A program made the translations under genes and the position numbers. Source: Eledone cirrhosa (Eukaryota). Taken from it: DNA of 64,000 nucleotides. The stretch is taken from positions 362,638,001 to 362,702,000 of the forward strand of contig OZ024740.1 in NCBI GenBank assembly GCA_964016885.1, written 5' to 3'. The notes under the pieces are model-generated. The model saw only the letters and a list, made by a program, of their open reading frames with translations. It was not told where the DNA came from and searched no databases. Shown here in pieces: positions 1 to 64,000 of the stretch. Each line of letters begins with the position of its first letter. Position 1 is the stretch's first letter.

Positions 1-579
1 TGTTCCTATATTTGTACTCCTGATGAACTAAACCCGACACATCAAACTTTTTTCCTCTTTTCCATATAAAGTGTGAAACTAATAAGGCTGTTTGTACTTC
101 TGTTGTGTTGTTTCCTTGAACTATAATATATATATATATATATATATATTGGTAAGTAAAAATGAGAAAAATCGTATGAGGGAATTAAGGTGGAAAAAGA
201 CAATTGAACACCATGAGAGGTTGACACAAGGTAAACCAAAGAGGTATAAGAGAACACACATAAATTAGTATATTAATTTTATATAGCTGATAGATCCAAT
301 GATGGATGTTGTGAAGAGAAATGGAGTGAGATGGGTAGGTCATGTGTTGAGGAAGGATAAAGGTGAATGTGTCAGAGAAGTGATGGAAATAAATGTTGAA
401 GTAAGTAGAAGGGGAAGACTGAGAAGGACATGGCTGTAGATGATAGGGGAGGGGAGAAAATGAAAGTAGATGATAGTTAAGGGCAGAAGCTTAAGCTGAG
501 GCCCACAAATCTAACCCTTGCTTTAGTAGGGAAAGTGGCCTTAAAACACTTGTGAATCTAATTGATATTTCCTTTATAG

Positions 580-649
580 AACTGAATCCATAGATGAATT
601 AACTCCAGCTGAAGGAAACACCAAACGAGAGCAAATTAAGGAAATTCCC
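580..649 (+). CDS. CRACR2A: Large Rab (CRACR2A/Rab46-like) internal exon upstream of the GTPase domain
   Basis: Acceptor tttatAG at 578-579 and donor GTGAGT at 650. Reads TESIDELTPAEGNTKREQIKEIP and ends in phase 0, matching the phase-0 start of the next exon. Support is splice signals and phase only; upstream exons lie outside the window. Confidence 0.65.
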
Positions 650-2016
650 GTGAGTATATTTATGATCCTCCATATTGAGTCTGATTGATTACTTTTCAAA
701 TTATTTAGTCATACATATCTCTTCTTGTCATATATATTTATGACACTATTGTGTTTTCATTGATATATTATCAAAATATCATACACATTTTAACTCTCTA
801 GTGATAGTATTTTTAGTGAAATACACTGCATTCTAAATAACTAATTAAAAATTTTAAGTAATTACTAAAATTATTGATTATTTCATTACTAAGATAGCAA
901 GATAAGGTTCTTATTTAATATTATGTTGGAATATTTCAATTTAAATAGGAAACCTTTAAATTTGGTGATTTTGTTTCATAAAACTAAAGCTAGTTTTGGC
1001 TGGAGTTGGTAATAAGCTTAATAGAAATTTATAAGGAACATAATAATGTATATGAAATTATAATAAAAGAAATGACTTGAATTATCTGTTTTCACTTATT
1101 ATGTTAGACATTTCTTTTATCAGCACCCCAACGTTGAAGAATTATATTAATTCTTGTAAGACCCTCTTTAACCCTTTTGATACATAACTACCTGACTCCC
1201 CCATCTCCTTTGTGGAGCTTATGATACAAAACTACTTGTTTTAAACTGTTTATATTATTCAAGAAACCTTCCATCATAAGTTTACATAAGATCCTTTATT
1301 AAGTTATATTTCAAACACCAGCTAAATAATGAGTTATACCACCAAATCCTTCCGAATTCTTGAATAGTTTCAAAATTGTTTGACAATCTTAGAACATTCT
1401 GTTATTATTATTTTGTAATCTTGGCTTCATATTTTATATAGATTTCCTGAGTAAATTTTACTGTAAGCAGTCAAAATGTATATAGAAACTTTTGAAGAGA
1501 AATATTTTAAATACTTTATATATTCTTGTAAATTATTTCCATGTAAAAGTCAAAAGTTTTTAACAAAACATTTTGTTTTATTCACATATCTCATGTAAAC
1601 ATCAAACCTAGTTCTTCAGGAAGAATTGATCAATGTTGATCAATGTTTTTACATCTAGATATTACCCTGAACAGGTTATGATAAGGAAAGGAATTGTTCT
1701 ACTCTATTATGTTCTAATGTGTGCAAGTGGAACTATATAGAAGCTATGTGGTCTTATTTGTGTTTTGGTAATAGGAAATGTGTTTTGATATGTAGAATCA
1801 TCAACATTATTACTGTAATTCATTGTTTTCCTTTTATTCATTTTAAGTCCACTTAGATTTCTGCTCAAGGATACAGTATTTTGAATTGTAGCATGATTTT
1901 CAGTCCTTTGAAAGTAGCACCCATATCATAGTTGATTCCATAAGTTTAACATATAAATTGTCTGAAAAATTTCACTTTTACATGAATACATACAATATTC
2001 TTTTCTACTTTCTTAG

Positions 2017-2134
2017 CAAACACCAGAGAGAGTGTTCAAGATAGTCTTTATTGGAGATTCAGGTGTTGGAAAAAGCAGTTTTATTCATCGATTTTGCAAC
2101 GATCAATTCCAGCCATCATTTGCTGCAACAATAG
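2017..2134 (+). CDS. CRACR2A: Large Rab GTPase exon with P-loop (G1)
   Basis: tttcttAG|[40 protein letters not shown]|GTAAAT. The GDSGVGKS P-loop is present. From memory the closest match is human CRACR2A ([25 protein letters not shown]); RASEF and RAB44 are the alternatives. Confidence 0.92.
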
Positions 2135-2749
2135 GTAAATACACATAAACATTTCTTCTTCTTGGCTTTGAATTTCTAAAGAACCTCTAGAGGTGCCATA
2201 GTGACATACACATTTGAACATTTAAACCTAGTGGAGTCCACCCTGTTCTAGGTGTGAGCACAGCTTATTTCTTGAGAGAGAGTGAGAGAGAATTAGAAAG
2301 TGGTGTATAGGAAGAATTAACCCCAGTACAAACCCCAGTACAAACTTTAAGAAAAAAAGGAACGGTCCCTTAACTTCTGATGAAGTCACATTGCATGTTT
2401 TAGGCATTTTAAACATGATGGAACCCATGTCTGTCCAAGTCGGAACATAGCTGATTTGTTCCAGAAAGAAGGAAAGTGAGATAGAATCAACCCCAATGCT
2501 GGTAAAGAGTGATACATTATTTATTAACTTTCAAAGGATGAAAAGATGACCTTGGCTGGATTTGATCTCAGAGGGAATAGAGCTGGTATAAATACTGTGA
2601 AACATTCTATTTGATATTCTCATGACTCAGTCAATTCACCATCTTTCATAAACACTGCAGTAGAAAAACATTTATCTGAACTCAAAAAGAATTCTTAAAG
2701 ACTTATTTATATATGTGTGTTGTTAACAATTATTTTATTTTGTGTCCAG

Positions 2750-2831
2750 GAGTTGATTTCCGAATAAAAACCATTGAAGTTGATGGTCATTTATTTGCTT
2801 TGCAATTATGGGACACTGCAGGACAAGAGAG
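2750..2831 (+). CDS. CRACR2A: Large Rab GTPase exon (switch I / G3)
   Basis: tgtccAG|[28 protein letters not shown]|GTAGGT. Contains the Rab WDTAGQE motif; phases 1 and 2 fit the neighbouring exons. Confidence 0.95.
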
Positions 2832-3290
2832 GTAGGTTTATGTTTTATAGAAACAAGATCTTACACCAGTAACATGACATGAACAAATACTAGAATAAGC
2901 AATACAATGTTTTCAAAAATATTAAATCTGTGTATGATCTAGTAACATGTTTGATTGAATGATAATTGATATACTGTTATTGTATAATTTATCGTCCATT
3001 ACCATATTAGGTAAAATAATAATAATATTGGTTTCTGATTTATACACAAGGTCTACAAATTTTGGGGGAGGGAAAAGTCGATTAAATCGACCCCAGTGCA
3101 TTACTGGTACTTTATTTTATCGACTCCATGAGGATGAAAAGCGAAGCTAACCTCTGTGGGGTTTGAACTTAGAACATAAACTATGCTGCTATGCTTGTTG
3201 TCCAACGCTCTACTGAATAATAATAATAATAATAATTGTAATAATAATAGCAATAATAAAAGTAATAATAATTGTTTTATTGATTTCAAG

Positions 3291-3405
3291 ATTTCGCAGT
3301 ATCACAAAACAGTACTTTCGGAAGGCAGATGGTGTTTTGATTATGTATGATGTAACCTGTGAATCCTCCTTAGTTAATGTTCGCAATTGGATGACAAGTG
3401 TGAAT
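3291..3405 (+). CDS. CRACR2A: Large Rab GTPase exon (switch II, RabF3-5)
   Basis: tttcaAG|[38 protein letters not shown]|GTAAGT. The YFRKADG motif is typical of RASEF/CRACR2A-type large Rabs. Confidence 0.95.
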
Positions 3406-3860
3406 GTAAGTAGAAATACTTTTATATAAAATCATTGTCTTCATTTGAATGCAACAACAACAATTATTTTAAGTCTGTTTTCTCTGCTAAAGAAGAGTCT
3501 TGCCTTGTGAGTCCTATGACAAGCTTCACCATTTTGCCCTATTATCTACATCCTCTTTGCTTTATTTTCCATCATTCTCAGCCACATCTTTCCTCTTCAC
3601 TCTACTTTGTGCTATGCTCCATTTTCCTTAGTCATGTCTCCTTCTTCCTCTACTTCTTTCCACATTCATAACCACCACTCCTTACACCCTACTATTTTCA
3701 TCCTTCCTCAATATATTACCAACCATCTCATTCCATTTCTCTACACAATATATATCAATGGCGATATTTCCATCATCCTTTGCAATGTATTGTGTGTCTT
3801 CCTCTGCAATTCTACACTCATTCACTAATTTCACTAATTACACTAATTTCTGTTCTTTCC

Positions 3861-4710
3861 GGAGGTGGGTGTTCGGAAAGTACAATAACTAGAGTAAGAA
3901 CGGGATGGAAGAAGTTCAGGGAACTACTGCCACTGCCAGCTGCAAAAAGGCTTCTCCCTCAAAATGAAAGGCAGACTGTATGATGTGTGTATACGAACAG
4001 CAATGTTACATGGTAGTGAGACCTGGGCGCTGAAGGTGGAAGACTTGCGTAGATTAGAAAGTAATGAAGCCTGCATGCTCCGATGGATGTGTAATAGTAA
4101 TATACGCGAACGGCAAAGTATAAACGAATTGAGAGAGAGACTGAGCATAAGAGGAATCAAATGCTGTGTGCAGGAGAGGTGGTTGCATTGGTATGGACAT
4201 GTGATACGTATGAAGAATGACAGCTGCATAAAAAGGTGCAGAGCACTAGAAGTCGATGGAAACCGCGGAGTGAGGAGTCCCAAGAAGGCCTGGTATGAGG
4301 TGATAGAAGCCGACCTTACCCAATTGCACCTCTCAAGGGTGATGATGATACACGACTCTGACCTCTGGCATCACACAGTAATACAGAAGACCCGACCTCC
4401 CATGGGTACAAGCTGAAGCATATAGAGAATATGCCCCACCCCCTCCCACTGCAAAGTGGTCGTGGAGGTGCCACGGCAAAAAAGCACCCAGCCCACACTG
4501 TAAAGTGGACGTGTAGGCGCCACGGAAAAAAAGCAGCCAGCACTCACTGTAAATGAGGTTGGTGTTAGGAAGGGCATCCAGCTGTAGAAATCAAGCCAGG
4601 ATCAGTTCCCGTATGAGCAAGACAAGGTCAGCTGACTGGACACTGTCCACAACAGGACAACCCGTCTAACCCATGCTAGCATGGAAGAACGGATGTAAAA
4701 CGGTGATGAT
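3861..4710 (+). mobile_element. RTE-clade LINE 3' fragment with (GAT)n tail
   Basis: RVRTGWKKFRELLP, KGRLYDVCIRTAMLHGSETW and LHWYGHVIRM. 3'UTR GGTTGGTGTTAGGAAGGGCATCCAGC...ACCCATGCTAGCATGGAA...GATGAT. Confidence 0.9.
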
Positions 4711-5384
4711 ATATATATATATATCAACATATAATATTTGTTTACCCTGTTGGCAAGAGTTAGATGGGTCTTCACAGAATGTCAGTATGCATGTAAGGCT
4801 ACTGACATGTCAGAGAGACTGAGAGCTGGCATTTTGTTTACATATGGTCCTACACTCTACCAAGTGTATTTTATTGTGACACTAACACTTGAGAGGTTGC
4901 TGAAGTGCTTTCTTGGACTTTTTTTTAGCATGGTTTCTATAATGGAATGCCCTTCCTTTTTAGCTTACATTACTCCATTTTCTCCTCTTCCTCCACTTTC
5001 TCCTTATTCACATCTTTCCACATATTTTATCATGTTTCTTCCTATTTATATTGCCAGCATTCACCATCGTTAACCACTTTAGTTCAATTTTTTCCTTTTC
5101 CTCCCTTGCCCTTCTTTACTAAATTCATCAATCTTTCACATGTTTCCATCTATGTTAGCAGGTTCTTGCCCTCTTCTGCCTTTTTACATTTTTTCCAACT
5201 CTCCCTAACTTTACCCCCCCCCCCCCCCTTTAGTTATTTTCTTCCTCTTTCTCCCACTTTTTTCACCAAATTTTTATGTTTATCCCATTTTTACCCACCT
5301 CTGCCCACTTCATCTCACTTTCCTCCTCTTTGCCCTCTTTTGCCCTGCTCCATCAATTTATATCCAATGTTCTCTAGCAATGAA

Positions 5385-5750
5385 ATAGAGAAGGTATCAA
5401 GGTTGGACTAATGGGTTTCCACAATCTGACTGAACGTAATCATGAATGTTGGGCAGCAGCTTTGACGTCTCTGCTCTCCTCCCACCACACAATCAACTGG
5501 TTATATTCCATTGTCACTGATGATGAAAAATGGTGTTTCTACATTGTCAAGTGCAAACAATTGTGGTTTAATAAAGGGAGTGCACCACAGTGACAAGCAT
5601 ATGCTAGTTTCCACTGCCGCAATGCCCAACTGAGCATCTGGTGGGACTGGTAAGGTGTCATCCACTATGAGCTGCACCCACCGAACACCAGCATAACATC
5701 TGACATATGCTACCGGTGCCTTGAGAAAGCAACACCAAAATTCAGCCCGG
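5385..5750 (+). mobile_element. mariner transposase relic
   Basis: KVSRLD*WVS-HNLTE (WVPHEL-like, frameshifted) followed by SIVTDDEKWCFY (first catalytic Asp block, IVTGDEKW). Confidence 0.75.
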
Positions 5751-6745
5751 AGCATATCAAAGAATCAAAATGACAGAAGTAAGCTTTATTTCAACTTTGT
5801 TTTTCAATTTACTTAATTCATTTCACAAGTTATTGTTTTACCCAAAGCTACAGTAGCAGGCACTTATCCAAGAAATTACTTGGCTGCAAAGTAAAATCCT
5901 TAATCACTCAGCTATATATGTCCCTATATATATGATAAAACCCCAAGGCAAATATATATATTTTCCATCAAAATACATGAAACATTTTAATGTAAGAAAT
6001 GTATTGACATTGAGTTAAATTTCTTTTTCTATTTTCAATGCTGTAATCTCAGTATAAATTGTTGTATGAAAATGTAACCATGTGTTATTATGGTTAAGTG
6101 TTCTCTGATATTAACCATTTCAATATAAGTTGACAGAGGCGACTATATTTTCCTACTACATAGTGTGTGGGTGTTAACATATCTAATGCTTCGAACATTA
6201 AAACAATGAACTAGTCTCAAATATGTAAGATATAATGTGAAAAAAAATTCAATGTAATAACAAATATTAGTTTTACCTTAAGAGCATTGTAGATGTACAA
6301 TGGAACTGTTTTACACTTCATAATATACATAGCATCAAAAAAGATTTTAAAAAGTGAATTTAATAGCATATGTATGTTTCTTTAAATGGCTCTCATAGTT
6401 CTTCTATGATGTCATTATTTCAGTTTCAATATTTGATCTCAAATCAAGTCACTTCCCAATCAAGTACATCTCCAATGTGTGTGTGTGTGCACAAAAGGCA
6501 AACAGAAATAACAAAGCAAACAGCACAGTACAATGAAGAAATACATTAGTTTTATGTGTGATATAGTAGGAAAAGAGTCTTAACATAGAAAATAGACCTT
6601 CATCAGAAAATAGAATGAGAAATTAAAGAAGGAATAGAAAGATAGAGGAGAGTGAGCAGTGGCAGAAAGGAAAAAAACAGGTCTATTCAGGTTGCCATCT
6701 GTTGAATCTGATGTTGGTGTATAAGAAGTTCAGTTGGTCATGTTT

Positions 6746-7275
6746 AGAAGGCTTTTCCCTCAAAATGAAAGGCAAACTGTATGATACGTGCATATGAATG
6801 GCAATGTTACATGGTAGTGAGACATGGGCACTGTGTGCAGAAGACTTGCGTAGGCTGGAAAGAAATGAAGCTTGCATGCTCCGATGGATGTGCAATAGTA
6901 ATATACGTGAATGGCAAAGTATAAACGTAAGGAGAGAGAAACTAGGCATATGAGGAATCAAATGTTGTGTGTAAGAGAAGAGATTACGTTGGTATGGACA
7001 TGTGATGTGTATGAAGGATGACAGCTGCCTAAGAAGGTACAGAGCGCTCAAAGTCAATGGAAGCTTTGGAGTGGGAAGACCCAGGAAAACTTGGGATGAG
7101 GTGATAAAAACTGACCTTGCCCAGTTACACCTCTCAAATGCAATGGCACAGGACCAAGATCTCTGGTGTTATGCAGTAATACAGAAGACCCAACTTCCCA
7201 TGGGCACAAGCTGAAGCTGAAGCATATATACAGTATGCCCTGCCCCATCCCCACTCACCCCACCCTTCCACTTCT
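6746..7275 (+). mobile_element. RTE-clade LINE fragment, same family
   Basis: Homologous to 3950-4450, with stop codons. Confidence 0.85.
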
Positions 7276-7346
7276 ATATGTGACCTTGAGCCAATTGTCT
7301 GTGAATTATAAATACGCTCCATCTGATGTGTTTCCACATATTTTCC

Positions 7347-7928
7347 GCTAGCAGATTTACCCGGCATTGCTCGGGGTTTGAAATTATGCTAAGAATATAC
7401 AGCTAGGAAGTAAAAGAAGAACATTATTTGTCCCCAACCTGTCAAAATAAGCAGAAGTCTTCATTAATTAATGCAAACGAATATTTAGTGCAATCTTTGT
7501 ACACATAAAACTATACTGATAATGAAGGAAAACACTGAACAGGATGTAGTTATACAAATGATTAAAGACAATACACGTTGCAAATCTGTAAAAAAAACAA
7601 TGAGAATAGAATAAGAGAAAATCTATTCTTTGAGAGCATCCTTTGCTGTGTATGGTTGGTGAAAAGGTTATCTCCCTTTTTTTATAAGGATTGTCAATAA
7701 AGTTTGTTATCTCCCTTACATCAATTTTTCTACCAATAATTTTGATATCGATTTTTTATTGCTCAACGTGGGTCGATTTGAAAAGTGTTTGTGATGTGAC
7801 AATCTTAGCGACCTGCGCAACGTGCACAGAAAATTTGCTCAAATTCAGTTGGTAATTGTGAAAGCCTTATGCATGCCAAGTTGTACACAGACACACACAC
7901 ATCCTTGCTTTTATATATATAAAGATTT
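7347..7928 (+). mobile_element. Probable non-autonomous Helitron/Helentron-type (DINE-like) element
   Basis: 5' CTAGCAGATTTACCCGGCATTGCTCGGG with a short hairpin, and 3' ACAGACACACACATCC..CTTTTATATATATAAAGATT. This architecture is recalled for such elements and was not verified. Confidence 0.5.
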
Positions 7929-8187
7929 ACCAAATTTCTTCACTTTTGAAGTATTGGCTCTTTTTGCCTTAACTTCTTACTCATTCATTCACATAGTACC
8001 TCAGACCTTTAACCATCTCCCCCACTCTTTCTTTTGTTTTTGTCTCTTATTTATAAGTGTTATTAGATACTTTCCTCAGTCTGTCATGGCTTACCAACTT
8101 TACATTGATTAAATAAATAAATACTTGTTTATAGCCTAAGTCTTTATTGTATCTATGAGTATAATATGATCTTTATATTTCTTCCAG

Positions 8188-8298
8188 GAAAATGTTGATT
8201 CAAATACTGTTATTGTTATTGTTGGTAACAAATTAGACTTGTGTATAGATGACAGTGAGCAAACAAAACAGTTTAAAATAGCAACAAGACTTGCATTG
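8188..8298 (+). CDS. CRACR2A: Large Rab GTPase exon (G4 NKxD)
   Basis: cttccAG|ENVDSNTVIVIVGNKLDLCIDDSEQTKQFKIATRLAL|GTAAGC. GNKLD is the G4 motif. Confidence 0.93.
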
Positions 8299-8535
8299 GT
8301 AAGCGCTCATTGTTTATACACATGTAAATACATAAGCTGTATATATTCATATAATGATAGATACTATATATACTCATGTATATATTCATATAAATATATG
8401 GGGTTGACTGTTACATGGATTCTACTTTCTTGGAGCTGAATGAAATTCACACTGCTATCCAAAATACTGTATCAATAAGCAGAAACTAAAAATAGATTCT
8501 AAATGAATAAAAGTAAAACAATAATTACAGTAATA

Positions 8536-8960
8536 ATTGTTTCTACTTTTGGCACAAGGCCAGCTATTACCCCAGGGTATTACTGGTACTTTATTTTATC
8601 GACCCCGTAAGGATGAAAGGCCAAGTCAACCTCGGCGGGATTTGAACTCAGAATGGCAAGGGCCGTAACTCAATGCGTCAAAGCATGGCGTCCGACCCTC
8701 TACCGATTCTGCCAATCCACCTTAATCTTATTACAGTAATATTGGTTTCTTATATAGGCACAAGGCCAGCAATTTTGGGGGAGGGAAAGTCGATTAAATC
8801 GACCCCAGTGCGTGACTGGTACTTTAGTTTATCGACCTTGTAAGGATGTAAGGCAAAGTTAACCTCGGTGGGATTTGAACCGAGATCATAAAAGGGCCAT
8901 AACTCTATGCTGCAAAGCATGGTGTCCGAAAATCTACTGATACTGCCAATCCACCGCCCT
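8536..8960 (-). mobile_element. Two adjacent SINE family A copies (8536-8722 and 8742-8960)
   Basis: ATTACAGTAATA is duplicated at 8524-8535 and 8730-8741 around the first copy, which sits at the tail of the second. Further - strand copies at about 2490-2640, 3027-3215, 9530-9702 and 26608-26790; + strand fragments at about 16602-16710 and 19820-19915. Confidence 0.85.
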
Positions 8961-10388
8961 CAATAGGTTGACTCTCTGATCTCTAAGCTACGTGCTCTAT
9001 CAAGTAACATTACCCCAAAGACCCTTCACAGGAATCCCATTTCGGCTGCCTGTATTCGCGATTGTATTCTTTTGGTCATTACTCAAGATTCATGATCATA
9101 GGTAAGGGTTGGCATGAAAGCTGAATTGAAGAGAGCGATTTTGGCTTTTACACCTACCTCCCTTCTTCTGATTACTGAATGCTGAAGCTTGGCTTGGCTC
9201 TCTGTATTTTGAATTTAAATCTAACCAATGCAATAGCTGATTGAATATTTTCTTTTGTTTTCACTATGAATTAGCAGAGTGGTAGATCATTAGATTAAAT
9301 GCATTAGCATTTGTTCTGGCTTACTGTATTCTGATTTCAAATCCTGCTGTTATCAACTTTGCCTTAAGAACAATTCTCCATTTTATAACATCTGGCAAAC
9401 CCACCAATGTTGATATGTGCAAAGGACCAGTACTATATTTAGACCAACTAGATATCCATCTAGGGCACAATACTGAGCCTTAAACAACCAGAGTTTTATA
9501 CAAATTTCTATTGATTAAATCAAACATATAATTGTTTCTACTTTTGGCACAAGGCCAGCAATTACCCAGTACATTACTGGTACTTTATTTTATCGACCCC
9601 GTAAGGATGAAAGGCAAAGTTAACCTCGACAGGATTTGAACTCAGACCGTAAAGGGACGTAACTATGCTAGAAAGCATGACGTCCAACCCTCCACCGATA
9701 CTATGATTTCCTGTCAGCTCCAACATGTTTTAGTAACATTAGATGCTTACTCATAGTTATACAAAAACCTCTTTAAATATTCCCTACTGAAATGAAAGAG
9801 GGCTTTATATGCCACCAAATACAGTAATTAACAATTCGTTTTTCTTACTACATTAAGTACACTAACCTCCCACTTTATTTTGAAGCAGTTTTTCCTATTT
9901 GAAGGGAGTAAGTCACACATTACAATCTCATCACTTCAGTCACAATTCCAACCACGACTTCCCATAATGGAGAGGAGTGGAAAATAACAAAATACTAAGC
10001 TTTGAATGTTCCCTTTTTGTGCCAGGTGCCATTGGGACCTCTGGTATCCTTAGGAGGTGAGCATTTCAGATGAGGGAGGAGTCTCTTGGCATGGAATAGC
10101 TGATACAGCTGGTATTGATGGCTCTTCTTTATGGCAAAGCTTTTGTCATAATGACTTATGGGTGCAGCAGAAATACGTTGTTTGGCCCCTCTCCATTTTT
10201 CCTTCCCTTTTCTTATATTTTACTTTTTTCTTGTCATTCTAAATTTGTAATACAAGGGACCTTACTTTATCTCCAGACATTGTATTTTGTAAAAGATCTC
10301 AACACATTTTAACCTAACAAGTATTTCATGCTCTATTGATATATTCTTATTTTTGATCTTTGACTATTAATACTTGGTATTATTGTAG

Positions 10389-10465
10389 GAACATAATGCC
10401 CTGTTTTATCAGACAAGTGCAAAAGATGGCAATCGGGTATATGAAACAATGCATGCTATGGCATG
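10389..10465 (+). CDS. CRACR2A: Large Rab GTPase exon (G5 SAK)
   Basis: ttgtAG|EHNALFYQTSAKDGNRVYETMHAMA-|GTAAGT. TSAK is the G5 motif. Confidence 0.92.
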
Positions 10466-10691
10466 GTAAGTACCAGAAATAGTCAATAGATAAATAAATA
10501 TATATGTATATGTGCATGAGAGAGAGAGAATGATAAAGTAGTCAAAATAAATCATTGTAAGACTTCTGTCTTATTTAAAATTTAAAACTTTTCTATTGAT
10601 TGATCCTTTTGATACCGAACCACTTGAAACCTGCTTGGATCTATAATGTAAAGCTGTTTATTAGATGAAAATACTACATGTATAAAATATA

Positions 10692-11955
10692 ATCACCCGG
10701 ATCACTGATGGCAGCTCATGGGTGGATGTTGTTTACCTTGACATTGCTAAAGCTTTCAATTCTGTGCCACACAAAAGAATTATGGCAAAACTCTCTGCAA
10801 TGGGTGTGAAGGATGATCTTTTTAACTGGTTGAAGTTCTTCATTCTCAGTCGAAGAGAGGTAGTCACGGTTCTAGGACAGCATTCCTCACCATATAACGT
10901 CATCTGGTGTACCACAGGGATCTGCTTTTGGCCCCCTTTTGTTTGTGGCATATATTAATGACATAGATGCCAACTTAAAGAATGCCACAGTACTGAAATA
11001 TACAGATGACATCAAGCTGTATCTTGAGATAAAAAGGACAGATCCTGAAGACTATAGATCTTGCCTGCAATCTGACCTGGACACAATGTAACAATGGATC
11101 ATGGACTGGCAACTCAAGCTGGCTGTGGACAAGTGCACCACCATGTATTTTGGGAGTCAAAACCCAGCGTCCACATACTCCCTCCACAACACTAATATCA
11201 AGAAGTCTTCTTGTGAATGTGACTTGGGCAGCGATTTGCATTGGACGAAGCACATCTCTAAAATTGTCAAAAAGGCCAAGGGTGTCTTAGCATCACTCAA
11301 CAAGACCTTTGTCAGCCGCTCTCCAGCTATCTATTTAAAGCTGTATATAGCTATAGTGCGGCTACACTTAGAATTTGCATCACCAGTTTGGAACCCCTAT
11401 CTTGCTCAGAACATTGACCACCTGGAAACTGTTTAGAAACGTACAACCAAGCGAATACCCTCCATCAGGCATCTACCATACTCTGAACGCCTTGCTTCCC
11501 TGGGCATGGATACATTGAAGCTCCGACGTCTGGCAACTGACTTGGTAAACACCCACAAAATTATTAACCATCTTGCCAACAACAACCCTCAGTACCTTTT
11601 TGATTTCCATGTGTATAACACACGTGGGCATGCCAACAAAGTCAGAAAACAGCACAGCTCCCATGACTTTCGGAAACATTTTTTCACGCTCAGAGTTGCT
11701 GAAGCATGGAACAAACTCCCTGCATCAGTTATTAGCTGTCGAGACACTGCATCCTTTAAAACCACCATGCTTCCTGAGATTTTCCAACGCTACACCTAAT
11801 ACACCCTCTCCATACACACGCACATATGTATATCATGACTCATACACTATTCACTTCCCTGACATTTGTATATTATTCTATGTACTATACATGCACCTTT
11901 GATGAGTTGTAGTGCACCTGAGCACTGTACACAATAATTTCATTATTATTAGATT
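10692..11955 (+). mobile_element. 5'-truncated copy of the same CR1 family (Rab intron)
   Basis: Colinear with 49300-50550 and has the same 3' end GCACTGTACACAATAATTTCATTATTATT. Confidence 0.92.
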
Positions 11956-12452
11956 ATTATAATAACACAAGTATTTCATATTTAATTATCATTTAGATGG
12001 TGTCTCAGATTAAGGCATGTTCTTCTGTTATTTACCATTAGTCGAACCAGAGAAAATCTTTTGAGAAAAAATATTCTCCCACCTTTTTAATGCCTGTTTT
12101 TCTATGCTGGCATGGGTTGGATGGGTTGTTATGGTCCAAGATGTTGGAACAATCTTATCTTTCTAATACAGTTCATATTTTAACATGGTTGCTATGGCTG
12201 TATACCCTTTCTAATACCAACAACTTTACAGTGTGTATTGAGTGCATTTGTTCATAACACTAGCACAACCACTTTACAGAGTGTACAGAGTGAATTTTGT
12301 TTTGGCACCAGTAATAGAGAGGTTGTCATATGCTCAGCGTCTAAAGTCGTCTGTACTCTATATTGTTTTCAATTGCCAACCACTTTACAGAAAACTAATA
12401 AATAGATAAATAATTGATTTTTAAAATGTCCTTTTTACTAATTACTTTTCAG

Positions 12453-12537
12453 TGTTTTGAAAGAGAAAGAAGATGAAGAGCTGGAAAAAGTGTTAGAACT
12501 GAAAACTGAACATGTCAAAAAGAAATGTTGCAGCTGA
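12453..12537 (+). CDS. CRACR2A: Large Rab GTPase terminal coding exon with CCx prenylation motif
   Basis: ttttcAG|(C)VLKEKEDEELEKVLELKTEHVKKKCCS-stop (TGA 12535-12537). Resembles the CRACR2A C-terminus (LKEQED...KKKSCCG, from memory). Candidate AATAAA signals near 12653 and 13711. Confidence 0.92.
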
Positions 12538-15500
12538 TATCAAGAATTGCCATTTAAAACAACTGTAAAAAAAGAACACACAATCTTTTTTTTTTATAGC
12601 TCTGTGTTCAAAGATTTACATTTGATGAATTTGATGAAAGAAAATTCTCGATAATAAATCAGCAGCTGAATTAGGAAATGTAAATATGAAACCTAGTATG
12701 CTGCTGACAACATTATCACGAAAGTAATGCCTTGTACTGCATGAATCTGCATTAGTGAGACATTCTTAAAAACTACAAAACAGCATTATGATTGCATCAC
12801 ATTAAAAATTAAAGCCTTCACTTTAGTAATGCAAAGTTTCACAATGATCTGTCCACTAGTAAAGATGCTATAAACATTTGAATTAACAAACCACATTAGT
12901 CTTAAAATGTACAAAACATCAACTATGACTGCATCCCATAAAATATTCACGTCTATACTTTAGTTTACAGCTAATTTTCACTATGTTGTATCCATTAGTA
13001 ACAATTCTACAAACTAATTTTTAAATATTTCTGTTAAATCATTACAGGATGTTAAAGCTTAATGGTTTTCTTTAAGAAAAAACAACAAAAAAAATGACCG
13101 ATCTTGTAAAAAAAGGTTGTATATATTGATGTGTGGAAATTTTCTGTAAGTTTTAAAAATTCATCTCCCTGAAAAAAAAGCAGTTTTAATATGCCTGGTC
13201 TTTTTATAAACGTTTCTGTTAATCAAGGGGAATAACCAGGTTTGTTATGATACGTTTATTTTTAAAGAATGCCAGAATTATATATTACGTTTTTCCTACA
13301 CACATCGAAATACAAAATTTCAAACAGTACTTTTAATTACATAAATTATCAAGAGATTAACAATTTACAGAAAGGAAGTAATCACACACACAAAAAAAGA
13401 AAACATAACAGAAAAAAAGGTGGGGGAAAACAAACATTGAATTAAATGCCACAACAGGAGACACGAGTCTATTTATTGTTATGATAAACATATAATATTT
13501 ATGTGAATTCAAAAGATAATATCATCAGAGAAGCCTAGCAAGTTATATGTATGTCTTCCAGTGACAGACTTCAGCATTTCATATTGAATTATACATTACA
13601 TTTTACTGGAGACATAAAAATGTATAATAATTCAGAATCTCATAAATTCAACTTTTTTCTTTCTTGTATAAATTTATGTAATCAATATGATTTACAAATG
13701 AGACAAAACTAATAAAAAAAATAATCAGAGAAAAAAAGAGTTAAAAAGGCAGAAGGCATGCACACTCAATTACTTATACACTGCACTAGGAAATATTGGT
13801 TTCTCATTTTAATTAAATTAATTTAAATTCCAAAGAAAAACATGTAACCTTTATCCATTTTATTGGAAAAAGTTCATATTATTTTGAATATAAGCTACTG
13901 CAACGTAATTAGTAACTGTAGATGTAGTTTTATTGTCTGCCTATGTCTGTCAAACAGCATTTATTTTTTATTTCTTGGCATTTATATATTGGAGGCTTGT
14001 ACTTTTAAGAAATGTTTTCTAGTAATATATCAAACATAGATAACAAAATGGTATATTTCTTCATTAAAAGTTCATTATATTTTCTTTTTGATCTCATCTT
14101 TCAAAGTTATCATTTTTATCTTCATTTTCCCATGCTTACATGGGTCAGATGAATCTCCTCCAGCATAACCACCCTCCACTTCATCATCTCTGTAATGTTC
14201 AGCATTTTGAGATCAGCTCTCATCACTTCTGCTTGTTTTGGTGAACATTTAATTTGGTAATTATATGAACATTCTACTTATTAACATACATGTAGGTGGT
14301 TAAGTATCCCACAGACATGTATGCTCTTAATATAATTGTTAGGCAGAATCGGCATAACACAAAGTGACATATTACAGGTAAAATCCTTTCAATGGGCTTC
14401 CATATAGTTTCCATTTACTCAATTTCACTCACAGGCCTAAGACTATGGTAAACTGCACTGATCCCAGATGTCACACAGTGGGATCGACCTCAGAGCCATA
14501 TGATTGTAAGTCCATTTCTCTCCTACCACTGGGTTAAAGTCTTTCTTTAGCAATCTATAGTTATTGGGTGTGTGTGTCTGATCTCCAATTTTTGTAATAG
14601 TTCTAGTTCTCCTCAGGTATGTATTAATGTTAGTACATGTATCTGGTTGGAGACCAGTAGCTTTTGTTGTATAACCCAAGGGCAGATTAAAGGAGACCCA
14701 AGTTCTGACAAGGATGTAGCCAGGGACACCATTATGTTGAGAGAGCTCCAAATTAATATTTTTGCTCAATCAGTTTGAAGCAAGAGTCTCAATAAAATGT
14801 TCAGCTAGGTACCCCTTGCAAATCAATCTGCTCCAAATGCAACCCACTTGATCCTTGGAGTTTGCTTCTGCTCTAGCATGAACATATTTTTAATTTATTT
14901 ACTTTTAGAGTCATTTGTGGAGGTTTCAACTCTATTGTACTGTTAAAGCTCCATATCTCTTGCATTTGAGTTATGGTAGGTACTTTTCAAAGTCCCTAAC
15001 AGCTCCTTGGAGAATGGATAGCTTATTTGAAATATGTCAGGGATAATAAATATTATGAAGGTAACATCCAGATTTTATAATTTCTCAGTTTTTCATTCCA
15101 CCCATTCTCACCACTCCCCATTTTCCTTATCCAGCCTTGTACCTCAATACTTTCAACCCCATTTGCATTGTAGTGGATTCCAAAACTGATATATATATAT
15201 ATATATATACATATAATGTATGTAGATAAATCAATTAATTTACTTTAAAAATGGTGTTGTATTTATGTTAAAAAAAAATGTTCTATTTAAAAAACAAGAA
15301 TTTGTCATGTCATAGTTTCATGACCATAGCATACATATAAACATTACTAACCCATATTCTGGGACGTTTTCACTGTCCCCTTTAGTACATTTAGCTCATG
15401 GCTGCTCTGACAAATATGTTCTAATGTTACTAATTGTATATTAGCTTGATGTTTTAAATGCTTTATTTTCAGAGGACACACTGTTTCACAATAGGAAATA

Positions 15501-15744
15501 ATAGAATACTAACATATAATAATAACCCTTCCATTTTACTATTACAAATCTCTGCGTTCTGCAAATGATGTTCTAAAGAGACATAGAACTCTCTAACCTC
15601 ATCATCATTATTGTTTTACATCTATTTTCCACTCTGGCATGGGTTAGACGGAATATCGTGTTTTGAGGCTACATATGCCAGATGACCATGTCTTTCTCAC
15701 ATTTCATTTTAGCATGGTTTCTATGGCTGGATGCCCTTCTTAAC

Positions 15745-16145
15745 ATCAACCACTTTACAGCATGTTCCGGGTACATTTTATTGCAAAATAACACATGAAC
15801 TGGTTGCTTTTTATAGTGACACCAGCATTAATGTTGTACAGCATGGGCAGGGTGCATGTTAGTGTGCCTCCAGCTCTATCACTTTACAGACAAGGACTGG
15901 GTGAATTTTATTGTGGCACTATAACTAATGCATTACAGCATGGATCGAGTGTATATTATTGTAACAGCACTACCACCTAACAAAGTGGGCTGAGTACATT
16001 TTATCATGACACTAGCACTACCACTTTACAGGGTGGAATGGATACATTTTATTGTTACATCAAAACTACCATTTTACTGAGTGGACTAAGTACATCTATT
16101 GTGGCATCAGCACTACCACTTTACAGAGTGGACTGGCTGCATTTC
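15745..16145 (-). repeat. Degenerate minisatellite (about 45-bp unit) expanded inside an RTE-type tail
   Basis: About 8-9 units of ACCACTTTACAG..TGGACTGGGTGCATTTTATTGTGGCACCAGCACT. The same unit occurs on the opposite strand at 25960-26230. Confidence 0.75.
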
Positions 16146-17105
16146 CTGTATCTTTCCTCCACAATAGCCAAAAGCCTGTAAAATACATAGTTTTATTAAA
16201 GCAAACTAGTTCCATGGTTATTTTTATCTATATTATTCCTTTTTCAACAAAAACGGATGTAACTCTGAACATAGTTGAAACTATTAAAATCAACATATCA
16301 AAGCTTCATTGTCTTCTATGTTTTGGTCCATTTGATCCCCATTTGAATCTATTTCATGTAAACATAAGCCATATAAAACTTTACTATAGCCCAATATTTG
16401 TATCCAAATGGATAAGACAAGTCTACACCTCAACAGTATAAGATGATATATGCCAAACTTTATGCTCAGTTTTTATATAGAGATGTTTCTACTCTATATT
16501 TCTGCATATGTACTCATATATGTGTATACAACCACACTTGTAAGACATACCTATAGCCAACCATTCCTTACTTCTAAAATATTTACCTTATCATTATTAT
16601 TGCCTTTCATCCTTAGAGGGCCAGTAAAATAAAGCACCAGTAATGCACTGGGGTTGATTTAACTGACTTGTCCCCACCCCAAAATTGTTGGCCTAAATCA
16701 GAAACCATTACTACTACTACTACTACTACTATTAATAATATTAGTATCTTTAGGTTTAATAACATTAATTATAATAATTTTTCCATACATGCTATCAGAA
16801 AATTATTCAATTTATTCAAAAAGTAAATTAGCCTCCTGATTTTGTCATACCATCAATTATTTCTAACCTCTTCACTAAATGATGTAATTAGATCTCTTTT
16901 ATTTTTTTTGCATACACTTCACTGTAATTCAAGTAAACGTTTCCATGTGATATCATTACGTCTTTATATTTTTTAAGGGCAATATTTGCTCGTAATTTTT
17001 TGAAAATATTTATATGTATCCAGGGATTGATATGTCTGTTTCAGAAGATCCCACATTAGGGTGAAAGCAGAAATTGTTTGCTTAAACTTTTAATTGATGC
17101 TAATA

Positions 17106-17148
<43 letters not shown>

Positions 17149-18502
17149 GAGTATGTATGTATGTGAGTATGTTTGTGTCTGTGGTTGTTTGACAGTAAAA
17201 TAAGTAACAGACTTGGGGAAAAAAAGTGCTGGTCTCAATTGAATCAACTAAATCAAGGTGGTTTCCCAGCATGACCACAGTCTAATCACCAAAACAAGTA
17301 AATGAATGAAAGAGAAGATGAAATAAACTGTTGATCTATTATCAATTCTTTTTAGAAAACTGCATTTCCAATTTGTTTGCAATATTCTTTCTGAATATTT
17401 AACATTTTTCTAATAATTGTTTTGCAAATACATGATGAGAATTATTTCAGAGTTAGACTGTCTTGAGATATTCTTCTCAGAAGTTTGGCAGTTTTGTGCA
17501 TAATGATATAACTAATTTTTTTTCTGTTTTGTTTAATTTTCCTAAACATATCGTTTATTCTAAAATGAAACATATCATATGCTTGACCTTTGTTTAAAAT
17601 TATTTGAAGAATCTCAATATAACATCATTTTAAAGCTATTTTAACTTGTACTGGTAAATATACTTCAACTTTGTAACTTAACTTCTTAAGATCTGTCCAT
17701 TTCTAAGTAAATTTACCATATTTTTGTGTATTTCGAAAACTTTTGGAAGAAAAAGTTATAGTAGTATTTAAGATTTTTTTATTTGATGTATAGGAAGAAT
17801 AGGGTGTAGGCAAATTTTGATATGGATTTTGGGGCTAAAAATGTGCACCTTCTACATCAAAACATACAATAATTAAATGTACAATTGGTATATTTTGTGT
17901 TTTAAGGTCAGCAATTTTCAACTCATTCAAAAATGTACAGAAAAAAAAAAATGTAGATATTATTTTCAAGATAGTTTGTTGCTTATTTTTATTTAATGGT
18001 AACTGGGAACCTAAATAAAGCCTATAACTTCAACCATGAAAATCTGACTATCATGTGTTGTATATTTTACATAATAAAAAATGTTTACTTATATTTTAGT
18101 AAATTGTTTTTTTTATTGTCTTTCTTTCTTTCTTTCTTCTCCTTTGCCCACATACTCCTGAGAGGGTCGTAGAGACAGAGTCCTCAAACACTCCTTCCAG
18201 CAGGTCTTGTCAGAAGCAACCATCTCCAACTGATCCGACTGGATCCCCAAGCATGACCAGCCAGGCTCATGAATGTTATCCAACCATCTTGCTCGGGGTT
18301 TAACCCTGGGTCTTGTCTTTCTCATTGTATTTTTCTGTGTATGCAGCAGCAAGTATTTTAAGGTCATTCCCCCTTGCCTTGTTGGTTTTATGAAAGACTT
18401 TGTACTCATAAATAAAGTTTGAGTTTGATGTGATTTAAATTTATTTGTAATTATTATATTGATTATTATTCAATTGTTGTTTAGTACATTATATATATAT
18501 AT

Positions 18503-18802
18503 TCATGGCTTAGTGGTTAGAGCATTGGCCTTGCAATCGAAAGGATGTGAGTTCAATTCTCAGACCGGGTGATGTGTTGTTTCCTTGAGCAAGACACTCT
18601 ATTTCACATTGCTCCAGTTTACTCAGCTGTAGAAATGAAATGATAGGACTGGGGTCCCTATCATTCCACTGCAACGGCAAAAAAGCACCCAGCACTCACT
18701 GTAAATGAGGTTGGTGTTAGGAAGGGCATCCAGCTGTAGAAATCAAGCCAGAATCAGTTCCCGTCCCACCCTTGCAAGTGGGGGAAAAGCGATGATGATG
18801 AT
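18503..18802 (+). mobile_element. SINE family B copy
   Basis: Near-identical to 46173-46500 with small deletions. Confidence 0.85.
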
Positions 18803-20654
18803 ATATATAAAGTGGAAGCTTAGTAAAATCGAAGTTTTGGCTGTGGCCAAGCTAACGACCTACAATTAGGAATGTGTAGCAAAGCACTCGATAAGGCCTT
18901 AGAGTAATAACATACGTTTAGACAGCTTGACAAATTGAAAATTGCGGCAGGTAACCTAGCCACATAATACCAAATCAACGAAAAAATTAATCAGGTTAGA
19001 CAACTATATATATTTATTAAAATAACAGATTAAAGTTTAATCTGTTATTTTAATGAATATTTGCTCTAGGGTTCTTATATATTTGATATATATTTATCCT
19101 TATTGAGCCCTCTTTGGATTTTAGTCTTCACATTTTTATTATTACTATATATACACATATAGATATATAATCAAAAAGTGGGGTGCACCAGACTTGGGCT
19201 TTGTGTATGGAGGATTTATGAAGATTGGAAAGAAATGAGGTGAGCATGTTCAGACAGATGTGTAATAACAGTATACATGGGTGTTGAAGTATCAATGAGA
19301 AAAACTGGGCATAAGATACAGTGTACAGGAGAAAAAACTATGATGGTATGGACATGTAAATAATACTTGTCACTCTGTCAAATCACACCACACTTGCCAA
19401 AGCTTCATGCTTATTATTTTATTACTCCTCCCCAACAGAGCAGAAAGGCTCTTCAATTGAGACAAAGAGCAGTAACCTCTGTAGCGATGGTGCCATGAAC
19501 ATGCACCTGGTACACCCTGTAAGGTGGTTGGGAACTGGAAGGGACCCCAATGTAGAAACTATGCCTAAAATGTTTGATAAGGAAAAATGCTTGAGAAAAA
19601 TCTTCAGTTGTATCATGGCACCACAACCTCCTTAGTGTTGGGGGTCTTCAAGATAAATGCACCCAGTACATGCTGTAAAGTGGCTGGTAATAGGAAGGGC
19701 ATCCAATCATAGAATGTTTGCCAAACAAAAAGTTAGGAGGACCCGTCAGTTGTGTCAAAGACATGACAAGCTCTTTTGTGCACGTGATAGAAAGTGAGAT
19801 CGTATGTAAGCAAGATGCAGATAAAATAAAGCACCAGTAACATACTGGGTCAATTTAATCGATTTTCCCTTCCCCCAAATTACTGGCCTTGTGCCTACAC
19901 TAGAAATCATTATCATGATATATGTATATGAATGTTATGTTGGTACCACAAAACATCCAGCCCACACTGTAAAGTGGTCGTGTAAAAGACATGGCAAAAA
20001 GCACTCACTGTAAATGTGGTTGGTGCTAGGAAGGGCATCCAACCGTAGCAAACCAGCCAGAAACAGTCCTATATGAGTGAGACATGGTCACCTGACTCAA
20101 CTTGCCTCTGAATGGGACAAACCCGTTTAACCCATGCTAGCGTGGAAGATAGATGTTAAACGATGATGATGATGATATATACTATTTATGTTGTGTGGTT
20201 TACCAATTAGCATTATGTAATGAGTTAAAACACTCGATGTTATCCCATGGTTTGTGCAGGAACGGAAATAAATATTTATTTAAAAACAACAGAAGGCTGG
20301 ACTCATAATAATATTCTTTTAATGTCACAAAAACAATACATATTTCTATGGCCTAGTTATATAATTAGATCATGACATAAGACCTTGGCAATGTCATCAG
20401 GTGTGGATTGCAAAATTAGTTATTCAATAATAGGATTACAGCAAACAAAAATATATAACCAAAGTAGAGTTTAATATCATTCTCTATGTACTTACATGCT
20501 CTTCAGACAAGACTGAATGTTCAATGACAGAAAATATAAGTATGGAAAACCCAGGAAGGGAAGGAGTGGATGGGTTTTTTTAATGAGATGAAGGAAGTAT
20601 ATGGGGAAGGTGGCCTTTGGGGAGACGTGGACTAAAATTTATTAATTTGTTGTT

Positions 20655-20830
20655 GAACCTGTAGGAGTGGAAACATCTGGTGTTCTTAGCTCCCGGACTA
20701 CTTCCTTACTCACTATTGGGGCAGAACTGGCCATCCACAGGAATGAGTTGGATGAGTTGGAATGACTATTCTAACATGTCTCCTTTGCCATCTTGCAGGG
20801 CAACATTTTCTTCATTCTGTCCATTTGAAT
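20655..20830 (+). mobile_element. Short RLE C-terminal fragment of the CRE-like family
   Basis: PVGVETSGVLSSRTTSLLTTIGAEL matches the PLAVETSGVLGPRATSLLTTIGAEL segment. It lies in the opposite orientation to the adjacent copy. Confidence 0.65.
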
Positions 20831-20994
20831 CCTGAGGTGACCAGTGTTTGAGATCCTGCATGCCAGAGATCACTCCTTCACACGGTCTAGGCCCATACCA
20901 TTGCAGTAGCAATGTTTCAGCATATTTTAGGGATTTAAGGCAACAAAACAATGCAGAATAAATTTTAACTATCAATATATATAGATATATATAT

Positions 20995-22964
20995 ATTTTT
21001 TTAATAACGAGAGATTTATTCAGAATAGTTTATAACTTTGCCTATTAATCCGTATAGTGAGCAAATGGGGTCCCATGTGCTGGCCTCCCCACAGCCCCGG
21101 CGGACAGGATGGAGAAGACGTTTCCCCGGAGGATGGTAAGGGAGATGCGCTGGAAGAGCCATTCCAACTCGCGAGGCTCACACCTGCGGCTGGCTAGCTC
21201 AGCGCTTATGGTGGTGAATAGGGAGGTAGCCCTAGGGCCAAGGACGCCAGAAGTCTCCACTGCCAAGGGCACGATCGCAAATCTGTCGGAGAGCGACTGG
21301 TACTTGGAGAGTTAGGCCTCCTCAGCCCGACGTGGAGCAGTACCTGGATTAGTCGCAGACTGCACCAGGTTGTGGCTGGAAAAAGTGTCGCTGCAAGTGG
21401 CATCCCAGACGAGGGGTTTGCCACCGCGGAACGGGAAGATGGTCATACCGTCTGGCCTTTTGCTATCGGCTCGAGCTGGGAGGGAAAGCCTGCAGCGTCC
21501 AAGCCATGCTTAATGACCTCGTTAAGGGCAGCATGGCATGGAAGGCAGCCAGCACTGTGGCGACAGGAAAGCGGGTGGAGGCCGAAAGAGACCACGTGGA
21601 TCCACAGTGGTATTTATGTGGCTCGCAGATCCGGAGTCCAAGCCTCAAGGAAACCCCGATGCGCAGGCTATCGTTATCCAGCTGCATGCCAGTGGAGAAG
21701 GTGAGCCAGGCACTACTATGGGGTTTGGAGGCCACGTGAAAACAGGCAAGGCGGTGCTGGTCGAGCTGGCACGGGAGCCTGTCTGAGGCCAGGCTGCACT
21801 GGATGGCATACCAAATGCTTTGGAGGGACTTGACGTCGGCAGGGGGAGGAGGAGGAGGGACGTCTACCGGGCTAAGTCGCATGTCTCACAGGCGACCTCA
21901 CGTTCCCTGAACATAGAGGGTTCTATTGTGTTTTGAAGAAGAGAGCTGGGTGGCCATCGATCAAGCCCAGTTGGCTCGTGAGGGTCTGGAGTTGATGGAG
22001 CCTAGACCTGATGGTCGAGCGGATGGCCGGCGAGTGGATCGGTGACCCGAGGATGAGGACATCCTCTTTGGGGTTCACCTGTATATGGTGGAGAATGGAG
22101 GCTGCAAAGAAGCTCTCAGCTTCATAGCTGACATTCACCACCTCCGACTTGGACAAGTTGACCTGGAGGCCGATTTCTGCCAGGGCAGGAACCACCGATT
22201 GTAGGTCATGGCAGACAGTTTCCATGGGCCCGCCCAGCGTAGCATCATCCAGGTACCAAACATTGAGAGGGACTGTGATACTCCGGGCAATGTGGTCTAT
22301 ACCAAGGGCAAACAGGAGGGGGCCCAAAGGGTCGCCCTGTTAGACCCCAGTGGCCAAAGGTATGACCGTATCAGCAGCAAGGAGCATGCTCAGAGCTCCA
22401 TATGACAAGTAGGCCAGTGGGTAGGTGGAGGGGGCTCGGCTGAGGCAGGCATCGAGCAGATGGTCCTGGCGTAAGCAGTTGAAGGCATTCCTCATGTCAA
22501 GCTTGACAATGAGGTGCCTGGAGTCCGTGGATGCTGGTTCCGGTGGGCAGCTATTGAAGAACTGCCTGGTTGCATGTCCGGCCCCCCTGACACGCCGACA
22601 CCCAGTTGCACCGGACTGAACTCCTTGCCCAGTTCAGGTGATATAGACCTGCAGACCACCTTAGCAGCCAGCCTCCGGAAGACATTGCCCACAGCGATGG
22701 GGCGTATTCCACACTCTTTCTTCCTGAGAGCGATCAGGCTAGCCGAAAAAAAGAGGCATCGGGCGTGAGGATCCAGGGCGCCATGGATAAGCCTATTGGT
22801 GAGTGCCACAATTGCACTTAGAAGGTGGCACCCGGCCTCAGTGGAGAGGGGGAATAACAACTCCTTGAGGTGGCCTGGTCGGAGACCAGCAGCACCTCCG
22901 CTTCTGCTAGATCGGAAGGACTTGATGGCAGACATGATGTCTGTGTCGGAAGCAACAAGGAGCA
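20995..22964 (-). mobile_element. 5'-truncated CRE-clade retrotransposon with an internal deletion
   Basis: High similarity to 39900-42053, with WYLDDATLGG and RLE motifs. 3' AATAAA followed by a short A run and (TA)n near 20980-21020. Confidence 0.88.
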
Positions 22965-24091
22965 GGATTTTTAATTTCCATTATTCAGTAGTAATTTAAA
23001 ATACCTTTTGTAAAATAACACCATAAAAGACAATAAAAATAAAAATAAAGATAATAGTTAACCAAATAAGAGAAATGAAGTTTTTAAAGGGGTCCTGTGG
23101 TGTGCTAGTGAGTGTGTGTGTATGTGTGTGTGTGTGGGGGGGGGGGTGTCAACAAATGGGTTGATTCAATTAAGTAAAAGAATCTTCTAGTATGAAGCTT
23201 ACCAAATAACAATATCATCATCCTCATCATCATCATAATCTTCGTTTAACATCCATCTTCCACGCTAGCATGATCACAATATATTCATTAACTGTGAATG
23301 TAAACGAATAAATGTGTGCTGTGTATACTGGTATGGGTGTGCATGTGTGCATGTGGTTTATACCATCAGTTCCATACACATTTGGTTCTACAATTAATAA
23401 ACAGAATGAATGTATTCATCCAAGGTGTAAATCATATGGAATCAGGAATTAAAATTCTGGATTAAGAAATCCAGGGCATTGTATGAGTGTAAGTGCACAG
23501 AGCATTTAAATAATAAACACAGGAATTATATGTATGTACGGAGGGTTGGATTTAGGTCTTGTGGAGCCCAGGGCTTCAGGTTAGGGGGGTGGGGCTCATA
23601 CACAAAACATTAGAATACCTCCCCCACCAACTTCACATATCAAAGTTAGCTTGGTGCAAGTAATTGGAATTGAAAAGTTATACATAAAGGTATTAAATTC
23701 AAAAATTTTAACTAATCATCTTAAAACTAAAAAGCCCAGCTGTGGGCACAAATAAATTGCTATGGCTGTCACTGGTGCCCCCTCCTCCCAATACTGCAGG
23801 GGGCTCGGGACAAATGTTCCTTCCTCTTTTTTACTTTCTTTCTATTTCATCTTTTAATTCTCATTCTATCTTCTGATGAAGGACTAATGTCCAAAAAATT
23901 AAGACTCTTTTCCTATTATTTCAAGCATTACACTAATATATTTCTTCATTGTACTGTGTCATTCGCTATGCTATTTCTTTTTACTTTTTACACACACACA
24001 CACATATATATATATGTATCCAATACACACTGTAAATGTGGTTGGCATTAGGAAGGGCATCCAGCAGTAGAAAACCAACCAGAAATAGTCC

Positions 24092-24887
24092 TAAAAATTA
24101 GAAATTAGGAATAAGAGGGATCAGATGTTGTTTACTCGAGAGAAGACTATGTTGGTATGGTCACGTGATGCGCATGAAAGACGACAAGTGTATAAAAAAG
24201 TGCAAGGCGATAAAATAGACGGTAGCCACGGAGTAGGCAGACCCAGAAAAACCTGGGACGATTTGATAAATTCTGACCTCACACACTTACACCTCTCCAA
24301 GACAATGTTACTGGACCGAGATCTTTGGCGCTACACAGTAATACAGAAGACCCGCCTTGCCTAAGTACAAAGCGAAACCTACAGTCAGTAGGCACCTCTA
24401 ACAAAAATACACCCCTGTGCTACTACCCCCACCCCATCCACACCACCCCCTTCAATGTGAAGTTATGTTGGTATTCCAACATTCAGTCCGAAATAAATGA
24501 GGTCGTGTAGGTGTCACGACAAAAAAAACACACAGTCCACGCTGTAATATGACCGTGTAGGTAACACGGTAAAAACCTCCCTGTCCACACTGTAAACATG
24601 GTTGGTGTTAGGAAGGGCATCCAGCCATAGAAAACCCGCCAGACGTGTAGGTGTCACGACAAAAAAACACAGTCCACGCTGTAATGTGGCCGTGTAGGTA
24701 ACACGGTAAAAACCTCCCAGTCCACACTGTAAATGTGGTTGGTGTTAGGAAGGGCATCCGGCCGTAGAAAACCCGCCAGACAGTCCTATACGAGCAGGAC
24801 AACCAATCTTGCCTCAAATGGGAAAACTCCCGTCCAAACCCATGCAAGCGTGGAAGATGGACGTTAAACGATGATGATGATGATGAT
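24092..24887 (+). mobile_element. RTE 3' fragment nested in an older RTE-tail element
   Basis: GRPRKTWDDLI and a (GAT)n tail at about 24870-24887. The interrupted older element is split between 24020-24091 and 24888-24990. Confidence 0.8.
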
Positions 24888-25137
24888 GAGCGAGACATGG
24901 TCACCCAACACAACTTGCCTCTAACTGTGACAAACCTATCTAACCCATGCTAGCATGGAAGATAGACGTTAAATGATGATGATGATGATGATATATATAT
25001 ATATAAATTACTGTCTTCTTTCAATATAGCTATATAGGATCCTATTAGTTTTTAATATTTTATTTATTAACACTAAATGTAGCAATTATGTTAAAATGCA
25101 TACCATTGTGTAACAAAAAAATAATATTGAAAAAAAT

Positions 25138-25236
25138 CTAATCTGATTTTGAGGTATTCTTTCTATTCTTCTTAGAAGTTTCTGGTGCAGTGGTTGGCAG
25201 TATAAGTCTTGGCAGAGCAGAATTTTTCTCTCTCAG
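25138..25236 (-). CDS. FAM221A: FAM221A terminal coding exon 8
   Basis: aacttcAG|LREKNSALPRLILPTTAPETSKKNRKNTSKSD-TAG. Phase 0 matches exon 7, and AATAAA motifs lie on the - strand at about 25058-25068. The 8 exons sum to 942 nt (313 aa). Confidence 0.8.
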   Translation of the reverse strand: MREKNSALPRLILPTTAPETSKKNRKNTSKSD

Positions 25237-26468
25237 CTGAAGTTAATGGAAATAACATACTTAAATTAATAATAGTCTACTTTATAGAAAAGACTCTGAA
25301 TAATGTATTATATTAAAGCTGTTGTGTATTTCTTGCAAAACATTGGTCATGCTAGAAAGAAGATGGTAAGAGTGAGTGTGAGAGAGAGAGATATCGAGAG
25401 ATAGAGAAGGGAGGGGGGGGGGTGATAGTAGTTGTGATGGTGGTAACAGTAACACTGAAATTTTTTTTTTCAATCCCATATTGATTATTTCTGTGTATAT
25501 GCATAACTTATAAATAAATAATTCTAAATGTCATTTTGATCTTTAATATAAAGTGTTTGTTTCTAATTGAGCAGTAGAATTTCCACAGGGTCAGCTAATA
25601 TTGTTAAAATTGCAGCAGAATTTTATCCTGTTAAAGCAAGGATTGGCCTTGCAAGCCTCAACAACAGGATTAATCTTACTCATCATGGGGTTCCTTCTGA
25701 GGCAATGTTTTATGGTTGGGTGTTCTTCCTGGTGCCAATCGATTTAGTTGGTTATTCTGATACACAGAAATATGGTATATTTATTTTGAACCAGATACAC
25801 ATACCACAGTTGCTCCCACCACTGACTCCACCAGCAGATGTAGAAATAATTAATTTAGCTTCTCTTAAGAAAAAAAGTATCGATAATGTAGATAGGTTTA
25901 TTAACACAATTTGTGTCTTTGTACAAATTGTTTTGTTTATGCTGATCATTTAGTAAAGTGATTGAACTGGTGCCCCGATAAAATGCATCCAGTACACTCT
26001 GTAGAGTTTTAATGCTGGCACAAGGATAAAATGCACATAGTAGATCGTAAAAAGGGGTAGTGTTGGAATCATGATAAAATACACCCAGCTCAATATGTAA
26101 AATAGTAGTGCTGGTGCCACAATAAAATCAACCCAGTCCACTCTGTAAAGTGGTAGTGTTGGTGCCCCAATAAAATGCACCTAGCCCACTTGTGTCATGA
26201 TAAAATGCGCCCAGTTCACACAGTAAAATTGTTGACATTTACAGAGTGGACATTGAGCCTCAGTGTTAGAAACTATGCCAAAGTGGAACATATGAGCGAG
26301 ACCATGGTTCAGCAATCCATTTAGTCTTGGATTGTGACATCCCAACATTCCAACAGATATAAAATGATGAGGACAATGATGAAATTATACATATTAACAT
26401 AGTTTCTGGAAAATTGTAAATGAAGGACACTGAGAAAAGATTAATAATACTATTAAGATTTCTCTTAC

Positions 26469-26563
26469 CCTTTCTTGATATCTACGTTCAAAATATTCCA
26501 TATCTTCTTCCCCTGGTCGACGAAGAGATGCTTCCAGCACTTCTAGTTCTTTGGGCGTAATGC
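26469..26563 (-). CDS. FAM221A: FAM221A coding exon 7
   Basis: acatcAG|GITPKELEVLEASLRRPGEEDMEYFERRYQER|GTAAGA; compare human SLRRPEEDDMAFFERRYQER. Confidence 0.93.
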
Positions 26564-27489
26564 CTGATGTAATAATAACAATAACAATGACGATAATGAT
26601 TATGCTGATAAAGATTTCTAATTTAGCTACAAGGCCAGCAATTAAATCAACCACAGTACGTGACTGGCACTGTATTTATTGGCTGGCCAGGAAGGAAGAA
26701 AAGCAAAGTTGACTACAACAGGACCTAAACACACAACATAAGGTGCTGGAACAAATGACCCAAAGTGTTTTGTCAGATGCTCTAATGACAAAATCCAATA
26801 ATACAAAACATCACATCATCATCATCTAGTTTTTGATTATGCAGGACACAATGAATCCCTAAGTAGGGGTGGGTCCTGCCTGACAGTGCTCCTTAGCATC
26901 CTGCTCTATGTGTTTCTGTCCACTGGTCTCACTTGGGCCAGGCCAAGCCTAGCTTGATCCTGACGAATATCCTCCATCCAAGTCCTTTTTGGTCTTCATG
27001 GGCCTCTACTACCTCCTGGATTGACATTCATCACTTTGCTGATCTAGCCCTCACTGCGCTCGACATGGTTGTACCAGTGTATGCGTCTCGTATGAAGCAC
27101 ATCCTCGAGGTCGTCGATCAGCAGTCTTTTCAGGAGCTCAGTTGAGCTGACATCATCCTCAGTGGTCACACCTCACATCCAGCAGATCATAGCTCACAAC
27201 CCACACAAAATATATGCAACAAGATTGATCTCCAATAAAATAACACAACTGACATTATACGCACCACTCACAACAGAACAAACACTAAAATATCACAAGA
27301 AACATCAAACTAAATCTCATTACAAAAAGAGACTGATGTAATACACTAACAAGGGGAGTATATTCACATTACTCCTACAAAAATAAGAACACACACTTAA
27401 GAAATATAAAGTTATACCAGATGACATAGAAAATTGCATGAAACTGTCAAAGAAATAATAATAAAATTAGAAATACTACAACTACTAAT

Positions 27490-30400
27490 AATGGTTTCTT
27501 TATTGGCCACAAGGACTAACATGAAGAAAAACATTACAGACGGTACAGGACGATACAAAGTGGGTTTTGGCTGTGTAAAAAAGATTATAACAAGAAGATA
27601 GAAATATAAAAAAAAATTCAAATAAAAATTCCCCAATAGGGGGGAAACTTCCGAGAGTCACTCGTGGCGAAAACCACACAAAAGACTATGGCCACCCTGA
27701 CCACCAGGGAAAGCGCCCTCTCTCAGTTTTCCACTCCTCAGTCTACAGGTGCATACTCAGAGCGGGCCCGTTCACTTGGACCAGACTCGCCACTTTCACC
27801 CACCTTTTAACAAACTTACCTCAGCACTTGCCTCTCCACCCTGATTTCCTCAAGTGAAACTTGAAAAAGTTAATCAGAGATTTGCCGAAGAGGAAAGTGT
27901 CCGTCTTCAACCCTTTCAACCTTGTCCACCACACAATCTCTTTCGCCATGGCCACCAGGCAGATGAAAACTGCCTGCATTTCCTCCTCCTTAAAGGAGGA
28001 TGGCGGGGCTATCTGCACAATGGACTCAGTCGATAACCGGATCTGTCCTACATATGACAGCAATTGTTCGACATAGCCCCACAAGTCAGCAATTCTCGGG
28101 TACTGAACAAGTGCATGCAGGATGGTTTCATCGCCCTGCACGCATCTCGGCCAGGCTTGGCTGACAGCACCTCCATGCCTGTAAAGCTTAAACTGAACTG
28201 GCAACGCTCCCTGGTAGCAGTGCCAGGCCAGGGATTTCTGGAAGTTATCCATAGGCCCCGGGCTGAAAGTTCTCTCGAAGAGAGCGAACTGCTGATTGTC
28301 TTCGACGCCCAGGGTCTCCTCAAGAACGTTGTCGCTCTTCCCCTCCACTAGCCCACTATAGAACACTGAAGTGGATGTTCCACCAATACTAGTGCCCAGC
28401 TGGTAGAGGGCGGTGAGCGCTTGGAAACATTCCAGTTTCCAAGTACTATCCCTTGGTCTTTTCCTGATCCAAGACTGCAGCTCCGTCAAGGAGATGAGCT
28501 GGGGAAAAGCGCGTCTGGCAAACGGCGACCACACCTGTTCACCATCAAGGAAGCACCAGAGAAGTCGCGCATGTTTGCGCATCATCAGGCATGGCATGCC
28601 TAGTCCTCCACACAATGGGTGCTGACAGCAAATGGATCAACTGACCATGGGAGCATGTCCTTTCCACAAAATGCAGAAGAGGTGCTCCATTTTGGTCAGA
28701 GTTGGGCGGGGGCAAGGTACAATGGTCAGGCAGTAGCAGATGACGGATGCGATGTACGCATTCGCCACCTCCGCCTGACCTTTCAGAAACAGCTTCCTCT
28801 CGGCCCATTTATGGGTGAGAGAGGCTACCCTGCTTGTCACTTCGCTCCATCTGGAGGTCCGGACCTAACCAAACCCCGAGCAATTTAACCGGTCCTTCCG
28901 TCCAGCATCCCATGACGCCGTCAGACGGCATGGACTAGCCTCTCCAGGTGCTGAGTTGCAAGCCCACCAACTTTTCTGGTTTATCTTTGCTCCTGTCACT
29001 ACTTCGTATTCCTTGAGAGTGATGCCGAGCATCTGAAGGTGTTTGGTGTTAGACACCACCACAATCGAGCAGATGTCGCTGTGCCTCGCAGCGATCCAGT
29101 CCCTAAAAACGGGCTTGAAGCCGGCCGCCTCGAGGACCGCAGCCAGGTACCAATGGTGGACCCTATCAAATGCTTTAGATTGATCCAAGTTGGTCAGGGC
29201 TCCACCCGTGCCAGGTTCCTTAACCACCCTCTTTATGATGATTGCATGAGATGGTGGTCGTCGTGGATGGATCTGTCCGGAATGGCACATGTCTGCGCCT
29301 CTGCCACCAGATCACCGATGACACCTTGGCCAAAATCTTGAATTTAGCAGAGTTATGGGTCTGAAGTTGTCTATAACGCCCTTATTCGGGTCTTTTCTCA
29401 GCAGCGCCACCGCTCTCTGGCTCATAAAACTGGGAATACTCCAGTTCTGCCAGTTGCAGTAGATGTCTGCCAAGAGGTCGCTGAACAAGTCTGGCATGTA
29501 CGCATAAAGCTCGTAGGGCAGACTATCAAAACATGGCGATTTGCCCCTCGTGCAGTCAGACATCGCTTCCCGTATTTGACCTGCTTTTCGCAGCACTGCG
29601 CCATGGTCGTCGAGAGCCATGGCAGTTCATTGAGGTATGACCGAAGTCCATACTCCAATCTGGCCCGCCACCGCTCCCAAACAATTGAACAAAGTGCTGT
29701 TGAAAAGCCACACACATCTACTCGGGTTTGTTGCAACGTCGCGCCTCCACCACCCGGGCCCATTGAACGGCTGTTGTCCCCTTCTGCCTCAGAGCATAGC
29801 TCTGACAACGCAGCCTTCATGCTTTGTGTTGAAGAATTGGTTGAGTGCCAGTCTTTCCGCAAACATGACGGTTGCGATGCCTGGTCCTATACACCTCTTC
29901 TAGCTTTCTAACTCGCTTTCCCTCTTCTCTATTTTCCTCTATCACTTCTCCTTTGCTAAATCTTACCAATTCTACTCTAATAGCCCTTTTCAGGGTAAAC
30001 CACCACCTGCTGTTGACAATAGCACCCATCAACGCACGCTTAACTAATTCGCTAATCCTGTCTCTGTAAGCTTTGCGTGTCGGGAAAGACGCGTACAACT
30101 TCCAGTAACCGGGCCTTTGCCTATGGAGTTTATCTAAATCAACTTCACAGATCACAAATTTGTGGTCTGTGTAGTTGACTACTTTAAATTGTGGACAACC
30201 TACACTAGCCTTATCTTCTAAATACGATCTGGATGACCCGATGCTGTTTGCCCATGTCTACATTGGCACATTTGGATAATCCAGTCTATACCTGTCAGAC
30301 AGTTCAAAACGTCTGAGCAGGTTGTTGAGGCTTTTACACCCTCCTCCCCTGTCTACTAGCCCCACATAATCCTAGCGTGCATCTAAGATACCGTTCCAGT

Positions 30401-32455
30401 CGCCCACTAACACTAAAGAGCAGGACGTTCCAAGAAAGGTCTCTAGACGTCTGAAGAAATCTGACTGTCCTGCCCCTGTTGGGGCGTAGACGGCTACTAG
30501 CCTGATATCATTGCCTTCGCTGCCTGATAGCATTGCCATCCAGCTGATGGTTACCACATCTACGTTTAGTAACCTGAGGTTGTTGAGCAGGTGACCCTGC
30601 TTCCAAGACGATCCCAGGCCACGTACATTTACACTGCCTATTCTGAGTACGGCCATGCTGGGTGAGGAACGGGCTAAGTGAGAAAGGATCACTTACCTTG
30701 ATCGTGTGGGGAAGGGACAGTAGAACCGTCCCTTCGGCTGGTCATGTGTGTCTCCAAGATCATATCTGTGTAGATTCTTTTGGAGAGTGACCCCTGAAAT
30801 CCCCAACGCAGTTGGGGAATTTTTGTTTTAACTGTTTATAATCTTCGAGTTTAATTTTGACAATGTTAATATTTTTTGGTAATGTTCTTGGTGACGATGG
30901 GGTGTGGTAATTTATGTCTGTAATGGCTGTGTTCTGCTTTATATGTTCCATTAATTTTTGTATGCGATGTTTATGGCTGTGTACTTTTTTTTGCAGGGGG
31001 GTTGCTGTTTTCTTCTTGTTGCTGTTGGGTGTGTGTGCTTTGTTGTGTTTGTGGTGATGCTGGTGTTGGTGTGGTTGTTGTACTTGTGGTGGTGTGGTGA
31101 TGGTGGTGGTGTTGCTGCAAGTTTCCTTGCAGCCTTTACCCCTCTTTCTTTGCCTTCGCTTTTGGAGGGAGAAGCTGTGGTGTTTTTGTGTTTTGATTTT
31201 TTTTGCCAACCATTTTCACTCCTCTGCCACCTCATACCCCATGTCCAACTGTGAGAGGTTGGGGAGGGGTATGAGTTCTACCCTCTCATTTGTCTTTGTT
31301 GTTGGTGGAGGTGGTGGAGCCTGGTCTGCCGTTCTTGGCAGCTAGTGCTAGTGCAACTGTTTCTGTTGCAGTTGCCACCGCTATTTTTGCTGTCCGTGGC
31401 TTTGGTGTGGGTGCCACAGACGTTGTCCTCCTACTCTCTGTAGAAGCTCCCGACTTCCCGATGGAATAGCGCTGATGCAGTCCTGGTTGGTTTGGATGAG
31501 CATCTCCATTCCAATACTGGACCAGTCCTCTCTCTCCAACTTCTGTACCTGCAGAATGGTTGTTCTATCCTTGATGCCAGCAAGAACAGACACGACCAGC
31601 CAAGGCACGGGGACGTAGGGTGGGACCTGGGTTACACTGACCTTTTCAATTTTTTTTCTGCAGTAAAACGGGACTAATGTTATGTCATCACTTCGTAGGG
31701 TCCTCAGTGCATGTGATTTTGCTTCCTGGGTGGTAGCAAAAAGGACGTCCATACTTCTTGATGTGGGTTTTCCGTGGTCACACAGTTCCCAAGGCCTCCG
31801 AGGCTCTCTCCACACGACGTGATTTCATGGCAATTGTGCGGTATGACACTGTGCATAGCTCTTGTTCCCCCAGGAAGTCGGTTATGGTTTCAAGGACACT
31901 GAAAATTCAGTTCTGGTTACCATGTGTCTTGCGACCGCCATCTCCTCCTCTGTGACCAGGACTGTTTCTACGTTGCAAGCCACCTTAGCAAAAGAGATGG
32001 TCCCTTTTTCAGTGGCATCATTGTTGCCACCGCTACTGCTGCTGCTGGTCTTGTTGTTGGTGCTGTTGCTGTTGCTACTGCTAGAAACGGTGTTGTTGGT
32101 GTTATCACTGTTGCAGTTGGTTGTGTTTTTGGTGCTGCCGTTGTTGTTGTTCTAAGTGCAATTTGTATTGTTGCTGTTGGTGTTGTCGCTATTTATTTTC
32201 TTGTTAGTGGTGTTAATATTGTTGTTGCATTTGTTGTCAGTTTTTCGGGGGGAGCTCAGCCATGTTTTTTTTTTTGAGAAATTTTAAAAGTAAAAAGTTC
32301 AAATATTTGAGCCAAAAGGCCCAAATATTATACTTTCCCCTTCACAGGGCAAAGTCCAAGGGCTCTTACACGACAACAAAAATTTACAATAAATGATTTA
32401 TGACAGGTAAATAAAGAGACTTACGGGAGCAAGCGAAAAGACGTCCAATCAGGCC
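27490..32455 (-). mobile_element. Older decayed relative of the Tx1-like LINE, near full length with deletions and frameshifts
   Basis: Fragmented ORFs (27821-28615, 28865-29290, 29312-29620, 29817-30155, 30372-30692, 30760-31815) are colinear and clearly homologous to ORF1/ORF2 of the intact copy. It has its own 5'UTR and a 3' end GGCCAATAAAGAAACCATTATT. Confidence 0.93.
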
Positions 32456-32499
<44 letters not shown>

Positions 32500-32760
32500 T
32501 TTCTTTATTAACCACAAGGGTTTACATAAAGTAGACATTAAGGACAGTGCAGGGCAATGCAGGACGGTACAAATGGGCATTTCTGCGTGTAAAAAAAACA
32601 AAAACAGAGGATGTAACAAAAATACCAATGAAAATAACAATGAAAAATTCCCCAATAGGGGGGAGACTTCGGAGGGACATTTGTGGAGAAAGCCCAGTAA
32701 AAAGCCACAATGACCCTGACCACCAAGGCAAGTGCCCTCTCCCAGTTTTCCACCTTTAGT

Positions 32761-35700
32761 TTACAGATATATACTCAGAGTCGGCCCATTCACTCGGGCC
32801 ATTCTTGCTTCTCTCACCCATCTTTCAACAAAATGCTGGGAAGAGAGCACTTCCTTCTCTACTCTGATTTTCCTTTTCAAATGAAATTTGAAAAAGTCAA
32901 TCAGAGCATCACCGAAGAGGTAAGTGCTCGTCTTCAGCCCTTTCAAACGTGTCCACCATACTATCTCTTTCGCCATGGCCACCAGACAGATAAAAACTGC
33001 CTGCCCTTCCCGGCTAAAGGAGGAGGGCGGGGCAATCCTCACGATAGACTCAGATGATAGCTGGATCCGTCCTAAACGCGACAGCAGGTGTTCGACATAA
33101 ACCCACAAGTCAGCAATTTTCGGACACTGGACGAGTGCGTGCAGGACGGTTTCGTCGCCCTGCGCGCATCTCGGACATGCCCGGCTGACGGCACCTCCAT
33201 GCCTGTAGAGTTTATCCCGAACTGGCAAGGCTCCTCGGTAGCACTGCCAGGCCAGAGATTTCTGGAAGTTGTCCATAGGCCCCGGCCCGAAAGTTCTTCC
33301 GAAGAGATTGGCTAGTTGATTTTCGTCGACGCCTAGAGTTTCCCCAAGTACGTCGTCGCTCTTCCCCTCCACTAATCCTCTATAGAACGCCGAGGTGGAG
33401 TTTCCACCGATCACATTGCCCGATTGGTCGAGGGCTGTGAGCGCCTGAAGACATTCCAGTCTCCAGGCGCTCCCTCTCGGTCTTCGCTTGACCCAGGACT
33501 GCAGCTCCGTCAAGGAAACGAGCTGGGGAAAAACGCGTCTAGCAAACGGCGACCACACCTGATCACCGTCGAGGAAGAGGTGGAGATGTCGTAGCCTGAG
33601 CGCGTGCCTGCGCATCATCAGCCACGGCATGCCCAGCCCTCCACGTAGCGGGTGTTGACAACAGATGGACCGCCTGACCATCGGAGCACGTCCCTTCCAC
33701 AAAAAGCGAAAGAGCAAACGCTCCAGCGCAGTCAGGCGAGGCTTAGGACAAGGTACGACGGTTAGGCGGTAGCAGATGACAGACGCGATGTACGCGTTAG
33801 CCACCTCCGCTCGACCTTTCAGGGATAGCTTCCTCTCCGCCCATTTCTGGGTGAGAGAAGCCACCCTGCTCGTCACCTCGTCCCAGTTTTTGTCCGTCTG
33901 GAGGTCCGGACCGAACCAGACCCCTAGCAATTTAACCGGTCCGTCCGTCCAGCGCCCGACGACGCTGTTGGACGGCATGGACCTGCCTCTCCAGGTGCCG
34001 AGCTGCAGGCCCACTGACTTTTCCTGGTTGATCATTGCTCCTGTCACCGCTTCGTATTCTCTTAGTGTAGTGCCGATCGCCTCGATGTGTTTGGCGTTCG
34101 ACACCACTACGGTGACATCGTCCGCATATGCTGACACGGATCTTCCGCATCCTAGTTCGCGCGGGACCCCCCTCAACGTCTCCAGTTTGTGCAGTAATGG
34201 CTCGAGAGTCAATACGTACAAGAGGGACGAGAGGGGACATCCTTGGCGGACCGAGCGCATGATGTTGAACGGTTCCGACAGGTGACCGTTCACTCTCACC
34301 ACAGAGCAGATGTCGCTGTGCATGGCAGCGATCCAGCCTCTGAAGACGGGCCCAAAGCCAGCCGCCCTCAGGACTGCCGCTAGGTAACGATGGTCGACCC
34401 TATCGAAAGCTTTCGACTGATCTAAATTGATCAAGGACCCACCCGTGCCAGGTTCCCTAGCTACCCTCTCTACGATGTATCGCATGAGGTGGAGGTTGTT
34501 GTGGATGGATCTGTCGGGAATGGCGCATGTCTGCGCCTCTCCCACCAGACCACCAACGACAAGCGCCAACCTCTTTGCTAGCACCTTGGCCAAAATCTTA
34601 AACTCTGTGTTTAGCAGAGTTATGGGCCGGAAATTGTCTATGTTATCCCCCTTGTTCGGATCCTTTCTCAGCAGTGCCACCGCTCCTCGGCTCACAGAAC
34701 TGGGAATTCTCCCGTTCTGTTGCCAGTTGCAGTAGACGTCCGCCAAGAGGCCTCCGAACAAGTCTGGCATCTGTACGTAAAGTTCATAGGGCAGACCATC
34801 CAAACCAGGCGATTTACCCCTTGTGCAGCCAGTCATTGCCTCCCGTACTTCAGCGGCTGTTATCGGCTTTTCGCAACACTTCGCCTCAGTGGCCGAGAGC
34901 CGCGGCAGTCCGTCGAGGTAGACACTAAAGTCCATCCCTCTACCCGGCCCCCCGCTGCCCCCGAACAGCTGAGCGAAGTGTCGCTGAAAAGCTTCACACA
35001 TTTGCCCGGGATCGAGTAGCATGCGCCCGTCGTGGTCCACCAAAGACCGGATCGTGGCTTTGTTGCCACGACGCGCCTCCGCCACTCGGGCCCATTGAAC
35101 GGCTTTCGTCCCCTCGTGTCTGAGAGCACGCACCCTAGCTCTGACAACGCAGCCTTCGTGCTTTGCATTGAAGAATTGGTCAAGGGCCAATTTCGCCGCA
35201 AGCACGTCGGTCGCAATGCCTTTGCTAAGCGCCTTGTCTAATTTTCTAACTAGTTCTCCCTCTGCTCTATTTTTCTCTATTGCTAAAGCCTTACTAAACC
35301 TAATCGATTCTATTCTAATCGCTCTTTTCAGAGCAAACCACCACTTGTTGTTGACGATGGCCCCCGTCAACGCCCGCTTAACTAGTTCGCTAATCCGGTC
35401 TCTGTAGGCCTTGCGCGCTGGTAAGGACGCGTTTAGCTTCCAGTAGCCGGGTCCTCGTCTATGAAGCCTATCTAAGTCAAGCACACAGGTCACGAATTTG
35501 TGGTCCGTGTAGCTGACTATCTTGAATTGTGGACAGCCTATGCTAGACCTATCTATTTCCCTACAAAATACTCTATCTAGATATGATCTGGATGACCCTA
35601 TGCGGTTTGTCCAAGTCCACATTGGCACATTCGGGAAATCCAATCGGTACCTGTCAGACAGTTCAAAACGCCTGAGCAGGTTGGTGAGGCTCTTGCACCC

Positions 35701-36180
35701 TCCACCCCTATCCGCTAATCCCACACAGTCCCAGCGTGCATCTAAGATCCCGTTCCAGTCGCCCACTAACACTAAAGAGCGGGACGTTCCAAGAAAGGTC
35801 TCCAGACGCCGGAAGAAATCAGGCCGCCCTGCTCCTGTCGGGGCATAGACGGCCACTAGCCTGAAAGCTTGCCCGTCTCCGCTGGTCACGTCCAGCACCA
35901 CCAGCTTACCCTCTGGGTCCAGGAAGATGGCCCGTATGGCGAGATCCAAACCTCTCCGAAAAAGCACAGCAACTCCTCCACCCGATCCAGGACGGCTGGG
36001 AGATGCGTACACATCGTAGCCGCCGAAGATCGGTGCGAAGGCCCGTGCTTCGGAGATTCTGGTCTCGCTGATGGCCACTACATCTATGTTTAGTGACCTG
36101 AGGTCGTTGAGCAGGTGACCCTGCTTCCATGACGACCCCAAGCCACGCGCATTTATGCTGCCTATTCTGAGTGAGGTCAT
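32761..36180 (-). CDS. LINE ORF2: APE endonuclease + reverse transcriptase + C-terminal zinc knuckle (1139 aa)
   Basis: APE motifs SINARGL, SETR, VYAP, GDWN, YLDRV, TDH. RT motifs KSPGLDG, NFRPITLLN, LDQSKAFDRV, RQGCPLS, YADD. C-terminal CPRC..ETVLHALVQC. GPGYWKLN and GGLGMP are typical of L1/Tx1. Confidence 0.97.
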   Translation of the reverse strand: MTSLRIGSINARGLGSSWKQGHLLNDLRSLNIDVVAISETRISEARAFAPIFGGYDVYASPSRPGSGGGVAVLFRRGLDLAIRAIFLDPEGKLVVLDVTSGDGQAFRLVAVYAPTGAGRPDFFRRLETFLGTSRSLVLVGDWNGILDARWDCVGLADRGGGCKSLTNLLRRFELSDRYRLDFPNVPMWTWTNRIGSSRSYLDRVFCREIDRSSIGCPQFKIVSYTDHKFVTCVLDLDRLHRRGPGYWKLNASLPARKAYRDRISELVKRALTGAIVNNKWWFALKRAIRIESIRFSKALAIEKNRAEGELVRKLDKALSKGIATDVLAAKLALDQFFNAKHEGCVVRARVRALRHEGTKAVQWARVAEARRGNKATIRSLVDHDGRMLLDPGQMCEAFQRHFAQLFGGSGGPGRGMDFSVYLDGLPRLSATEAKCCEKPITAAEVREAMTGCTRGKSPGLDGLPYELYVQMPDLFGGLLADVYCNWQQNGRIPSSVSRGAVALLRKDPNKGDNIDNFRPITLLNTEFKILAKVLAKRLALVVGGLVGEAQTCAIPDRSIHNNLHLMRYIVERVAREPGTGGSLINLDQSKAFDRVDHRYLAAVLRAAGFGPVFRGWIAAMHSDICSVVRVNGHLSEPFNIMRSVRQGCPLSSLLYVLTLEPLLHKLETLRGVPRELGCGRSVSAYADDVTVVVSNAKHIEAIGTTLREYEAVTGAMINQEKSVGLQLGTWRGRSMPSNSVVGRWTDGPVKLLGVWFGPDLQTDKNWDEVTSRVASLTQKWAERKLSLKGRAEVANAYIASVICYRLTVVPCPKPRLTALERLLFRFLWKGRAPMVRRSICCQHPLRGGLGMPWLMMRRHALRLRHLHLFLDGDQVWSPFARRVFPQLVSLTELQSWVKRRPRGSAWRLECLQALTALDQSGNVIGGNSTSAFYRGLVEGKSDDVLGETLGVDENQLANLFGRTFGPGPMDNFQKSLAWQCYRGALPVRDKLYRHGGAVSRACPRCAQGDETVLHALVQCPKIADLWVYVEHLLSRLGRIQLSSESIVRIAPPSSFSREGQAVFICLVAMAKEIVWWTRLKGLKTSTYLFGDALIDFFKFHLKRKIRVEKEVLSSQHFVERWVREARMARVNGPTLSIYL

Positions 36181-36215
36181 GTTTAAAATAGAGTGGAAAA
36201 GATGGGAAAGACCAC

Positions 36216-38312
36216 TTACCGTACTTTTGGTAGAGGAGGGATGGTTTTTACATCCCTTTTCACTTGATCGTCTGGTGAAGGGACCGTTGAATCGTCCCTT
36301 CGGCTGGTCGTCGGCTCTTCTAAGAGAATGTCTGAATATACTCTTCGATTGATGGTTCCTCCTAGGTCCCTGAAATCACCAACTGCGTTGGGGAATTTCG
36401 TTTTAATGTTTGTGTATTGTTTCTGTGCTATTTTTAGCAGTCTTATGTTAGTTGGCGTTTTGATTGGTGCTGGTATTATGTAGTCTTGTTGTGAAATGTC
36501 TGTGTGTTCAATTATGTAAGTCATTAGTTTCTTGTTGTGTGTGTTTATTGCCGTGCATTTGTTTTTCTGGGGGTGGGGTGTGGTTCTGCTATTTTCTTGT
36601 TGTTGTTGCTGGGTGTGTGTGTTTTGTTGTTGTGTTTGCGATGTTGGTGCTTGTGGTGGTGGTGTTGAAGGTGTTGTTGGCGGTGGGGTTGTCGCCGGTG
36701 GTGATGGTGGTGCTGGTGTGGGTGGTGATGGTGTTGGTGGTGTTGCTGCTGTGGGTCTCTTTGCAGTAGACTTTACTCTTTTCTCATTTCTTTCCTCCCT
36801 TTTCAAAGGCGACGATGCGCTGCTTCTGCGTTTGTGCCTTCTTGCGACCTTTTGCCATCCCTCTCCCACCTCACACTCCATGTCTGATTCTGTAAGGTCG
36901 GGGAGGGGTACCAGCTCCACTCTTTCACTTGTTGTTGTTGGTGATGTTTGCACTGGAGTCTCTGTTGCAGCTGCATTTGGTATTGCTGTTGTTGTTGTTA
37001 ATATTTCCACTGCTGCTGCTGTCTTTGAATTCCGTGGAGTGGGTATGGGTGCCACGGACCTATCGTTCCTGGTTGCCGCTTGTCCTGTTGCTGGTAGCCG
37101 TGGAGCCGGATTCGGAAGGAGGGGGGTTTTCTCCTTTCTCAGGGTCTGCTCGTTGCAGAAGGCCCTGAGGTGAGTCTTCGATCCACAGCGAAAGCATTTC
37201 GGGCGTTTGCCCTCAACACTTATGGGCAGTTGAGTGCCGTTATCGAAGTCTATCACATCCGGGATAGCTTCGATGCACTCCTGGTTGGTTTGGATTAGCA
37301 TCTCAATGGAGGAGCCGACCCAATCTTCTCTTACTTTTTTCTGTACTTGCAGTACAGTTGTTTTGTCCTCGATTCCGACGAGGACAGACGCGGCCAGCCA
37401 AGAAGGGGTCATTCCGGGGGGGACGTGGGTCAGTTTGACCCTCACAATTTTTTGCCCGCAGTAGGAGGGCACCAACACCATTTCCTCGCTCCTTAGGGTC
37501 ACTACTGATTGGGCCTTTGCCTCCTGGGGTGTGGCAAAAAGTACGTCTACGGTGGCGTATTTTTTGCCTCGGGTGATGTGCGTTTTCCGCTGCCACACAG
37601 ACCCCAAGGCTTTTTGTATTTGGGCCTCTGTGGCTCTTTCCACCCTACGGGATTTTGTACTTACTGTACGGTACGTGACCGTACAGTGCTGTTGGGTTTC
37701 GAAAAAATGTTCTGCTGCCTTGCAGATTGCTCGGTGTCCGTTCTTTGTCACCATCTTCTTCGCTTCCTCTAATTCCTCATTTGTTATGAGGATTGTTTCC
37801 AAGTTTTTCGCAATACCTGCAAATGAGATTGGTTTTTCTCTGCTGTTGTTGTTGTCGTCAGAGCTGCTGGTACTTTTGTTGTTGCTGCAGGTACTACGAC
37901 TACTGCCTCCGCCGCTGTTGCTGTGGTTGTTGTTGGTGTTGCTGCTGCTAATGCTGTTGTTGTTTATGCTGCTGGTGATGCTGTTGCGGCTGCTACTGTT
38001 GTTTTCATTGTCACTGTTGCTGTTGTTATTACGGCTGCTACTGCTATTATTCCTGACGTCAGACGAATGAACTGGGTTTTCGTATTTCCCGCACACCTGT
38101 TTCGTCGCTGTCGTCGTCGTCGTGGAGAAACCTTGCACGCTTTGCACGAGACTTTTCTTTTCTTTCGTCACTTGCGAAAGAGAAGGGAGGGAGAGAGACA
38201 CATTTAAAGAAGGGAGGGAGAGAGACAATCTTCTCTCTGCTGTAGTGATGATTGAGGAAGAAGAAGACGGAATGAGTGGGAGTGACGTATGAAATTTCTT
38301 TTTCGTAGCCAT
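36216..38312 (-). CDS. LINE ORF1 (gag-like RNA-binding protein, about 698 aa from MATKKK)
   Basis: Uninterrupted ORF with a CCHC knuckle CFRCGSKTHLRAFC, an RRM-like central region and N/S-, P/T- and Q-rich tracts. ATG context AACAACATGG; the older copy has AAACATGG at the equivalent position. Confidence 0.9.
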   Translation of the reverse strand: MATKKKFHTSLPLIPSSSSSIITTAERRLSLSLPSLNVSLSLPSLSQVTKEKKSLVQSVQGFSTTTTTATKQVCGKYENPVHSSDVRNNSSSSRNNNSNSDNENNSSSRNSITSSINNNSISSSNTNNNHSNSGGGSSRSTCSNNKSTSSSDDNNNSREKPISFAGIAKNLETILITNEELEEAKKMVTKNGHRAICKAAEHFFETQQHCTVTYRTVSTKSRRVERATEAQIQKALGSVWQRKTHITRGKKYATVDVLFATPQEAKAQSVVTLRSEEMVLVPSYCGQKIVRVKLTHVPPGMTPSWLAASVLVGIEDKTTVLQVQKKVREDWVGSSIEMLIQTNQECIEAIPDVIDFDNGTQLPISVEGKRPKCFRCGSKTHLRAFCNEQTLRKEKTPLLPNPAPRLPATGQAATRNDRSVAPIPTPRNSKTAAAVEILTTTTAIPNAAATETPVQTSPTTTSERVELVPLPDLTESDMECEVGEGWQKVARRHKRRSSASSPLKREERNEKRVKSTAKRPTAATPPTPSPPTPAPPSPPATTPPPTTPSTPPPQAPTSQTQQQNTHTQQQQQENSRTTPHPQKNKCTAINTHNKKLMTYIIEHTDISQQDYIIPAPIKTPTNIRLLKIAQKQYTNIKTKFPNAVGDFRDLGGTINRRVYSDILLEEPTTSRRDDSTVPSPDDQVKRDVKTIPPLPKVR

Positions 38313-38552
38313 GTTGTTTTTTTGTTTAAAATGAAATTTTGGGTACAAAACCCCAATAACTGGTTATTTAACCCCGAAGGGCCAAATAACGGACAGAAAG
38401 ACCCCTCTCACGAGGAGGAGGGTGTCTTTATCAACAATTTGGTTCAAGTTTTAAACAATTTACAATTGTTTTAACGGTTAAAAATTACTATACCTTACAG
38501 AGCCGAGCCTCCGTCAACCATGGCATTCAATAATAATAATAATAATAATAAT

Positions 38553-38762
38553 GATGATTTCTGATTTAGGCACAAGGCCATGAGGGGGAAAGTTGATTAA
38601 ATTGACTCTAGTGTATTACTGCTTGCTTTATTTTATTGACCTCATAAGGATGAAAGGGAAAGCTAACTCCGGCAGGATTTGAACTCAGGACATAAAGGGC
38701 CTTAACTATATGTGGCAAAGCATATTGTCTGATGCTCTACTGATACTGCCAATCTGCTGCCC
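38553..38762 (-). mobile_element. SINE family A copy between the RTE tail and the 5' end of the intact LINE
   Basis: Same head, body and tail as 44432-44614, with (AAT)n on both sides. Confidence 0.85.
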
Positions 38763-38781
38763 TAATAATAATAATAATAAT

Positions 38782-39540
38782 CATCATCATCATCACCGTT
38801 TTACGTCCGTTCTTCCATGCTAGCATGGGTTAGACGGGTTGTCCTGTTGTGAGCAGTGTCTGGTCGGCTGACCATGCCTTGCTCATACAGGAACTGATTT
38901 TGGCTTGGTTTCTACAGCTGGATGCCCTTCCTAACACCAACCTCATTTACAGTGAGTGCTGGGTGCTTTTTTCCGTAGCACCTACACGTCCACTTTACAG
39001 TGTGAGCTGGGTGCTTTTTTGCCGTGGCACCTCCACGACCACCTTGCAGTGGGAGGGTGTGGGGGCATATTGTCTATATGCTTCAGCTTGTACCCATGGG
39101 AGGTCAGGTACTCTGTATTACTGCGTGACGCCAGAGGTCACGGTCGTGTGTCATCGCCTTTGAGAGGTGCAACTGGGTAAGGTCGGCCCCTATCACCTCA
39201 TCCCAGGTCTTCTTGGGTCTCCCAACTCCACGGCTTCCATTGACTTCTAGTGCTCTGCACCTTTTTATGCAGCTGTCATCCTTCATACGCATCACATGTC
39301 CATACCAACGCATCCGCCTCTCCTGCACACAGCATTTGATTCCTCTGATGCTCAGTCTCTCTCTCAATTCATTTATGCTTTGCCGTTCGCGTATATTACT
39401 ATTGCTCATCCATCGGAGCATGCAGGCTTCGTTTCTTTCTAATCTACGTAAGTCTTCCACCTTCAGCGCCCAGGTCTCACTACCATCTAACATTGCTGTT
39501 CGGATACACGCATCATACAGTCTGCCTTTCATTTTGAGGG
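38782..39540 (-). mobile_element. RTE-clade LINE 3' fragment, young copy
   Basis: ORF 39104-39532 MKGRLYDACIRTAMLDGSETW...GRPKKTW, very similar to 3960-4710, with a (GAT)n tail. Confidence 0.9.
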
Positions 39541-39799
39541 ATCCAAGATCTAATTATGTAACATATAATATCCATAAAACCATAGAGTCACCAACATGTA
39601 GACATTATATGGAATAAAAAGGGAAACTATTAGCTTCATTGCAAGTGAATACAGTAAACTACGTAGCACAAACAGAAGCATGATACCATTGCTAAGATCA
39701 TTTGCTGGATGTTATGAGAGAAAAATAAGCTGAACAGAACAAGGGAAACTATTTTGTGCCTTAAAAATCCAATATGAATAACTGTTAGTAGGTTTAGAC

Positions 39800-42700
39800 A
39801 GCACAGACGAAAGACAAAGCACCAGTATATGATAGTGCTCATACTTAAATATGGAATGTTACGCGATGGGGCCCCGCCACACAGGCTGGAGCAGGCGTTT
39901 CCCCAGAGGACGGCAAGGGAGATGCGCTGGAAGAGCCATTCATACTCACAAAGCTCACACCTGCGGCTGGCCAGCTCAGCACCTATGGTGGTGAGTAGGG
40001 AGGTAGCCCTAGGACCAAGGACACCAGAAGTCTCCACTGCCAGGGGTACAACCGCAAACCTGTCGGACAGCGACCGGTATTTGAGGAGTTTGAACTCCTC
40101 AGCCCGACGTGCAGCAGAACCCAGGTTAATCGCAGACTGCACCAGGTTGCGGCTGCAGAAAGTGTCGGTGCAAGTGGCATCCCACACGAGGGGTTTGCCA
40201 CCGCAGAACGGGAAGATGGTCATGCCATCTGGCCTTTTCCCCTCGGTCCAGCCCCACCGGCTCGAGTTGAAAGAGGAAGCCTGCAGCGTCCAAGCTATGC
40301 TTTATGACCTCGTTGAGGGCAGCATGGCGTGGAAGGCAGCCGGCACTGTGGCGACAGGAAAGCGGGTGGAGGCTGAAAGTGTCCACGGTGGATCCGCAGC
40401 AACAATGGTGTGGCTGGCAGATCCGGAGGCCGAGCCTCAGGGAAACGCTGATGCGCAGGCTATTGTTGTCTAGCTGCGTGCCAGTGGAGAAGGAGGGCAG
40501 GGCATGGAGCCAGGCACCACTGTGGGGTTTGGAGGCCGTATGAAAGGAGGCAAGGCGGTGCTGGTCGAGCTGGCGCGTGGGCCTGTCAGAGGCCAGGCTG
40601 CACTGGATGGCATCCCAGGTGCTTTGGGGGAACTTGACGTCAACAGGGGCAGAAGTCTACTGGGCTAAGTCCCAGCCAGTCCCACATCTCACAGGTGGCC
40701 TCACGTTCTCTGAACACAGAGGGTTCTATTGTGTTTTGAAGAACCCTGCTGACGAGGATGCGGCATGAGGTTACTGATGAAAGAAATGCCAGCGAGACCG
40801 GGGACCGGAGGCCAAGGGTGCCATACCTGACAGGTAAAGTGGTCTGTTGCCATCCAATGTCGTCAAACCTGACGTTGCATATCTCCTCGGCTGCCACTCA
40901 GATACAAATATCGAGGTCAGCGAGGAGAGATGTGTGGTTGTAGCACGGAGCGCTGCGAAGGGTATAGAGGAGCTTCGGCATGGCGAAGCAGTTCCTCAAC
41001 AGGAAGAGAGCTGGGTGGCCATCGATCAAGCCCAGTTGGCTCGTGAGGGTCTGGAGTTGTTGAAATATGACCTGATGGTGGAACAGATGGCCGGTGGGTG
41101 GATCGGTGACCCGAGGATGAGGACATCCTCTTTGGGGGTCACCTGTACCTGGTGGAGAATGGACCGCACGTCCAAGATGGAGGCTGCAAGGCTCTCAGCA
41201 TCATGGCTGACATTCACCACCTCCAACTTGGCCGAGTTGACCTTGAGGCCGATTCTCGCCAGGGCAGGAACCACCAATTGTAGGTCATGGCAGACAGTCT
41301 GTACGAGCCCGCCCAACGTTGCATCATCCAGATATCAAATGTTGAGAAGAGCCGTGATACTCTGGGTGATGTGGTCTATACCAAGGGCAAATAGGAGGGG
41401 TCCCAAAGGGTCGCTCTGTTGGACCCCAGTAGCCGAAGGAATGACCGTATCAGCAGCAAGGAGCATGCTCGGGGCTCCATACGACAGGTAGGCCAGTGGG
41501 TAGGCAGAGGGGGCTCGGCTGAGGCAGGCATCGAGCAGTTGGTCCTGGTGTAAACAGTTGAAGGCATTCCTCATGTCAAGCTTGACAATGAGGTGCCTGG
41601 AGTCCCTGGATGCTGGTTTCGGTGGGCAGCTGTTGAAGAATTGCCTGATTGCATGTGCTGCCCCCTCACAGCCACCGGACACGCCGACACCCAGTTGCAC
41701 CGGACTGAACTCCTCACCCAGTTCGGGTGTTATGGACCTGCAGAGCACCTTGGCAGCCCACCTCCAGAAGACATTGCCCACAGCGATGGGGCGTATGCCA
41801 GCCTCTTTCTTCCTGAGAGCGGTGAGGCTAGCCGAAAAAAAGAGGCCTCGGGCGTGAGGGTCCAGGGTGCCATGGATGAGCCTATTGGTGAGCACCACAA
41901 TTGCACTCAGAAGGTGGCGCCCGACCTCAGCAGAGAGTGGGGATAGCAACTCCTTGAGGTGGCCTGGTTGGAGACCATCAGCGCCTTCACTGCTGCTAGC
42001 TGGGAAGGACTTGATGGCAGACATGATGTCTGCGTCGGAAGCCACAAGGAGCAAGTTGGGTCAGGTGGGGGTATGGGTTAGAGATCAGCAGGTGGCTCAG
42101 GGTGCTTGAGTTGCAGGGCAGCCAGGACCTCCTCGGTGGGTTGGAGGACAGTGTCCTCTGAGGCAACTACTCTGACTGCGGCCGAGACATCACCCATGAT
42201 TAGTTTAGCATTTACACGGTCATGCAAATGCTTGGCGCTGGCCTCAGGGGTAGAGAATTGGGGTTACCCGAGGGTGGGGTGTGCGGCGTCCCCTGGCGCG
42301 CTTGCCCAAAGGACGAAACATTGGCCTTGACAGAGGCTGCTGTGGACCAGCCGCCCCAGTCAGCGCCAGAACTGGGGAGGCCGAGGGCGAGTGGGCGAAA
42401 TAAAAGAGTTGCTCCCAGTCGCTGGCTTGATTGGAGTCCAGGGTGCTCTCAAGCGAGGAAGCGAGGGCATCGGCAACCGACACCCGGGCCGCTCTCGGGA
42501 TCCTGAGTGGGATCTTCCGGAGCCGCCTGAGCCGAGCAATGTTGACCAGCAACGCCTGGGCGTTAGGCAAGCTCGCTGTCTCATTTAGTGGTGTGCCAGA
42601 TGGCCGTGGCTTGGCAGATGAGGGGAAGAGGCAGTTCTTACATCTCCACGCTGCGAGGGCACTGGAAGCTCGACGTGTCAAGTCAACACAGGTGGAAGCA

Positions 42701-43090
42701 GCCACACCACGAACAGTTCCGGCCCCTCTTCCGTCTGATAGTGGTGCTGCAAGTGCTGCTGGTGTCGGCTTGGAGGGATGGGGGATGGGGCGTGGGGTCG
42801 CGGACTGGGGCATCGAGCGGCATCAGGGGTGAGTGGCTGGCATGTGTGGGTAGAAGGGAAAGTCCTGGTAAGAGGGCCTCATAGCTCACCTACATCAGAT
42901 ATAGAGGCATCAGAAGACAAGAGAGAAAAGAAGGGGGTGTATGGAGGTGGACACACAAGAAGATAGAATGTTAGCAAATGAATGAGTGAATGGATGAATG
43001 TACAACCCCCCCCTCCCAAGGTGGGGGGAAGAGAGAAAACGGGACTGTTCCCAGTGGAAAGACCCAGAGTTCAGCACACAAACATGCGAG
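39800..43090 (-). mobile_element. CRE-clade non-LTR retrotransposon (RT + restriction-like endonuclease), near full length, decayed
   Basis: Fragments GIRPIAVGNVF, QLGVGVSGGCEGAAHAIR, KLDMRNAFN, GVQQSDPLGPLLF, a YLDD region, CCHC (CRHSAGCLPRHAALN) and an RLE (..PDG..GKPLVWDATC, PLAVETSG, LFQRIS..GN). Boundaries approximate. Confidence 0.88.
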
Positions 43091-44077
43091 CATGTTGGCA
43101 GTTTCTCATAGGACCTTGTGGCTGGGGTGAGTCATTCAATCCTGAAAACATGTGTTGTTAATGTCACTGATGCTGGAGTTGGCTTCCTTTTGTTACTGGT
43201 AGTGGTAGTGATTGCTGGTAAGATGTTGATATATAAACATATGTGTTGTTGTTGTTAATGTCACTGTTGTTGTCGTTGCTTTCCTCTTGTTAATGGTGGT
43301 GGAGATGAAACTGCTACCAGTTCGGGCTGCGAGGCAGTATGCTGAGGCTCGAGTGCCTTCTTTTACCGAAGATGCGGGGCCGATGTTATTATCCTGTTGC
43401 CCTCTTGACCGGAGATGCGGGTCAGTGGCTTTCGGCATCATTTGGCAGCACAACGGCAAATAAATATATTTTCTATTTTGTTTTTGTTTTTTTCTTTCTC
43501 TCTGTCTAATCCAATTCAAATTATTTGGCAGTGAACTGGTGGTCGGTTTTGTTTTGTTTTATGTTTCAGGTAGTAGATAGACAAAGCAGAGTTGATCAGT
43601 CAACCAGAAATATAACTACTGAACTAATGATAAATAGATAGAGAATTTTTAATGGCGCTAGCAGAATTAGAAGAGGAAAGAGATTGTACTGATGCATAGA
43701 GAGGGAGGGTTTTTATTTATCTAAATATCTTCCATTGTAATTTTATGTGTAGGAACATTTGTTTTGCTCCAAATTAGAAAGTTAGTTATATTACTAAATC
43801 CCACTAAATTCTTCATTATTTTCAAAATTATTTCAAAAGTATCTTTCATCATAAAAAAATTGTTTAACCCTTTAGCATTTACATTACTCTATATTTACTA
43901 TTGTATTTTCATGGTAAACACTTTATCTCACATAATATTGAATCTGTGAGATTTTGATGTTATTTATTTTGAGAACAATACCATAATGTAAGTATGAGCA
44001 GCCTGTTACAGCCAGTTTGAACAGAAAAAGGTGAGAATTCTGGTCAGATTAATGGAAATTATTTAGAAAGAGCTTAC

Positions 44078-44173
44078 CAGTAGGTACGTTCTTGATTGAT
44101 AAAAGCTGAGATTGGGTGAAAGGGTCATCAGAAACAGTAATTGGTTGTGACAATAAACTGTCACTTGGTTTTC
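44078..44173 (-). CDS. FAM221A: FAM221A coding exon 6
   Basis: ctacAG|GKPSDSLLSQPITVSDDPFTQSQLLSIKNVPT|GTAAGC; compare human VPSVEFLESPITAVDSPF. Phase 1 at both ends. Confidence 0.88.
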
Positions 44174-44431
44174 CTGTAGAAAATATGAAGAAGTTATTGA
44201 GGCAGATTATATATACTCTTAGTATATTTTCATACTAAGTCTATAAACTCAATGTACGCATATATTTACTCAGTCTCAGTTAAACTCTGTACTGTATATG
44301 AACAGATATAAATTTATCATATGCTTCAGTTGCTTAACACACAAATTAATATATTTTAGAATTGTCTTCTAATATAATCACTAGTAATATGCAAATTGTT
44401 ACCACCATTTCAGTGATATTATATTTATAAG

Positions 44432-44614
44432 TGGTGGATTGGCAGTATCGGTAAAGGGTCGGACGCCATGCTTTCCAGCATAGTTACTTCCCTTTACGAT
44501 CTGAGTTCAAATCCCGCCGAGGTTGACTTTGCCTTTCATCCTTACTGGGTCGATAAAATAAAGTACCAGTAATGCACTGGGTAATTTGCTGGCCTTGTGC
44601 CAAAAGTAGAAACA
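44432..44614 (+). mobile_element. tRNA-derived SINE, family A (ATT tail), with 14-bp TSD
   Basis: A-box-like TGGCAGTATCGG and B-box GAGTTCAAATCCC, body GCCTTTCATCCTTAC.GGGTCGATAAAATAAAGTACCAG. TSD ATTATATTTATAAG at 44418-44431 and 44615-44628. Confidence 0.88.
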
Positions 44615-45070
44615 ATTATATTTATAAGGCTTTCAGTTATATACATTGCAATTATTTCATATGGGACCCCAATAAAGGTAAAAAATCAATTAAGAATATG
44701 TATAAATCTTTTTAATTTGCAGGTAAGTAAATGTGATATGTTTACTTAATGTGTATATATATATGTTTACATATTAAACTCTGTATTGTGTATGTCATCA
44801 TCATCATTTAACGTCTATTTTCCACACTAGCATGGGTTAGACGGTTTTGTCCCATTTGAGGCAAGTTGTGTCGGGTGACCATGTCTTGCTCATATAGAAC
44901 TGTTTCTGGCTAGATTTTTACGGTTGGATGCCCTTTCTACTGCCAACCACATTTACAGTGTGTGCTGGCTGCTTTTTGTCATGACACCTATTTTTTTATA
45001 TATATATATGGGACAAACCCATCTAACACATGCTAGCATGGAAGATGGACGTTAAACGATGATGATGATG

Positions 45071-45105
<35 letters not shown>

Positions 45106-45232
45106 CATGGTGTGTTTATACACACACACATATATGTATATAAAAAACCCAATTGATGGATTTGATATGACTGAAGAAGCTTAAGAGATAAAGGAATACT
45201 AATAAAAAACAACAGAAGACACAAGTCCTTAC

Positions 45233-45445
45233 CAATTCCACTGTCATCTAATCTCATATAACCTTCAAGCAGTGAGGAGTAGCCTGTGATTCCACCCATA
45301 GCAGCATATAGAGTTGGTTTACCAATGGGATGACCACGTTTTTCCCTCTCTTTCTGTGTTTCCACTATAGTTTGGTGCATGTTTATTGGGTGGCCACAAC
45401 CACAAGTGGTCGAGTTTTGAAAACCAAAACACTTGTAACAAGAAA
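45233..45445 (-). CDS. FAM221A: FAM221A coding exon 5
   Basis: aactAG|VSCYKCFGFQNSTTCGCGHPINMHQTIVETQKEREKRGHPIGKPTLYAAMGGITGYSSLLEGYMRLDDSGI-G|GTAAGG. YAAMGGxTGxSSLxEGYMRLDDSGIG is characteristic of FAM221A. Confidence 0.96.
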
Positions 45446-45756
45446 CTAGTTTGTAGAAGATGGTTAAATATAAAAATAATTTCAATCAGCTTTAATGTGT
45501 GTGTGTTTGTGTGCATGTGGAGGTAGGTGGACAAGTGTGCAGTGTGTGTATGTGTGTGAACGTGCACATGCACATGTGTTTGTGCGTGTATTTGTACATG
45601 CATGCATGTGAACCTGCATATGTGTATGTGTATGTATGCAAGTATGTGTGAATGTGTGCACAAGCATGCATCTATGCATGTGAATGTGTATTTGTGTACA
45701 AGTATGCATCTGTGCATGTGTGTGTACATATAATGTGTGTATGTGTAATGTCTTAC

Positions 45757-45947
45757 CCTTCGAGCACTTGTATGGCTGGAGCGTTGAGTGATCTTCAACT
45801 AGATGTTTACAATGGCACCTGAGAAAATTACTGCCAGTATTGAAGACATAATGATAGAACTGACATTTACATGTTTTAACTTTGCATGGAAGTAGGATTG
45901 GTCTTCCTGTTGGTATTTTCTCAAAATCAGTTTTGTGCTGCTTATAT
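45757..45947 (-). CDS. FAM221A: FAM221A coding exon 4 (Cys/His-rich)
   Basis: cttccAG|YKQHKTDFEKIPTGRPILLPCKVKTCKCQFYHYVFNTGSNFLRCHCKHLVEDHSTLQPYKCSK|GTAAGA. 191 nt, phases 2 and 1. Confidence 0.95.
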
Positions 45948-46164
45948 CTGGAAGTAAGATTTTTTTAAATGGTGATTTCTTCAGCACCAGGCACAAACAA
46001 TAAAGTGAATTTAAACAGAAAGGGGTCCCTTCAGTCTTGACTGGTCATGGGTTATATAGCTATGACTAGAGGTAGAATAAGGTTGCATGAGGCCTCTGGC
46101 TAAAAATTTCATCAGGGCCTTTGTGTACCATTTATGGTAGCAAATAAATTTAGTTAGATATCTA

Positions 46165-46507
46165 TGGAGGCATATGGCTTAGTGGTTAGAGCATTGGCCC
46201 TGCAATCGAAAGGTTGTGAGTTCAATTCTCAGACCGGGTGATGTGTTGTTTCCTTGAGCAAGACACTTTATTTCACATTGCTCCAGTTTACTCAGCTGTA
46301 GAAATGAGATGATAGGGACTGGGGTCCTTATCATTCCACTGCAAAGTGGTCGTGGAGGTGCCACGGCAAAAAAGCACACAGCACTCACTGTAAATGAGGT
46401 TGGTGTTAGGAAGGGCATCCAGCTGTAGAAATCAAGCCAGAATCAGTTCCCGTCCCACCCTTGCAAGCAGGGAAAAGCGGACGTAAAATGATGATGATGA
46501 TGATGAT
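46165..46507 (+). mobile_element. tRNA-derived CORE-type SINE, family B, with RTE-derived 3' tail
   Basis: TGGCTTAGTGG A box and GAGTTCAATTCTC B box. CORE-like GTGTTGTTTCCTTGAGCAAGACAC...CTCAGCTGTAGAAATG. The 3' part matches the local RTE 3'UTR and ends in (GAT)n. Confidence 0.85.
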
Positions 46508-47499
46508 CTTTAATTATTTTGGGGCTCCACACGATAACCCAGTTAGTCTCCTTTCCAATAACCTGCTGACTGACCATAGGTTTGTGTCTCTGAAGTACAA
46601 GCCTGTGCAGGGTGATTTGTGGTAGACCCATGCATGCTAGCCTCCCTCCACCATGATACTGATGTTGTCCAAAGAAAAGGCAAAGGCCAATACAGTTTAG
46701 CCCCAGTAATATTACAACTGATATATATATATATACTATATACATTATATACAATATTATCCAATGAAAAGTATAAACCAATATAATTTGGCACTAGCAT
46801 TATCCAAACTCATTTTTTCTAGCTGGAGCAATGCTCAAGAACACAATATGCCACCTGGTCCAGAACACATAAACTCTTACATTAGTGAGCCTAGCACCCT
46901 AACCATTCAGCCACACATCTTCACAGAATCAATCTAGTGAATCAATACTGCTACATTACTGTTAATTATTTTATCCCCCAGAAACAGGATAAAAGCCATG
47001 TTGAACTGTGCAGGATTTGAACTCAAAAGGTAGAGAGATAACACTTAATCATGTGACACCTTTAACAATTTTCATACCAACTTGACTAAAACTGCCCATG
47101 GTTCTGCAATACTAAGCTGTATCTATAAAAAACATGTATGTGGAATACTCAACCACTTATATGTTACTTCATGAGGTGGATATTCAGTTGCCTGACGATC
47201 TGAATACTCATCATTAAAAGTGATGTAGGAACAATTATATAACTAATGTTCTTTGTAAGGTTGACTAACTGATTCTGCTGTGTGACTGTTATATTGAGAA
47301 AATGGTAGACATTTCACAAGAAATATAGGTTTATCTATAATTGATTATATTTCTTCAGAGATTTCTGATAAAAAGGTTATTTGTTTCTTATAAAAGATGT
47401 TTGAAACGTTATCTATAGTGGGCTACATGCTGCAGCTTCCTTGAATTGAAACTCAGCACAACATGAAAGTTTTAGTCTTCATGATGATGGGCAGATCTG

Positions 47500-50400
47500 G
47501 AAGTTTGTTAAGGCTGGTGAAACGTGGAAGAGAGATACAAGCTGGTCTGAGTGTGCTCTACCCACAATAACTGGGAATGAAAAAACTGCAACAACTCTGG
47601 GAAACTAAACCAGAACAACCTGCCATCCTCTACACACCATCATAAACTGCAAGCAGGGTACAAATTGTTGTCCTTAAATGCTTGCAGTTTATGCAACAAG
47701 ATACATCTGTTTAACTCCTACGTCAGAAGCATCGACCCTGACTTCATCACAGTCACGGAAACATGGGCACATTCCTTACTCTGTGATGGGGTTTTCAGCA
47801 TTACTGGGTACAACCTTTTCCGCAAGGACCGCATTAATCGCAGTGGTGGTGGTGTGATGGTCTACGTTCATTCAAACTTTTTGGTAATTCCTTGCGTTGA
47901 TTTGAATAAATCACAAGAAGTTTTTTTTTGTGACATACGTATGACCATGTCAACACTTCTGCTTGGTGTTGTTTATCGTCCCCCAAAATACCATCAGGAC
48001 ACACAGCTTTGTGATATCCTCAAAGCTGCTGCCAGGAAAACAGCCACTTATGTGTTTATTGCAGGTGACTTCAATCGTCCTGAGATCGATTGGGAAACCT
48101 TTCGTTGGCCACAAAGTGCAAAAGATTTCCTTGAGCTAGTGCTGGACTCAAACTGGTCACAAGTAGTCACCTCCCCAACAAGAGGTGACAACACTTTGGA
48201 GCTGATCTTCACCACTACTCCTGAAGTGGTTATCAGTTGTACTACTGAGGAACCTCTAGGTGACTCTGATCATGCTATGATCCTTGCCAATCTGGCTCTT
48301 GCGGGTAGCAACAAAAACCAGAACCATCTCCAATCTGCTTGCTTTGACTGGAAGAAAGCAGATTTGAACTTGTACTGCACTGAGCTACAGCGCCAAAACT
48401 GGCATGAGTTGTATAACTCTGGAGATGTGAACACTATACTCCAGAGCATCCTGGACTCAATATGGATAGCGTGTGTAGCATCAGTGCCACGTAAGCAGAA
48501 AAAAAACCCACCCCAATAGTGCAATTTGGGAAACTTCAGCGGTCCGACTTGCCAGGAAAGAACGTCGGAACGGTGAACGGGAATATAAACTGCATAGATC
48601 AGATGCCAACAGAAAAAAAGCGGAATAAATCTTCCAACCATCTCAAGCAAGTGACAAAGAAGGCAGTGCTTGAATTTGAACAGTGCATAGCAACCAATCC
48701 TGACAGTAAGGTGTTCTGGAAATATGTACATTCAAAGCAGAGACCTCACTCTCCAGTTGGTCCACAATCCCCACACAAGCCAGATCACTGACGATCCCAA
48801 AGAATGCGCAGAACTCATTGCTGAGTGCTATGCAAGCATTTTTACTGTTGAAAACCAGAATGTACCATCTCCACCATCTCTAACATCAAATTCCATAACA
48901 ACTATGGAATTTACACCTGCAATGTTGCGACGTCACCTTAAGAATAAGTGCAACTATGCCTCCCCTGGTCTTGGTGTTACATACCTGCTTCTCAAACGTG
49001 GCGGGTACTTCCTTTTGCACCAGCTTTCTTTCTTCTTTCAATACTGTCTCAACAATGGTTCTACTCCAGAGCAGTGGAAAACTGCCAGTGTCATTCCCCT
49101 GTTCAAAAAGGGCGACCGCACGTCACCTGTCAACTATCATCCAGTCAGTCTTACTAGCTGTATTGCCAAACTGATGGAATCCTGTGTCAGAGAAACACTT
49201 TGGAACTTCTGGAGCTCTCACAGCCTCATCCGGACGTCGCAGTTTGGATTTATCCCTAACTCCAGCTGCTGTGATCAGCTTATCAAGGAGTTCCTTGAAG
49301 ACATTACCCGGATCACTGACAGCGGCTCATGGGTGGATGTTGTTTACCTTGACTTTGCTAAGGCTTTTAATTCTGTGCCACACAAAAGACTTATGGCAAA
49401 ACTCTCTGCAATGCGTGTGAGGGATGATCTTTTTAACTGGTTGAAATCCTTCATTCTCAACTGAAAAGAGGTAGTTACGGTTCTAGGACAGCATTCTTCA
49501 CCATATGAGATGTCATCTGGTGTACCACAGGGAGCTGTTCTTGGTCCCCTTTTGTTTGTGGCATATATTAATGACATAGATGCCAACTTAAAGAATGCCA
49601 CGGTACTTAAATATGCAGATGACATCAAGCTGTACCTTGAAATCAAAAGACTGATCCTGAAATCTACAACTCTTTCGTACAATCAGACCTGGACACAATG
49701 CAGCAATGAATCGCAGACTGGCAACTGAAGCTGGCTGTGGACAAGTGTACCACCATGCATTTTGGGAGGAAAAATCCAGCGTCCACATACTCCCTCCACA
49801 ACATTGATATCAAGAAGTCCTCTCGTGAACGTGACCTGGGCATTACTGTCAGCAGCAATTTGTGTTGGACAAAGCATGTCTCTAAGATTGTCAAGAAGGC
49901 CAAGGGTGTCTTGGCATCACTCAGCAAAACCTTTGTTAGCCGCTCTCCAGCCATCTATTTAAAGCTGTCTACAGCTATGGTACGACCACACTTGGAATTC
50001 GCATCATCAGTCTGGAACCCCTATCTTGCTCAGAACATTGACCTCCTGGAAATTGTTCAGAGACGTGCAACCAAGCGCCTACCCTCCATCAGACACCTAC
50101 CATACTCTGAACGCCTTGCTTCCCTGGGCATGGATTCATTGAAGCTCCGACGTCTGGCAATAGACTTGGTAAACACCCACAAAGTTATTAACCATCTTGC
50201 CAACAACAACCCTGAGCACCTTTTTGATCTCCATGTGTCTAACACACGTGGACATGCTTACAAAATCAGAAAACAGCACAGTCCCATGACTTTCGGAAAC
50301 ATTTTTTCACGCTCAGAGTTGCTGAAGCATGGAACAAACTGCCTGCGTCAGTTGTTAGCTGCCGAGACACTACATCCATTAAAACCTCCCCATGCTTCCC

Positions 50401-50561
50401 GAAATTCGCCAAAACTACACCTGAGTATATCATGACTCATGCACTGTTCATTTTCCTGACGTTTGTACATTACCCTATGTACTATACATACACTTTTTGA
50501 TGAGTTGTAGTGTACCTGAGCACTGTACACAATATTTCATTATTATTATTATTATTATTAT
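47500..50561 (+). mobile_element. CR1-clade LINE ORF2 relic (APE + RT), frameshifted, with (ATT)n tail
   Basis: APE: LNACSL, TETW, VYRPP, GDFN, SDH. RT: DFAKAFNSVPHKRL, SGVPQGAVLGPLLF, YADD, VRPHLEFAS.VWNP, HFF.LRVAEAWN.LP. Tail TTTCATTATTATT. Confidence 0.92.
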
Positions 50562-50928
50562 TTAAACTACTTCAAACTGTCCTGGTTCAACAATAGGAAC
50601 CTATTTATTTAATTATGTTCCAAATACCAGCTTTGTAATGAGAAAGTTAGTTATATTACTAGATCCCATCAAATTCTTGTTTTCTTTTTCAAAATTATTT
50701 GAAAATATAGGCAGCAGTGCATTTCATTAGAAATATGGTAACAAATGAGTTAAAGTAGTAGGATGTGATTTGAGAGAGATCTGAGTGTATATGGAGGTAT
50801 CAATGGTTGCTAGTTTTACAAATAGAGTGTCAAATCAGTGAGGTTGAGAGGTAAATTCAGATTGGAGAAGTTAGTGCAAAGGAATAGGAATAGCAAAGAA
50901 AAAAAAACAAGAAAGGAGCCGATCCTTA

Positions 50929-51559
50929 TATCATCATCATCGTCATCATCATCATCATCATCATCACCATCATCATCATCATTTTACGTCCACTTTTCCC
51001 TGCTTGCAAGGGTGGGACGGGAACTGATTCTGGCTTGATTTCTACAGCTGGATGCCCTTCCTAACACCAACCTCATTTACAGTGAGTGCTCGGTGCTTTT
51101 TTTGCCGTGGCACCTCCACGACCACTTTGCAGTGGAATGATATGGACCCCAGTCCCTATCATCTCATTTCTACAGCTGAGTAAACTGGAGCAATGTGAAA
51201 TAAAGTGTCTTGCTCAAGGAAACAACACATCACCCGGTCTGAGAATTGAACTCACAACCTTTCGATTGCAAGCCCAATGCTCTAACCACTAAGCCATGTG
51301 CCTCCATCGAAACAACACATCACCCGGTCTGGGAATTGAACTCACAACCTTTCGATTGCAAGCCCAATGCTCTAACCACTAAGCCATGTGCCTCCATCGA
51401 AACAACACATCACCCGGTTTGGGAATTGAACTCACAACCTTTCGATTGCAAGCCCAATGCTCTAGCAACTAAGCCATGTGCCTCCATCGAAACAACACAT
51501 CACCCGGTCTGGGAATTGAACTCACAACCTTTCGATTGCAAGCCCAATGCTCTAACCAC
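50929..51559 (-). mobile_element. SINE family B copy with a tandemly quadruplicated 90-bp tRNA head
   Basis: Units start at 51219, 51309, 51399 and 51489 (period 90 bp, the outermost truncated). (CAT)n tail at 50929-50980. Confidence 0.9.
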
Positions 51560-52039
51560 ATATCGCACCAATGAAATTATATTTCCATTGTTGATACTAT
51601 CTGCCAGTCACAACACCTGGCAGAAGCTTCACTAGTTTCTCTGGTGACAGGAGGCGGTACTTGAATTCAGAACACACAGAGCCAGAACAGATATTGTAAA
51701 GCATCTCATTGGACTGTTTAACAATTCTACCAAACGACCATCTATGGACTGGTACTTCATTTATCGACCTTGAAAGGATAACAGAGTTGATCTTTGTGAG
51801 ATTTGAACACAAAGGCACTTAACTTTTAATGTCTTGTACCACACAAAACAGCACCATGACTGCATCATATTAAAAATTAAAGCCTCTACTCCAATACTAA
51901 AAATCTTCACAATGATTTGTATAGTAATAACAATAATATAAACATTGGAATTAAGAAACCCATTTATAGATATCTTCTCCTAAATCATTGCAGGATATTA
52001 AGAATTTATCCAACATTCTGAAGCAAACATATCAATTAA

Positions 52040-52238
52040 CCCTTTAGCATTCACATTACTCTATATTTACTATTGTATTTTCACAGTAAAAGCTTTACCT
52101 CACATAATTATCTCATATAATATTGAATCTATGAGATTTTGATATTATTTATTTTGAGAACAATACCTTAACATCAGTATTGAGAAGAAAGAGGTGAGTG
52201 AATTCTGGCAGGATACAGCTGGTTTAAATGCTAAAGGG
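52040..52238. mobile_element. piggyBac-type MITE
   Basis: TTAA|CCCTTTAGCATT ... AATGCTAAAGGG|TTAA. 12-bp TIRs with a TTAA target duplication. Confidence 0.85.
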
Positions 52239-52375
52239 TTAAGTGACCCATTTGTAGATATTTTCTGCTAAATCACTACAAGATGTTATGAGTTAATTGA
52301 ACTCTCCAACAACTTTGCCAATTTGCCAAAAGTTCAAAGTAGAAATGAAAAAGAGGATATTAAAGAAATGAGTAC

Positions 52376-52470
52376 CTATGCTGACAGAAACACATTGTCT
52401 CAGGTCCAATTAGTTTACAGTCCATGTTGTTTGGATTCACCCAACTGGTGAACAGACGATTTTGTAAACG
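52376..52470 (-). CDS. FAM221A: FAM221A coding exon 3
   Basis: ttgcAG|RLQNRLFTSWVNPNNMDCKLIGPETMCFCQH-R|GTACTC; compare human RLQNRLFVSWRSPTGMDCKLVGPETLCFCTHR. Confidence 0.95.
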
Positions 52471-53724
52471 CTGCAATGAAAAATCGAAAAAAAAAGTGAT
52501 AAAAATATGATTACAGGTGCCAAAATAGAATGTATCTGAACAAGACCCAGGCCCTTGATCCATTTAGGACAAGAGTGGGCAATCTACATCTTGTGGGCTG
52601 CATGTGGCCCACTAAATCAGTTTGTGACCAACAAATATACTTACCTGGTGATCTCAATTTATGCCAGATATCTTTGCATAGAATAACATGGCCAAACATA
52701 GTCAATTTTGAACTCTGTCTTGCATATAACTACAAGCATGCTGATTCCTGACTGCATCAATCTCTTAAATATGTTCAAATAATTGTTCTTAAGAGTCTCG
52801 GAGGACCCTTCAGCTTGTGTCAAAAGACATGACAACCTCTTCTGTACACGTGGTAGAACGTATAACCATACACAAATAAGATGCAGACAACACTTCAGTA
52901 CTGACTTGGTCTATGTAGACCCATCCAACCTTTGCTAGCAGGGAAAGTGGATCATCATCATCATCGATTAATGTCTATCTGTCACGCTAGTATGGGTTAG
53001 ACGGGTTTGTCCTATTTAGAGGCAAGTTGTGTCGGGTGACCATGTCTCATTCATATAGGAGTATTTCTGGCTGGTTTTCTACGGCTGGATGCCCTTCCTA
53101 ATACCAACAACATTGACTTGTGCTGGGTACTTTTTGCTGTGTCATTTACATGTCCACTTTACAGTGTGGGCAGGGTGCTTTTTGTTGTGACACCTAGACA
53201 TGTTTTGTGGTACCAACATAATATACATATATATATATATATATATATAAGCAAAAGGGATATTCAATTTGTTGGTAATTCAACAAATATAAATGTTTAT
53301 AACTGATTCAGAGCACTCAACAGATTTCTGGAGTAAATATTCAATGATATTAAATGAATAGAAACTATATTTATAAAACCATATTTATTCTATTATATAT
53401 TTGCAAGGGTACCAAAAACTTTGGTACGCTTTCATCAGATAAAATACAAAGTGTGTTTTATAAATTTTGACATAGCCAAGGAACATACCTTATCAGTTGA
53501 AATATTCCTTGGATAGTGGATTTAAAATTGTTAGGATGAGTATGCTAATGAATATGTAAATGAGGTTGGGTATATGATTAAAAAACCGTTATTTTAGCTG
53601 CTGGGGAAATTTAGATATATGTTTGTATTATTAGGAGAGAAAGAAAAAGAAAAGAAGACCACATATTTACGTTAATTTGGGGAAAGAAAAAGTTGAATAT
53701 TTACCTATATTATACTTATATGGA

Positions 53725-54087
53725 GTATGACACATGACCGGGATTTCTGGCAATATGCAGTAAAACAGAAGACCCAACTTCCCATGAGCACAAGCTGAAG
53801 CATATGTACAGTATGTCCCGCCCCCAACCCTCTCCCCCCCAGCTCACACTGTAAAGTGAACGCGTAAAAGATACAGCAAAAAGCACCCAGCCCACACTGT
53901 ACAGTGGATGTGTAAAAGACATGGCAAAAAGCACTCAGCCCACACTGTAAATGTGGTTGGCGTTAGGAAGGGCATCTAACCATAGATAACCACCCAGAAA
54001 CACGGTCACCCGAAACAACTTGCCTTAAAATAGGACACGTCTAACCCAAGCTAGCGTGGAAGATGGATGTTAATCGATGATAATGAT
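53725..54087 (+). mobile_element. RTE 3'UTR fragment
   Basis: Matches 4350-4710. Other tail-only copies lie at about 19935-20175 (+), 44795-44990 (-) and 52950-53215 (-). Confidence 0.75.
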
Positions 54088-54439
54088 ACACATGTATATA
54101 AAACCACACATGCATGTATATGCATATTATATATATATATATATACACACATACATTATATACGCACTTACAGCAACTCTATTTTCTGTTTCTAGAAACA
54201 TATTACTCAAGGGAAATAACTCAGTTTAAAGGGGAATGACTTAGGAAATTACTAACTGAAATTTTGCTACTTTAATTTATGCTACTGTATGTGTATTGTT
54301 TTACGACTTGTAAACGGGCCTTTTATCATATCAGAATGTCTTAGAAAATAGAGTACGCAGTTTTCTTGAAACATTTTCGCAGTTTGAATCTATATTTGGT
54401 TCAGAAGTGCCTTGTAAAGCCCTCATACTCTACATGATG

Positions 54440-54785
54440 AAACACTGGCAAAAAAACAAACAAAAGCCCACTGGACCAAATCCCAACTCCTTCTGGGACA
54501 AAACACCCAGGACAAAATCATGACTCTTACCAGACAAAAACCCATGTAGTAATAAATAAAACAGTAAAAGGTAAAATAAATCTATTGGTTTTAATAGCTA
54601 ACATTATGAACTGTAATTTACTTGATAAAGAATAAACTAAAACTATACATTCAAATTCTGTAATATTTTTTATTACATGGGGGTTTCATCTGGTAGGGTG
54701 GGGATTTTGTCAGGTGGGATTTTAGTCTGGTGGAGATTTTTTAGATGGTGTTTTTGTAGTGGATTTATGCCTGTCTAAGCTGAGT
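54440..54785. mobile_element. Fold-back/MITE-like element with GGACAAAATCC subrepeats
   Basis: Left arm repeats GGACAAAA(T)CC..ACCCATGTAGTAATA. Right arm carries the reverse complements TATTACATGGG..GGATTTTGTC. Confidence 0.55.
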
Positions 54786-54845
54786 AGAAGAGATAGTGTT
54801 TTTAGAATGTTATAGTAGTTTTGTCTATGTGTCCGGTTGTTTTAA

Positions 54846-55065
54846 CCCTTTAGCATTTACATTACTCTATATATACTATTGTATTTTCATGGTAAACACT
54901 TTATTTCACATAATTATTTCACATAATATCAATCTATGAGATTTTGACGATATTTATTTTGAGAAGAATACTTTAACATAAGTATGAGTGGCCATTTACA
55001 GCCAGTTTGAACAGAGAGAGGTGAGAGAATTCTGGCCGGATACAGCCGGTTTGAATGCTAAAGGG
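54846..55065. mobile_element. piggyBac-type MITE, same family
   Basis: Same TIRs and TTAA on both sides. A third copy lacking the right TIR lies at 43868 to about 44050. Confidence 0.85.
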
Positions 55066-56796
55066 TTAAAGTGGTTTTCATGAAGTGGTAAAAGCTGTTG
55101 GAGTTGACGCGTGTTGTGGCAACAAATTATGCCTTTCTCACATTCAGGTAGTCTTTCATTTTCAGTACTTTTCTTTCATTGTGTAGTAGGTATGTAGGTA
55201 TATTTTGTGCTTTTTGTAGTTTCTTGTGGAGAGGTATTATTTCACAAGTGGACCAGTGCTATCAATAATGATGGTAATAGCATTGAATGTATTTAATTTT
55301 TGGAGTCAAGGATTTGTATGTCATATATACCAGATTTATTGGATATATGAACGAATTATAGAAACTGGGATATTGACGTGTTGATAAATTTATGGTTTGT
55401 ATAAGAGTAACTCTATACTTTTATATTGATTACTGACACTTGGAAATGATAAAGGATAAAAACGATATTTTAATTTATTTCTAGGATATAATTACATAAA
55501 TGCTCAAAATGACATACAGATTAAATGTATGTATTTACTTGGATTAATGTAGAGTTAGAACTCAGGACTTTACCATTGGAAAGTGAACTTCTTATTGTAG
55601 TAACATGACTGTGTATGTGTGTATGTGTGTAAATTTTAAATAGTTACAGATGGAGATATATATAAATATACAAACATGTGGCATGGTCGATAATTCAGTT
55701 AACAGGCATGGTACCTTTTAACATCTGGATATTGTGACACCTTACTGCTGCTGACAATAATGATATATAAGTAACTTCAGATATACCGTATATTAACTGT
55801 AACAAGTAATTCTATGTGCATTTGGTTTAGAATAGGTTCACAATATTTCTGCATGTCATAAGAGGTGACTAAAAGGGTTGGCTCCTGGAATGTCATCCTG
55901 CTGTAAAACATTGTCACATGATGAGCATGAAGCTTGTCATGAGGTCCACAAGGTTAATGACCATAAAACACTTGTTAATTAATTAGTCATAAGACCAGTG
56001 TGTAATCTTTAAAGCAGCTCTATCAATGTGGTTGCAAAAATAAACAAAGCAGTTGAATTAAGAAGCATTAAGGTAATTTGAAGTTGGAAATATGTGCATC
56101 CCAATTTAAGTGACAATGATAGTAGTCCATCTCTATAAATAGCTGAGGAAATTGGGTACAGTACCCCAGCAGATGGAAAAAGTGGACAGAGGTACCTTTC
56201 TCCATTTTTCCCTCTCTAGAGGTACTTTACCTAATTTTCTTAACTGCTATTTATAAAGATCAACTATTATTATAGTTATTTGCAAACAAATCTAAACTAT
56301 AATAAAGTAAGAAGTGTGGGACTGCGTACGGTTTATAATTTTTTATCCCATTAGTAAAATAAGTTGGATTACTTTGAATAAATAATGAATAAATATTACA
56401 TAATTTATCTACTAAATTTCGTGGCTGTTCATTAAATATATTTTATTATTTATTTAAAGATTCACTTCTTTAAAATTTTCAAATGTCAACACTTCCGGTG
56501 GCGATTGCTTAAATAAACATATTCATTTTCTGTCACTAATTTTCTCCTAATGCAATTTATGTATAATATCGTCTTTTTTTAATGTATCATGGATCACGTT
56601 ACTGATTACATAAGACAGTGTAACAGAGTCTTCGTACAATTCCTGTGTATATTGTCAATTATGATTTTATTTGACGTATCATATCTACATGTATATATAC
56701 TTGCGTATAATATCAATATACACACTACAGATGCTAGCATATATAATAACAAAACAAAAAACCAAATACCAAATAAAACGGAGAAAGATTACATAC

Positions 56797-56875
56797 CAAG
56801 GGCAGCACATTTTGTTTATATTTTTCAAATTCTTCAGGAGTTAACAATTCACCATAGTCATCATTTCCTACAATG
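56797..56875 (-). CDS. FAM221A: FAM221A coding exon 2
   Basis: tctccAG|IVGNDDYGELLTPEEFEKYKQNVLPL|GTATGT; compare human IVGEDDGGKLFTPEEYEEYKRKVLPL. Confidence 0.93.
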
Positions 56876-57799
56876 CTGGAGAAATAATGGAAATGAACAA
56901 AGGAATTGTGTCGGACATTTAAGACTTAAGAATGATAATGAAACCCCTTTGATACCAAACCATCTAAACTGGCCCTGGTTCTACAATACAAAACTGTTAA
57001 TTTTAAAGTATTTACCATCCTCATTATCATTTTATATCTCTTTACATGCTTAGGTCTATATTTATCAGTAAAATATTACATCATAATTTTATGTAAGGTA
57101 CATTGCTAAAATATATTCCAAACACTAGCTTAATAATGAGAAAGTTAGTTATATTATTATGCCCATCAAAAGTTATTGATTATTTAAAAAATTAATTGAA
57201 ACATATTTGCGGTATATTTTATTAGAAATATGGAAACCAAAGGGTTAAGAAGATTTTAACATGGCATTGCACAATGTAAACCTATTGAACTGACTATGAA
57301 ATACGACTACTAATGATACTTTTATAAAGATCAAGAACACTTGGGCTTTTTAGACATATGAAAGATGCTGTGATGTGCATTCTTTTCTTCAAAGTATTAG
57401 CAATGTAAGGAAAAGTGATTTGAAATGAAAAACAAATTAAACTAAAGCACCTGAGCCAACAATATAGCTTCACTCAACTTGCTAGAAACAACAGCCAAAT
57501 TTAACCTTAAATTACACCTTTTTGTCTTAAGTGCTTTTATGGATATAGAAAATATGCAAAATCGTGTATGTCCAGGCTTGTCAACCTTCACAAATTATGT
57601 GAGTATTTCAGTATTTACTTTCTCATCATGCATTCTAGAATTTTAGATCTTCTTCCTCAGTTACGATATTTTATTGTGAGTTGCTCCACAATTTTTCATT
57701 CAGATGGTCTTCTGGCTGATTTGGGGAATGTGTCAGCAAGGAGGTTAAGTCTAGAAATAGTAATTAATAGGGTTCTTTTAATTTTGGATGCACTGCAAA

Positions 57800-57978
57800 A
57801 TGTTTTCAGACCCAGCATTTGCCAATATTTCTGTAAATTTTTTCCAACATTTTCTACATTTTCCCAGTATTTCTGCGTGGTTTTCCCCAGCATATCCTAC
57901 TATTTTTAAAGACTTTTATCAGCATTTTCTACCAAGACTTTTATCAACATTTCTGCAAACCCTTTCCAGCATTTTCAT
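57800..57978. repeat. Degenerate short tandem repeat (CCAGCATTTT core)
   Basis: Recurrent (T/C)CA(G/A)CATTT motif roughly every 20 bp. Confidence 0.6.
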
Positions 57979-58439
57979 TAAGTAAGCAGATAACTATGTG
58001 TCATGAATTAAACATGGACCATAAGGGTGTCACTAAATAGAGAATCCATAAAGAGTGCCGTAGTTTGGTGTTTGATTGTTAGGGAGTGAAAATATTGCTG
58101 TTGAAATTGATGAATCTCTATTTGCAATGCACACAGGCATGGATGGCTGCATGATGAAGGAGTTGGCTTTCCAACAAAGTTGTTCTGAATTCAGCAACTT
58201 GGGCAAGTGTCTGTTGACCAATCCCTTATGTGTGGAATTTGGTAGAAAGAAACTGCAGAAACTTGTCATGTATATCATCATCATCAATTTACTCCGCTTT
58301 TCCTTGCTTGCCACGGTCCTTCATCATCTTCTCTTTGAGCTTCAGCGATCTGAGGTCAGCTCTCACCACTTCCGCCCACGTTTTTCGTGATCTTCCTCTA
58401 CTGTGTCTTCCTTCCACTGTGTGTGTACATACATACATA

Positions 58440-59510
58440 TAAATGAAGAATGGCTTGTAAGAATAGTGCAAGCCATGTACAGAGGAGCTGTGAGGTAAGG
58501 TAAGTGTAGGTAATGTGTTTAGTGAGGAATTCAGAGTGCCAGTGGGTGTCCATGATGGCTCAGTCCTCAGTCCACTTCTGTTTATGATAGTTTTGCAGGC
58601 CATAACAGAAGAATTTAAAACAGGTTGCTCATGAGATCTACTGTATGCAGACAACCTGGTTCTTTTAGCCAAATCAGTGGAAGAGCTAGAGAAGAAATCC
58701 CAGCTTTGGAAACAGAACTCATACTCAAAGGGATTTAGAGTAAACGTGCGAAAAAAAACAAAAGTTTTGGTAAGCAGGAAAGAAGACTGGACCCTGATCC
58801 CAGCAGGAAAGTAGCCCTGTCCAATATATAGAAAAGGAGTAGGTATAACTCTATATGTTGTAAACAATGCAAATCTTGGATACACAAGAGGTGGAGTAGT
58901 AGAGTAGGCAGATGAACAGAAAAGGTAAACTTTGTATGTGGTAGAAGCACAAGGATAGAAAGAGCAGCAGTAAAATAAACATTTTCTAATCCCTGAAAGG
59001 CTCCATAGAAGTGGTTTATAGCTTCTGTAACTGAGGTGATAAAATTAGAGGGGGAGGTGGCAGCACCTATGAACGAAAGGCCAGCTGTTTGATGCCTGAG
59101 TATGAAGTGAAATGTTGCATGATAATGAGACATGGGCAGTGAATCTGGAAGATATGCAAAGGCTGGAGAGAAATGAAGCAAGCATACTCTGATGGATGTG
59201 CAATGTTAATGTGCATGAAAGGTGAAGCATAGTTGAGATGAGTGAATGAGAGTGGATATAAGAGGAATCTAATGTAGCGCACATGAGAGAAGACTAGACT
59301 GGTATGGACATGTGGTGTGTATGGATGATGGTCGTTGGGTGAAGAAGTGCTAAGAAATCTCTATGGTAGAAAGAGACCAAGAAAGACCAGGGCAGAGGTT
59401 GTCAGAGGTGACCTCAAATCACTGAATCATACAGACGAAATGATGAAGGACTGGAAAGAACTCTTCATTCCATGCAAGTATGGAAAAGTTGATGTAAAAC
59501 AGTGATGATG
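58440..59510 (+). mobile_element. Decayed RTE RT-to-3'-end fragment
   Basis: VGVHDGSVLSPLLF, LLYADNLVL, RLDWYGHVV and a GATGAT tail. A short opposite-strand RTE 3' end lies at 58262-58420. Confidence 0.8.
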
Positions 59511-59749
59511 GTATATATGTATAATAATATACATATGTGTGTGTGTGTTTATGTTCTGTAACTAGTAGTTCAACAAAAAAGGCACCGATAATATAAATAC
59601 CAGTCTTGAAAAAATTATACTGGGGTCAATATGATCACCTAAATCAGTGTCAGCATGCAGTTAAATGACAGAAACCAGTAAAAGAATAAAAGTATATTCA
59701 AAGGAATGTAAAACTATTGGTGTTATAATCCTCAGCATGTTTTAGCCCA

Positions 59750-60560
59750 TTAATAATAATAATGAAATTATTGTGTACAGTGCTCAGGTGCAATACAACT
59801 CATCAAAGGTGCATATATAGTACATAGAATAATGTATAAATGTTATGAAAGTGAACAGTGTATGTGTCATGATATACGTGTGTGCGTGTGTATGGAGGGG
59901 GAATATCAGGTGTAGTGTTGGCGAATTTCAGGAAGCATGGAGGTTTTAAAGGATGCAGTATTCTGACAGCTAACAACTGATGTAGGTAGTTTGTTCCATG
60001 CTTCAGCAACTCTGAGCGTGAAAAAATGTTTCCGAAAGTCATGGGAGCTGTGCTGTTTTCTACTTTGTAGGCATGCCCATGGGTGTTAGACACATGGAAT
60101 TCAAAAAGGTGCGCAGGGTTGTTGTTGGCAAGATGGTTAGTAATTTTGTGGGTGTTTACCAAGTCAGTTGTCAGACGTCGGAGCTTCAATGTATCTATGC
60201 CCAGGTAAACAAGGTGTTCAGAGTATGGTAGATGCCTGATGGAGGGTATTTGCTTGGTTGCACGACTCTGAACAGTTTCCATGAGGTCAATATACTGAGC
60301 AAGATAGAGGTTCCAGACTGTACAAATTCTAAGTGTGATTGCACCATAGCTATATACAGCTTTAAATAGATAGCTGGAGAGTGGCTGACAAAGGTTTTGC
60401 TGAGTGATGTCAAGACACCCTCGGTCTACTTGACAATTTTAGATATGTGCTTTGTCCAATGCATATCACTGCTGACACTAATGCCCAGGTCAGGTTTACA
60501 AGAAAACTGCTTGAGATTACTGTTGTGGAGTGAGTATGTGGATGCTGGGTTTTTCCTTCC
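59750..60560 (-). mobile_element. 5'-truncated copy of the same CR1 family (FAM221A intron 1)
   Basis: Reverse complement of the CR1 3' region, including the tail. Confidence 0.9.
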
Positions 60561-60619
60561 TATTTATTATTATTCTCCAAATACCACAAACATTCCTTAC
60601 ATCCTATTTTATATCTGTT

Positions 60620-61710
60620 ATGTCTGGTATCTAGATGATGCTTGTTTGGAGTGTCCTCCAGATAAAGTCCTAGCAAATGTAAAGACAATGATTAAGAAAC
60701 TGGGTCATAGCAACAGTTCCAAATGTGAGCTCTGGTCCCTCAACCACCCAGTTTCACAGCAGACTGTAAACATGTTTACAGAGTCCTTCCCCTCTATCAC
60801 AGTTCCTCCCTCATCTGCGTGGTGCCCTCTTTGAACCTCAATTACTAACAAAGCTTTCAATCTAAGTTGGCTAATCTCAAGCAACTTTTAAAAAACCTTG
60901 AGGTCATTGAGCCTCACTAAGGTTTTTTTATACTTAGGAATTACTTGTTAATTCCTAAGTTGTATTTCCTCAGAGTTAGTCCCTCTTACAGATTCTTGTT
61001 GTTTCTCCAACACTTTGACGACTTAATCTTCAGTGAGCACGAGGGTCTCGTCAATGTCTGACTCTCTCCAGAGTCCTGCGATTAGGTTCCCTTGCCCAAA
61101 TGGTTTGGTCGTCTCGGTCTGCATAAATGTTCATCTTTGTCTTTACCTTGCTTTCTTTCCTCCATCCATGCTTGCTTCCCTTTGGTGGGTGACATCCTCT
61201 CCTTTCCAACATGGACTAGTTCCATCTGGGATATGGATGAAGCTTTACCACAGCAGAGAGAGCTGGATTTGTCAATTCCCGATACTGATGAGGATGGATG
61301 GAAGTAGAGAATATGAGACAATCTGCGTTCAAGGGAAACATTTTTGATCATTCTGATCAATTTTCTAGGTGCCGCTTACTTTTTGCAAGCGCAAAGTTCT
61401 CGGGAATGATGCCCTGCCTGTGGCCAACATTGTTGGTTTTTTCAGTCTGAACGAGCTCTGCATCTCCATTGCACTCTGAGTTGGAGCCGATGTATGTGGA
61501 CGTCTGAAATGTCGCTATAGTAGGTCCTTCAATCCACAGGCCTCCATGGTTTGTCCTGCTGCCACCTGAGTGCTGGTCACTTTGCCTACCATGCTGAGCT
61601 AAATTATCCAGAAATGACATGAAGAGACCAGACGGTTTTACCCTTTATCCCTGGGTAAGAGGCAGTTGTCTCATCTGGGATGCCATAGTCAGTGACTCTT
61701 TTGATCCTTT
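60620..61710 (+). mobile_element. Divergent, heavily decayed CRE-like RT/RLE fragment
   Basis: VWYLDDACL at about 60625 and RPDGFTLYPWVRGSCLIWDA at about 61625-61685. Confidence 0.65.
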
Positions 61711-62920
61711 GCCAAAATCATCATCATTGTTTAACGTCTACCTTCAATAGTGGTGCAGCGTGTTGGATTGCCTCAAAAGTTACCGTTGACCCTTGTGTTG
61801 AGTAAACGATTGTCGCAGTTGGCTGTGGGTTGACGGTGGTTTTTTTTTTCTTTCTCTCGCTTCGATCATTTATTTTTGTGCGTCGTATTTGTGAGGTTTC
61901 TAGCAATAGCTAATTGCATTTATTATATGGGTTTATATTTGTGTTGAAATAATTATGAACAATTTGTAATGTTATTTATACAACTATAAATTAAAATAGA
62001 AGTTCCTGTTTCATATATGAACGAAAACATCGTCGTCAGGTGCTCTGGCCCGTAACAAAAGCAAATAACAAAAACATCAGCGAATTTGACGTGAAGTTGA
62101 TGACGCCTGATTCTGTAGTTCTAAATCTGATTTTGTGCACTAAGTTTACATTTTGTGTCATAGTAAATGATAATTAAAAAGCTTAAAACACTTATAAAAT
62201 GTTAAAATGCTAGAAATAGCCGTTACAAATACTTTCATACTCAGAGAATATCAAACACTGTCATCACCGCAAAGATGTGTGCAGTTCTTAACTGTTTTAA
62301 TACCAAACCGCATCTATGCTACAAAACAGTTTATTTCACAGTGTTTATAGAAATCTAAAAACCCTTCATCACAATTTTATATTCCAATCATCAGATAAAT
62401 AGTGAGAAAGTTAGTTATATGACTAAAACCTTCCAAATTCTGAAATATTTAAAATATCATTTGAAAGTTTTGGTAACTTTTTATAATCGATGGGAAAATT
62501 TGTGTTTTTCTTGTGCTTTTTAAAATTAAACTTTTAGTGTTTTGAACGAATATGACCTTCAAAACTGCCGGAAATCATTTATTTTTAGTTTACACAGCGA
62601 GAGAGTGGAAACTCAGAGTCTAGATTTGAAGGTTTGATCTCAAATCCCGCCAAGGTTGACTTTGCCTTTCATCCTTACGGGGTCGATAAAATAAAAGTAC
62701 CAGTAATGCACTGGGTATTTGCTGGCCTTGTGCCTAAAGTAGAAACAATTATTACAATGAAAGGGTTAAAATAAACACTGAAAAACACGAACAATTAGTG
62801 AAAATCTTACGCCTTGAAATATATTTTAGTCCAGCGATAAATAATTAAACTTAGCCGAATTTCTGACAATTTCAATACAAACACAGAAATAAATTGAACT
62901 GAAATAAATGATGTAATTAC

Positions 62921-62994
62921 CGGCGATATTCTAAGTATGCATTTATAAGTGACTGTGCCGAAGGGTCGGCGGAAACACTACCCTCTTCTGCCAT
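62921..62994 (-). CDS. FAM221A: FAM221A coding exon 1
   Basis: ATG at 62994-62992. Reads MAEEGSVSADPSAQSLINAYLEYR-R|GTAATT, matching human ..VDEYLEYRR. Confidence 0.88.
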
Positions 62995-63016
62995 GACAAA
63001 ATAACGCTTTGGAAAT

Positions 63017-63047
63017 TCTGTCATAGCAACACTGTTGCTATGACAAA
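63017..63047. promoter_or_regulatory. Two inverted RFX X-box-like sites forming a perfect palindrome
   Basis: TGTCATAGCAACA-C-TGTTGCTATGACA (63019-63045). Each half resembles the X-box GTTGCCATGGCAAC with a perfect RGYAAC half-site. About 25 bp upstream of the FAM221A ATG. Confidence 0.7.
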
Positions 63048-63089
63048 TACCAAGGAAGATAACTCTTCAAGGGTACTCGATATTTTCAC

Positions 63090-63115
63090 AGTAGTCGTCG
63101 TAGCAGCAGCAATAA

Positions 63116-63153
<38 letters not shown>

Positions 63154-63154
63154 A

Positions 63155-63187
<33 letters not shown>
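63090..63187. repeat. Compound (GCA)n(GTA)n trinucleotide microsatellite
   Basis: Direct reading of the sequence; it lies next to the FAM221A promoter region. Confidence 0.95.
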
Positions 63188-63639
63188 AGCAGGATCTTCG
63201 TCGGTTTCGACGACGTGTGTTCCAGTTGAATTGATCAACGGTACAGCCTGCTCGTGAAATTAACGTGCAAGTGACTGAGTATTTTACAGACACATATACC
63301 ATTATAGCGGCACTTGTTACCAAATATAGAGAGCCTGGGTGCTAGGATGGATGGTGGTTTTGTGGTGTTGATTCGGTTGTTGTCTGTATACTCACTTGTG
63401 AATTGCTCAGCGGTGTGCTCACTGTCGTGTGACCAGAGATTGCATGCGTGAAGGTAAGTAAGTAACAGTTTCATTATGACGATGATGATGCAAATTTAAT
63501 AAGAAAGCTTACACCCAAGACGAAGGACCTACCATCGGCGTCAGCAAAGCTGGCGATATTGCCAACCTATTTATGGTATGGTGGGAAAGGAGACTCAGAG
63601 AACGCCTAGCAGAGAACTGTATAGTCCTCATTATGTACT

Positions 63640-63813
63640 TGGCAGTATCGGTAGAGGGTCGGACGCCATGCTTTCCAGCATAGTTACGTCCCTTTACGAT
63701 CTGAGTTCAAATCCCGCCGAGGTTGACTTTGCCTTTCATCCTTACGGGGTCGATAAAATAAAGTACCAGTAATGCACTGGGTAATTGCTGGCCTTGTGCC
63801 AAAAGTAGAAACA
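63640..63813 (+). mobile_element. SINE family A with 10-bp TSD
   Basis: Near-identical to 44440-44614. TSD ATTATGTACT at 63630-63639 and 63814-63823. A 5'-truncated copy lies at about 62630-62752. Confidence 0.88.
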
Positions 63814-64000
63814 ATTATGTACTCTCAGTAAACGACATTAATATAGTAATAAAAACACCCCACCAGAGAGTACCAATAAACTCGAATTAGAAACTAATAC
63901 CATGGAGAGCATCCAGCAAATAGTTAATTCCATACACCAGAGCATCACAGTAACTATCGACTACCCTTCCAAATACCTTAACATTAGACTACCAGTATTA

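Follow-up and report, generated by a model that had tools for sequence, protein, structure and literature searches.

A U1-consensus splice donor at the ORF1 stop codon of LINE subfamilies in the octopus Eledone cirrhosa

How LINEs balance abundant ORF1 protein, scarce ORF2 protein and full-length RNA has been worked out chiefly in mammalian L1. A young LINE of Eledone cirrhosa has its ORF1 stop codon embedded in a U1-consensus 5' splice site, which raises the question of what this donor does. The first-pass annotation proposed that excision of a 53-nt intron would fuse ORF1 to ORF2. Coordinates refer to the window, the whole 64,000-nt stretch of DNA that was analysed (assembly GCA_964016885.1, contig OZ024740.1, positions 362,638,001-362,702,000).

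The element and its ORF1-ORF2 junction

The LINE of subfamily A has the following layout.

32456-38528, minus strand: young full-length LINE, subfamily A, ~6.07 kb, flanked by (ATT)n runs
36216-38312, minus strand: ORF1 of 698 aa, which has low-complexity arms and a CCHC-like knuckle and ends in ...PPLPKVR-stop
32761-36180, minus strand: ORF2, 1139 aa, with its own ATG at 36180 and endonuclease, RT and zf-RVT domains
32504-32509, minus strand: terminal AATAAA, preceding the (ATT)n tail

The youth of subfamily A is seen in 40 of 40 scored genome matches that are 100% identical over 401 nt. ORF2 matches PF03372 (22-210), PF00078 (511-754) and PF13966 (974-1026) above the Pfam cut-offs. ORF1 of subfamily A gives only a sub-threshold Pfam match, with no family above cut-off, and the source records of its homologs name Octopus and Argonauta. 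An ORF2 with APE-type endonuclease, RT and zinc knuckle, a separate gag-like ORF1 and a repeat tail, (AAT)14 at 32456-32497, place the element, which has no LTRs, with the L1/Tx1-clade LINEs; it is presumably a Tx1 element. It also shares with this clade the domain order, an ORF2 separate from ORF1 and with its own ATG, and copies derived from unspliced RNA.

The region between the two ORFs contains three features.

36214-36222, minus strand: U1-consensus 5' splice-site motif ACG/GTAAGT (slash, splice site), which contains the ORF1 stop and is the top U1 match among the 313 GT sites of the element
36181-36213, minus strand: pyrimidine-rich inter-ORF spacer, able to pair back onto the donor, with significance in the C/D group only
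36167-36169, minus strand: proposed CAG acceptor, formed by ORF2 codons Leu4/Arg5 and not conserved as an in-frame acceptor

The first-pass description of this junction is accurate. ORF1 ends GTA CG/G TAA, with GTAAGT at 36219-36214, and the spacer is 89% pyrimidine from +9 to 4 nt before the ORF2 ATG. The proposed intron runs from the donor at 36219 through the CAG at 36169-36167, which holds the nearest AG downstream, measures 53 nt and is in phase 2 on either side; an in-frame join of ORF1 and ORF2 is possible on paper. The hexamer GTAAGT is unremarkable alone, with 2 occurrences per strand in the 6-kb element. An in-frame AG is nearly guaranteed at this place, as one phase-2 AG and one phase-1 AG come with the R-[I/V]-G codons of ORF2.

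Donor, phase and acceptor across subfamilies

Each of the eight subfamilies compared (A, B, C, D, E1, E2, F and G; D represented by one copy and F by two) has a U1-consensus site that sits on the ORF1 stop or immediately upstream of it. Positions -1 to +4 and +6 of the donor are invariant in nine of nine representative junctions; the 12 positions from -15 to -4 agree in merely 3-6 of the nine. The ORF1 core is 50-66% identical to that of A in B, C and G and 33-35% identical in E/F, and ORF2 four-fold sites of A or C are 49-57% identical to those of the E/F group. The donor lies in phase 2 in A, B and G, where it is translated as R-stop, in phase 1 in C, D, E1 and E2 (G-K-stop), and in phase 0 in F (V-S; two decayed copies only). 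Since the motif is read differently among subfamilies, a single protein constraint cannot account for it. Subfamily G has a variant yet donor-like sequence, CAG/GTAATT, in 7 of 9 loci. These tallies count loci, a few of which cover one and the same copy, and eight of the nine donor-changed loci of subfamily A were chosen for that change.

In each of the seven elements scored, none of the other ~300-345 GT sites matches U1 better than the donor, which ranks first or shares first place. The chance of nine donor matches is 0.498^9 to 0.568^9, or 0.002-0.006, a rough figure that ignores the constraint exerted by the stop codon itself. Conservation of the donor across distant subfamilies exceeds chance. 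Two database ORF1s that are ~30% identical, P0026 (C-terminus DQGK) and P0035 (EGKS), fit a phase-1 donor, and P0025 (...TLGKKWKQN) is ambiguous in this respect. The G-K-type end is absent from the more distant database ORF1s P0072 and P0086, and a metagenome scan with P0175 found no relative and hence yielded no junction DNA of another species.

Conservation across subfamilies, which holds for the donor, does not extend to phase and acceptor. The first usable acceptor is in frame in four of the eight subfamilies (A, B, E1, E2) and out of frame in C, D, most of G and F, and no acceptor, near or far, is conserved across subfamilies A-G. The older copy in the window, which belongs to subfamily C, illustrates this point.

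30691-30699, minus strand: donor AAG/GTAAGT of the older subfamily-C copy, phase 1

Its ORF1 stop is a TGA at 30691-30689 and its ORF2 ATG is at 30656. The copy does have AAG/GTAAGT followed by CTCAG at 54 nt, as initially observed. Its 43-nt gap, which would have to be decay after insertion for the copy to fit the frame, is instead common to the 30 loci of the subfamily (L031-L060). Subfamily C ORF1 ends in D-Q-G-K-stop and the donor is in phase 1, so that a splice equivalent to that of A leads to an immediate stop: the 54-nt splice gives E-stop (K/V-stop in mutated copies) in 29 of the 30 loci.

Search for genomic traces of splicing

Copies lacking exactly the 53 nt, which the first-pass annotation had pointed to as a possible trace of splicing, number 0 against 1,228 copies of subfamily A that keep the spacer (95% upper bound ~0.25%). 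The equivalent search with the subfamily C pattern also returned 0 (local control, 36 of 278 loci), and no intron-less copy is present among 278 loci. The genome-wide searches covered the A and C patterns, which do not register an exon joined to another acceptor whose sequence begins with GT. The exon is followed by a non-GT dinucleotide in eight copies, all of which are point mutants.

In L146 (subfamily C) and L256 (subfamily G) the ORF1 end near the donor is joined to ORF2 sequence ~250-260 nt further on. Both were discarded as clean products of splicing: their 3' ends lack an AG, and 4 of the 23 deletions listed share an endpoint at a run of G.

35973-35988, minus strand: G-run in ORF2, endpoint of four deletions in older copies

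L082, also listed among the deletions, is an alignment artefact. Contigs from four runs (X1, X4, X5 and X6) were compared with 32520-46100. Those of X4 (34474-36843) and X5 (35321-36335) cross the junction without a gap and one of X6 (36154-37565) continues through the donor; the kind of these contigs is unrecorded and they are uninformative on splicing. X1 is DNA, as it reads through a host intron (45151-46100). No join within the element appears among the 15 rows listed (1,923 further rows), which is likewise uninformative on splicing.

Removal of a 52-59-nt intron in a fraction of the transcripts, yielding an ORF1-ORF2 fusion protein as initially proposed, is improbable. What stands of the 53-nt fusing intron is the same phase of its GT and AG ends in the A copy and the donor shared by the subfamilies; neither phase nor acceptor is conserved, and intron-less copies were not found in the searches for A and C. 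The model draws on the first YAG at least 45 nt from the donor, which keeps the frame in A (53), B (52), E1 (53) and E2 (58), on an in-frame AG also present in C (59) and G (~69), and on the fused N-terminus of A/B, which would retain a hydrophobic residue ahead of R-I-G-S-x-N. However, C and D have a first YAG that does not keep the frame, an out-of-frame TAG directly precedes the ATG in 6 of the 8 G loci listed, and F has no usable in-frame AG. The supposed intron holds the ORF2 ATG and a hydrophobic codon, which all subfamilies keep. The pyrimidine tract adjoins the donor, and pyrimidines make up no more than 8 of the 15 nt that precede the AG, which may weigh against the acceptor. Spacer-less copies are missing although the spliced RNA would encode the RT; in humans, L1 RNAs that have been spliced are able to retrotranspose and account for ~2% of full-length copies (PMC5860796). 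A longer-protein search for a fused ORF1-ORF2 protein scored none of 572 candidates, which is weak evidence. Human ultra-short introns of 37-65 nt exist and are rare (PMC4463651); the literature matches listed gave no figure for the minimum intron length of octopus.

Possible roles of the donor and comparison with known systems

Judging from the sequences, it is likely that the donor serves control of RNA processing via U1 rather than fusion of ORF1 and ORF2. The fallback of the first-pass annotation, some other use of the donor such as U1 binding or production of an ORF1-only RNA, gains real support: subfamilies that differ in frame and acceptor still keep the donor at the nucleotide level. 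The best explanation, proposed from conservation, still tentative and somewhat short of probable, is that the donor is a U1 docking signal left unspliced in the transposing RNA. U1 snRNP would bind the donor at the ORF1 stop in the nascent RNA and, by analogy with Ty1/Copia and foamy-virus donors, the bound U1 would likely help full-length transcription by holding off premature cleavage and polyadenylation. The adjoining pyrimidine tract, which pairs back onto the donor in C/D, would tune U1 access, and ORF2 might be translated from the bicistronic RNA through reinitiation, the mode by which ORF2 of L1 is made. Four of seven elements (C, E1, E2, F) carry an AATAAA/ATTAAA-type signal at ~+1150. 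Subfamily A has neither AATAAA nor ATTAAA between the donor and the terminal signal and thus offers no obvious downstream site for U1 to suppress, which may count against docking. Poly(A)-like hexamers lie 280-330 nt upstream of the donor in 6 of 7 elements and may be there by chance, ORF1 being A-rich. A part of the donor conservation is plain descent, since the junction is inherited together with ORF2, the better conserved of the two modules.

A somewhat unlikely alternative is that the ORF1:ORF2 output is set by splicing from the ORF1-stop donor, through an ORF1-only RNA or, in some subfamilies, through fusion by an ultra-short intron, only the unspliced RNA being copied. If true, a non-LTR element would switch its expression in the manner of copia. 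Its ORF1-only version, in which the donor joins an acceptor further away or acts together with early polyadenylation so that a high ORF1:ORF2 ratio results, is unlikely when taken by itself. Such a product would not need conservation of phase, and reverse transcription of an RNA that lacks the RT gene should be rare, in agreement with the absence of spliced copies. In C, splicing to the first AG past the ATG would give E-stop and remove the ORF2 ATG, and a strong acceptor is available in three subfamilies.

32583-32585, minus strand: strong acceptor-like sequence of the 3' UTR, restricted to A, B and G

This site was rejected as a universal partner of the donor since, among the matches listed, it is missing from C, D, E1, E2 and F, and the subfamilies have no common acceptor. 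The design is known for gag of Ty1/Copia LTR elements (PMC5580714); unlike copia, ORF1 has its own stop and requires no splice to end. No retrocopy of such an RNA is found among the eight copies with a non-GT dinucleotide after the exon.

That a conserved RNA stem around the ORF1 stop aids reinitiation at ORF2, the U1 match being coincidental, is improbable. The donor can fold back on the spacer in every subfamily, and the 9-bp stem of C/D is maintained via G-U changes and equalled by merely 1-3 of 300 spacer shuffles. Folding is nevertheless not above shuffles in A (74/300), B (30/300), E1 (81/300) and G (96/300), and only the 5' arm is held at the U1 consensus, the 3' arm varying both in sequence and in location, which points to an outside partner. 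Neutral carry-over of a functionless motif, inherited with ORF1 module swaps by recombination nearby and partly fixed by the stop codon, is improbable. It would agree with the near-identity of A and B in spacer and ORF2 (97% aa) at an ORF1 core identity of only 52%, and with the A sequence, which resembles a C/D-type ORF1 end fused to a B-type tail. A second site further suggests that such motifs come and go.

35904-35912, minus strand: second U1-like site, ~310 nt downstream of the donor, with a 7/9 match in subfamily A

It is perfect (9/9) in B, C and D, matches 8/9 in F and is lost in E1 and E2. Against carry-over stand the low chance figure for nine matches, the stop offset that varies among frames and the retention of a donor in G despite an altered motif. 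Selection would also be expected to remove a strong donor without use from an element that needs unspliced RNA.

The literature searched yielded no description of a LINE whose subfamilies all keep a U1-consensus donor at the end of ORF1. The Octopus vulgaris repeat annotation reports 13 recently active L1-Tx1 families and its available text does not mention 'splic' (PMC13282606). The closest parallels to the docking signal favoured here come from other elements. In Ty1/Copia (EVD, copia) U1 both splices and suppresses early 3' ends, and a conserved donor likewise lies near the end of the structural-protein gene, in elements with an intron-retaining full-length RNA (PMC5580714). These elements have LTRs, one long ORF, conserved acceptors and a stop made by splicing (PMC5580714), whereas the Eledone LINE is non-LTR, its ORF1 has an own stop and no acceptor is conserved. 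U1 binding to the major splice donor of foamy viruses suppresses polyadenylation, and RNA structure gates the access of U1 (PMC3694450); that donor belongs to a retroviral LTR setting close to the 5' end, while the Eledone site is internal, between ORFs, with a putative role. Human L1 SpIREs also involve conserved LINE donors at which most transcripts evade splicing, but these are 5'-UTR donors with ~2% spliced retrocopies (PMC5860796), as compared to none among 1,228 here.

Retention of this U1 site by deeply diverged subfamilies suggests that U1 serves the balance of ORF1 protein, ORF2 protein and full-length RNA in a lineage of non-LTR elements, as it does in Ty1/Copia and foamy viruses. 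Subfamily A is young and has more than 1,200 near-identical copies, which makes this role directly testable by RNA-seq and reporter assays. A strong sense-strand donor present in numerous new insertions could also trap host splicing.

Layout of the LINE and its ORF1 stop

Sequence and domain searches identify an intact bicistronic LINE on the minus strand of the window.

38312-36216, minus strand: ORF1, 698 aa
36180-32761, minus strand: ORF2, 1139 aa; domains: endonuclease, RT, zf-RVT
35904-35912, minus strand: second U1-like site, ~310 nt downstream of the donor, in codons E-G-K of the endonuclease

The element, which we take to be of Tx1 type, ends with a terminal AATAAA followed by an (ATT)n tail, and those of its homologs that carry a source name are from Octopus and Argonauta, which makes an octopod the likely host. 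The motif ACG/GTAAGT encloses the ORF1 stop and opens a 53-nt stretch closed by the first downstream AG, with phase 2 at both ends. The first-pass annotation described this stop within a donor, the length and the phase correctly for the window copy.

The ORF2 frame of subfamily A, to which this young copy belongs, is open for 65 codons 5' of its own ATG (36181-36375), overlapping the ORF1 end; in subfamily B this upstream stretch is shorter (13 codons). The 3' UTRs of A-G (window 32500-32680), otherwise different in sequence, share a short palindromic block and a fixed motif immediately before AATAAA, both possible ORF2-recognition signals.

Donor conservation across subfamilies

Searches with divergent ORF1 homologs yielded eight subfamilies (A, B, C, D, E1, E2, F and G), D being represented by one copy. 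Nine representative junctions show no variation at donor positions -1 to +4 and +6, against agreement in just 3-6 of the nine at positions -15 to -4. The E/F ORF1 core has 33-35% identity to A, and four-fold ORF2 sites of A or C are 49-57% identical to those of E/F. At the four-fold rate the chance of nine donor matches is 0.002-0.006, a rough value because the stop codon fixes some bases.

GTAA is intact at 73 of 82 subfamily A loci (8 of the 9 changed loci had been selected for that change), and at 40/40 in B, 70/79 in C/D, 58/58 in E, 2/2 in F and 8/9 in G, where the donor reads CAG/GTAATT; these tallies count loci, not distinct copies, and 8 of 278 loci are without the ORF1 end. Two database ORF1 proteins, ~30% identical, terminate in DQGK and EGKS, the ends expected of a phase-1 donor; another (P0025) has an ambiguous end and two more distant ones have no matching end. 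The donor is the best or joint-best U1 match in all seven elements scored. The donor at the ORF1 stop is a real signal. Subfamilies B, C and D have a perfect version of the site at ~+310, which is missing in E1 and E2.

Phase, acceptors and retention of the spacer

Donor phase differs among the subfamilies: it is 2 in A, B and G, 1 in C, D, E1 and E2, and 0 in F (two decayed copies). In A, B, E1 and E2, four of eight subfamilies forming two related pairs, the first YAG at least 45 nt away preserves the reading frame; in C, D, most G and F it does not, or cannot be used. A strong 3'-UTR acceptor is present in A, B and G and absent from C, D, E1, E2 and F, and no conserved splice partner was found among the subfamilies. 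Conservation holds for the donor in all eight subfamilies and fails for phase and in-frame acceptor; the alignments show a U1-consensus site maintained irrespective of frame, without a conserved acceptor.

In the older window copy, of subfamily C (donor at 30691-30699), ORF1 ends D-Q-G-K-stop with the donor in phase 1. Its 43-nt difference, for which post-insertion decay had been considered, is shared by the 30 loci of its subfamily, and in 29 of these 30 the 54-nt splice runs into a stop. In subfamily A, a B-type tail seems to have been added to an ORF1 end of C/D type, and the extra 43 nt (window 36220-36262) look like a staggered join of the two. A and B are 97% identical in ORF2 versus only 52% in the ORF1 core, and ORF1 modules are swapped at loci L166, L141 and L165.

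Subfamily A is young (401 nt identical in 40/40 scored genome hits). Its two exon flanks with a 40-70-nt gap gave 1,228 genomic matches, all keeping the spacer, and with a 0-30-nt gap none. Six sites with A, C or T directly after the 24-nt exon end, and two with G and then a non-T base, are all point mutants with an intact spacer. For subfamily C the short-gap pattern had no match and the long-gap pattern matched 36 of 278 collected loci.

Copies often lie in head-to-tail arrays spaced ~6.05-6.08 kb (e.g. G000:C4:253604171-253616733), or ~5.84 kb in family E. The window copy is flanked on both sides by (ATT)n runs, as if the LINE targeted ATT repeats, its own tail included.

Possible roles of the donor

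The proposed removal of a 53-nt intron fusing ORF1 to ORF2 is improbable. A fused RNA would encode RT, so the 0 versus 1,228 count, set beside the ~2% of full-length human L1 copies accounted for by spliced RNAs (PMC5860796), argues against routine fusion, an argument that fails if the fused protein avoids its own RNA. Nothing favours fusion even in A, B and E, since ORF2 codons R-[I/V]-G supply AG in two phases regardless and the proposed intron contains, in all subfamilies, the ORF2 ATG and a hydrophobic codon. An ORF1-only RNA spliced from the donor, for which the 3'-UTR acceptor would serve in A, B and G alone, is rather unlikely. Neutral carry-over, to be set against the invariant donor positions, is likewise improbable. 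The spacer can pair back onto the donor, and a hairpin at the ORF1 stop that aids reinitiation at ORF2 is an unlikely role for it: C/D is the one group where the fold clearly beats shuffles (1-3 of 300); the excess is weak in F and E2 (10 and 15 of 300), and in A, B, E1 and G the fold is no better than shuffles (300 each).

The best explanation, held tentatively, is that U1 would bind the donor and the LINE RNA would stay mainly unspliced, a probable gain being that early 3'-end formation is held off and the transcript runs full length; the pyrimidine tract may adjust U1 access. Retention of the spacer is consistent with such docking; the lack of a canonical poly(A) hexamer between the donor and the 3' end of A counts against protection. 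Hexamers occur 280-330 nt upstream of the donor in six of seven elements and may reflect A-rich ORF1.

In its proposed working the site most resembles the Ty1/Copia donor, where U1 serves both to make a gag-only RNA and to prevent early termination (PMC5580714), and the foamy-virus donor, which RNA structure gates (PMC3694450). The window LINE belongs to neither group. Among the hits listed from mostly openly accessible literature, Repbase being outside its scope, none describes a LINE in which splicing fuses ORF1 to ORF2 or in which the ORF1 stop carries a conserved donor. The conserved donor appears new for LINEs as far as searched, and akin to known U1 donors.

In older copies L146, L256, L262 and L268, four deletions, 250-600 nt long, end at one G-run (window 35973-35988), for which stalling at a G-rich structure is a possible cause. 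None is GT-AG, and two begin within ~12 nt of the donor; in L146 and L256 the ORF1 end near the donor is joined to ORF2 ~250-260 nt on, not at AG.

Other features of the window are:

~45233-45453 and 45758-45946: two probable exons of the host, on the minus strand like the LINE
51219-51559: tandem array, 90-nt unit, 3.8 copies, 97% matches

The exons presumably belong to a FAM221A-like gene. A unit similar to that of the array lies near window 46170-46260.
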